A stretch of DNA of 64,000 bases from positions 1,201,585-1,265,584 of the forward strand of contig WELB01000010.1 of the NCBI GenBank assembly GCA_009602725.1. Reading direction: 5' to 3'. Position 1 is the first letter of the stretch. Every line of letters starts with the position of its first letter. Both the position numbers and the translations under genes were made by a program. Shown in pieces: positions 1 to 64,000 of this stretch. The DNA comes from Spirogloea muscicola. Taxonomy: Eukaryota. The notes beneath the pieces were generated by a model. It was not told where the DNA came from. It did not search any database and worked only from the letters and a program-made list of their open reading frames with translations.

Positions 1-53
1 GCCGCCGCCGCCGCTGCCGCCGCCGAGAAGGCCGCCGCCGCAGCGCCGGCGCC

Positions 54-2779
54 ATGGACCGGGACTTCGGGAGCAAAACGGGCGGCGGCGGCGTGGCGTC
101 GGCGCAGAATGAGGCCATCGACCGGCGCGAGCGGCTGCGGCGGCTGGCGCTGGAGACCATCGACCTGGCCAAGGACCCCTACTTCATGCGCAACCACCTC
201 GGGAGGTGGGAGCTCGCGTCACGCCGCTGGCCGTGGCCGCGGCGGGGCCGCCGCTCTCAGCTGCGCTGCCGCGCTCCATGCAGCGGCACCCGCGGGCTCG
301 CCAGCTAGCGCAGGCGGGGGGCAGGCTCCGCCCCACGGCCTCGGCAGGACACGGATGCTGAGCTCGTAGCCTTGCTTGGACAAGCAGTGCCCGCTCGGCA
401 GCTGTATGGCTGGCCATCGTCGCCAGCCCACTGCTGGGTGCAGGACTACCTGTGCAGGCGCTGTGGTCCAGGCACTTCGTACTTAGGTCAAGGTTGGGAT
501 TCCATTAGGGGTTAGGGTCAACTACCAATCTGTCCTTAGGGCTAAGCTCTTGACGCTGAAGAGCCTGGGAGTCAGGGATTAGGGGTGTCTCGTCTAGGAA
601 CTTGGCATGTTGTTCTCTGGCCCTCTGGCTCTGAGGTTGACCGGGAGGTGTCCTTCCTAACCGCACGCGGCTTACAGGTCCAGAGGTTATCGTCTCACAC
701 GGAGAGTCTATCAAGATGGATCAACCTTAATCAATAAACTTAAGTTGGCGCTGTCACCTCCTGCAGCTACGAGTGCAAGCTCTGCCTGACGCTGCACAAC
801 AACGAGGGCAACTACCTGGCGCACACCCAGGGCAAGCGCCACCAGACCAACCTGGCCAAGCGCGCCGCGCGGGAGGCCAAAGACGCGCCGGCCCAGCCCC
901 AGCCTAACCGCCGGAAGGTCAATCCTCGAAAGACAGGTGAGCCTGGGGTTTGAAGTTTAAAGACCTGACTCCTAAGTCGAGGTTTGCTTGAGATGTGTTG
1001 TGGAGATGTAGCTCTGAGGTATCAATCGTCCAAATTGTCTCATGTACTTTGTGGGTCATCTTGCCTGAGCTGGAGAGTCTGCCATTATCATTGAGCTGAT
1101 TGAAGTTTGCAAACGAGCACCTGCAGTGAAGATTGGGAGGCCCGGTTACAGGGTCACCAAGCAGTTTGACCGGGAAGCTCGCCAACGGTCACTCCTCTTC
1201 CAGGTCTGTTGCCTGCCACAGCATGCACTGTCCATGCTATGCGCCTGGCGTGGCTGAGACTAGTGGGCAGGGTGTGAGTCCAGCTTTTGTTCTATGAGTT
1301 TACAAGGCTACATCGCTGCTTGCGTGCCGGCATGCTTGTGTACTGCTCAGGTTGAGTACCCCGAGATTGAGGAGGGTGGCAAGCCCCGACACCGTTTCAT
1401 GTCCTCGTACGAGCAGGTAGCTTCTGCTTCGGATCGCAGTCCTCGCTCTCAGCCTCCTTGCGGGTCTAGTGTGGCGCTTCTCGGCTTCGGTGCAAGCATT
1501 GCTACGGTTGTCCTTGCGGTATTCTTTAGGCTGTATGTCTGAGATGCCTTGAGGATCATATTTCTACCTGCGGCCATGCCTGCAGTCACCAGGGAAAGCA
1601 CCCCGGTCAAGATGGGGCCTGCAAGCAGAAGGCTGCAAGCTGGCATCTCTCCTTAGACTGACAGTGCATTTGCTCCTCTGTCAGAAAGTGGAGCCATGGA
1701 ACAAGGCATATCAGTACCTCCTCTTTGCCGCCGAGCCATATGAGAATGTGGCATTCAAGGTGCAGCACTGACTCCTGCAGCACCATGCATTGCTCAAGGG
1801 TGCATGTGCATGTGCAACGGGTGGGGTTTCAAACATCCTCGAGTTTTAAACTCAAAGATTGAGGTCCTGGAGACTCACCGCTGCCTCGTGTGTCAGCAAC
1901 CCCTTGCCCCAAAGAACGGTCTCAAGCCTGAGCAATGAGTGAGCAAGATCGTTAATAGACTCGACAAAGACAGCTTGCGTTTTATGCCGCAAGCTCACTT
2001 GAATTGGTTGACGTTCTGGGTCAGGTACCCAGCACGGAGATCGACAAGGCGCCTGCCAAGTTCTTTACACATTGGGACCCTGACAGCCACATGTTTACGG
2101 TAAGCCGCTGAGCTGTGAGTCAGCATCCACCACACATGGGGCTTGGCATGGTGACGTCACGGACTGGACATGATAATATACCCCCCAATGACTGGCTGCT
2201 GCCTATGAATTCAACATGAAAGAGACACTCCAAGCAGCTTGATACATCATATGTTTGCCTGCACCTGGACCTCAAAGACAGCTACTAGTGTTGGCTTAGG
2301 GTTCACTAGAGCGCGTGGCGGCTGCCGATGTATGAGCTCCGCAATGGCAGATGTAGTCACAGTGGCAGAGTAAATATGTGGCAATGATGAATTCACCCCG
2401 CCTCTGCGTTCAGCTTCACAAGTGTCGTATGTATGTCTTATTTATTTCTCGCACTTTGCTATATTTTGTTTCTCTTTGTTTCCAGCTCCAGCTTTACTTC
2501 AAGCCAAAGGACCAGCCGCAAGCGCCACGCGGGGGCCCACCCATGCCGCCTGGGATGGGTCCGCCACCTCGGCCATTTGGTGGCGGCAGTTTTGCCAATG
2601 GGCCGCCGCCAGCGTCCTTCATGCCCCCGCCGCCTCCGCCGCCACCACCGTACCAGGGGGGCATGAATGGGCTGCGCCCCGCGTTCCCACCACCACCGCC
2701 GCCGCCACCCCCCGCAACGTCTCAGTCAGGCTTCGGCATGCGGGGACCCCCTCCCCCTCCTCCGCCCCCACCCTCCTGA
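54..2779 (+). CDS. SF3A2: Splicing factor 3A subunit 2 (SF3a66/Prp11), 7 exons
   Basis: Motifs MDRDFGSKTGGGG...DRRERLRRLALETIDLAKDPYFMRNHLG, zinc finger YECKLCLTLHNNEGNYLAHTQGKRHQ, VKIGRPGYRVTKQ, and a Pro-rich C-terminus. Exons approx 54-205, 767-936, 1127-1203, 1351-1416, 1685-1759, 2025-2099, 2485-2779 with GT-AG borders. Confidence 0.96.
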
Positions 2780-3556
2780 CCGCAGAGGCTTCTTGCTGTG
2801 TCCAGCCAGCCATGCCACCCTTCTCCCTGCCCTTTCCCTTGGCCCTAGCTTCAGACGAAGATGAGATCGGACAAACATGTAACATTATAGATCCCTTATT
2901 GCAGATACCTCTCATGGTACTGCACTGCTCTGCTGATAGCTTCAGTCTTAATGCACGAGCATTGTCCTTGTTTAGTGGCTTCTATGTGCATCGTCACAGG
3001 GGCCTTGCTAGTCTCTTGCCAGGCTGTAATCCAGAAATTCTGCTGGCAGTGGCTTCTGCCCGGCCTGTGAACATGTACATGAGCGCCAAGTCGTGCGTCC
3101 AAGCTCTCGCTCTGCTCCTTGGGCATGCGACTTGCTGCAGCCAGCACTGAGCACGGGGCTAGATGTAGTATCAAGCTCTAAAAGAGACTCTCATTTCTCG
3201 AAGTCACGGCCACTTTCGTGGAACAGTCACAAGAGTCACAAGATCAGCCGCTGCGTGCACCATGGGCGCGCCCTTGCTTGTACCAGGCGGGGCAGCTGCT
3301 TGCGCCGTTCGGGGGCGTCACACCCATCCTCCAGTCCCTGCTCTGGAGCCGGGTTATGCTCCAAGGCCCTTGAAGTGCCGAGGGGTTTAGGAGAGCATAG
3401 GACTCTTCCAGTAGAGGCAATGGCTGTGCTTGGCCAGCCCAGGGGTTTAGGAGCTCTAGGGTTGTTGAGCAACTGAAGGAGCTAAAGTGTCATTCGAGTC
3501 CGGCAACTCTGAGGGCTGCCAGGGACGCGGCAGTCGCGGCGGCGGCGGCGGCGTGC

Positions 3557-4502
3557 ATGGCGCCGGCGCCGGGTCCGGCAAAGGCGGCGGCGGCGGCGGC
3601 GGGGGCGGCAGCGGCGGCGGCGGCGTGGTCCAGCCGGCTGGTGGTGACGCTCAAGCGCGGCCTGCCTGGGAAGCGGCACGACCACCGGGCCACAGTCAAG
3701 GTTTGTGTCAAAGCCGGCTCGTCCGCCCAGCTGCAAGCACCCACTGCAGCAGCCGCGCTTGGGCGTCGGCGGCGGGCCGCCATAGCTGCGGCGGCTGCTG
3801 CTGCTGCAGCTGTAGGGCCGCCTTCGGAAGCTTCGCCCCGGTCGTTGAGCACCACATAAACCAAGACCCATGGAAATATGTCCTTGATCCGAACCTTCTC
3901 TTATTCCTGAGCCCATCATTTGGCGATTGACTATACTGTTCAGACCTGACTTTAGAGTGCCCACATTCAGATCCTTAAACTTATCCTAATTGGGTTCTGC
4001 TTACTGCATACACATCTTGCTGCAGGCGCTCGGGCTGCGGCGGCGCGAGAGCGTGGTGGTGCACAACAATACGCCCACTATCCGCGGCATGATCAACAAG
4101 GTATGGCGGCGTGGCGATGGGTGGCCCGCTGCTAGCGCTCCAAACTATGACTCGCTCACCCTCTCGGGGGCTGGTGGCCTTGCACAGGTCAGGCGTCCGT
4201 AGTATGAACTGCGCGACCACGGTGCCATGGCAGCTCGTCGTACTCGGCTTCCTTGGCTGGTGCAGTGTCAAAGCTTACATGAGGCGGCAGCGGCCAGAGC
4301 CACTTGCCCTGCTGATGAGGTCGAAGAGTATGGCTAACGACCATGCGGCCGCTATGCTGGGGCTTAGGTCAAGCGGCTGTTGGACGTGGAGACCAAGGAG
4401 ATGCATGAAGCTCGATTGGAGGCCGAGCGGCAGCACCGTGCGCTGCGGCCGCCCATCTTCGTCCAGCATGCAACATCGCCCCCTGCACCCGGCAGCAACT
4501 AG
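3557..4502 (+). CDS. MRPL30: Bacterial-type (probably mitochondrial) ribosomal protein uL30, 3 exons
   Basis: Spliced product LVVTLKRGLPGKRHDHRATVK|ALGLRRRESVVVHNNTPTIRGMINK|VKRLLDVETKEMHEARLEAERQHRALRPPIFVQH. Exons approx 3557-3700, 4026-4100, 4368-4502. Confidence 0.88.
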
Positions 4503-5345
4503 GTGGCCACGAGAGAGCAGGTTAAGGCCTGCTGCGGCTATCACTGTCCCCGGCCAAGGGGACACAAGTTGGCAACCACAGCTCTTGACACAACAGATGC
4601 AGCAGGCTGCAGTATATCGCCTCCTCCACTGTAGGCTGCAGCCTGCTGCCTGGTGCTAGCTCGGACTTAAAGATGCACCTGTGCAAAGCCTGCTGATGTC
4701 AACAGGCCACTTCTTGCATATCACGAATGACCGCTGATGTTCTTACAATGCCCCGCACAGAAGAGACTCCAAGAGTGGCACCAGGGTCAATAGATGCAGT
4801 CGCCTCTTTGCTGGCCTCTAGGCTTGTTATCAAGCAACAGGGTTACAACGTACAATATTGACTTGTAATTGTCATTCTGGAGCTGCAGCATAGGTAGTGA
4901 GTAGTGCGCTGCCACAAGACTGACAACTGCAGCGCTCCCACAAGACTGATCGCTGCTAAGACCGATCCCAATCGACATGACTCTGGGGCCACAATATTCG
5001 AAGTGACTTACAGTGGATTCTTTCACATATATACTTAGGCAAGCTGCAGCTCTGGCTTGCACTGGAGCTATAGATACTCAACTTAATACACAACTGAAAG
5101 AGCAAGGTGCTCAATGGATACATAGCCTATGTCTACAATAAGAATGTAAATGAATGATATGTATGAGCACAACTAGAGACTGCGGCGAACACCCACAGAT
5201 CTGCACTTGGAGGTGGAGTGCATCCTGAAGCCAAGGATGGCATGGCTGGGGAACAGCGCACAGGAGAGGTAGAAGAGAAGGGGCAGGGGTTTTGGGGGGG
5301 GGGGGGGGANGGGGGGGTAAATGGGGGTATGCGCGCGTGCAGCAG

Positions 5346-8130
5346 CTAACGCTTCGTCCTAAAGCAGGCGCGCGACATGAGGGGCTCACGGTCAACCAGC
5401 ACATCAACGTGACCACTGAGGCGCTGCATGGTCCACCATAAGAATGGGGAGCAAAGGAACGCGCTGGCGCCCACGGCAGCCATACGGTGCAGGCCGTGCT
5501 TGTAAAAGGGAGAGGCCATGATGGCAAGCACGCACACTCCAAGCATCCAAGGCGTCACGACTGGCAGGGCTGGGAGCTGAAATAGATTGAGGAGGACAAC
5601 AAGCAAGCTCAGCGTGCCCAATAAGTACAGGCCCCAGCCAGCAACAGGGTGAACTGTAGTCGGAATGAGTGGAAAGGGAATCATGAAGCACGCCAACCAC
5701 AGGCCTGCACCAATACAGACGTCACCACAATCAGCTTCTAAGATGCATGACTCCAGCAAACGAGTTAGCAAGTCACTTGCCAGCAGCTCATAACACAGCC
5801 ATCCTGAGGCCCAAATGACACAGCAATTCTAATATTCAGCATTGTCAATCATCATTCCACTGATTGAAATTCTTATATTACTCTACTACATAAGTAACAC
5901 ACGTGTTTTGGTCAAAAACTGTAACAAAAACATGCCACTGGATGGGAACCCACCTATGGTCAGGACCTTGACAAGCCATGGGCAGAGCAAGACGCCCAGC
6001 CATCCATCACTGATGCACGTACATCGCGGTACCAAGGCCCTCAGGGGCAACTTCTCCCCAAGCGGGCACTTCTGCCCAGCTACTAGGCTGACGAGCATGA
6101 TCACCATGTACATGACAGCTTGGCTCAAAACTGCTGGCATTTCTTGACGATACCTGCAATAATCACTTCAAAAGGGTCACACAAATCTTCACATAACTTT
6201 TTGACTGCATACGCACTAGCTGCCATTTATTTAGAAGGCAGATGTCAAACTACATACCCCATGCTTGATTGGAGGCGCTCGCTGTGCCAGTCAATGCCAA
6301 GCGGCAGGATTGGCCATGACCACCAGAACCAAGGTTTCATGGAGGATGCACTGGGAAAGGTGATCACCGCGTTTGGTCCACAGGGGACCTGCCACTTCAT
6401 TCGAAAGTCTGGCAGTGACACCACAGCATCCGAAACTCAGTTAGCAGCAGGGATCGACCAAGAAGAAAGCCTGGTACTACTGTATCCTGCCCTTTGACAG
6501 GATCACCAGGACCTTGCTGACGACTACTTGGCTGCAACCCTCATCATCAGAAATTGCCACATGTCAATGAGGAGCTACTTGCAGGTGAAAGGCCTCACAG
6601 TAGTAGGACGCATCCATCTGATAGCCAAAGGGCAGCCTGTACTGGCCAGTCTGGACAGTCTTTGTTATGTCTGGCCGGAAGAACGGTTTCTCTATCAGGT
6701 CACGGAAGTACGAGCCAAGGAACCCCTGGTCTGCACCATCAGCACTGTAGAGCTGCCCTAAATCGTGTAACATCTTGTGAAACGTCTGGTTTGAGGGCTG
6801 CACGCAACAAGGATAGACATCTGAGCACTTTGTCTCACTGTTCATGGCCTTTGTATATATCATTATATGTCATTTTCATATCATATCATGTCAAATAGCG
6901 GATATCTGTCTCTGGCACTGTGCTCTTGTATGACGCTTCTTCTGACCTATGTAGTGATGCATCAATACACCGTTATGGCTAGCTTGCTTAGGACTGCGCT
7001 ACCCAAGAATAGGAAGTAGAGTGCCTGCTGCAGTATCACGGGATGCTCTACCAGTGTATCTGACTGTGTGGTGTAATTGCAACAAGCACAGAGCAAGAAT
7101 GAAAAGGACGAAGGGCCAAAAGTACTCACCTCCAAGACAAACAAGCCAGTGTGGAAGACACAGGGATTAATGAACACCGCACAAAACTCTCCACATTGGA
7201 ATAGCTCATCCGTGTTGAGAAGGAAGAGGTTGTCAGCATCCAGCATCACGACGCGTTGGTACTCGGTCAGCGACCACACGTAGAGCTTGTTCAACGCATG
7301 GATGAATCTTGTGTTAAACTTAGCTTGATCCTTGTATGGGTTTGGAATGTCGTCCACCAGCTTGACTTTGAAACCATCGTCAAGACTGCAAATAGGACAT
7401 ACGCAGTCTCTGTCAGGGACAAGCATGACACGCACAGACATGCTTACTGTAGGCAAACCTTAACCTCACATTGAGTTGACATTATGATAAAACATCACAT
7501 CACGCGCAGAATCTCTTTACAGACCTGCTGACCTCTACAAGGTGTTTTGACGCAGTATGAGTTGCAACTGACTAAGAATCTACTTCCAAAATTCCAGGAG
7601 ATAGTGTTCTCTCAGTGATACCTCTTCACAAGGAGAATGCGGCTACTGGCAAGGAGGTCACTCACTAGGATTGCAGCCACTCCTCTGGACAGTTGTTGGA
7701 GGCAATCACGACCAAGTCGGCAACTGGCTCCTTCCTTGCAATGCTCTGGAGTAGCACTCGAGTTGCTACATAGAACTGCATGGACATTGCAATGCAGACC
7801 AACTGTCACAACGAGTGCATCGTTGCAGAAGGAGAGCAGGCGTTGGCTGGTACGACGAACAGAAGCAGAGGCGCATACCACAAAGTGTTGATGCACACAA
7901 AGATCTCATGAAGGCAGAAGAGAGTGCGCTGCACCCCTGCACACCTCGTAGTCTTTCGGCGTGCCGCAGTACATCATTGTGGCGTACGCATTCTGGAATC
8001 TGGTGTCATCGATGCTCGAAGGCAGGGAATGCGAGGCATGGCCACCAGCACTCCAAGCAAGGAGGACGAGGAGGCTCCCGCAGGCGGCACTGTAGAGCTT
8101 GCTAAGCGGCGTGACTGGAACCTGCGCCAT
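5346..8130 (-). CDS. Glycosyltransferase family 8, glycogenin-like PGSIP7/8-type putative glucuronosyltransferase with C-terminal transmembrane segments
   Basis: N-terminal signal/anchor, NAYATMMYCGTPKDYE, LNKLYVWSLTEYQRVVMLDADNLFL (DxD), NPCVFHTGLFVL, DGADQGFL, RLPFGYQMDASYY, FPSASSMKPWFWWSWP, hydrophobic C-terminal exons. Confidence 0.9.
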
Positions 8131-8525
8131 CGCTGGTCAAGGACTTCTACTGCGCGGCGCGAGTCATTCCCGGCCGCTCCTCCTCGCCGTCGATCGGCCA
8201 GTCCAACAGCACTTGCTGAGGCTCAGTGTGCCACAGGGCTCGCAAGCGATGGGGTCGACTGTCGGCCAATAAGCGCAGTGCGGCTCTGTCGCTTACGAGC
8301 CCTCGATTAGAGGCATCCCGCGATCTCCGTCGCACCGACGGCGAGAGCGGCGCATTCATGGCCCATGGCGCCGCCGCGGGGTGCCAGCCTCGACGGGCGA
8401 GCCCTTGATGCGCTGCCCTGCGCCCGGAAGCGTCACGCAGCACGCTTGCCCGCCGGTATTAGCCGCAACGTCGCCCGGGCAGCCTGCGACGGCGACGGCG
8501 CCTGCGGCGGCGGCGGTGGCGGTGG

Positions 8526-8559
<34 letters not shown>

Positions 8560-11099
8560 GGTTGCACGGAGGCGGGCCTGATCGAGGGGAGGCGCTAGGG
8601 TGTCGTCCTCGGTCCTTCCCACCATCTCCCCCCACCCTCCCTCCTCCCACTCCCTCCCCGCTTTGGCTTACGTCTACGGGGGGCCCGCTCGCCTCCACTC
8701 CTCCCGGTCCCCTTTCCGCGCGCGCCCGCTGGCCCCCCTCCCCCAGTTGAAGGAGGCGCCAGATTGATTGCCGCCCGTTGGTGCGAGAACCCAGGCAGGG
8801 CGACCGTTCGATACGGGCTGGTTAGCCGGCCACGGTGAGGGCAACCATTCTCCGTCACTCTGGGGACCGGTAGCGGGGGCCGAATCACGATCAACTTCCC
8901 CCGCCTCTGGTTAACAGCCGGCCGGGGACCTTTCAGGTATGCTTCCTGACTCCTGCGGACCTTTTTCATTCCCTTCCTAACTTTCTTGGGCTGGCCTCTC
9001 AGAAGAAATGGATCACAAAGTGGGGCAAGGGCTGTGAACAGCTAGTCAGCCCGAAAGTCCAGAGGGGCCAAATGCGCTCACAGCCATGACCTTATATAGA
9101 AATATCTGTATCTTCTGTGGACCCTTTTTAATTCTCTTCAGGCTGGCCATTCACAGTCACCCATCCGGAAGCTAAGTTCAATGTCCGTTTTCTGAGTCCT
9201 TTTGGTCCTCGTTCATTCTTTTGGGGTTAGCTCATATAATCTAGAAGGGCTTCTTCTCTTTTACTCACAGTTCCATTGGCCCGGCTGCAAGTGAGGTGGT
9301 GGTCAGCCTAACTACACCGTTTGCAAGCGCCGGTGGCGCCACGTTTGGCAGGCCGCTGGAGGTACGAGAGCAACCCAAGTCATCCCGCATGCTTGTGGCC
9401 CAACGTCCTGCAGAACAGGGGGATCCGGCGCGGGCCGCATCTCCGACCAGCGGGCGAGCCCGGATCCACACCCGTGGCAGCAGCGCAGATCCTCCGTGCA
9501 GGCCTTTTGGAATTTACCTAATCCACGGTCCAGTCGTATCTCACGACGGCTCTGCCAATTTACTGTCCTCCCGATCGTCGACCTCATCACAACTATCAAC
9601 GGAGCTTCTTCTTATCCCTCGGAAGAAGCTTGCTTCTACATCGAGCGATGGCTGTTAAAAGAAACGCGGCTCTCCCACGAGGGGCCGAGGGGCTGTGAAG
9701 TGCCAGCTGTAAAATGCCCATTCCAAAATGGGCCCCAAAGGCCCAAAGGGTTAAGCAAGGTCCAAATGAGCCGGAAATGTGAACCACGCAGCTGGAGTAT
9801 GAAGAAGGTGCTCAAAGAGGGAGCAATGGCTGTGCAAGGCAGCCCAAAGTTTCATCTCCAAATAATTATCCAAAAGAACTTGACAAACAAGGGAGAAGAA
9901 CAATGAAGAAAAATGGCGTGTTTTTGAAACAAACGAAGGCCAAATGGCCAAGTACAAGGGCAAGCACATCACGTAAATAACCTACAAAGAACACAGAACA
10001 GAGAAGAACAATGAAGGGGGGAAGGCGCGGAGCGCATGAAATAAGAGGGAGGCCAGTTCAAGCCAATACATTGTTCAGGCAGAATCTGTGCAGGATAAAT
10101 GTGCTACATAAATCTGAGGCATATGCTAAGGTGCTTAAGGTGACAACAGGGTGACATTAGTACCCACGGGTGAGCATATGCAAATCCGACAAGCTAAGTT
10201 GGGGAGCCGGAGCGCCGCCACGGAAGCCGGTGGGAGGACAATTAGAGTCGGGGAAGCCCAAACATGTTTGTACTTTCTTGGTCAGACAGGCTAAATAGGC
10301 CCGGCCGGGCAACGGGACTGGAAGATTTCCCGGCAGAAATGTCTGCGACCCGCACGAGCGGGCAGGCCGGCGAACGGAGCGCCCCTGCCGCCCGAGAGCC
10401 GGCCGCGGACGACAACGCGACGAGCGGCTCGCGAGGCGTCCCGGGCGACCCTCGCTGACCTTCAACGTCACGTCCGACGCCACTAGCCGTCGGCCAGATG
10501 GCCCGGCAGCGACGAGGGCGGCACTGGCCGCCCACGTGCGCCGGGCCCTTGTAGCCAATGGAGGCCCGGGGTGGGATGCGGGGGGCCCCTCTCCTTACGC
10601 GTGGCCTTTAGCCCACGGAACTAAATTTGAGCCACCCGGGACCCACCCGGCACATCATTCCGTTACCAGCGCCCGGTGGAAAGTCGTGCCGTGCCCGAAG
10701 GCTCCGGGACGCTCGGGGAGTGCGTGGTGGGGGGGCGTGGTCGTTTTCTGGGTGTTCGGGAGCGGGGCTGGGTGACCGCCTCATTCGCCCACGCTTTCAA
10801 TCACGCCCCGGGGGGGGGTCAGTATCCGGGAGCGGGGCCGAGTCCAAGCTGGGACCGATCGTCGCCCCTCCCCCCCCGCCGCCGCCTCTGCCACTACTCC
10901 CCCCCCACCCCGCCAGCCTCTCAGGTCNNNNNNNNNNNNNNNNNNNNNNNNNNNNNNNNNNNNNNNNNNNNNNNNNNNNNNNNNNNNNNNNNNNNNNNNN
11001 NNNNNNNNNNNNNNNNNNNNNNNNNNNNNNNNNNNNNNNNNNNNNNNNNNNNNNNNNNNNNNNNNNNNNNNNNNNNNNNNNNNNNNNNNNNNNNNNNNN

Positions 11100-12285
11100 C
11101 GGCGGCGGCGGGCGCTGCGGCGGCCGTGCCGCCGCACTCGTGGTTCGACGTGCGCGTCATCTATGTGCGCGTCTGCGCGGCGGCGCTGGACTCGGAGGCC
11201 GCGCCGGACACGCTGCGCTTCCGGTGCCCGCCGCGCGACATCGGGTGCGCGCTGGAGGTGAACGGCGCGCGCGTCGCGCCGTCGGAGGAGGCGGTGCTGG
11301 CCATCCGGCGCGACCGTGTGGACAGCAACTGCGCCGAAGCCACGTACGTCGCCACCGACCACCTGCGCGTCAGCGGCTCCATGCCCTTCGAAGTGCACGA
11401 CGACGGCGGCGAGCCGCTGCTGTGCGCCGTGCTGGAGCGCTCCGGCGGTGGCACTGGGCAGCAGCAGCACCAGTCGTCGCACCCGCGCCTCGGCTGGCGG
11501 CTTGAGGCGGCGTGCACCGTGGGCAGCCCCGGGTGCGCCTTCCTGCGGCCGGCCAAGCCGCAGGACTACCGCACGCCCATGGCGCACCCGTCCATGGAGG
11601 TCTGCATGGTTGCGCGCTACAATGCCATGCCCATCATCCTCACCGAGACCGTCCGGCTCACCGCCCGGCGCCGCAACGTGCGCCACGCCGCGCTGGACGC
11701 CATCGCCGAGGAGGACGACGACGGCGGGCGGCTGCGCGACAGCGCCTCTATGTGCTCCACAGACGACGAGGACGCTGAGAGGGTATGTTACCTCCCTTTC
11801 CTCTTTCTGCTTTGGTCCTCCCAGCTTAGTGACGTTCATAACCTTCTGGGCCTCCTCGTTACGTGCCCAGAATCATGGTTTAGCAACCGTCAAAGCCCCA
11901 TGTACTGGTCAGAAGTACACTTGGATTAACTGAACTTGCAGAGGTACTCAGAGTGCTAGTCCAAATGGTGTGGTTGTTGGATATTGACATCTTGATTGGG
12001 CGCCTCTATTGTGTGTTGACTACTAGTATCGCTATGCAGGGTCATGCGCTGTCATACGCCGGCAAGCAGCCAGTGGCATTCGGCGGCTTCTACGACCTCC
12101 ACCCGCTCGAGGGTGGACTGGGCTACACCGAGGGCGAGGACGGCGAACTGTCGTGGTTCAATGCTGGCGTGCGCGTGGGCGTCGGCCTTGGGCTTGGCAC
12201 GTGCCTTGGCCTGGGCATCGGTGTCGGCCTCATGATCCGTACTTACCAGACTACTGCTCGGTCGCTGCGCCGCGGCCTCTTCTGA
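11100..12285 (+). CDS. Plant-specific uncharacterised protein, At1g01500-like; 5' end lost in N-gap
   Basis: WFDVRVIYVRV, LAIRRDRVD...EATYVATD, and the C-terminal EGEDGELSWFNAGVRVGVGLGLG...TYQTTARSLRRGLF. Intron 11783-12039 (GT-AG) keeps frame. Confidence 0.8.
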
Positions 12286-12548
12286 TGATTGGCATGGCGG
12301 CACATGAAGACACGCTCATGGCAAGCTATGGGCCTCCACCAGCGCCTGGGATGTCGAAGACGCCCCCAGTGGTGCTCATGCCCGCCATTCCTACTTATCA
12401 GCCCCAGCCAATGTTGGACCACCCAACATCACTGTGGCCACACTTGGCGGTGGCATAAGAAGTCATTGCAGCTCACAGAGCATGACCATGTCCGCCAGAC
12501 CCGCTCCATGTCAAAGCCTAGCAGGAACCACAGCCAGCAGCGGGGGGC

Positions 12549-12795
12549 GGAGATGTCAAAGATACGTTATCAGTGGGCTGTGGGCAGCCATGTGTACTTC
12601 AATGAACTGGGACATGATCTGATCTTGCTGCGGGTGGAGAAGTTAGTCATATCATGCAACAACCTGGGATGGCCCACTGGCAAGCCGTTGAACGATGTGT
12701 TCAGTATCTTGCTGAGAAGTTAGTCATATCATGCAACGACCAGGGATGGCCCGCTGGCAAGCAGTTGAACGATTTGTTCAGTATCTTGCTGCGAC
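12549..12795 (+). mobile_element. Degenerate Ty1/copia reverse transcriptase C-terminal relic with a 77-bp tandem duplication
   Basis: Frameshifted translation EMSKIRYQWAVGSHVY...SDLA...VSHIMQQPGMAHWQAVERCVQYL resembles the copia motif (PYxSAVGSLMY...RPDIA..V..VSRF..NPGxxHWxAVKxILRYL). 12637-12713 is repeated at 12714-12790. Confidence 0.7.
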
Positions 12796-13149
12796 TACAA
12801 TTACACGGCTCGCGTTCGGGTGAGAGAGTGGACTTCTGCATCGCTCTTCTAATAGGCATAGAGCGCCTACAACGTACTTCCTGGTTATGAGTGGATATGC
12901 ATTCACAGAGTGTCGTTTACCATCTCGAAGTCAAAGGTATTGTTACTATCTCAAGGTCTAATTGTATAGGCTATATTATACAGATGAGAAATATCTGCAA
13001 CGCTTGGCTGGAGTCTGACCGGCAACTTCGAGCGAGCTTTCATCGCCTGAGCTGCCCGCTCAGTCGAAGCAGGTGCTGCTGCTCCAACGATATATGTCGC
13101 GGAATCTAGCATTTCAGCGCCGGTGTTGGTGTGAGCAGAGTACTGTCAA

Positions 13150-14663
13150 CTACCGTGGGGAGGCAGCCTCGTGGGACTGCGCACTAGCATATTTTCCGAA
13201 GCGTTCCATATCCCTCTGAATGATGCTCTCCACCAGCGGCCGCAGGCTCTGCGGTAACCAGACATTGTAGCAAACAGAGCTTGCTTAGACCTGAGCTGCT
13301 AATGGGTAGCGCATTCTCTTGAGAACATTCGCTTGGCTGGTATGTTGGCTGGGTAAGTGTGGGCAGCGTAGCACTTACTGAGGCAAGTGGCGCGAGGAAG
13401 TCTGGTACCTCGTACGAGATTGTCAGCTGCAGGCGCTGCTGCCAAGGGTTAGGGATGTGGTGAGGCTGGCCCTGTACTTGTAGAAAGCCTCTTACTTTAT
13501 GTTACAAGAGGCAGTGGGGACGCTTGCGAACAGTGAGGAGAGCTTGGTGAGCGCCAGTATCAGCGCCAGGGCGTCATGCAGGCCGCGCAGGAACAGGCGG
13601 GGCTGGCGAGTAGTAGAACATTCTGCCGAGTCAGGGCCTCACCTCCACCTCGCACGCCGACGGCCCCCGAGGGTAGAAGCGCACGGCCCCCCTGCTCCCG
13701 CACATAGCGAGGCACCAAGTGAGGACCGCGGCCATCAATCGCACTTGCAGCAATGACGGAGACAGAAGAAGACGAGTGCATATGGAGCTGTGACAGAGAC
13801 AAGAGAAGACGAGTGCGCGTGGAGCCAAGGTTTGCAGCTCAGCAGCTGCTGCAGCGGTGGCTCGCCCGATGCCTTTGCAGCTGCAGCGCCTGACCTGTTT
13901 GGCAGGCCGTCCACAGACCGCCAGTGGATCTTCTGGTGATGGATTGGCTGCCGGCAAACCCAATTCGGGCGCCGCCAAGAAAGAGCAGCACAAGGAGCGC
14001 GCATCAGAGCGCTGCACGGCAGGTCACGGAGCAGGAGCCAGCAGCGGCAGCAGAGGCTGCGGCGGCGGCAGCACCTGCAGGTTGCGGGCGAGCCAGGAGA
14101 AGCGGAGCGGCTGGCCAAACGCCGCGTACTCGAGCGTCCAGCGGGACAGCTCCGGCTGGTCCGGCTGCACCTGGGCAAAGCGGAAGCAAGGCAGCCCACA
14201 GCGGGAGCCCGCGATGAGACAGCCGCCGCTGCTGCGGCAGGGTGGCCATGGCTGGCGGGCAACGCCGCACGCGATGCTGCGGACCTGCACGGACGAGATC
14301 CAGGGCATGAAGGCCGGCATGCGCTCGCGGTCGCTCCAGATGCTCCACGCGGCGGCCAGCGGCACATCCACCTGCACCCGCGCTCTGGCGGCGGCGGCGG
14401 CGGCGGCGGCGGGTCAGCCATGCACGGCGATGGCCGGCGACGGCTGCCGGCCTGGCTGACGGGCGCCCAGAGCCGCCGCCGCCGCCCATGGCCGGGCTTG
14501 CTCGCCTACTTGCTGTCGAGCCAGGTGGAGGCCGCCCAGCGGGAGCCGTTGGCCGCTGTGACCGCCCGCCAGGACGACGCCGTGCTGGTCTCTGGCGGCG
14601 ACGGGCCCACGCGCCGCCGCCCAAGCGGAGACGGAGCTGCTGCCGCGCCCCGCGGCGGCGCCG
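13150..14663 (-). CDS. Polyketide cyclase/dehydrase (SRPBCC/START-like) family protein; 5' end lost in N-gap
   Basis: Spliced WLDSKARVQVDVPLAAAWSIWSDRERMPAFMPWISSVQ...LSRWTLEYAAFGQPLRFSWLARNLQPIHHQKIHWRSVDGLPNRGAVRFYPRG...LTISYEVP...LRPLVESIIQRDMERF. The introns checked are all GT-AG. Confidence 0.88.
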
Positions 14664-15059
14664 NNNNNNNNNNNNNNNNNNNNNNNNNNNNNNNNNNNNN
14701 NNNNNNNNNNNNNNNNNNNNNNNNNNNNNNNNNNNNNNNNNNNNNNNNNNNNNNNNNNNNNNNNNNNNNNNNNNNNNNNNNNNNNNNNNNNNNNNNNNNN
14801 NNNNNNNNNNNNNNNNNNNNNNNNNNNNNNNNNNNNNNNNNNNNNNNNNNNNNNNNNNNNNNNNNNNNNNNNNNNNNNNNNNNNNNNNNNNNNNNNNNNN
14901 NNNNNNNNNNNNNNNNNNNNNNNNNNNNNNNNNNNNNNNNNNNNNNNNNNCCTTAAGGTGAGGTGTACAGTAACAGAAGCAAGCAGCTCACGTCCCCCAA
15001 GCGGCCGCTCTGCTTGCCGCGGCGGCGCCTCGGATGGGCAGCCGCCGCCGCCGCCGGCC

Positions 15060-16100
15060 ATGGCCATGACCGCAGGCGGCGGCGGCGACGGCGGCGAGGA
15101 GGAGGCCGAGGGCGCGGCTGCGGCGCCGCCGCCGCCACTGCTGCAGAGGGCCGCGCAGCACGCCCGCGACTACCCCTATGTCTGGGCTTCCTACGCCGCC
15201 GTCTTCGGTGCCGCCCCTTCTACTCGGCCCTAAGCCCTGAACCCTGAACCTAGACCTGGACCCTAAGCCCCTTCTCTGCCTGCCCCGCTTCCAGCTCTCT
15301 TACCCATCACACCCTCTGTGTCTCTGCCTCCTCGACTCGCTCGTCCCCTCTCGTTCGTCCACTCCTGGCTCCTCGCTGGCCCCTCCACTCCCACTGCCTC
15401 ACCGCTCCTCATCCCTCATCCTTGTCGCATGCCCCCCCACCCGACCCCCATTCTCTTCCGCCCCCGCCTCCCCCTCCGCAACGTCACCTCCCTCCAATCC
15501 ACTCCACTACACCTGCCTCTGTGCACTCGATCCGCCCCACTCCTCTTCTCTCCCTCATCCCCCCGCTCCGCCCTCTCTATTCCTCTCTTCGTCTTTCCCG
15601 TCATCGCCCGTTCCCTCTTCTCTCTTCTCCATATCCCCTTCACTCCTCCTTCCCTGCCTTCCCTTCTCTTCTGTTGCATGCAAGCTTGTTCACGCCATGC
15701 AGCCAACCCAGCCCGCCAGTTTCACCTTGCCTACCCCTTTTCTCCAGCTCCCTCTTACTGGCCTCCATTACACAACCACCGCTACACAACCAAGAGGCCT
15801 TTTCATCACATCGCATCCCTTTAGCTTGATGTGCCAGTGTCACAGCTGTGTTGTCTTGCTCATGTTACATGTTTGTCATGCTCCGCCATTGCAGGCGGCT
15901 TGGGCATCTATGCAGCATTCACCTTCCGCGGCCTGCGGCGCGCGGAGCTTGAGGTCCTTGCTGTGCAGCGAGAGGTGAAGCGCGTACTTGCTGCACGGGA
16001 GGCGCTGCGGGCCAAGCCGCAACCTCCTCTACCGAGCGATGGCGTCGGCTCAGCCGGCAGCAGTAGCAATCGTGGCAGCATCAGCGAGGCCCCGCATTAG
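15060..16100 (+). CDS. Small single-pass membrane protein of unknown function with a coiled-coil segment, 2 exons
   Basis: ARDYPYVWASYAAVFG|GLGIYAAFTFRGLRRAELEVLAVQREVKR. Intron 15208-15894 (GT-AG) joins in frame. Resembles a conserved small plant protein (YPYVWGSY motif, from recall). Confidence 0.7.
15230..15680 (+). repeat. Intronic low-complexity polypyrimidine (C/T-rich) tract
   Basis: About 450 bp dominated by C and T on the + strand, preceded by degenerate CCCTGAA/CCCTAAG motifs. Confidence 0.8.
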
Positions 16101-16643
16101 AGCGCACTGCTGCGTCCTGCCACTTAGGTGCCAGTCTGCTGCAGCCTGCAGGCCCCGCTTGTCGTCACACCAGTGTTGGCGGCCCTGCCGCTGCTGCCAT
16201 GGCCTCCTTGGCGGCAGTTGACCACCGCCCCTGTCGCCACATCCAAGCTGCTGGTGCCAGTGGGATTGCCATGACCCGCCAAGAAGGGGTCCTTGCTTGT
16301 AATAGTTCACTTCGACCCTCCATACTCCAGCTCTTTGAGCTAGCTGAGGGTATGGTTGTGCTGGAGGGTTGTCTTGCGCAGAAGCATGGCCTAAATCCTA
16401 ACCACTCCCTCGGCTTTACTGCTTGAATTCGCCAAAGGAGGTGGCGCCGCCGAAAGCAGAGCCGACAGGGCAACTGCACCTCGTAGCACACTACCTTTAA
16501 GACCTCGTGGCTTGCTAAGATCTTCACTTACTCGAGAAGAGGAGCAAGCTCAGAGCTCAAATATCATATAGCATAGGCCCGCCCATGATGTTGGCGGTGG
16601 CGGGAGGCGGCAGGAGGTGGCGGAGGCGGTGGTGGCGGCGATG

Positions 16644-18230
16644 TCATCCGAAGCACTGCTCGCCAGGCACAGGCGGGGGGATGTATCCGTATTGCGCCAG
16701 CTGGAGGCTGAAGACAACCACAGCTGCAAGATGCAGAAGTAAATTCCTCGTCAGACAAAGCAGAGAGGCAACAATGGCGCTGGCGTCTGCCTGTGGCCGT
16801 GCAGGGACAACGTGAAAGAAGAGGACAAGGAGGGAGGAGAAGAATCAGGTTGGGAGAGAAGTGTCAAGGCTGCCACGGCGCTCACCCGCTTCGCCCGTGG
16901 CTGCCCAGAGAGCGCCAAGGTAGAGAAGGGGAGGAGAGAGGAGGGAGGCTGAGGAAAGGCAAGAAAGGCAGAAAGGGGTGGAGGCGGACCAGCAAGGAGC
17001 GTGAGGTAGGAGAGCCCCTCAGCCGCGCCGAGGAGGCCGAAGGGACCCGCCGGTAGGCCGCCGCCGGACCGCAGCTTGGTGGCAACGGACCAGCCGGCCA
17101 GGCCCACAACAACGAGATAGCTCACGCCCTCAAGTGCACCGAGCGCACCGCCGGGGCCCGGCGGCAGACCGCAACCTGCAGCGCGGCCCACGTCAGGGAA
17201 CTTTGAGTGGGTATTGAGTGATGGAGGCCGAAGTGGCCAAGTACGAAGGAAAACACATTGAGATATGTACATCACGCCGATGCCAGGGGGGGGAAGATGG
17301 AGGGCGGAGGGGCGTTTAGCAGGTGTCACTTTTCACGGATTGACACCTTTCACGGATGTGAGCTACTGGGGTTTGATTTGGAATGTGGACTGAGTTATGG
17401 AGGGCCTGAATGGCTAAGTACAAAGGCTAGCACATTGACAGGTGTAGCTCACGCCGACGCCAGGGGGGAAAGGACGGAGGACGGAGGAAGGGCGTTTGGC
17501 AGGTGTCACTTTTCACAGATGTGAGCTACTGGGGTTTAGGGTTAGGAGTAGGGTTTAGGGTTTAGCTCAACCCTAACCCTAATCCTAAAACCTGGAGGTT
17601 GGGGTGAAGGCGGACCGGTGGTGCGCAGCGTGAAGAGTGACCAGGCGACGACGGGCACCGCGACGACGCCCCCGACGCCGGCGACGAGCTCCAGCGGCGA
17701 CCCCCCGGTGCCGCTGCCGGACGACTGCGGGACCGCGCCACCGAGCCGCTTCCTGCGACCACGGCCGCACAGGGCGTCAGGACGTAAGCGAGGTTAGGCG
17801 CCTGCGCGGCGGCGGCTGGACGTGCCGATCACCCGTGGACGGGGCAACGACTTGGGCGCAGCTCCTGCAGCGACAGACTGCAGCGGTCATCAACCCTAAA
17901 CACTAGCCTAAACCCTAAACCCTGTTGGCGTTTGCAATGCCGGGCGCGTCGACCGCGGACTGGCTCGCACTGACTGCCCATCGCCTGTCGCAGGGGCAGC
18001 CACTGCTTAGAAGGGGGTGAGAGACGCAGACAGGGGCGGGGCGGCGGCCACCTGCGACCGCCGGTCTGGCCCGCCGCCGGGGCCCACCGCAGCGGCTCGC
18101 CGAGGCCCGCCGCAGGCAGCCGCAGGCCAGCCGGGGCGCTCGCGAAGAAACGGCAGGGCGTCGCCGCGGGCGCGGCAGGAGGGCAGGCCGAAAGCGACAG
18201 CCAGGCGACGGCGGCGGCCATGGCGGCCAT
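16644..18230 (-). CDS. Small plastid-targeted membrane protein with an internal GLPxGPxGxLGAxEGxSYL repeat (AT3G50685-like)
   Basis: Transit-peptide-like MAAMAAAVAWLSLS..., then VVAWSLFTLRTTG|CGLPPGPGGALGALEGVSYL...GLPAGPFGLLGAAEGLSYL|VVVFSLQLAQYGYIPPPVPGEQCFG*. Confidence 0.82.
17196..17592. repeat. Intronic ~175-bp diverged tandem duplication followed by telomere-like TTAGGG/TTTAGGG and CCCTAA motifs
   Basis: Two copies share cacattga...cacgccga.gccagggggg...gggcgttt.gcaggtgtcacttttcac.gat...gtgagctactggggttt, then gtttagggttagg...gtttagggtttagctcaaccctaaccctaatcctaaaa. Confidence 0.85.
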
Positions 18231-18497
18231 GGCAGCTCGATGGCGGTGGCTCGGACACAGGGCGAGGTCTGTGCCGCTAAGTGCCAATCTACTCTGCTAA
18301 AGCGGCGGTTATCGCCGGGATCACCGCTAACCGGACGGCAGGGCCGCAAAACCGCCGCGTGGCGAACGGCCACGTGGTCCGCTGAGCTGGCCCGGGCCAA
18401 GTCAGCTCCAGTGCCCCTCTCCGGCGCCGGCGGCGGTGGCGGCAATTGCGGCGGCGTTGGCGGCGACGGCGGCGGCGGCGGCGGCGGCGCGGGCGGT

Positions 18498-21333
<2,836 letters not shown>

Positions 21334-22287
21334 TGCACGCACTGGGGCTGCTTCGGCTCTCGGCCCGCTTGCTCAGTCCTAGTCGCCGTTGCCTCGCTTC
21401 AGCAGCAAGGTAAGCATCAAGCATGGTGGAAAGATTGGACCCTGGGCAAAAGCTGACCTAGCTACGACACTTTCATACGAGCGTCAAAGTCCATCCTTGG
21501 CATTCTGGATCTAAGTTGTGGTGATGAGTTTCAACTTTCTTCAGGCTGCCTAGGTGGAGTAATGAGCCTTGTGTGTAAGGCACTTGCTGCCTCATATCCA
21601 AGACTTCATTTTGAGCCTCTCACTTCGTTGCACAGGTCTCCTATGCTGCTGCCTCGACCTGGGTGGACCTCACAGTTGCGTTGTGCAACTAAGGTCCACA
21701 AGGGAAAAACGGCAGAGCTCCTCTTGTGACTACAGAGTGCGGGTATTCCATAGAGACCAAGGCTAACCAAGCGCATCCATGAGGAGGCTACACAGCTCTG
21801 CAGGATACCTCCTGAAATTGGCTAGATGTCCTCTTTCATTTCAGCTTGGGGCGGCTGAGCAAACTTTCTTTGGTTCGAGTATGGCCTGGTCCCTATTTGG
21901 TGGAGCAGGTCAGCCAAAGTGGTTGTTGCAGAATGTGAGAGGAGCTCGCTTGAACGCCAATATCAAGACAATGTTGAAGTCGGATCCTGCACCTTCAGTA
22001 TAGCGCTGGGTTGGCGACTTTTCGTGGGAATCCCAATGAATCTTTCTCAGGAGTGCAATAAGCTGCGGCTGCATGTAACAGATCTTAACGTCCATCCGAG
22101 GCCACAAGCTGAGCAAACCTGTGCTGTACTGTACTGACCTCCTGACTTGCGCTAACCTGCACTAAAGTGCACTGACTTGCACTGACAACACTCTTGCATT
22201 CTGAGCAAGTAGCATAAGCTCAATCAGGAGGAGGGAGGAGTGGAAGAAGGCGCAGATTCTTTGCAAAAGGGGGGAGGTGGAAAATCT

Positions 22288-24096
22288 TTAGACATCGTAG
22301 TTCTCTGTGTACCACTTGTATGTCTCAGTGAGGCCATCGCGTAGCGCAACCTTCGCCTCCCAGCCCAATGCAGCAAGCTTGGACGAGTCCATGAGCTTGC
22401 GCGGCGTGCCATCGGGCTTGGTAGGGTCCCACACAAGCTCGCCCTGGAAGCCAACCACTTCTTTGACGAGCTCAGCCAGCTCCTTGATGGTTACCTCCTT
22501 GCCTGACCCCACGTTCAAGTGGCCGATGTCGCTGTAGTGCTCCATAATGTATATGCACGCATCTGCACGTCAGGCAGAATAAGCTATCAGAGCCATTAAA
22601 TGTGTACAGGAAAGAATGTGCTTTCTAGTTTGACAGACAAGGTCTCGTGTCTCTGCATGAATGGCTACGTCGTAAATAAGGAGTCTGTGTATCCAGGCAT
22701 GTATGCTTCTTTCATTCAGTGTGATATACAGCACCGTTTTGTATTTGATGACAACCACTATGTGCATAGATGGCCACAATGCACTACTAATCTGTTTGAA
22801 GAGTAGGTAGGATGAGAGGAAGTCAATGGCAATGCCAAGGGCAGGCAGCAGACCGGCGAGGTCGTCAACATGCAGGAACTCGCGGAGTGGCGAGCCCGTG
22901 CCCCAGCACACGACCTCCTTGGCGCCAGCCTTCTTGGCCTCGTGGAAGCGCCGCACAAGCGCTGGCAGCACGTGCGAGTTCTCAGGATGGAAGTTGTCGT
23001 GTGGGCCGTAGAGGTTGGTCGGCATGCCTGACACTGCGTCAAAGCCGTACTGCAGCCGGTAGGCCTGGCACATCTTAATGCCTGCACAGCAAGTAACATA
23101 CCCACTGTCACGTAAACTAGCACATTTAGAACTTTCCCAACAACAGGTGTAATTGCACGCTTGTTCACTGCAACTCCTACGAATCAGTGTCTGCCCTGTG
23201 TGAAATTACAGGCACAATTCGAAGTACGGGAACGAGAACAACTGGATGTGTCAAGCTGAGAAGTGCGTCTGCCCACCAGCAATCTTGGCGACGGCGTACC
23301 ACTCATTGGTCGGCTCAAGCGGGCCGCTGAGGAGAGAGTCCTCGGGAATGGGCTGCGGCGCAAACTTGGGGTAGATGCACGACGAGCCGAGGAAGAGGAG
23401 CTTCTTCACGCCGCTGCGGTACGCCGCATCGATGACGTTCGTCTGTGCTCGCAGAAGAGTAATGTGGGTCAGCAGGCCATTGGCAGCTTCAGCGCCGGCA
23501 GCTAATACTGCAAACTTTGCCAGTTTGTCAACCTGCCCCAAGCTTGATAGAGTTCTATATTGCATGAGAGCAATCAGGGGCTCCACGTAAGAACGGCACG
23601 GCCATCGCTGGAGGGGGATGTGTGCAACGAGCAGGAGGGGCCAGGCACAGAAATGCGAGCAGCGAGGCGGCGGGGACTCGAACCTGGATCTGCAGATTGA
23701 CGGCGATGAAGTCGGCGGGGTAGGTGCTGTTGGCGTGGATGCCGCCGACCTTGGCCGCCGCCAGGATGACGTACACCGGCCGCTGCTCCTCGAAGAAGCG
23801 CTCCACGTCCGCCTGCCGCGTCAGGTCCAGCTCTGCAGCGCCGCCAGGGCCGTCAGTCGAGGCGGCTTCTGCGGCGCGCCCGACGGACGACGCCATTGCC
23901 AAAGGCCACGACCGGCGGCGGACGGCTAGCGGCGGCGGCGGCGGAGGTGGCGGGAGGCGGCAGTGGCGGCAGCAGCGGCACCTTTGTGCGTGCGCGTCAC
24001 GATGTCGGTGTGCCCATTGGCCTGGAGGCGGCGGGCGATGGCGGCGCCGACGAGGCCGCGGTGGCCGGCGACGTATATTCGCGCGGCTCTGTCCAT
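22288..24096 (-). CDS. GER1: GDP-L-fucose synthase (GDP-4-keto-6-deoxymannose epimerase-reductase)
   Basis: [103 protein letters not shown]. Confidence 0.96.
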
Positions 24097-24762
24097 GGGG
24101 GCCTGCTGCGCAGCCACCGCCGCCAGGCGCGCCGTGTTCCTGCGAGCGCGCCCGGCGAGGCGGTGGCCGTCAGCCCCGGCGCAGTGCCGGGCAGTCCCGC
24201 CGCCGGGGCCTGCCCTTGNNNNNNNNNNNNNNNNNNNNNNNNNNNNNNNNNNNNNNNNNNNNNNNNNNNNNNNNNNNNNNNNNNNNNNNNNNNNNNNNNN
24301 NNNNNNNNNNNNNNNNNNNNNNNNNGATAGCAGTGCCTGCGGCGGCGGCGGCGCCGGATGGCGCGCCGCGGCGGGCGGCGGGGCTTGCGGCGCGAAATGC
24401 GGAGGCCACCCGGGCAGGCTGGGGGGGGGTGGGGGGGGGCGGTTATAGCTGGCCGACTCGAGATCGGGGAGGCGCCGTTCAGAGCTACATGGAGCAGGCG
24501 GGGAGGGAGGGAGGGGAGGGAGGGCGTGCGACGGGACGGACCGGAAACGGCGACGGCGCGAGCAAATCTGTCGCCATTGCGTCCACGTCAGAGTCCTCTG
24601 CGGGCCTCGAGTGAAACTGGAGCCGCTTTCGAGGGCGTTCGTGCCGTTCGCGACCGGCGAGCAGCCCAGTAACGACGGTCGCGTCGCATTTATGCTCGCC
24701 GGCGCCGCCCGCAGAGGAGGCGCACGAGTCCCGCTTTGGCGGGAAGTGGCGCCTCCAAACCC

Positions 24763-24794
<32 letters not shown>

Positions 24795-25115
24795 TGCCGC
24801 CTCCGCCGTAGCCGCCGCCGCCAGCGCCATCGCCGTCAATCTCCACTCTTCCATCTGCAGAGGAATTGCGGCGCCGCTTGCCCTCACCGCCGCTGCCCGC
24901 CCGCCCGGCGGAGAATCTGTCATCTACCATCACACCGATACAGCGGAGCTCCTTGCGAGTCAGAGATGAGGCGTCCGTGCAGCCTTGACCTCGTCGCGGC
25001 TCCATGCTCGCCGCGCCAGAGCAGGCAGCTGCCGTCGAGGGCGGCGTGATCGCGTGGAGCAAAGCCGGCCGTCGGCCCTCGCCGTCTGCCTGCCCGCCGT
25101 CCACGCGCGGCGGCC

Positions 25116-27794
25116 ATGGCGCCCGTGGCTGCCGCTGGCGGCACGCAGCCGTGGGTCGAGAAATAGTGAGCTCGCTGCCTTAATGGCGGCCCAGACTTCA
25201 GCTGCTGGTATCTGAGTATCAGCATTGTAGCGCTGACGGTGGTCATCGCCTGCGGCGATGCCTGATGTATCGGTCGCTCGAACAGCCGGCCGAAGCAGGT
25301 CTCGGAGGTCGCGTACCAGGAGGAAGTAGTACGCACGCTCGAGAACGCCCTCAAAACCGGCAACGTGAGACGCCGACGCTCGATTGTTGCCAAAAGGCTG
25401 TGCTGGCAGCATGGCTGTGGCTTGAGCTCTTACATGAACTTTTAGCTAATCCAACTATCAACATATCGGCTTCTTGAATCCTGCTGTGGACAGAGGGAAC
25501 CCTTGCTCGAAATACCCTCTCCCTAGATCTACCCTATGTGAGCTTATGCAACCACGTCTGGCCTGTTACAGACGCAAAAGCTGCGTCAAGCAAGGGTATT
25601 GGTAAGATTGTGTCCAGCTGACTGAAGCGCAACAAACCGGGCTGGCCCTGCAGCTGCCGCACCTGCTCTTCTACGGGCCTCCTGGAACAGGAAAGACGTC
25701 CACGGCCCTGGCCATAGCTCGGCAACTGTTCGGGTGCGTCCACGCATCCCCCTGGACTTGAGACAAGCTCACGAGCATCGAAGGTGCTTGGCAAAGACGA
25801 GTCTTACTACCAACTGGGGTGCATTGCAGGCCGGTCCTGTATAAGACTAGAGTGCTGGAGCTGAATGCTAGTGATGACCGAGGCATCAACGTGGTTCGGA
25901 CCAAAATCAAGGACTTCGCAGGAATAGCTGTTGGCCAGGGCGTAAGGTACTTCAGAACTTCCATGTCTGTTTCAAAGTAGCTTACTCAACGGCTTGGCAT
26001 GAGATGTTTAAAGGTAACAGCAGAGAATGCAGGTCCTGACTAAAACTGTAGCCATTGGTTCATTAATCAGAATATTAAGCTGCGGCTGGCTGCAAACTGC
26101 AGTCTGATTGCCCTGTTTGTTGGTGTTTCAGTGGCTACCCTTGTCCTCCCTTCAAGATTATAATTCTTGACGAGGCAGACTCAATGACAGAAGATGCTCA
26201 GGTGTGCACACAGTCTTATTGACCCTCCTAAGCTCAGTGCCAGTTTCAACAAAAAAACAAATAAAGAAATACAACGGTTCACAGGTTCACAGTTTCACAT
26301 CTAGTGAGACAGTACCTCTCTCATCGTGGCTGAGCAGGCACGTTGTTTACCAGTAAGGCAGTTGTGATGTGCCAGAATGCTTTGCGGAGGACGATGGAGA
26401 CGCATTCGAAGATCACGCGCTTCTGCTTCATTTGCAACTATGTCAGCCGGTACGCATCACTGAGTCCTTCATCAGGCTGCAAAATAGATTCCCGTGCACT
26501 GTCGGCAGATAACAATGCACACTGGATTTCCATTTTCTGCATAGGATCATTGAGCCTCTAGCCTCGAGGTGTGCCAAGTACCGCTTCAAGCCACTGATTG
26601 AGGATGTGATGTCCAAGCGCATCACGTACATCTGCCAGGAGGAGGGATTGGTGCTCGATCAAAACGTATGCATGCTGTCCTCAACCTCTTCATGCAAAGG
26701 GACATGATTAGATGCTGCCACAAAGCATGTGAGCATCCCGAACAGGCCAGCTCTAGGTGTTCTACGGTGATAGTGATCAGGTTTGACCACGGTTATGCTC
26801 TTATGCAAGTTCTCGGGTTGTGAGCTGCTTGTTTGTACCTCTGCGCAGACGCTCTCTACTCTTGGAAGAATCTCAGATGGGGATCTGCGCCGGGCCATCA
26901 CGACCCTTCAGGTCAGATCTGCAATACGTATACAGAGTGGCGCCAGAATGCCTACCCCTTGGCGTTGTTATTGGATTGACAGTAATGGCATGGTGTGTGG
27001 GCAGAGTGCTGCCAGGCTATACGGCTCCCACATTTCCAGTGAAAACATCATGAGTGTATCAATTGTAAGAGCTTGGCCTTATCCTGTCATCAACTTCCTC
27101 TTACTGTGACTGCGCAATGAGCAGGCACTATATTGCACTTAGCAAGTGTAGCGACTGTGTGAAGTTCGTGATTGCTTTTGCTTGTGGAAAGGCCGATATC
27201 CACGCTATTTCTTGTGGCAACAGGTTGTACCAGAGAGTGTCATCAGCGAGCTTCTTGACGTCTGCCGCGGCGGTGCGTTTGACAAGGCGCAAGCAAGCGT
27301 GACAGACATCGTGGCAGATGGCTACCCGGTCGCTCAGATCATCTCACAGGTTGGTGGTCTCTGCAGCTCATGGCGGACTTGAGCACCTGCTGGCCAAAGA
27401 GCCATATCTCACTCACAAATTGTGCAAGTCCACATCTCTCAGAGATGACATCCAATGTTGGACCTGCAGCTGCACGCCAAGGTCGTCCTAGCCGGAGATG
27501 TGACGGACGAGCAGAAGGCGCAGATCTGCGAGTGCATGGCAATAGCCGACAAGGTGTTGGCAGTTGGCACTTTGCTTCGGGTGTGCTTTTATTCATGCCC
27601 TTACTGCAATGGCTCGTTTGGTACATGTACAACAGCGTATACAAGAGCATCTTGGGCACAATAACCAGCCCAGCCGTTTGGCAATACTGCAGTGCTTGAT
27701 TGACGGCGGCGACGAGTACCTGCAGCTGCTAAATGTCGCAAGCACCACCATGCGGGCACTCGGCGGCATGCCTCAGAAGAGCGCCTACAAGTGA
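25116..27794 (+). CDS. RFC4: Replication factor C small subunit (RFC4 / yeast Rfc2 type)
   Basis: [27 protein letters not shown] (Walker A), [69 protein letters not shown]. Confidence 0.95.
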
Positions 27795-28468
27795 TCCTGC
27801 CACAGACTGCTGGGCAGGCTGCAACCTTGCAAGCACAGTGCTGACTGCGCACTTGAGCTCTGGGCACGAGACTGGTCATTGGTCAATAGTAAGCATGGCG
27901 TGACGATGCAGCTCAAAGCTGACCACAGTGAGCCGCTATGACCTAGCTGGTGCATGCTGCAGCAGTGGTTTTGCAGCCCTTCTTGTATAGCTTTTGCAGC
28001 CGTAAGCATCCGTGATGACTTATGATATGAGTAGGACACAGGGAAGATGGGAGTGTCAGAACTTCCTCTCTTGGTCGTACCGTGTAGAGCCGATAGAAGG
28101 TCGAGATCTAATGGCCAGCTGAACGCTGTATAGGTTTATACATTACGAGTGCCTCTTGGCAAGCACTACCTCAACTCGTGGTTGCTGGCCTCACTGAGCA
28201 CCCCCCCCGGTGAACAGGCCACGTGCCTACGAGATCAAAGCGACCGTCTGCCAGCATGTGTTGTGGGCAGAGGGCAAGCCTGTGTGGACAAGCTTAGGTG
28301 GCCTACTCGAGTGTTGAGAGCAGCCGTGAGCATGGCAGCTCTGCTGGGTGCGCAGCAGTGGCAGCACAGGCGGAAGCACCATGATCAACGGCCAAGATGG
28401 ATCCAATCAAGGTGGCATTGACATCCCTGGTAAATTATCTAACAGGAGGCCCGAAGATTGAAAAGAAA

Positions 28469-28598
28469 GAAGAAGTGGCACTCCCGATGGGGGCAAGGGC
28501 TGTTAAAAGCCAGCCCGAAAAAGAATTGACGAAGGGGCCTAGAAAGCGCTGAGCAGCTACAAAGGGGCCTGAAGATGCTATGTCAGAACAGGGGAGGA
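28469..28598 (+). repeat. Dispersed intergenic repeat (~130 bp), copy related to 54742-54880 (reverse) and ~9000-9090
   Basis: gaagaagtggc.ctccc.atgggggcaagggctgt...agccagcccgaaaagaattgac...gaaggggcc...agcagc.ac...ggggcctgaaga.gcta aligns by eye with the reverse complement of 54742-54880. Confidence 0.85.
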
Positions 28599-29422
28599 TG
28601 GACCACTCAACATAGTAGTCACGAGTGAGGAGCCTCAAATCCGACGGATTGAAAGGGCAGCCCGAAATCATGAAGGTACAGCGCCAGCTAAGGCTGGACC
28701 AGCCTGTGGTGCAAAGCATGAGCCTGAGCTCTTTCAGGCTCATGCTTTGCTTTGCTGACACACGATGGAGAGGCTGGAGCTAGGAACCTGCCCCTGGTCG
28801 CGAGAGAGAGAGGGAGAGACAGAGAGAGGGGGCTGAGGGGGGGGGGGGGGNNNNNNNNNNNNNNNNNNNNNNNNNNNNNNNNNNNNNNNNNNNNNNNNNN
28901 NNNNNNNNNNNNNNNNNNNNNNNNNNNNNNNNNNNNNNNNNNNNNNNNNNNNNNNNNNNNNNNNNNNNNNNNNNNNNNNNNNNNNNNNNNNNNNNNNNNN
29001 NNNNNNNNNNNNNNNNNNNNNNNNNNNNNNNNNNNNNNNNNNNNNNNNNNNNNNNNNNNNNNNNNNNNNNNNNNNNNNNNNNNNNNNNNNNNNNNNNNNN
29101 NNNNNNNNNNNNNNNNNNNNNNNNNNNNNNNNNNNNNNNNNNNNNNNNNNNNNNNNNNNNNNNNNNNNNNNNNNNNNNNNNNNNNNNNNNNNNNNNNNNN
29201 NNNNNNNNNNNNNNNNNNNNNNNNNNNNNNNNNNNNNNNNNNNNNNNNNNNNNNNNNNNNNNNNNNNNNNNNNNNNNNNNNNNNNNNNNNNNNNNNNNNN
29301 NNNNNNNNNNNNNNNNNNNNNNNNNNNNNNNNNNNNNNNNNNNNNNNNNNNNNNNNNNNNNNNNNNNNNNNNNNNNNNNNNNNNNNNNNNNNNNNNNNNN
29401 NNNNNNNNNNNNNNNNNNNNNN

Positions 29423-29531
29423 GGCCCGGCGACGGCAGCGGCAGCGGTGGCGGCCAGGCGAGCACCGCGCTGTTCGCGAAGGAGATGGAGCGCGTGGCCG
29501 CCAAGGAGGGCCTCCTCCTCGCCGTGAGCGC

Positions 29532-29562
<31 letters not shown>

Positions 29563-31649
29563 GCCTGCTGGCCCATATTCCTAAACCCTCCGCCGGGCCT
29601 CTGGCGATGAGGCTGCGGCGGCCGCCAGCGGAGCCCCGCACGCCACAACGTCCGCCCGACGCCTCCGCGCCGTCGCCGCTGCTGTCCCGCCGCCGCCGCC
29701 GCAGATCCAGGACGCCGGCGGCGTGGAGGCACTGGCGGCGGGCCGCGGCACCGACGCCGGCCGCCTAGTGGTTGCGGAGAAGATCCTCGCCCTCGAGCGC
29801 CTCAACCCCACGCCCCGCCCCACCACGTAAGGACGCCGCCGCCGCTGCGCTGCTGTACAATTCTCCGCCGTCTCATCCCGGGACTGATTTTTTCCTTAGC
29901 ACCGGTGAATGTGGGCGCGCCGTGGCTGATTCCCGAGCTCCGGCGCAGGTCGCCGCTGCTGGAGGGCCTGTGGGACTTCCAGTGGGCCGGGGCCACCAGC
30001 CCCGGCGTGCGCGCGGCCCGCATTCTCCTCCAGTCAGCTGCCGTCTAAACCCACCTCCAGACTGCTGCGACAACCAAATTTGACCTCTCAATCCCCAAAT
30101 TCGTAGTCTGGTGCTCTATCTGATTGACTACAAGCGAGATAACATATTGCTGAGAGTCCCTATCGTCTAGGGGTTAGGTCAAGTCCACCTTGCGTTGGCC
30201 CACAGATTGCTTTGTGCAGAGGAGTTATCTCGTCAATTGTTAGCTAATGACCCCCTTTGACGGTTGCAGACCTCAGTGATGGTGCCCATGTATTGGTGGC
30301 GGGCTGGTCTGCAGGCGATTCCCCTCGCCGCTGGCGAAGATTGACAGCCTCACTCTGGAGATTTTGGGCGGCGGCACCAAGGCCACGGCGGCGCTCAAGT
30401 TCTTCGACTCGGTGAGCTCCGTTCTCAAGCTCACTTAGCATCTTTAGAGCGCAGTGCCAGAGCTACATGTCCTGGAATGTGCGACATGGTTGAGTGCTTG
30501 AAATCTTTAGAGGGTGAGCAAGACCACTTTCATTGCGCAGGTGGAAGCAACCTTCACTCTGACGACCAGGCTTACTGTTGAAGGGCCGCTGAAGTGAGCA
30601 CTTCCCACCAAGCGCCCGCATCAGCTTGAACAGCTGTTAGACTGTTGCTGACGTGAATCTTGAGCAGCACCATGACAGCTCCGCGATCATAACGATGCGA
30701 CTCACTTCAAAGCACGCGCTACTCACGAGGACTGCTGTGCAGTTTCAGATGTCTAGACCATCTGCCATACATGGCATGTTGACATGACACTCAGGGTGTG
30801 AGTGTTGTGAGCGTCGCAGGCTGAAGGAGGAGTATGTGGAGGGCCTTCTGTCATCACCAAACGTCAGACAGGCGGACATCCCTGCAGGCCTCAAGGGCCT
30901 CTACGACCAGCTCTACTCTGCCGCGCAGCAGCTCCCACCTTCGGTCCGGGAGTCTCTGTCCCGAGGTGTCCGGCTGCCACTGAGTACGTTGCAAACTCTT
31001 CCAGACCTCTGTCTTGCCAGACCTCTAGCTTGTATGTGATGACAAACTTCATCATCGCATGTGGTGCAGCATAATCATTGCATCAATATTGTGTTCATTC
31101 CAGACAAAGCTGGTTTCAAGAGTTGTCACAACTACTTAATAGTGGGTTCCAAAACCTAAACCTAGGGTCTAGGAACTAGGATGCTTGTGCTGTACGCTGT
31201 AGCTAGATAGCTGAGGGTGACATCTGCTTGAGTTTGGGCAGACAATTTTTTCTCGCGAGGAGTGCTCGTTTCCTATCTTGATGACGAAATCCTGGTAGGT
31301 CCACTCCACTGAATAGTTGCCAGCTTTGCAGGCTGCGTTTTTGTGCATAGGCATTTCAGCAACCACTGCTACTTCACAATCACGTTGAGGCGACTTGTAC
31401 AGGCTGCCACTTGCCTTCTCAATAGTACATGGACCAAGAAGTCTCGTAATTGGTGCTGAGGGCAAATTCTGCTGCAGTCAAGGATGATGCTGGTCTACTG
31501 GGCACACTGAGCACTGGTAGCCTCGTGGGCTGCAGGTGGCACGCGATCAGTATGGTGTGCCAGACGTACTGAGGCGCTCTTTGATACCGGCCATTGATCG
31601 AATTGAGGACGAGTTCATCCCTTACTCGGTTGTCGAGGCGCAGCTTTGA
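29423..31649 (+). CDS. FBN7: Plastid lipid-associated fibrillin, FBN7/PGL34-type; 5' end lost in N-gap
   Basis: FAKEMERVAAKEGLLLA|IQDAGGVEAL...LERLNPTPRPTT|SPLLEGLWDFQW, LTVEGPL|LKEEYVEGLLSSP, SYLDDEIL|VARDQYGVPDVL. Confidence 0.9.
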
Positions 31650-32728
31650 TTCGCTACACTGAAGGACTGTCCTCTTCTGAAGCATGCTGAAGAAGATGTT
31701 TCAGCTACAATACCAGTCAGCTCCACAAGTTACACTCTTAGTGTGCTTGTATTTTGGAGTCCGCATTCCACTCCCATTCCTTGCCTGTGCAGGGCTTCAA
31801 CTTACCCTCACGATTTTGAGAAGGCTCCTCTGCCATAAATTTAAGATGCTTTGTCAGGGTGGCCCCTTTCAGCCACCACAGCACAGGACTTCGAATTTTT
31901 GTTACGCTGTAGCCAGCATCTGACACGTATACTGCACTCGTGGCCAGATTCATGAACCACTTCATTCAGCTGATGGAGTAACACTGCCAAGTCAATTGAG
32001 AACAAGCCTTTCTTGCCTTCGGATAGCCCATTCAGGACCTTAATTTGCCCTGCCTTGCTGAGTTTGCTTTCCGGGTGCACCATGTTTAGCCACCGACTTG
32101 TTGCTTTCTAAAGACGAGTTAGATTGTTACTCTCTTGCTTAGCCATCTAAAACAGCGGCACCCTTTGAGTGGCCAGGTTTTAGGCTGGGCAGATTTTGGG
32201 AGTCTAGATGGTTGAGGAGCTCCAGAATAGCTAATTGTTTGCCTCTTAGGTAGATGTGATAATGCAAGAGGACGATGACAACAACACAACCTCCACTTGA
32301 CTTTTTCAAATATTCACACTTCAATCTGATAATCTGAACCGTTTCAGTACAGCAGTTGCAGGCGAGCACATCTTGGATATGCACAAGGCAGTAGGTCTGT
32401 GGTCATCCTTGTCTGCGACTGTCTCCTCCAGGTTGAGAGTACAAGACATTGGTGTCTGACGCATGTCTCCTCTAGGTCGGGCAGATGGTAATGATACAGA
32501 ACCCTGGGCATCCACCAAGATGCAATCCCTGGGCAATCACCAAGAGTCATTGATATTTGGAGCCATCAATCCGGTGTACCTAGAGGAGAGCCAACAGAGC
32601 AGCCCAAATGAGACTGCTTACAATTCATCCCAGCCTTCATGAAATGGTTGCTTACACCTGACTGTACGACATTGTAAATCACAAAGTGGTAAGCCTCTGC
32701 CTGAATCATCTTTTTCCTGGGCCAATAT

Positions 32729-35700
32729 TCACGCGCCCTCTTCCATTGCCAATCTGTGCACTCGGACGCAGGTGGTGCTGCAATACTTATAGTGCAGCCT
32801 GTGAAATGGAGTCCTGCCGACCATTGACGCACTACAACAATCACATACTTTGCCCCCGCCGGTAAGCTGATGTGAGCTATCGCTCCTCTCTGACGCAGAG
32901 TCTGAACTGCCTGCTGCAGCCGCGGCTTGGCTGATGTGGCCACTGCCAGACGGCTGACCAGAGGGCAGCTCGAGCGCAGACAGCCTCCTCTCAGCGGCTG
33001 CGGCTCTCATGTCTCTTGCGTGCCTTTTCGCCTCATCCAAAGCCTGCTTGTTTAGCAAACCAATGAACACAGACAATCAGCGCTGAGCGAGTAAGAGTAG
33101 TCCAGAAGAACGACTATTTTCCACACTTGCAGTGAGCCCATGAGCCCACAATGATCACTCTGATACGCTTGCTAGCATGCTATAGCAGACTTGCAATTCA
33201 TCCAGCAGTTACCAGGCACGGCCCCCACCTTAGCAATGTCTTCTTTGTTCGCCACTGTCTTTGCCTTCCCATGCTGTACTACCTCCCTAGCAGCAGCCTC
33301 AGCAGCAGCTGCCTGCACCCAAAACAGGACCAAATATTGGTTGACATTCGTGTGTCAGCATGCCATGACGACATAACCTGGCACAGAGTAGGCTGGCTAT
33401 AAAAGCCCTCCTCCACAGGGTCCACCACTGCTGGCCCCAAAGCCAGCAGTGGTCCATGCATTGGGTCAGTGCTAGTCTTGGAGAGCAAAGCCAGGAGAGA
33501 AATCCCACCACGACAAAAAGCAGTTGCGATCTCAACATACACACGCCTGCAAAAGATGTCAGATCCAAACTGTCTGCCAGCTGTGCTCACAACCACAATC
33601 AATCAGATTGGCAGTCTTACCTTGCAGGCCTTCTCGTGTGCTTGCCTCTCCTTCTTGCGCTCCTTCTCTATTGCCCTCCTCTTGCCATCCTTCTCCGCCT
33701 GCATAAAGAGGACAGGATGCAACATTTGGCAGTCTCATCAATACCTGTAACCAGATAACCAAGACTTAACAAGGATAAGACTCTGACCAGGCCAGCATTT
33801 GCCATTGACAGCGCAATTGATTGGTTGCTTGCTAGCTTATCAGCTTTTAGCTCCCTGAAACTAATACCTTCTTTGCAGCCTGTGCAGCCTCCTGCTCCTC
33901 AGTCAACGGGCTCGGGATGTCGGCAGCATGCCAGTCCCACTTGCCCTCATTGGCTGCCATGAACCTTCGAAACACGTTCCGCACAGCCTTCTCCAGAGCA
34001 ACCACATACGGCGTCCGGCCTCGAGCGTCATGCACAGTAGGGTCTGCTCCCTCCTCCAAGAGCGAGGCAACAAGGACCTCGTTTCCTGCAAGCAGCCATA
34101 AGCTGCTGATGGCAGGTCAGCGGAGCTCCTAGCAGGACTAGATGTGACGATTGCAGCAAGAGTTGACCTTAACTGGACCTCTAAGCGACTCCCAAGCTTC
34201 AGCACTGACCTTCTGCAGCTGCTCGGTGAAGAGGCGATGCCTCCTCTGGAGTCCCGGCCTCCTCGACCGCAGCAGTGGAAGGAGCCACTGCACTGTCAGC
34301 ATGGCCCTGGTCCCGTGCTCTTGACTTGCGCAGCGCTTGCTTGAGCTGCTCCGCCCTCCCGGCAAGAGCAGCCCTGGCGCAAGCATTGGCGCTTTGCCTC
34401 TCTCTGTCAAGAGCTGCCAGGCCGTCCACGTCGAACTCCACCCTGGCGAGGGCCTCTGCGACCCTCTTGGCCTCCTTCAAGGTGGGCCTCCGGACGGTGA
34501 ATGGCACAGGCCTCAGGCGCGGGTCAGCTTTGGCTAATGGCGGCCTATCGCCACCAAACAGCACGCGCCCATTTGACGAGGGAGCGTGCACGAAGATGAG
34601 CATCGATGCAGTCAGGTGTGCCTGCCAAGAGTGCAAGAATTCCAGTATTTCCTGTCAAAGAGGCAGCGGTGAGTAGAAGTTTTTTAGTATGTAACAAGTC
34701 AACAAAAAAGTAAGACAATTGCTACCCTGCATAGCACAAGATCGAAGAAAACAAATCTTGGGTCCAAATGAGAGTACCATGGCAGGACAACAAAGAGATT
34801 CAATTTAATATAGTGAAACAGCGTGAGGTCAAGAGAATTTGACTGTTCCAATCGTCTTGAGGAAGTATTCCTGGTTGTGACAAGTATCTAAAGATGGAGA
34901 ACCAAAACAACCTTCTCTAGAGCAGCTTCATTGTAGCGACGCAAGGAAGATCCTGCCGACTTGATGGATTTCCCCATGGCGTCCTTGGCTGATTGTCGAC
35001 CTCCAGCCTTTGCTCGCACAACGTATCTGAAAGTGACATACACAGCAAAAGGCACCCCTCATGACTGCTCTGACATTGTACGGGAACTTCCTTTGCAGCG
35101 CTGGACAGGCTGTAGGGAGCTAGCTCCACCAGGAACCTCAATTAATATGCAGCAAACATTAGGTGTACCTGCCGCTGCAAAGCATGCAGACCTAAATAGA
35201 TGCATGAATTTGGAAGTGATCTTATCTCAGCAACGAGAAAAGATAACTTCAAGTACAATACTATTGGAATGCTAAAACAACAGTCTTCAGAGTAATAGTT
35301 TGTGACCTCAAGAACTTAGCCCCCGTACTCTCCTGACCCACTAGCACTAAGAGCACTGAGTAAGACAAAGCACGTTCCGCCACAATCCTGAACCATGACT
35401 ATCTATGCCAGTTGCACTTATTTAGAAGTGTGCTTCTCGCATTGACAAACCACAGTGCCCATACCAAGACTTCCCCATGTCTTTGTGCTGAAGAGATGTT
35501 GCATCATCCAGGCCCTCACCTAGGCTACCACCGCAGTGACCTGGCGTGGTGTCATTGTGACCGAGCACGAACCGGTGGAATGTCTGATGCGCAACCACTC
35601 CACCGCCAGCAGGGTCCATGACGACGGCTGCGAAGTGACCACCGGTAGATAGAAGCACAGTCCAAAGGCGACCGCTTGCATTCCCACCGGCTTTCGTGCT

Positions 35701-37252
35701 GTCTGTAAGCAAGCGCAACCTCTGCAGCATTTCCTCCTCCATCACATCCTCCTTGGGCCCTGCGCACCGTGCGGCTGGTCATTTCGGAAGAACAATGCAC
35801 TCAACGAGGAGTATGTACGGGCATTGAAAGAATGTACAGGCTTGGTGAGCACTCAGGAGGAGCAGAACATCAAGTGAAACTGGATTTGTATTTGGAATCA
35901 ACAAACATGAATGGCATCAAAAAGCATCACAAAGCAGGAGAATGAAGCAAGGGTTAGTGCAAAGATTGGAGGCCAGGAACTAGAGTCTATTTGAGGTATG
36001 AAGACTCTAGCTCAGAAAGCAGGCTCGAAAATTTGACTCGACGTAATGCAGGTGCTCAGCTTGCGCAGGTTAAAGCTGCAGCCGAGCACAATTAGCCGCG
36101 CTCACCAGCGAGCAAGACCCGTGAGATAGCAAAGGGCTGTCCAGAGTTGCGCAGCACGAAGAAGACGTGCGACTTCTTGGAGCTGATGGGCGCCACGCCC
36201 ATGCTGTCATGGGCCTCGTCGCCTGACAGTTCGCCCTCCGAGCCCGAGATGCTGGAGACATCGCTGTTGTCCAGCCCTGCTGGCCGCTTTGCCGCAGCAT
36301 GTGAGACGAGCTCCTCAAATTCGTCCTCTGACAGGGGCCGCTTCTGCGCCAGCCGGCGCTTGACCTGCATCAAGTGCAGCAGCGCTAGAAACAACATGAA
36401 GCCAAACCCTTAAAGTGTAACCCTAAACCCTTAAAGCCCTCGTTCAAATTCCATATTTTGAAGTCAACCCTAAACCATCAAAGCCCTGATTCTTTACTGG
36501 CAAATTGCACAAAGTAGAAGGCGAAATCTATCACGCCAAGGCCTAGAGCGTGAAGCATCAAGCCTCTCCCTTACTCATGCTCTCTGGTTTATACTAGTGT
36601 TATTCTGCTTCATCGTAGTACCAACTTCAATCGAGGAACATCGCCAGCTGAAGACCAACTTGTGAAGCTTGTCTTGACACAATTGACACTAGTCGCTGTC
36701 AACAGCGACTAGTGCTTGGTAATGAGGTGATGAGGGGCCTCTCTATCTGTGAGAGTGAGCTGAGCGATCTGCCGCCTTTGACAGGGACAGCCTGACCGAC
36801 CAAACCCCACAGCTTGGGTCCCAGAGGACGTCTCTGGCAATCGGCCAGCGGCACAAGGACTAGCGGGCGCAGTGACACGCCAGAACGACGGCGCGGTGAG
36901 GCAAAGGGCAGCTCACATTGAGGCGGTGCCAGTCAGTGCGGAAGTGCGCGCGCTGCTCCGCAGCGGCGGCGAAGGCTGCCCCGCAGGCGTGGCAGGTCAG
37001 ACGCTGCGCAGACGGCGGGGCCCCCTCGGAGCCGCCGCCACCGACGGCGGCGACGAAGCCTGCGGCGAGAACGGCCTCGGGCGGCGGCGCCGGAGGAGGC
37101 ACCGCCGCTTCCGCTCCCGGCGGCGCTGCAGGCGGCGATGGCGATGCCTGCTCGCTCCGCCAGAGCTCCGCGCCTTCAAAGAACCGCGCCGGGAGGCGGA
37201 AGATGCTGTCTGGGCCCGGCGCCAGCGGCCGCGCCGGCGGCGCGGCCGCCAT
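32729..37252 (-). CDS. ANKZF1: ANKZF1/Vms1 (C2H2 zinc finger, VLRF1 domain, ankyrin, coiled-coil, C-terminal CCCC zinc finger)
   Basis: CHACG...QRAHFRTDWHRLNVKR, SSISGSE, GGHFAAVV, HQTFHR|YVVRAKAGGRQSAKD...SAGSSLRRYNEAAL, VPFTVRRPTLKEAKR, LEEGADPT...WDWHAADIPSPL, CDCC...PFHRLHYKYCSTTCVRVH. Confidence 0.94.
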
Positions 37253-38056
37253 AGCCGGCCACCGGGGCAGCGCTTGGCGGCGGTGCCGGCGGCGGCGGCG
37301 GCGGCGGCGGCGGCAGCGGCACTCGCAAGCTAACGTGAAGCTAGCTGACTTGTCGGGGGCTGGTTTTAGCAACAACTTAGCGGCACAACTTAGGGGTCGG
37401 GGCCAGAGCGGCAGCCCTCCCTCCCAGGCGGCCACGTGGGCTCCCCCAGGACAGGCGGGGGGTGGGGCGCCTTCCTGGCCGCAAGACTGGGCGTTACTCA
37501 AAATGGCCGCTAGGGCCTCGCGGTCTGACCCGTCGATGCCGGCAGGCATCGGACGGCAAGGAAGCACGTGTGAGAAGGTGGGGGGGGGGCCCTTACTGGC
37601 CGCTCGTTGATCACCATCGACGGGTGCTATGTCGTTGGGATTTCCGTCGTCGATACAGCGCATCGAACGGCGAGGAAGGGGGTTGCGGGCGGGTGGGGTG
37701 CGCTTTTTCCAGCCGCTTCCTTGGACGGGAGGGGGTGTGCGCCGCCGCCACGCGGCGCTCGCGGGGCCGCGGGCGACGAGCGGGCCTTGCGACCCGCCGC
37801 CGTGCGACGCGGTGCGACGCCGCGTGACGGCTCCGCCCGCCGACGACTCGCTCGCTAGCTTCCCGGCCAGGCTTTCCCGCCTGCCCCCCGCCTGCCCTCG
37901 CGATTTAAATCGACCGCTTGTGCTCGGCAGCTTTGCGCGGCCCGCATTCGACGACCGATTTGCCACAAGAAACCCTCCCCCCTCCACGACTTTGCGGCGC
38001 AACCCCTGCGACCGCCCCCCCATTCCTCCCCCACCCCCGCTTCATACCCTAGCCCG

Positions 38057-38087
<31 letters not shown>

Positions 38088-38754
38088 CGCTCTGCCCTCA
38101 CCGCCGGCCCGCACCGCGTCTCCTGCCTCGCACCCTTCGTTGTAGCCGCAGCGCACGCTGAGGAACCAACCCCCGCGTGCCAAAGTGAGTCATACAACCC
38201 ACTGCTCTGCCGGCTGTTCGGCGTCTGTGTGCTTCTGATACACGGCAGTCGAGGACTGTCTGAGAGTGGGTTGATTCGCCGCTTCGCTCCGGCAGTCTTT
38301 GACTCCATGTGCACACCTTTGTCGCTGTGCGCTGCTATTGCGCACAGCGCTTATCAAGTTGCTGTGCTGCTAGGTGACAGGAGCAGGTCATTGCTGAGCA
38401 ATAACCTGCTCACAGTCTAAGTTGCAGGATAGTTGTCATAAGTACTATAATCAGCAAGCGCTGAGCTTTTCCTTTAGGACGTCGTGGTCACTCTTTAGCC
38501 TTTGCAACTGCGTCAGATTGTCAAAATTGTTTGCAGTACCTACTTTGGCCTTGTCATGAGCCCCTCAGCTTGAGCAGTTGCGCGTCTTGGATGTGCATCT
38601 TGTGACCTCTCCTTGTCATGCACCATTGATATTGTCAAACATGCATGAGTCCTTGTGGTTTGACCGTCACTGTCGCAGGTCAATATGTATAAGTGGACTT
38701 GTCATGCTCTCTGACTATCTTGCCCGTTTGATACTCTTTGACAACAGGAACTGA

Positions 38755-38763
38755 ATGACCTAA
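38755..38763 (+). promoter_or_regulatory. 'Tiny' uORF (ATG ACC TAA) of the SAMDC leader, overlapping the small uORF start by 1 nt (TAATG)
   Basis: gaATGACCTAATGGAG: the last A of TAA is the A of the small uORF ATG, matching the known plant AdoMetDC tiny/small uORF arrangement. A leader-intron acceptor (acaacag) ends at 38747. Confidence 0.9.
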
Positions 38764-39313
38764 TGGAGTCAGTTTCAAGCGAAAAGGACTCTAGTAGCAG
38801 TAGTTCCATGCAGTACGAGCTGCCTCTTGGGTATGTCATTGAGGACGTACGCCCTGACGGAGGAGTAGACATCTTCCGTTCGGCTGCTTACAGCAACGTA
38901 AGCTGTCCTCACACTGCTGTGCATGTATGCTATTTGAGTAGGCTGATAGATCCATTAGCTGCTACATAAGCAATTGTAAGAGATAGTTGAGAAGCATGAG
39001 ATGCAGCTGTTATGGTTGAGAAGCATGAGATGCAGCTGTTGTAGGCGTCTCACCTAGGAGTGGTCATGTACTTTAGTATCTGATGTTCTTGCATGATACT
39101 CTTGCTCATGGAGTCAGTTTTAAGACTTGCCACTGTTGCAAGTTGACAAGCTGTTGTGCTGGTGGTAAATCTGTTTTGGGCGTGGGTGGTCATGGCGCAT
39201 GATGCTTTGTCTGCACAATCATAGTCAGGAGAAGCTGAGTGACAGAGCCTTATACATGTTCTTGCTAACAACGTGTCTTCATTCACTTGCAGTGCGTCCG
39301 CAAGCCATCCTGA
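38763..39313 (+). CDS. Conserved SAMDC 'small' uORF peptide (51 aa, 2 exons)
   Basis: MESVSSEKDSSSSSSMQYELPLGYVIEDVRPDGGVDIFRSAAYSN|CVRKPS*. Intron 38898-39292 (GT-AG). Matches the plant AdoMetDC leader peptide (YEAPLGYxIEDVRPxGG...AYSNC.RKPS). Confidence 0.95.
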
Positions 39314-39413
39314 TATCCAGCTAGTGGTGTAAAACTTCTTGCTCACGTGCCGAGGGCATACCTAGGCGCCCCCCCTCCCACACCTGTGGGGTCCTCCATT
39401 TGCTGCCTCAGAT

Positions 39414-42400
39414 ATGGGGATCCTATCACAGCAGGACGTGGAGGGGGGCGCTGCTCATGCGCCATGCTCGCTACCCTGCTTCGGCTTTGAGGGCTTTGAG
39501 AAGCGGTTGGAAGTGGAGTTTTCTCCTGCGCCCTTCTTGAGCAACAACAATAAGGCCGGCCTGCGGGCGCTGTCTCGCGCAGCCATTGATGGCTTCCTCG
39601 CGGCTGCTGAGTGCACCATCGTCTCGCAGCTTTCCAACGATCTCATGGACTCGTATGTCCTTTCTGAGTCCAGCCTCTTCATCTACCCTCACCGGGTCAT
39701 TGTCAAGACCTGCGGCACCACACGGCTTCTGCAGAGCATCCCATTGCTGCTGGAGAGTGCAGCGGACTTGGGCATGGCGGCCATGCGATGCAAGTATACG
39801 CGCGGCTCCTTCCATTTTCCCGAGGCGCAGCCATATGGTGGCAATTTTGCAGAGGAGGTGAAGGTCCTGGAGGAGCATTTTGGCCACTTGGGGTCCGGTG
39901 GTCAATCATATGTGCTGGGGAACACACTTCAGTTTCCCAATTGGCATGTGTATGAGGTCAGTGCTGAGCAGGCGGCAGGCTGCAAGCCCCTGTACACCTT
40001 GGAGATTTGCATGACCAAGCTGGACCGCAAAGTGGCCAGCCAATTCTACCAGGGTGCAGGCTATGACTCCCCGGCGGCACTCACCAAGGCCTCGGGGATT
40101 AGGGACCTGCTCCCACTATCGGACATCAACGACTACTGCTTCGAGCCCTGCGGTTACTCCATGAATTCGATCGAGCAGGCGTCTCACTCAACCATCCACA
40201 TCACGCCCGAAGAAGCATTCAGCTATGCTAGCTTCGAGACCCAGGGGTACGATGCGGAGAATGTGCAGCTGGGGAAACTTGTCAAGCAGGTGGCTGAAAC
40301 TTTCAAGCCGGACTGCTTCTCGGTGGCCTTGCATGCTGCTGGCCTTTCCAGTACCACAGTCAAGGGTGCCTCCTGGGCCAAAGCTGTTCCTGTTCCTGAG
40401 CCCTATGTGTGTGATGGGACTAGCCGGCAAGATTTACCTTGTGGAAGTGCCGTGGTCTTTCACAACTTCAAGCTGCGCAAGTTAGTGGAAGCAGGGCAAG
40501 AGTGTGTGCCACTGTCTTTGGCCCTCCCAGAGCCACTGTCTTTGAAGTCATTGCCACAGCCTACTGAGCCGTTCGGTAAGTCTATGAAATATGGCTGTGT
40601 TGTGCGAACGTTTGTATATGAAATCGAGGCCATAGTTGTTGCTGATTCTTTCTGGCTTTGTGCTTTACTTGTTTCTCCTACTTGTTACTTTGAGCAATTT
40701 GTTATCCTATTACCCTTCTATTTAGCTATACGCAATCCCGTCAGCCTCAATAGTTCTTTCTGTGTATAAGCAGTAGGCAGTCTATTCTCATGTGACAGTT
40801 GGTCGTGCGCTCTTCTCTTCTTTATGTGGCTTAGCTTGGCATGCCACCTTTTGATTTCTAATTGGGCCACACTTACTTCGTCACTCATGTCTTGTTGCCT
40901 TTGCAGGTAAAGCCAGGTTTGATGCGATTGGCTCAACCTTGACTGACATGGACTCGTACGTACGAGCCGTCGTGAAATCAACCAATTCCGAGGATGCATT
41001 CTACGTGCTGGACATTGGCCTGCTGGTCCGCCTGTACCACCAGTGGCAGGAGGCTCTACCGCGCGTGCAGCCCTTCTACGCAGTCAAGTGCAACCAGGAC
41101 GCAACACTCCTTGCCGTCCTAGCATCGCTGGGTTCCGGGTTTGATGTTGCCAGCAAGGCAGAGATGGCAGCTGTGATGGCTATGGGTGTGCAGCAGGGCA
41201 ACATCATCTACGCCAATCCCTGCAAGCTCCCCTCCCACATTGAGGAGGCTCAGGATAGGGGCATACGCCTGACAACATTTGACAGTGAGGACGAGCTCTA
41301 CAAGCTGAAGAAGATCTACCCCGAAGCCCATGTAGTGCTGCGCCTGCGGGCCGACGACCTGAATGCACGCTGTCCCCTGGGGACGAAGTACGGGGCAAAC
41401 ATGGATGAATGTCAGGGGCTCCTTGCCGTGGCAGCCTCTCTGGGCCTGCATGTTGCTGGGGTCGCCTTCCACGTCGGCTCGGGAGCATCTGATGGTCGCT
41501 CGTATTTTGATGCCATTGCTGCTACCAAGGACATCTTTGATATGGCTGAAAGCATGGGCCTTCCCAAGATGACCATTCTGGATATTGGCGGAGGCTTTAC
41601 CTCAGCTGGCGGCCACGGAGCAAGCTTTGAGAATGCCGCTGCTGCTATAAATGAAGCACTTGAGAAGTTCTTCCCTGAAGATACGGGAGTGAAGGTGAGC
41701 AAGTCAGCAGTTTTTGCAGTCAGAATCTTTGGTCTACGTGTTTGAATGTATCATGGTATGTGGTTTGCTTATTTAGCACTAAACCTGCTGTTTGTTGACA
41801 AATCACATTCTCTGGCCTTTGCAGGTGATTGCAGAGCCAGGCCGTTACTTCGCTGAGGCACCAATTACTCTGGCAGCACAAGTTTTTGGCCGCCGCATGC
41901 GGGGCAGGTCCCATGCTCGCTCCGCCGAGTACTGGATCAACGACGGGATCTATGGGTCCATGAACTGCTTGCTCTACGACCATGCTGAGTTGACAGTCAG
42001 GCCCCTGCAGTGTGCTGCCGTGCTCTCGGCTGCACCTGCACCACCCATCAAGTCCACCATATTCGGGCCAACCTGCGACGGCCTTGATACGGTGTTGCGG
42101 GATGTGTGGTTGCCGCAGCTTGAGTGCGGTGACTGGCTTGTGTTCCCTCGTATGGGCGCATACACAAAGGCCGCAGGATCAAGCTTCAACGGTTTCAACA
42201 CAGCCGATATTCGCACCATGTACGTCTACTCGGAGGAGCAGGGCAGTGATGATGAGGCAGCAGAAACGTGCGAGTCAGATAGCGAGGGGACAACAGATGA
42301 TGATGATGACTGTCGCGCAGGACTGAGTGATGATGCGAACCCATCAGATTCATCGCATGCAGTGGGGCTATCTGCGTACCATGCTGGCAGCAGCAGCGAG

Positions 42401-42430
42401 GAGGATGACGATGCATATGACCTGCCTTAG
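39414..42430 (+). CDS. SAMDC-ODC: Predicted bifunctional S-adenosylmethionine decarboxylase - ornithine decarboxylase fusion (~851 aa; exons 39414-40575, 40907-41694, 41825-42430)
   Basis: AdoMetDC motifs: [19 protein letters not shown] (cleavage site), [34 protein letters not shown] motifs: [60 protein letters not shown]. Phase-1 intron ttcg|GTAAGT...ttgcAG|gtaaa joins the two in frame ([20 protein letters not shown]). Domain identities are near certain; the fusion is predicted from splice signals. Confidence 0.88.
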
Positions 42431-43160
42431 CTTAGTCCAGGCATAGGCTCCTCGTGCACCTGGCCTGCTCGGTGCTCCTTAGGAGCCAGTCCTTCTAGCC
42501 TAATTACATGTGTGGCTTTCAAATATTGGTGCTGGCTCCCTTGCCCTTTTGGGAGGGATGCTGCACATTTGCATCTGAATGATTACGGAAATCTGCTCAT
42601 CTTTGCTACATTGCCAGTGCTTGAACACATTTCAATGATGCAATGCATTTTGGCATTGTAGTGCTGGGCTTTGACACCCCCCATCTTATTCGTGGAGTCC
42701 TGCAAGAATCTCCTTGTGCTGGTCTTAATTCATGTTCTGAAGATGACTATCCTTATTTGTAAGCTTGCAAGTAGATGGATGTAGTAGTGTGGTTAGTTCT
42801 CATCGGCTATGAGCACCTACATCACGTACACTGCTTGTGCAGCATAGTAATCAGTTGCGTATATCAGTCCACTGTCAAGAGCATCCTTTCAATGTTGACC
42901 ATGGAACATTGTAAAGCCATACAGGCTAGAGAAGCGTCCTTTGGCTCCTTGGCTGTACAGGAAGTTCTCATTGAGTTGCTAGAAGGGAATAAATGGAATG
43001 AATCACTTTGAGAAAGAATAATGAATGGTAAGTGCAGGCACAATGAAACAACACTCAGCATTTACGCAGCTTTCTTTTAAGCTGGTGCTTGAGCTGTAAG
43101 AGGGCAAGGGAGCAGATGAGGGCAAGGTCCATGAGCATGTGGCAGTATTCAGCTGGCGAC

Positions 43161-46100
43161 TCAAAACATGTCGGCTAGGAGGTCATTGACTGTGGTCATG
43201 GGGCCGTCATCCTGCGAGCATGCAACCCATGTCAGGGTTGAGCACATTGGCGAGCTGTGCAGCTCGAGCCCTTCCTCAAACCCTCGGTGCCAGTGCCTTC
43301 TAGAGCAGCGCATGAGAGCTAAGTGAAGCACATGGACTTGTTGTACATTCAGGACAGGTTTCGGCCATCTGAAATGCAGCTGCAGAGAGCTTGCTGGTGC
43401 CAGCACACGAGCAAGATAGAGAAAGAAAAGGCACGCCTGAGCTGGGGCATTGCCAATGACGTGTACAATACCAGGATGACGATGTCAAAGGAGGCCACAT
43501 AGGTGTCGAACCACTTGTTGACATTGTCATTCCTGCATTGAAGGAGACATTGTGGCCCCTGCTTGAGTTCACAGCCGCAGTGCTGGCAGAGAAATGAAAG
43601 CGCTGGCAACATTATAAGCAAATATTTGAGCAAATTCTTGTTAAGCTGCTATTTCGATGCCTGGCACCGTACAAATTCTGCAACTCTCTGGCTACATATG
43701 TCCTGCCAGAACTCTAGCTAACCTTGTAGCCAGAACATGCGCTTGAAGATTGACATGCTTGATGGCAGGAGAGTGTAGGGGCGTGAAGAATGTCCTTACA
43801 GGAAGCCAACTGTGATGCGATTCTCGTATGGCACGCCATTGGACATGCCCAGGTCGCCGAGGTGGTCCCCAAGGAGCAGGACATTGGTCCGCCCCTTGAC
43901 AATGGCAGTGCCGGTGTCATCAATGTGGGTCCCCGTGCCATCAGCACAGCAGTCTGCTTCCTCGCCAGGGAGTGGCGCTGCCAGCTCAAGCGCGTGCTCG
44001 TTCTTGTTGAGCACGTGAATGATCCGCCCTGCAAGTCAACAAGCCTCATCCTTAACATCAGGTATCATCTCTCAGGGCTTGGATACAATATTTACAAGAC
44101 TCAAAAGCTACGGCTTGTCATCTGTTATCACTTCTAGTGTATGCAAGAATTGAATGCACCAAGACTTCATCACTGCTCCTTGACCAGTCCTGTCAAGCTT
44201 GTCAAAAGGCAACCTCCCTGTGGACATTATTGAGCGGCTGAGATGCAGCAGCTTGCATCAAGGTCGGCTGCCGCTTCTTACGGACCTCTGAAGGTGGTCA
44301 AGTTGCCAGCATCATCAAAAACCATGCGGTTTGAGACTACGCGGATGTTGGGAAATGTGCGGTGCAACTTCTGCCGCACTACCTGCGACGCCTCGTTTTA
44401 TGTACACTTTGAGGAAATAATCTAGAGCAGCATGCCCAGGCAGGCAGAGCAGACACTTTGGCACGATTTGCACGCCAGTGCTGCTGGCAGCTGTGCAGAT
44501 TAGTCCAGGAAGGAGCTGCATAGAATTTGCCGCTCAGCATGAAGACTGAAGCCCTTGATCTGAAACCCACATCCCTAATCCCAAAGAGGCTGCAGCCTGA
44601 AGCGCACCTCTTCGATGACGTCGGCGAGCCCAGCTGAGAAAATAAGCAGCGGCACATCCCATGCCTGAAGCAGCCGCAGATTTGGGGTTTGAGAGTAGCA
44701 AATACAGTCAGGAGCAAATGAGTGCTGAACGCGTGACTGCTGGCGACCCTAAGCTCCACATTCAAGTGGCTACGGTGGTAGTAGGTGTGAACGTTGATAG
44801 ACACACAGAACTGCTTAAGTGCTTGACAGACTTGACTAATCAAAGACTAATCAAAACAGCATAAGTCAGCTTGCAAGGATTAAAGCTCCATTGAGCAGTG
44901 GTCAAAGTAGTCAGTACCGCAAGGGCTTCAAAGAGGGCAACACAGTCGTCCCTGAACGCGATATTGCCGCCGGCCACGGAGCGCGCAATGGCCGCCCGTG
45001 TCAGGCCGCCCTCGAGCAGCACTGCGTGGCAGGCCGACCACCTACAGCCTCCGAAGGCCAGGTGCAGATTGGAAACGTGAGCACAAGAAACTCAAAGCTA
45101 ATCTCAGATCCTAACTCACTCTCTTGACTCCAAACCTGCCCTAATCCCTGACTTGTGTACTTGCCCTACAATCTCTGATTCTTGTACTTGCTGGTCTAGA
45201 ATGGTCAATTAGAGTGGGGCTGCTCTGACAGAATCAATAGATTGGTCACAGATTCTGAGTGGTCGTACTGCTTAGCTACTCTGCGATCAGGGCTTGCTGG
45301 TGGAAGGGTGCAGAGCTCACCACTCGTCCATGAGCCGGAACTTCTCGGCAAACGGGATGGCGGGGTCGACCTCCATGGGGTAGTACTTCTCGTTCAGCTC
45401 GCGCCGCCGGTCGTTGTAGCGCGCATCGCCCTGGTCGACCAGGGCATGGCTGCCTGGCAAGACAGCGGCGATGCGCCCGCGGCTGAACTCAGATGCTGTA
45501 GCGCGCACTCAAGCTAGACACTAGTCACCATAAGACAATGACATTCACAAGACACAGCCACTTGGACACAATTGAACACAGATCTAGCTATCGTTACTTC
45601 AGTTGAGGGTCCGGAGCCAGTCCCCAACCAGCTACTTGGGCTGCCTGAGAAGGAGAGATATGGTCGGGCAAGACTCACTCTGGCCTCGCCGGCCGCCGAC
45701 CATGAACTTGGTCAGCGTCATGTCGAAGTCGGCAATCACCTGGCAAGGGCGGCTCGCGGTGGGCCTCAGTGGGTGCTCAGTGGGCAACGGCCGCTCCAGT
45801 CCAGCAGCACCTCGGCATGAGTGGTGGACCAGCCAGATGCTGCCTTCGCTCGTCCAGCGCCCCCAACGATTAGGGTTCATGGTTTAGATTAAGGATCTAG
45901 AAGGTTTAGGTCGTAGGGTTTAGGGCCAAGATTTAAGTGTCTAGGTTTCAGGATTTAGGATTAGGGGTTGACATCTAGGGTTTTGGGTTCGCGGCGAAGT
46001 GAAATCTGTGCCGGGTTGTGACGCCTGAGCCATGATGCAGGACCCCTCGATCGCATGCCCGGTGACCCCGACCCATGTTGACCCAGACCCGCCTGCAGCT

Positions 46101-46268
46101 TGGCGGCGCCGGCGCGCCGGAAGGCAGCCTTCTTGCGCTCCAGCGCCGCGGGGTCGCCGACGACCACGCCGCCGGGCAGCCGCGGCGGCGCCACCGACGC
46201 CGCCGCCNNNNGGCGGCGGCGGCGGCGCGCGCGAGGCGCGACGGCGGGGGCGGGGGCGGCATCGCCAT
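43161..46268 (-). CDS. NT5C3: Cytosolic pyrimidine 5'-nucleotidase III family (HAD)
   Basis: AGAAKLQ|VIADFDMTLTKF, SHALV, YYPMEVDP...EKFRLMDEW, PLLIFSAGLADVIEE, RVVSNRMVFD, IHVLNKNEHAL, NVLLLGDHLGDLGMS, VGFL, FDIVILDDGPM. The start is approximate because of 4 Ns at 46208-46211. Confidence 0.92.
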
Positions 46269-46383
46269 GGATCCCCGGCCGGTCACGGCGAGCGCTGACA
46301 GCGGTGGCTGCCGTTTGTGCCCGCCGTTAAATGGCGTCGCTGCCATTCCACTCCTTCCTCCGCTTCTCGGCCACATTCTTCTC

Positions 46384-46418
<35 letters not shown>

Positions 46419-46557
46419 ATTGGGCGGCGGCGGCTCGGCCGCGGGACCTGCGGCCTCCGGCGGCGGCGGCCAAGGCCTGACTCGCGCCGGCCGCCTCTCC
46501 CGGACTCTCCGGGGGTCTCCCGGCCTGCGGGAGCGCCCGGAAGACTAGCCGGGGGCC

Positions 46558-49500
46558 ATGGAAGCCGCGGGCGCGACGGCGGACGTGCGCGCCGACGGCG
46601 AGCCCGCGACGGCCACCCTCGGCCCGCGGAGCGTCCTGCGGCTCAGCGGCGGCCGGCGGCCGCCCGCCGAGATCAGCCTGCAGGTGCGCTGATCACGGCA
46701 CTGTCGCCCTCGCTAGCAGGCAGCGAAACGGCCACGCTGATTGTGAGGCAATGTGCATCCGTCACGACGCCTCTGCGGCCTGCTTCAGCACCGCGAGGCT
46801 GCGATTCTTGAGACGATGGTTCAAGCCTCAGCTTATGCAGCTAACACCTTGGTTGGCTGTGGATATTGAGCAGGAGGACGTCCTGGGGTTCAAGCTCGAC
46901 AAGGCGTCCCTGAGCTTGGCGCTGTTCCGGCTGGAGAGGCGGGCCTGCTTTGGCGGGCAGAGGAGAGTACGCAGGGACCTCCTGCTTGAGTTTGACAGCG
47001 CCAAGGCCGCCTCTGACTTCTGCGCCCAAGTGGAAAGCGTTTTTGAACGCTTTGGTGGGATTTCTCATCCTTATTGTCAGTGCAGGCGACAGTGGCAGAA
47101 AGTTGTTGTAGGCACAGGCTCACTGCACTACTCTGTGTGCTTATGCCGCTGCATTGGTTGGGATACTGTGGATAATCGCAGTGATTTTGCAGCTAATATG
47201 GTGGTCATACAGGCCTGCACTCACTATACGATCTATCAGATCACTTTGAGAAGACACATACTGTGCTGCAGATGAGTAGCTCATTTTCCGGCTTGTACGT
47301 ACAAACTTGTATACGTGATGACCTTAAGACAGGAAGTCATAGGTCTGACAGATATCCTTCTGTTACACTGCGTCAGGGCGTCCAAAGCGCTTGTATGTGA
47401 TACTGAACCCAGAGGGTGGTCAGGGAAAGGCGAGACAAATCTTCAAGAAGGACGTGGAGCCCCTGTTCCAAGCTGCCAATATCGACTACACTATACAAGG
47501 CATTGCATCTCCCCTAAGCACCTATCCTGGACACGATTGCTTGCCGTGTGAGATGGCTGTAACTTTTCTAACTATCATCACCAGCCATCTTACTTCAGAT
47601 CAGGTCAGTACTAACTGCGAAAGGTTAGATAGTCAAAAGGCCCCAGGTATTGCAAAACAGGAGGTGTCAGTCGCTTATCTCTTGCACATCCTACTTCTAC
47701 TCTCTGAAGTCTCATCTGGGGGCTCACTGAGCAGCGATATGCTTGATCTGCAGAGACGCAGTACCACAGGCATGCCAAGGAGCTGGCAGAAGAGCTTGAG
47801 TTAGAGGCTTATGATGGGATTGTGTGCGTCAGTGGCGATGGCATCCCGGTGGAGGTCTGTATGACATTAATTACTGGGGCATGTTTCGCTTTTACTGGAG
47901 AGTAAATCGACTGTCTTTGCATATTGGTTTGGGAGTCCCCCACTGCTGTTCAGATCTTTATCGTTGCTGCAGTAATTGCCACTGTCAAGAGTCTGAATAT
48001 GTACAAAGAACCCGTGATACTGGAGGTGCAGGTTGTCAATGGTTTGCTTCAAAGAGGTGACTGGGAAAGGGCAATCAAGATTCCCATCGGGCACATTCCT
48101 GCAGGCAAGGCCATTCTTTGAAGATTCTCAAGTTGAGGCACATGTATGTGTTCACTGAAGTTTGACACTTGGGCTTCTTTTCTGCTGGCCTGCACATCTG
48201 CGCTGCTCTGCTATACTGTATATACTACAATGTACAATCGTTTGCATGTCTCATGGCAGGCAGAAGTGCAATAACCTTGCTTGCTGATGGTTCTGAGCTC
48301 GTGTGGTCTGAGCTCTGAGTTCTGAGACCTGAGCTCTTAGCTTGTGCCAGTCCTCCAACATGGGGCATGCTGTGGGCAGGTTCCGGCAACGGCTTGGCTA
48401 AATCTGCCTGTCACTTAAGTGATGAGCAGTGCACACCAGGCAATGCTGCGCTCCTGGTCATAAGAGGTAAGTGCTTCCTAGCAATTTCTAGATGCTTTTG
48501 TGTACGCTACCTGCTAGATCTCAACAGGCATACTGTCTCAGCAGCCATAAGAACGGACTTTGTTAGCTGTTAGCAATTCACTAAATGTAAACCTCTTGGA
48601 AGCGCAGACAACTGCTTTGTCACTGAGCCCTTGCAGCATATCATTCTTACAACAGGCAATACAAGAAGTATGGATGTGGCCACTGTTTCTCAAGGGGACA
48701 TCAACTTTCGGAGTATTCTCAATATCACGTGGGGTATGTAGTGGGCTGCCTTAAGCTCGCAAGCAATCTTGAATTCAAGAAATCCTCAGTAAGGGCTTCA
48801 CAGAGGCTGTGAGCTTTATTGAGCTGCTTCATTGCTGCTGGAGTCGTCTGACTGGCTTAACCAATTAAATTTGACTCAAATTAGGATGCTGCAGGTTTGA
48901 CGAGCGATGTTGATGTGGAGTCTGAGAAGTACCGATGGATGGGGGGCTTCCGCCTGACATTTCAAGCTATCATCCGAATCCTGTTTCTCAGGCGATACCG
49001 TGGTACCTTTACTTATATTCCAGCTGAAGATGCACGTGCAACAGAAGAAGTACGAGTTGACATGCCCTCAAGCCAAGGTCCGCATTGCATCTTCCTTTCA
49101 GTCGGAAATTATGCAGCTTCACATTTGCAGCTGTGCATGACATCCTTTATCAGTCACAACACCATCGAGCCTGAGGGCTTCTGTACTAGGGCCTTGGCAG
49201 GTGTGCTACGGGAGAGCCTGCTGGCAGGAGATAACGATCCATTTCGATCCGATTCAGCTCGAAGTCTTGGTCTGGACACGGACACAAGTCTCGCAGCAGA
49301 AGAGGGCGGCCAGTGGAAGACCATAGGCGGCACTTTTGTCCTGGTCTGGTTGCAGAACACACAGTGGGCAGCAACAGACATGCGAGCAGCCCCTAATGCA
49401 GAGGTCTGCACACTCACTACTGTGCAGAGCAACCAGTTGTCAACTTCTGGCTGCAGAGGTGCAGCAGAAATTGAAGCTGGAGCAGCTTACTTTGAAGTCA

Positions 49501-50078
49501 TTAACATGTGATGAAATTACATGTACTCAGCAAATCAAGAGTATGCAGGGAGATATTTCTGAGTTCCATGCAGATAACGCATCACTTTTGATCATCCGCA
49601 GTTGTCAGATGGGTGCCTTGATGTACTGGTTGTTCAAGACTGTAGCAGGCTACAGCTGCTTAGTCTTTTCTTGAAGATTGAGGCAGGAGACCATGTGAAG
49701 TCCAAGTTTGTGCAGTATTTCAAGGTGAGTCAGCAGTTACTTTTCTCAATAGCCACATTGTCCTGATTGTCTGGAGTTGCACCAAGTTGAACTCTTGCTG
49801 CTCTTCATGAAAAGTTTGCTGCTCTTGCATGACAAGCTGCAAGCATGTCGTATCATGTAGTCATATCTGTTGTTTATTTGTACCAGATTCGTGAGGCTAA
49901 GTTCCTGCCAGGCAACAGGCTGGGGAGCAGTGGGCACGGAGGGTACATCTCTGTTGATGGCGAAGTTGTGGCGCGGGGGGAGGGCCTGGCGCCCCATCTG
50001 CGCGACTTGATGGAGTACTCAGTGCCTTTGCAGGTCACTGTCAATCAGGGGGTTGCAGCTGTTTTCTGCTCAAGCTGA
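46558..50078 (+). CDS. SPHK1: Sphingosine / long-chain-base kinase (DAGK catalytic domain)
   Basis: LYVILNPEGGQGKA, ETQYHRHAKEL, IVCVSGDGIPVEVVNGLLQRGDWERAIKIPIGHIPAGSGNGLAKS, MDVATV, SDVDVESEKYRWMGGFR, LSDGCLDV, GYISVDGE. Confidence 0.93.
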
Positions 50079-50949
50079 GCTGCTGCCACTTCTATGTTGC
50101 TGTTGATGTGTATACAGACTGCATTGTGCGAGTGGCGGGGTACAGCAGTTGCCCTCGAGGTCGCTCTGATCCACCTGTGCACTGCGGACTGTAGAAGCTT
50201 CAAAAGCTGCCAATGTGGGTTCCTCTAAATTGCCTGTCGCGTGAAATTGGGTGGAGCATTCAAGAAGTGTAAGTTGGGGTACATCTTCAGTCGACTAAAT
50301 TGTCAAAGCCTGTCAGTGATCTCACAGTCAAAGGCTTGAATGGTGGTGTAGTGGCTGTGCGCCTCAGCTGGAGCAGATGAGAGAATGTAGTCTACTTAAG
50401 CTACTTGGCTTGGGAAAGGTAGCAAGCGATTCACTGAAGTTTACAGACCTGGAACGGGTCGACCTGAAACGAGCAAAGCAGAGCCGGAGTCCCCGGGGCA
50501 GCTTTTGCCTCAAAACGCAAGGCCCGTGGTGATTAGCCCCCCGCGAATCAAGCCCTGGTCCCAAGAGCAGCCAACGTGAGTGCAAAAGCACAGTGCAGTG
50601 TTCTGGATGCCTGTCATGCTTAGGCAGTGCAAGCATGCGAATGCCAGTGCTTGTGATGAGCAGCTTATCTTTGAGAAGAGGTGAAGGGTCCGAGGCAGAA
50701 CATGGTAATCTAAGATGGCAGCTATTCAATTGTGGGATAGAGGAAGTGGGACTGCAGACATGTAGCTTCTTCTTTCTTGCTTCCCTGGAAGTATCTATGA
50801 TCCTCTTCACAGATTGCCAATGTTCTCAACCAGGACAGAGAGCTCGCCCAGCTTTCTGGTGCAAAGCATTAGCCTGAGCACGCTGCAAACAGGCCGAAAC
50901 TCGTCGTCGCAAGAAAAACAGATATGCAGCTGGCAAGCCATCTCAATCG

Positions 50950-53760
50950 GGAACACATCTGCACATCTTGTGTACCTTAGATTGGCTATGTTTTGAAGGA
51001 GAATAAGGAAACGAGGACCTAAGCAGCCAAAGATGTCGATTGGCGCTGGCAGGAGCTGATCACATTGGGGGTACTCGGAGTAGTGCTGCAAGTTTCTTTG
51101 TTCAGCACTGCCCACTGCGCGGCCAGCGATGTGTGTCAATGCTGGACCTTTATAGGCCTCCGTAACCACAACATCGACCAAGGCCCGTGGTCCTCCACCA
51201 GGTTGCATGCCCACAATGTCAAGTGTGCAGCGATGATGACGTCCCTGGGCATCCGTGGTGATAGGCATGATGCTGTTCACTTCCACGACCGCACGGTACC
51301 TGGCGTCGCGCATCAAACCCGCCAGGGCATCACGGAGGAGGTTGTGGAGGCCCACCACTTCTGGTCCAGTGGGGCATCGCAGCATGTGAGGGGCGAGCTC
51401 AGCACCCTCTGCACGGAAGACGCCCTCACACTGGCGCACCCCAATCAGGCAGTTAGGTGGGAGGCTGAGGAAAAGTTGAAGCAACGTCCGAAAGGCCTCG
51501 GAGCTGATGCTGAAGGCGTTGGCCACGGCGTGTGAGGTGATCCAGTCTGTGGCTCCAGGTGTGGCGAGGGAAGTAAGTCTTGCCAGGCTCCTTGGATTGT
51601 TGTGAATCTCCGGCAGCCTCCTCAAGCTTCTGCGGCGCTCATCTTCCACTGCCGTAACCAGTCTGGATTGTGCCCCTCTATCCGAAGCTTGGGCGAGGGC
51701 GGAGAATGGCGTGAGTAGGGGTTGTGTAGAGGGGAAAGAGCCGATTGCCGAGTCATGGATGCTCCTCAGATCCGCTTGGAAGGGAAAGGAGCCTTCCTCC
51801 ACATTGCGTACGGGATCGTAGAGGCAAGGGAAGCGCATGGGAAGCATAGAGGCGATCTGGTGCCAGCAGCCCAGGAAGGCTGCTTGCACCGTCTGCTCCA
51901 ACGACCGGCAGCCAAGGCCGCCCATGCGAGTGGGGAGGGAAGCCTGGAGAGAAGATGAAGCGGAGGGGAAAGAGGATGATTGTAGAAGGGATGCCAGGGA
52001 CTGCAGCAGGGAGTTGTCGAACTCCTTGTAGAGCTCGCCCACCATGCCCATTGGGGCGACTGTCTGTTGCAGGTAGCATGCCCGTTGCCCGATGCAGCGG
52101 GTGAGAATGGCCAACGCCAGCTGTGTGTCCCCAAGGAGGGGAAGGGAAGGGAGGGGGGCGAGGTGTTTTTGGAGGCGTTCCCGCAAGTCCACACGCCACG
52201 TGAGCTGGTGTGCCGAGGGTGACCTTGATAATGGCCAGCCCATTGGCAGGGGTCTGGCAGCCGTGGGGGAGCTGAAGGTTGGCGGGGAGACCGCGTGGGG
52301 ACCATGCCACGCTCTTGGACAGGCAAACCCGCAGGCCCATCAGGTCCAGTTCACGAACGAGCAAGGGGTAAGCCGCCATGACTTCAGCTGGAGGTCCAAT
52401 GATGTCTGTATCATGGAAATGAAATGAATGCGGCTGCTGATATCATGGGGAGGGGAAGAGGAGGTCTGGGTGTTGCCTCTGGGTGCGCCGTATAGCCCGA
52501 CAATGTGCCAAGGCAAACAGGATGGGCTAAGAGGATCCCCCTGGCGTGTGCCAGAAGATGACCACAGCGTCTTCCACGACTCTCCGGCTTGCCACAGCAG
52601 CCGCCCTGGGCGACCATAGGCCATGAGGAAAACGGGTATAAGTGAAGGGAAGTGGTTGCGCAGCTCCTCCATGATGACGCTGCGCTCCACTGTGTTGAAG
52701 GCGTTACTATATCCAGCCCAAGGACCATTGTTGAAGGGTCCACGTCGAGAGCAGCGCGGATGCCGTGGACGAGGGCCTCCGCCCCGCAGGACATACCATC
52801 ACCAATTGGTGGGGTCATAGGTGGCTGGTCAGCTGGGGTTTCAGCTTGCTGCACACGGCCTTTGATACCAGCCGCATGATAGCCTCCGTCATCGCAATGA
52901 TGCGGGGACCGCCGCCGGGCGGGATGGCGACCAGGCCGGCGCGTCGGGTATGGAGCTGGCCGTCCGCACCCTGCTGGATGGGCACTATCGAGGAATTTTC
53001 CACGGCCACCTTGTAGCCTGCCTCTACGAACACCCCCTGCATGCCATCTCGCAGGAGGTCGTGGGAACCTCGTGGGAACCGGTCCTCTCGCCCCCGTGCG
53101 CGCAACGGAGCATGTGCGCAGCCAGCTCAGCAGGGTCGGCGTGACGGGCACCGCACTCGCACTGAGTGACGCCCACGATGCAGGGAGGGAGGAGGCCCAA
53201 GAGCAGGTGGACCGCCGTTCGGAAGACCTCATCTGGCATGGTGAGCGCCGCGTATAGTGGGAGCGCCGATGATAACGCCGCCGCCCCAGGGGAGGAGGCT
53301 GAGAGAAGCCGCGCGCGCGCGCCCGCGAAGGTTAGGCGGAGGGAGAAGCTCCACCACCTGGTCAAAGGCCGCTTTCTCGACCAGCGCCGTGTAGCATGCC
53401 TGGGCACGCAGGTCAGGGGTGTGGGCAAGGTGGATGAAAGGGGTGCCTGCTCCGACATGTTGGGGTGGACCGTCAGGAGCCCGTCGCGGGCAGAGCGGAG
53501 GGTAGCCTGGAAGGCAGCTGGCCGATCTCCACTTCAGCTGCCGCCCGCTCCAGGGCGCGCTGGCCGTGAACGATATACCGCTGGCACATCGGGGCCGCAA
53601 CCTGAGCTCCAGCTGCCCAGGTAGGCCCGCCTCGCAGGCGCGGGCAACTGAGCGGAATCCCAAGCCGCAACGGCTGACCGGCAGGCTAGCCTGTAGCAGC
53701 GCAGGTGGTGAGGTGAGGAACGCGGGGTGCTGAATAAGGGTGGCCGCGAGAAGGGGCCAG
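50950..53760 (-). mobile_element. Degenerate non-LTR retrotransposon(s) with restriction-like endonuclease (CRE/SLACS-like); two partial copies joined head to tail
   Basis: RT pieces IAMTEAIMRLVSK, GAEALVHGIRAALD, LDI...FNTVERS, SSGTRQGDPLSP, GLRVCLSKS, ASLPTRMGGLG. Zn-knuckle/RLE region C-x-(C/G)...HMLRC...H(N/D)LLRD...DIV...VDVVV. Multiple frameshifts; the YxDD site is degenerate. Confidence 0.85.
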
Positions 53761-53954
53761 GGGAAGCACTAAGAAAACCAAGCACAATAAGAAACCAAGC
53801 AGCTACGGAACTCTCAGTAACCCCTGCTAAGCAGCCTCAAGTCAGAGATACTTGGCTTCTGGAAGCGGGTCCCCTGGCCAAGACCAGAGGCAGCAGCGAG
53901 GGCTCGTCCGGAAGGAGACGGCCGCGAGTCTGTAAACAGGCCCTAAGGGCCTAA

Positions 53955-54345
53955 GGGCCTGTTTACAATTGGTCGGCCGGTCGCGCTGAGGGGCACGTGT
54001 CGCGCGCTGCATGGAGCGACCGGCGTTAACAAACTTGCGGGCCCGGTCGTGGTCACACGCCACGGAGGCGCCACATCGGACGCTGACCAGGACGCCTTTT
54101 GCCCCCGTCAAGGAGCAAACGGGGCCGTTGGCCACGAGGGCAGCGGGAACTGGGCCCTCCTCCCGAGGAGGGCCCAGTTTTGACCACCTGCCCGAAAACA
54201 ACCAGCTGGCACCCCCTTTCCAAATGCACGGAGATTCAAATACGGTACCGCACGAGCAGGCGGCCGTCGGCCTCCGTGGCCGCGACCCGCCCTTGACAAG
54301 GCGGTCAAGACGACCGTGACCACTCGACCAAGTGTAAACAGGCCC
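53955..54345. mobile_element. PIF/Harbinger (Tourist-like) MITE, 391 bp
   Basis: Terminal inverted repeats GGGCCTGTTTACAATTGGTCG and CGACCAAGTGTAAACAGGCCC (20/21 match), flanked by TAA and TAC. No transposase ORF. Confidence 0.82.
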
Positions 54346-54741
54346 TACGTACCGCGTCAGGCGGCCTCCCACGCGCCCGCCGCCGTCAGCTTCGCCTCGT
54401 TCGCCGCTCCGGCCGGCGCCATTTGGCGGGCATGCATTTCTTGGCCGCCTACTTTGTCGTCTTGCCTCGTGGCGGCTCGCTGATTTGCATATCGTTGAAT
54501 ACCAGCAGTACCGTGGCAGTGCCTCAAGGCGCCTCCGCAGCGGCGGACGGGTCGTGTTTCTGGCCCTGGCTTGAGGACCCGTAACCAGGAGCCCGGTTTT
54601 CCCGACATGCGGCGCGGCTGCTTAGCAGGGTTACTGATTGAGTATTTCGAAGCTGCTTCAATCCATATGTGCTAGCTTTCGCGATTTCCCTTGGCCCCTC
54701 CGACCTTTGTTCATTCCTTGATTGGGGCTGGCCTCTCTCAG

Positions 54742-54880
54742 CTCCTCCCCCCTTCTGCCGTAGCCTCTTCAGGCCCCACAGTCGCTGCTTAGCTCGTAGT
54801 TTGGCCCCTTCGAACCTGTCAATTCTTTTCGGGCTGGCTTCTCACAGCCCTTGCCCCCATTGGGAGAGCCACTTCTTCTC
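54742..54880 (-). repeat. Dispersed intergenic repeat, copy related to 28469-28598
   Basis: The reverse complement aligns with 28469-28598 over about 130 bp. Confidence 0.85.
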
Positions 54881-55352
54881 AGCCACCGCCCTCTTATGGA
54901 GGCGTCGTTCTCTTCTGGCCCTTCGCTGCTCAAGCTCAGCCCTACTGCATCCATTGTGAGATGTATTTACCGGGCCGGTATGTGTTGTAACATTGATTGT
55001 TGGTGGCCGCCCCCGTGGGCCACGGCACCTGCATGCCCACAGCTTCCCGCCCGCCCGCCCGCCCCAAAGCTCTCTAGGACCAGGCCAGGCCCCCGCCGCG
55101 CCGCGCCCCCATCCCGTCACCTGCGCGGCANCGGCGGCGGCGGCGGCGGCGGCGACGGCGGCGGCGGTCGTGGCGGTACTCGTCTACCGCTAGAGGGTGG
55201 CTCGAGCGCAGCTCACGAGCGCCGGGCGCAGCCAGGTCTCGCGGCGGCGCAGCCCGCTGCGGCGTCGAGGCGACCGCCGTGCGCGTGTGGCTCAAACGAG
55301 GAGGAGCGGCGGCAGAAGGCGCGCAGGCTACCAGCCGGCCGTCTTGGCTGCC

Positions 55353-58228
<2,876 letters not shown>

Positions 58229-59286
58229 CATGCCGGACGGGCTTGCTGTCTGACATTCAGCTGACGCCTTAGGAAATCTGTAGGCCAGAGAAGTGTACGA
58301 CGCCCACCCATTACTGGGCCTCCGGCGCTTGACATAGTGGACTGAGAGTAGTGGCATCTTGGCCAGGCTTGATCTGGTACAGACTCCGTCAGGCCTGCGC
58401 CAAGTCCAGCACGTCATGACAAGTTTGTGGAGTCCTGTGCACTTGCAGCTAGATGCCCTCCCCGTGCACGACCTCCCAGCTCTAGGTACATTGCTTAGAT
58501 TGTCAGTGTTACAGAGTGCTGCTTTTTGCTGGCAGCCCGTGCAGATTGGTGATTTTGCGAATTTGAGTCGCAAATTTGAGTACTTTTTAAGCACTGGAAA
58601 TATCTTCAGGTTCATGATAGAACACATCATAGGTCTGCCAAATTGTTTATGCAATGGCCGTGTACAAGCCTTCGTTGGTGGACTCGGTTGGTCGCACGAC
58701 AGCTCCCCGTGCAGAATCACAGCAGCTCTCCTGTTTGCTAACACGGGAGTACTAAGAGCGCCGTGTCTGCCTAGCCTGTGGCTCCCCTGCTCTACATATT
58801 TGCAACAGTTTTTGCCTGAACAACGTATTGGCTTGAAGAGAGAGAGGGAGAAGGCGCGCGGTGCACATGAAATTGAAAGGGAGGCCAATCCTAGCCTTAC
58901 AAATGTCCTGTCAACTGGGTAACGAGCTGGCTAAGGTGGACACGGCTTGACTAGTCCTCCCTTCCATTGCCATTTCCACTTCCCTTTCCATTTGTACTTG
59001 GCCACACAGGCTCTCCATCTCTTAATACACACTCCATTTCATGCGCACCGCGGGCCTCCTCTCCTATTATGATCACTATTTATATATTATTGTTATTGTC
59101 AGGCTCTTTTTGCACCTGGCTGGCTTTAACAGCACCTCCTTAAGTATCAGCAGCCGCACTCCTCCCCCCGACAGTTGCAGGCAGCCGTGTTAGCACCCTC
59201 TCGCCAGCCTGCGCCGCCATTGTGTTGCACTCCCACTGACTCGGCTGCGGCAGTAAGGGGCGCGTAGTCGCGCCGCCGGCGGCGCG

Positions 59287-62200
59287 ATGGCCGACGTGCG
59301 CTGCGCCGCTGCGGGCGAGGCGCACACGCTCGTCGTGACAGGTGGGACGATGCTCCCCCACGCTCGCCAGTGCTCCTCAAAGGCACCTTGGCGGCCGCCC
59401 CGCCGCTTGCCCTGTCGGCTGGTAGCCTCGAGCTGGCCCTCGGGCGTGCGATGACGAGAAGGCGGCGAGCGGCTCTGGCGCGTGTCTCCCCCGATGGCCG
59501 TGCTGCAGACGGGGGCCGCCTAGCCGCCTGGGGCCGCGGCGGCTTCGGCCGCCTCGGCACGGGCGTCTCAGAGGACGCCGCGCTCCCGCGGCTCGTCGCC
59601 CTGCGGAGTCCGGCGCCAGAGCGCCGGCCGCCTGCCGTTAGTCCACCGCCACCAGGTGCGCATTCCCATTTCTAATTGCGTTATCTCACACTAACTTTGC
59701 ATGCAGGTCCTTACGCCAGAATAAGGAACGTAATGTTTATAAACCTTAGGGGACGACCTCAGAGCTGCAATGCCAAGTGAGCCAGCAGATGGACCTGTAG
59801 GGGTTAGGATTTGATGGCTAGGAGTTTAGGTTTCATATTGTCTAGGGATTTGGGGTTTAGGTGACCTGTGCACGTTGCTCGCAGGGCCTGACCATCATCG
59901 GCTTGCTACAATCAGTGACGGCGGCTGGCGCGCTGAGCTCTGAAGGCAGGGCTAGAAGCTGCAGCAGAGGAGGAGGAGTGCGTCGTCGCTGCAGCCGCAG
60001 GCGCGTACCACGGCCTCGCTTTGACAGGCAAGCAGCCACCTCACGAACACCAGTGGTTGCACAGCTTTTGTCAACCCACAGCACTTGGCCTGTGCAATGA
60101 CACGTGAGACCAGCATCAGCTGTACCTCAATCAAACCTAACATGATAAGTCCTGTACTCCACTCTACCGACTGATAACCTACTTGCGGCAGCTCGTGTCA
60201 GTGTGACAGTCTGATTAACATTGACTCAAGACCTCTGCTGGCGCTCTTTGCAGGGCGAGGCACGGTGTGGACTTGGGGTTATGATGCCTGTATCCTGCAG
60301 TCTGGGAGGACTGGATAATCACTTGCTGCTCAGGCAACTCACTGCTTAAACAAGCTGCATATGTGCAGTTCCAATCCAAGCAACATCGCAAGCTTTTACA
60401 ACAGCCACAAAGTGCTGTTTCAAGGCGGCTAAAATTCTGGCTAGTGTATGAGCCGAAAGTCGACTTGAAGTTCGGTATCTTATACAGCATCACGAGGTTC
60501 AAGAAAGTACAATGAACGGCCTTGCTCTGAGTTAAACTGTCAGGTCTGCATTGCACTCATTCGAGGATAGGTGTCATCAACTGTCAGGCATGTTTGCATT
60601 CGCGAGTCAATCCTTGATGTCGATGTCATGCAGATGGACAGCTCGGGGGCGGCGAGCAGGACTCACCGTATTCCATACCCAATCCCGTCCAATTTATAGA
60701 GGCGGGCCAAGACGCGCACATTGCGGCCGTGGCGGCGGGAGGTATGATGTCTGCAGCCATTGACGCAGATGGCGGGCTCTGGTTATGGGGCCGCTGCCCT
60801 GCTCCTGTCCAACCACCACCCCTGGGAAGCCTGCACTGTCAGCGAGAGGCAGAGAATGCAGCCGAGGACAGCAGTCGAGCCGGCAGTGGGGAACAAATAG
60901 CAACTGCCTGTGACAATCAAGAGGCACTGTCATCATGCACCGATGCCAGCAGACAGCTTGTCGATGGCGTGGAGAGAACACTGATTGTCGAGGTGCTCCA
61001 GACAATCAACATCCCTAAGAGACTCTGGCTTCCGCTCAGCACTACCATCCTGGCCGTGGCTTGTGGGAGCGAGCACGTGCTGGCCACAATGACGGTCCTT
61101 CCCAGCCGTGCGGTCCCTGCCGACTTCAGTCTGACGGATGGAAAACATGGCGCAATGCCCGTGGAGCTCTATGCGTGGGGCTCGAACCAGCATGGCCAGC
61201 TGGGCTTGGGCGATACTGCAAACCAGAGCACGCCCCAGCGTGTGTTGGAGCTGTGCATGCCTGCTTTCGGCCAGGTTGTGACCTTTGCTTGCGGCGCCTT
61301 TCACAGCGTGGTGGTGACCGGCCCTGCCAAGAGCTCCGCAGACACCCTGCTCGCAGGTCCCAGTACTCCGGACGCTGCGGCGCCCCAGCCAGCAGGGGGC
61401 TCGCGGGGCTCTGTGTGCTGGACCTTCGGCCTTGGCTCAGATGGTCAGCTGGGCTTGGGAACATCGGCAAGGTAAGACTCAGATTAACAAGCTGGGTGCC
61501 AGTGCGTGACTTACATGTATTGTGAATCATTTTTGCGCTCATTAGCTGCTTTATCATCAGTGTGAAAGTCAAGTTTTTTTAACCTAATGAGTGCAGCCAA
61601 GCGCAGCCGAGGCAAGTGCAAGGCCTGCCAAGGGAGGAACCAATTGCTGCTGTGGCTTGCGGTCTCTTCCACTCCTGCGTTGTGGTGGGCGGCGGCGCCG
61701 TCTTCGCCTGGGGCATGGCGGGTGGCCTAGGCCTCTGCCCGGACTTGGGGCCTCCGGGGGCCGATGCCGGGCCGGCGTTTGTGCCAGTCCGTGTGCCATT
61801 GCCGTATGAATGGGGGCCCGTGCAGAGCATCACCTGCGGTGCTGCGCACACTGTGGCTGTTTGTGATGAGGTGGAGTCTCTAGCCTCTGATATGAAAGCC
61901 TAACCCTGAACCCTGAGGAGTATCTGGCAGTCTCAAATGTCCACAGCTTTATTCCTGCAATCCCCTCAGCAGAGTGGCAACCTTCTGCAGAATCCATCAA
62001 GTGACTGAGAGTACGATTTGTTTGACTTACTGATGAGATGTATTTCCAGTAAGTCAAACAATTTATGCTTATAATGATTTCAACTGCAGGGAAGGACGTT
62101 GTTAGCCTGGGGCCGAAATCAGAGCGGGGAGCTGGGGAATGGGACCTGCCTAGACAGCTATCTCCCGCAACGCGTGGCATGGCCGCAGCCACAGGGTGCA

Positions 62201-63854
62201 AGCTGCCTGTACGCATCGGTGCTTTCTTGTCATCTGACCATCCTGGCACGGCAAGTGTTGGGCTTGAGAAGTTGCAACACTGGAAGACAGCTGCTTACAT
62301 GGGCTAAACATAGCTGTTGTCAAGGTTGATAACGCAATGACCTGACTAAATTTGATGTTGTCACGATCAATGTAGGAGTATCTTTGACAAGAGCTCTGCC
62401 TACCACATCACTACCATCCCATCCTCTTCTGGTGATCATCTCTGCAGGAACTTTTCTGAGGCAGTCCGGAACAAGGTGAATCCAGAGAGCGCGCCCGCAG
62501 CACAGGTACTCATTGTCACTGCAGACTGTAGTGCGTACCGAGTGCTCCTGCAGGGTCCTCGGTGGCAAGTGCGCTGAGCACAGCGAACTCGCTTTGCCAC
62601 ACTGGCGAGTAACAGTCCCTATGTCGGCTCTAGCCTGGGAATACAAAGGTTGCAGAATGTAGGCCCGGATGTTACTCAGACTTGCAGTGTACCCAAGAAT
62701 ACTTCATTGACTCAATCTGACAGTAAGGGAGAGCACAGGCTGCAGATGCTGGGCGGCTGGAGAAGGCAGTGGCTGCTCTGACTCGTGAGCTGGAAGAGCT
62801 CAGCTCGCATCTAAGCATGCAGCAGCGCCAGCTTGCCACCATGCAGGCTGGTGAGCTCCCTTGGCTGCCTGAGCAGAGACTAGATGACATTGTCTTCCTC
62901 CTCCTATTCGAGACAATACAGCGAAGCTTGCCTTGGCCCGCAGCATTCAAAATTCCAGGATCTGCTTGTCAGGGTCAAGATGACTGCAAAGAAGGAGGAT
63001 AGCATGACGTTGCAAATTGTTTGAAGTACGGGGACCTGAATGCTGCCCTCAACCTTTCTGGCGCCTCATCAGCACTCTTTGGCAAACCCGTGGACGGAGG
63101 CCCTGCTCTGCTCGAGGACTGGGCCAGGAGCTTGCGGGCTGCTTCTGTAGTGGACCTCGCCAAGCTGCAGGTCAGCATTGCAATTTGATGCAGCAAATAG
63201 AATTGAACGTGGATGACCCCTAAACCCTAAACCCTAAACGCCTTGATTGGGGTCACAACAAGTGACATCGCCAAGCTGCAGGTCAGCATTGCAACTTGAT
63301 GCAGCAAATAGGATTGAACGTGAATGAACATGCCTTGGCTGGGGTCACAACAAGTGACATAGACTAATCCCTGTGGCTCTCTGATGCTGATACATGGTAA
63401 ATTCATATCCATCCTTATGCCTTATGCCTGCAGTCTCTCAATCAATCAGTGCACATCAACAAGTCTGTACGTGCACAACTAGCTCACTGCTTCAATAAGC
63501 CTCTGCTTTCATTCTTGCTAGGCATTTTACCAGAACATGGCGCGGCAGGTGGATGATGAGATTCTGGATCGCAAGGTGCGCGGGCTCTGCCAGAGGCACC
63601 TGGCCGACCGCCTCCCCCTCGCCACCACTTCCGCCCTGCCTCCAGAGCTGTTGCCGACCATCTCCCCTTCCAGGGCCTCACCCTCGGCTACGCCGCTCGG
63701 CACCACTGGCTCAGCCTTGGATAGATCTCCAGCAAGCTTCCAGCAATCTGGATTCCCTCCGAACACACCCATGAATCCGATGCTGGGCAGGACTGGCCCA
63801 GGGGTCCTGCCGCCGGAGCTGGAAGATCTCCGAAGGAAGATGCATGCGCTCTGA
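59287..63854 (+). CDS. RCC1/UVR8-like repeat protein with C-terminal coiled-coil (second RCC1-family gene)
   Basis: MADVRCAAAGEAHTLVVT|DGGRLAAWGRGGFGRLGTG, AAGAYHGLALT, WTWGYDAYGQLG, ACGSEHVLA, AWGSNQHGQLGLG, ACGAFHS, ACGLFHS, CGAAHTVA, AWGRNQSGELG, then LAKLQ|AFYQNMARQVDD. Internal exon structure is partly uncertain. Confidence 0.85.
60290..60633 (+). other. Probable U12-type (minor spliceosome) GT-AG intron
   Basis: 5' site GTATCCTG, branch TCCTTGAT at 60611-60618 close to the 3' CAG, no polypyrimidine tract. Removal restores the RCC1 motif GYDAY-GQLG. Confidence 0.78.
63157..63360 (+). repeat. Tandem duplication of an exon end plus 5' splice site, the first copy carrying (CCCTAAA)3
   Basis: tcgccaagctgcagGTcagcattgcaa.ttgatgcagcaaatag.attgaacgtg.atga...ccttg..tggggtcacaacaagtgaca occurs at 63157 and 63268. 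Telomere repeats at 63218-63238 are present only in copy 1. Confidence 0.9.
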
Positions 63855-64000
63855 GCCCTCGCGTGTTATTGCCCATCATGTTCTATGGTGCTGTTTCCAG
63901 TTCATTAAAATCAGTCGATGCCCCTTCTCTCCTTCTATGGTCGTGGGCCAGGGCTGGGCCAGGGCAAGGCCAGGTGCAAATGCTGCCTTTCGGCCAGCTT

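What the first reader, a model, noticed from the sequence alone, without database searches (positions are those of the whole stretch)
39414..42430. AdoMetDC-ODC gene fusion: both key polyamine decarboxylases on one predicted polypeptide
Seen in sequence: a complete plant-type AdoMetDC domain ends at a strong donor (G|GTAAGT, 40576). A pyrimidine-rich acceptor (ttgcAG, 40906) resumes in frame into a full ornithine decarboxylase. There is no stop between them and only 331 bp separates them. Both active sites look intact: the SE|SS pyruvoyl cleavage site at residues 85/86, the PLP lysine in YAVKCN and the Cys in GPTCDG. Established knowledge: an AdoMetDC/ODC bifunctional enzyme with the same domain order is known from Plasmodium, while plant SAMDC and ODC are normally separate genes and Arabidopsis lacks ODC. 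Inference: this is an independent, convergent fusion in a green-plant lineage that couples putrescine and decarboxylated-SAM supply for spermidine synthesis. After self-cleavage it would give an 85-aa beta chain plus an alpha-ODC chain. I do not recall it being described in streptophytes, but that needs checking.
Basis: partly seen in the sequence, partly recalled or inferred. Interest (0 to 1): 0.93.

Follow-up and report, generated by a model that had tools for sequence, protein, structure and literature searches.

The report
Ancient two-in-one polyamine enzyme of plants
This green-alga gene is spliced into one message encoding a single protein predicted to carry both key polyamine-making decarboxylases, and because database proteins from many green algae, liverworts, a spikemoss and ferns have the same fusion, it is likely the ancestral green-plant form, from which the separate seed-plant enzymes likely split.

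Summary
The fusion is real. Contigs of one public run splice 40575/40907 with no intron cover. The joined 851-aa protein equals a database gene model of Spirogloea muscicola, and all 24 active-site positions checked are intact.

It is not a one-off fusion. 118 of 120 listed long homologues carry both domains, including chlorophytes, Mesostigma, Chlorokybus, Klebsormidium, Coleochaete, liverworts, Selaginella and ferns. Trees nest standalone plant SAMDCs and ODCs among fused ones. Two liverwort SAMDCs keep ODC remnants. The fusion is therefore likely ancestral to green plants and was split repeatedly.

The architecture is known from Plasmodium and, from recall, Micromonas. Nine completed paper searches found no description in streptophytes, but key papers were not held. 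The same order occurs in Cyanophora and Diphylleia, so convergence with Plasmodium is unproven. The scan earlier noted a related fusion with a dead ODC in another genome. Activities are untested.

The parts
38755..38763 (+). tiny uORF (Met-Thr-stop); the last A of its stop codon is the A of the small uORF's ATG (1-nt overlap)
   Evidence: sequence; layout as described for land-plant AdoMetDC mRNAs in PMC2811004 (passages)
38763..39313 (+). small uORF, 51 aa, in two exons (38763-38897, 39293-39313), ending ...RKPS-stop with a penultimate proline
   Evidence: Pfam AdoMetDC_leader PF08132 E 1.4e-20 on the first exon; translation; junction seen in run X1
38898..39292 (+). intron inside the small uORF (395 nt, GT..AG)
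   Evidence: joint 38897/39293 at depth 213, 2 contigs, 25 nt on the short side
39414..40575 (+). coding exon 1: plant-type AdoMetDC domain (aa 24-353) and start of the linker; E85|S86 pyruvoyl site at 39666-39671, C100, S249, H262, E266
40576..40906 (+). 331-nt phase-1 intron in the inter-domain linker; its removal makes the fusion
40907..41694 (+). coding exon 2: ODC barrel domain; PLP lysine K448 at 41086-41088, D467, R535, H576
41695..41824 (+). 130-nt intron in the ODC part
41825..42430 (+). coding exon 3: rest of ODC (E654, R657, Y701-D702, C734-D735, Y763) and a 62-aa acidic tail (52% D/E/S) predicted to be disordered; stop TAG 42428-42430
38185..38747 (+). possible first leader intron (GTGAGT ... 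TTTGACAACAG); predicted only, no read support
   Evidence: sequence motifs only; no cover upstream of about 38755

Best explanation
One spliced gene encodes an 851-aa protein with an AdoMetDC domain followed by an ODC domain, predicted to be a bifunctional enzyme, and the fusion is likely inherited from the common ancestor of green plants rather than new in this alga.

Shown: the splice, the single frame, intact active-site residues, the uORF pair, the spread of the fusion and the nesting of standalone plant enzymes among fused ones.

Inferred from the two enzyme families: the proenzyme would cut itself at E85|S86 into a 9.0-kDa beta chain and an 82.7-kDa pyruvoyl-alpha/ODC chain. ODC domains would pair head to tail, giving a complex of about 183 kDa with two ODC and two AdoMetDC sites. 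The reactions are parallel, not consecutive, so the gain would be matched supply of putrescine and decarboxylated SAM, not channelling. The tiny/small uORF pair would shut down both activities when polyamines are high, whereas in seed plants it controls SAMDC alone. The acidic tail may set turnover.

Inferred history: standalone plant SAMDCs arose several times by loss of the ODC part. The standalone ODC of seed plants and Sphagnum likely descends from an early streptophyte duplicate that lost its SAMDC part.
For: Splice seen and intron uncovered. Identical database gene model, plus a second fused copy in the same species, 800 of 851 residues identical.

Active sites: 24 of 24 positions intact in P0001; among 118 fused homologues the pyruvoyl Ser is kept in 117, the PLP Lys in 116 and the ODC Cys in 116 (position labels recalled, supported by alignments to potato and human AdoMetDC and T. 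brucei ODC). Both domains fold confidently (mean pLDDT 86), and the ODC part matches solved ODCs at target TM about 0.9.

Spread: 118 of 120 listed long homologues have both domains, and all 185 of 544 stored proteins that hit both halves have SAMDC first (this includes cluster members and fragments).

Trees: green SAMDC domains separate from three non-green fusions at 100/100, and standalone plant SAMDCs are rejected as one clade (AU p 3e-66). Green ODC domains form one clade at 100/100, and fused green ODCs are rejected as a clade without the standalone ones (p 6e-6).

Relics: a Calypogeia standalone SAMDC ends in a match to the last 65 residues of the Marchantia fusion (47% identity, pairwise E 2e-6). 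A Marchantia paleacea SAMDC carries a decayed ODC piece (E 1e-7; profile hit 1e-8).
Against: No enzyme assay, no protein evidence and no full-length transcript; one run only.

Tree rows were hand-picked from top hits. Standalone SAMDCs of chlorophytes, red algae, animals and fungi were not in the SAMDC trees.

The fusion is not universal in green algae: PMC6356823 Table 2 gives separate ODC and SAMDC accessions for Chlamydomonas and Bathycoccus, and Myrmecia has a standalone ODC beside its fusion. Chara and mosses appeared only as standalone SAMDCs, which needs extra losses.

The branch placing seed-plant ODC inside streptophytes has moderate support at several nodes (94/82, 92/71, 95/61). pTM 0.62 does not show a fixed arrangement of the two domains.
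Confidence: 0.85

Rival explanations
1. The fusion is older than green plants: one ancient eukaryotic fusion, of which the Plasmodium enzyme, the glaucophyte, CRuMs and green-plant proteins are all descendants, with repeated fission elsewhere. This extends the best explanation rather than excluding it.
For: The same order occurs in Cyanophora paradoxa and Diphylleia rotans records and in unnamed divergent proteins; 29 of 38 hand-picked long representatives carry both domains. In the ODC tree, all fused rows but one fall in a group at 93/87 apart from animal-type rows, and one clade for all of them is not rejected (AU p 0.37).
Against: Support is below the tool's threshold, and 'not rejected' shows no clade. 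Two unnamed standalone ODCs sit inside the group, and the outgroup is 8 rows, 5 of them unnamed. No Plasmodium, ciliate, red-algal or trypanosomatid row was included. The Diphylleia record is a single transcriptome sequence of a predator and could be prey-derived.
Confidence: 0.3
2. One reading: an independent, convergent fusion that arose within one green-plant lineage, or separately in several.
For: Linkers differ in length and sequence: 67 aa here against a median of 114.5 between the same columns in 118 fusions. Fusion of two co-regulated enzymes has happened more than once: pyruvoyl SpeD-SpeDC fusions in bacteria (PMC10407285, passages) and an actinobacterial cluster with AdoMet_dc and Orn_Arg_deC (Atlas lead, score 0.83).
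Against: It would need ten or more same-order fusions across chlorophytes, Mesostigma, Chlorokybus, Klebsormidium, Coleochaete, Zygnematophyceae, liverworts, Selaginella and ferns. Standalone liverwort SAMDCs keep ODC relics, which points to fission.
Confidence: 0.06
3. The gene is fused, but only one half works, or a SAMDC-only isoform (intron kept, stop at 40769) is the main product.
For: Degenerate ODC halves exist among relatives: Mesostigma lacks the equivalents of C734 and D467, and Cyanophora and Diphylleia differ at D467 and R535. The earlier scan finding e1-7155233 describes a dead-ODC fusion. Contigs drop rare variants.
Against: Every checked residue is intact here. No contig covers the intron. 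The ODC branch of this protein is not long (0.3).
Confidence: 0.07
4. Two neighbouring genes or a mis-assembly, joined only on paper.
For: An in-frame ATG exists at 40948, and an older Selaginella annotation split the same locus into two adjacent models.
Against: Spliced contigs cross the junction, there is no N in the locus, a second copy has the same layout, and transcript-derived full-length fusions exist in Coleochaete, Netrium and Psilotum.
Confidence: 0.02

Closest known systems
Bifunctional AdoMetDC/ODC of Plasmodium (PMC3253432, section 29 read)
   Same: One ORF, N-terminal AdoMetDC joined by a hinge to C-terminal ODC; parallel reactions; proposed role in balancing putrescine and decarboxylated SAM.
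   Different: About 92 kDa per chain against about 170 kDa; short linker; plant-type AdoMetDC under plant uORF control. Cross-domain regulation is untested here, and common descent is untested.
AdoMetDC-ODC fusion of the green alga Micromonas (Green et al. 2011 Mol Microbiol 81:1109, abstract recalled, paper not held; PMC6356823 Table 2 lists XP_003057072.1 as both ODC and SAMDC of M. pusilla)
   Same: Same architecture in a green alga; very likely the same ancestral fusion. A mamiellophyte relative (Dolichomastix, P0063) is among the hits.
   Different: This copy is from a streptophyte alga close to land plants, with the land-plant 1-nt-overlap uORF pair. I did not compare it with the Micromonas accession itself.
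Standalone plant SAMDC with tiny/small uORFs (potato structure 1MHM; PMC2811004 passages)
   Same: Best PDB match of the N-terminal half (E 1e-67); same uORF pair and an intron in the small uORF.
   Different: Here the reading frame continues into a whole ODC. Standalone plant SAMDCs nest among fused ones.
Eukaryotic PLP-dependent ODC (T. brucei, human, seed plants)
   Same: E 5e-104 to T. brucei ODC with all checked active-site residues; target TM about 0.9; Tyr-Asp at 701-702 as in ODCs.
   Different: Carried at the C-terminus of the AdoMetDC alpha chain. Seed-plant and Sphagnum ODCs form a sister group to the fused Klebsormidium-to-fern ODCs.

Membership tests
Bifunctional AdoMetDC/ODC | Both domains in one reading frame of one mRNA, AdoMetDC first | tested here: met
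   no single contig spans the whole mRNA
Bifunctional AdoMetDC/ODC | Both decarboxylase activities in the one protein | not testable with these tools
   residues intact, but no assay
Bifunctional AdoMetDC/ODC | Dimeric complex with cross-domain regulation, as in Plasmodium | not testable with these tools
Bifunctional AdoMetDC/ODC | Common descent with the Plasmodium fusion | tested here: inconclusive
   non-green fusions group weakly with green ones; no Plasmodium row in any tree
Eukaryotic class 2 AdoMetDC, plant type | PF01536 above cut-off, with Glu-Ser cleavage site and processing/catalytic Cys, Ser, His, Glu | tested here: met
Eukaryotic class 2 AdoMetDC, plant type | Overlapping tiny and small uORFs in the leader, small uORF 48-55 aa with a penultimate proline | tested here: met
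   against PMC2811004
Eukaryotic class 2 AdoMetDC, plant type | Self-cleavage to a pyruvoyl enzyme | not testable with these tools
   inferred from the motif only
Eukaryotic ODC (alanine-racemase fold) | PF02784 and PF00278, with PLP Lys, His, Glu, Arg, Cys-Asp and Tyr of the active site | tested here: met
Eukaryotic ODC (alanine-racemase fold) | Ornithine (not lysine or arginine) preference | tested here: inconclusive
   Tyr701-Asp702 matches T. brucei ODC; added lysine activity cannot be excluded from sequence
Green-plant AdoMetDC-ODC fusion clade | Both halves fall in the green-plant clade among fused homologues | tested here: met

The most novel reading that the evidence does not exclude
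The AdoMetDC-ODC fusion, called unique to malaria parasites in a review, is an ancient eukaryotic gene. It was kept in glaucophytes, some protists, green algae, liverworts, lycophytes and ferns, and is homologous to the Plasmodium enzyme by descent. The textbook separate SAMDC and ODC of seed plants would be fission products, and in the fused state ODC would be governed by the SAMDC uORF switch.
Probability: 0.3. Interest if true: 0.82.

Novelty: new member of a known kind. Interest (0 to 1): 0.56.

Why it matters
If the history holds, the separate SAMDC and ODC genes of crops and Arabidopsis relatives are the derived state, and liverworts, spikemosses and ferns run polyamine synthesis from one bifunctional protein under one translational switch. 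Databases hide this by naming only one half, or by a wrong name.

Marchantia and Ceratopteris make it testable by genetics. A compact 92-kDa version could give the first structure of a whole AdoMetDC/ODC, which the 2011 review says was lacking for Plasmodium because that protein expresses poorly. My PDB sequence search showed no chain covering both halves among the 60 of 66 matches displayed.

The architecture itself is known, so this is a range extension with an evolutionary twist, not a new kind of system.

Tried and rejected
Genome and context: no whole genome is held for this window, so standalone SAMDC or ODC copies in this alga could not be sought.

Runs: no holder is on record as RNA. 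X2 and X3 gave scraps without joints; X4 and X5 laid nothing. Neither is evidence.

Splice alternatives: 6 of the 15 donor/acceptor pairs near the junction are stop-free, but only 40575/40907 appears in contigs.

Literature: nine completed searches (one search failed on a term) found no paper describing the fusion in streptophytes or land plants. Look-ups for Green et al. 2011 and three others (a Michael 2016 review, a ciliate polyamine paper, both by recalled id, Bale and Ealick 2010) were not held, and most subscription papers are outside the library, so absence from print is not shown. No supplements were read; those of PMC2811004 (uORF alignments) may bear on the algal range. Passages of PMC12803844, PMC8503589, PMC6579911 and bioRxiv 10.64898/2026.04.30.721942 had nothing on this fusion.

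Rows set aside: the Leptophrys record was treated as likely prey-derived, because it groups with Closterium at 100. P0427, P0428 and P0430 are tandem ODC-ODC models, not fusions. P0089 (Nyssa) is SAMDC joined to PF00481, not ODC. Matches of the linker profile to seed-plant ODC N-termini were not counted as relics, because the profile overlaps the start of the ODC fold.

Earlier scan notes: look-ups by sequence and by place returned nothing.

Full report
OBSERVATION. Of 15 donor/acceptor pairs near the junction, 40575/40907 is one of 6 that keep the frame open, and a second intron lies at 41695-41824. The three coding exons give 851 aa and one stop, identical to stored protein P0001. That protein is EukProt's Spirogloea muscicola model SM000010S04380, whose 3017-base span equals 39414-42430; the species is a zygnematophyte alga. 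Pfam finds a whole SAM_decarbox domain and both ODC domains above cut-off. A second model in the same species is also fused and shares 800 of 851 residues.

TRANSCRIPT. Of three runs laid on 37900-43000, X1 covers the exons and gives three GT..AG joints, skipping 395, 331 and 130 nt; X2 and X3 gave scraps. On a closer lay, a 194-nt contig with no differences has 80 nt on the SAMDC side and 114 nt on the ODC side. Joint depth is 152, which equals the sum of that contig (83.1) and a variant one (69), and 40579-40888 has no cover; X4 and X5 laid nothing. The tool only guesses that X1 is RNA, but the splicing pattern fits RNA. This is one study, and no contig spans the whole message.

ACTIVE SITES AND FOLD. 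The N-terminal half aligns to potato and human AdoMetDC, with the beta chain ending at residue 85. The C-terminal half aligns to T. brucei and human ODC (E 5e-104). All 24 positions I checked are intact in P0001. Among 118 fused homologues the cleavage Glu-Ser and Cys are kept in 117, the PLP Lys in 116 and the ODC Cys in 116 (residue roles recalled). AlphaFold on a 109-row alignment gives mean pLDDT 86 and pTM 0.62, with low confidence at 1-21, in the linker near 373-386 and in the acidic tail 793-851. Foldseek's top matches are ODCs at target TM about 0.9. Predicted masses are 91.7 kDa whole, and 9.0 plus 82.7 kDa after cleavage.

A tiny uORF (38755-38763) overlaps by one base a 51-aa small uORF that is split by the 395-nt intron and ends in Pro-Ser (PF08132 E 1.4e-20). 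PMC2811004 (passages) describes this pair as the polyamine-responsive repressor of land-plant AdoMetDC translation. On this mRNA it would govern ODC as well (inference).

SPREAD. A search for longer relatives of the SAMDC half gave 150 hits among 7985 scored candidates; 118 of the 120 listed, P0001 included, carry both PF01536 and PF02784. Named ones include Mesotaenium, Netrium, Closterium, Coleochaete, Klebsormidium, Chlorokybus, Mesostigma, Marchantia, Riccia, Calypogeia, Selaginella, Psilotum, Adiantum, Ceratopteris, Trebouxia, Micractinium, Auxenochlorella, Coccomyxa, Tetraselmis, Pyramimonas, Cymbomonas, Nephroselmis and Dolichomastix. No named moss or seed plant is among the fusions listed; these appear as standalone SAMDC or standalone ODC. 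The search of 50% representatives added more: 29 of 38 long proteins that I picked from the 150 listed have both domains. The Atlas holds a 77-member cluster with both domains, mostly Chlorophyta where known.

HISTORY. Rows for trees were hand-picked. In the SAMDC trees (60 rows, quick; 36 rows, careful) the fused chlorophytes and Chlorokybus/Mesostigma branch first, and all 13 standalone plant SAMDCs lie further in, mixed with fused ones. Holding them together is rejected (AU p 3e-66). In the ODC trees (85 rows with 29 of 58 unnamed standalone representatives; 49 rows; 51 rows) green ODCs form one clade (100/100). Seed-plant and Sphagnum ODCs (99/91) are sister to the fused Klebsormidium-to-fern group (96/81), and fused green ODCs alone are rejected as a clade (p 6e-6). 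Relics point to fission: among 113 tails of short SAMDC hits, four match a profile of the fused ODC. Two of these four (P0381, P0044) look like cut-off or badly modelled fusions; the other two are a Marchantia paleacea protein and an unnamed near relative with a decayed ODC piece. A Calypogeia SAMDC keeps the last strand and acidic tail of the Marchantia fusion with the ODC body gone. Against a simple story: Chlamydomonas and Bathycoccus are listed with separate genes, Chara and mosses showed only standalone SAMDC, and no non-green standalone SAMDC was in the trees. For a deeper origin, all fused rows but one group at 93/87 apart from animal-type ODCs, and a single clade is not rejected (p 0.37), which neither shows nor excludes it.

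MECHANISM. Shown: gene structure, splice, residues and uORFs. Inferred from the families: self-cleavage to a pyruvoyl enzyme; ODC-driven dimerisation into a complex of about 183 kDa; two independent active sites that supply spermidine synthase with putrescine and decarboxylated SAM in fixed ratio; joint translational repression by polyamines. The Plasmodium review (PMC3253432, section 29 read) argues against channelling and for balanced supply with cross-domain effects; whether these hold here is untested. I put 0.85 on an active bifunctional enzyme of ancestral green-plant origin.

KNOWN OR NEW. The architecture is known from Plasmodium. I recall that Green et al. 2011 reported it in Micromonas; that paper was not held (only its reference entry was seen). 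PMC6356823 Table 2 does give one accession as both ODC and SAMDC of M. pusilla. Gene models for Marchantia, Selaginella, ferns and this alga are already fused in databases, under one-activity or wrong names. Nine completed searches found no account of the fusion in streptophytes or of the fissions, but the library lacks most subscription papers. PMC10407285, PMC8503589, PMC12803844, PMC6579911 and one bioRxiv preprint were seen as passages only. One earlier scan note (e1-7155233) reports a related fusion with a dead ODC in another genome.

VERDICT. A real, spliced gene and a new member of a known kind. Interest 0.56; 0.82 if deep homology with Plasmodium holds (probability 0.3).

Noticed in passing
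window 43799-44035 (-), part of a multi-exon gene at about 43300-46300: Pyrimidine 5'-nucleotidase (UMPH-1, PF05822, E 5e-12) on the minus strand, converging on the fusion gene's 3' end; no functional link is apparent.
   Followed up: partly
window 36860-37330 (-): A divergently oriented gene start with a C2H2-like motif that resembles the ANKZF1/Vms1 zinc finger (recalled); Pfam gave no hit on the 392-aa frame. It would share the upstream region with the fusion gene.
   Followed up: partly
window 39293-42391, run X1: Contigs fall into up to three sequence variants at 90-100% identity, which fits several near-identical gene copies; a second fused model at 94% identity is on record.
   Followed up: partly
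P0053 (Mesostigma), P0431 (Cyanophora), P0435 (Diphylleia), P0105 (Chlorokybus second copy): Fusions with altered halves: the Mesostigma ODC lacks the catalytic Cys and a PLP-binding Asp; Cyanophora and Diphylleia differ at two or three ODC positions; P0105 has a gap at the AdoMetDC cleavage site. These may be regulatory, half-dead fusions.
   Followed up: partly
P0358 (Marchantia paleacea), P0348, P0309 (Calypogeia), P0302, P0305, P0319: Standalone-looking SAMDCs that keep decayed ODC pieces or the fusion's acidic tail, apparently fission caught in progress (only P0309 and P0358 were compared pairwise).
   Followed up: yes
P0046, P0048, P0050 (Trebouxia), P0090 (Cymbomonas): NCBI names these fusions 'Mitochondrial 2-oxoadipate and 2-oxoglutarate transporter', probably a mix-up with the yeast gene symbol ODC1 (recalled).
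   Followed up: no
Selaginella cluster, P0014 and P0124-P0128: The older annotation split the locus into adjacent SAMDC and ODC models (EFJ06769/EFJ06770, EFJ21728/EFJ21729); RefSeq joins them. This may be why the fusion was overlooked.
   Followed up: no
ESM Atlas cluster, rank 2: A 90-member bacterial cluster (mostly Actinomycetota, 506 aa) with AdoMet_dc in 88% and Orn_Arg_deC in 100% of members: possibly a separate bacterial fusion of the same two activities. Lead only (score 0.83).
   Followed up: no
P0172, P0174, P0229 (Sphagnum): Sphagnum has a standalone ODC that groups with seed-plant ODCs, not with the liverwort and fern fused ODCs, suggesting two ODC lineages in early land plants.
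   Followed up: partly
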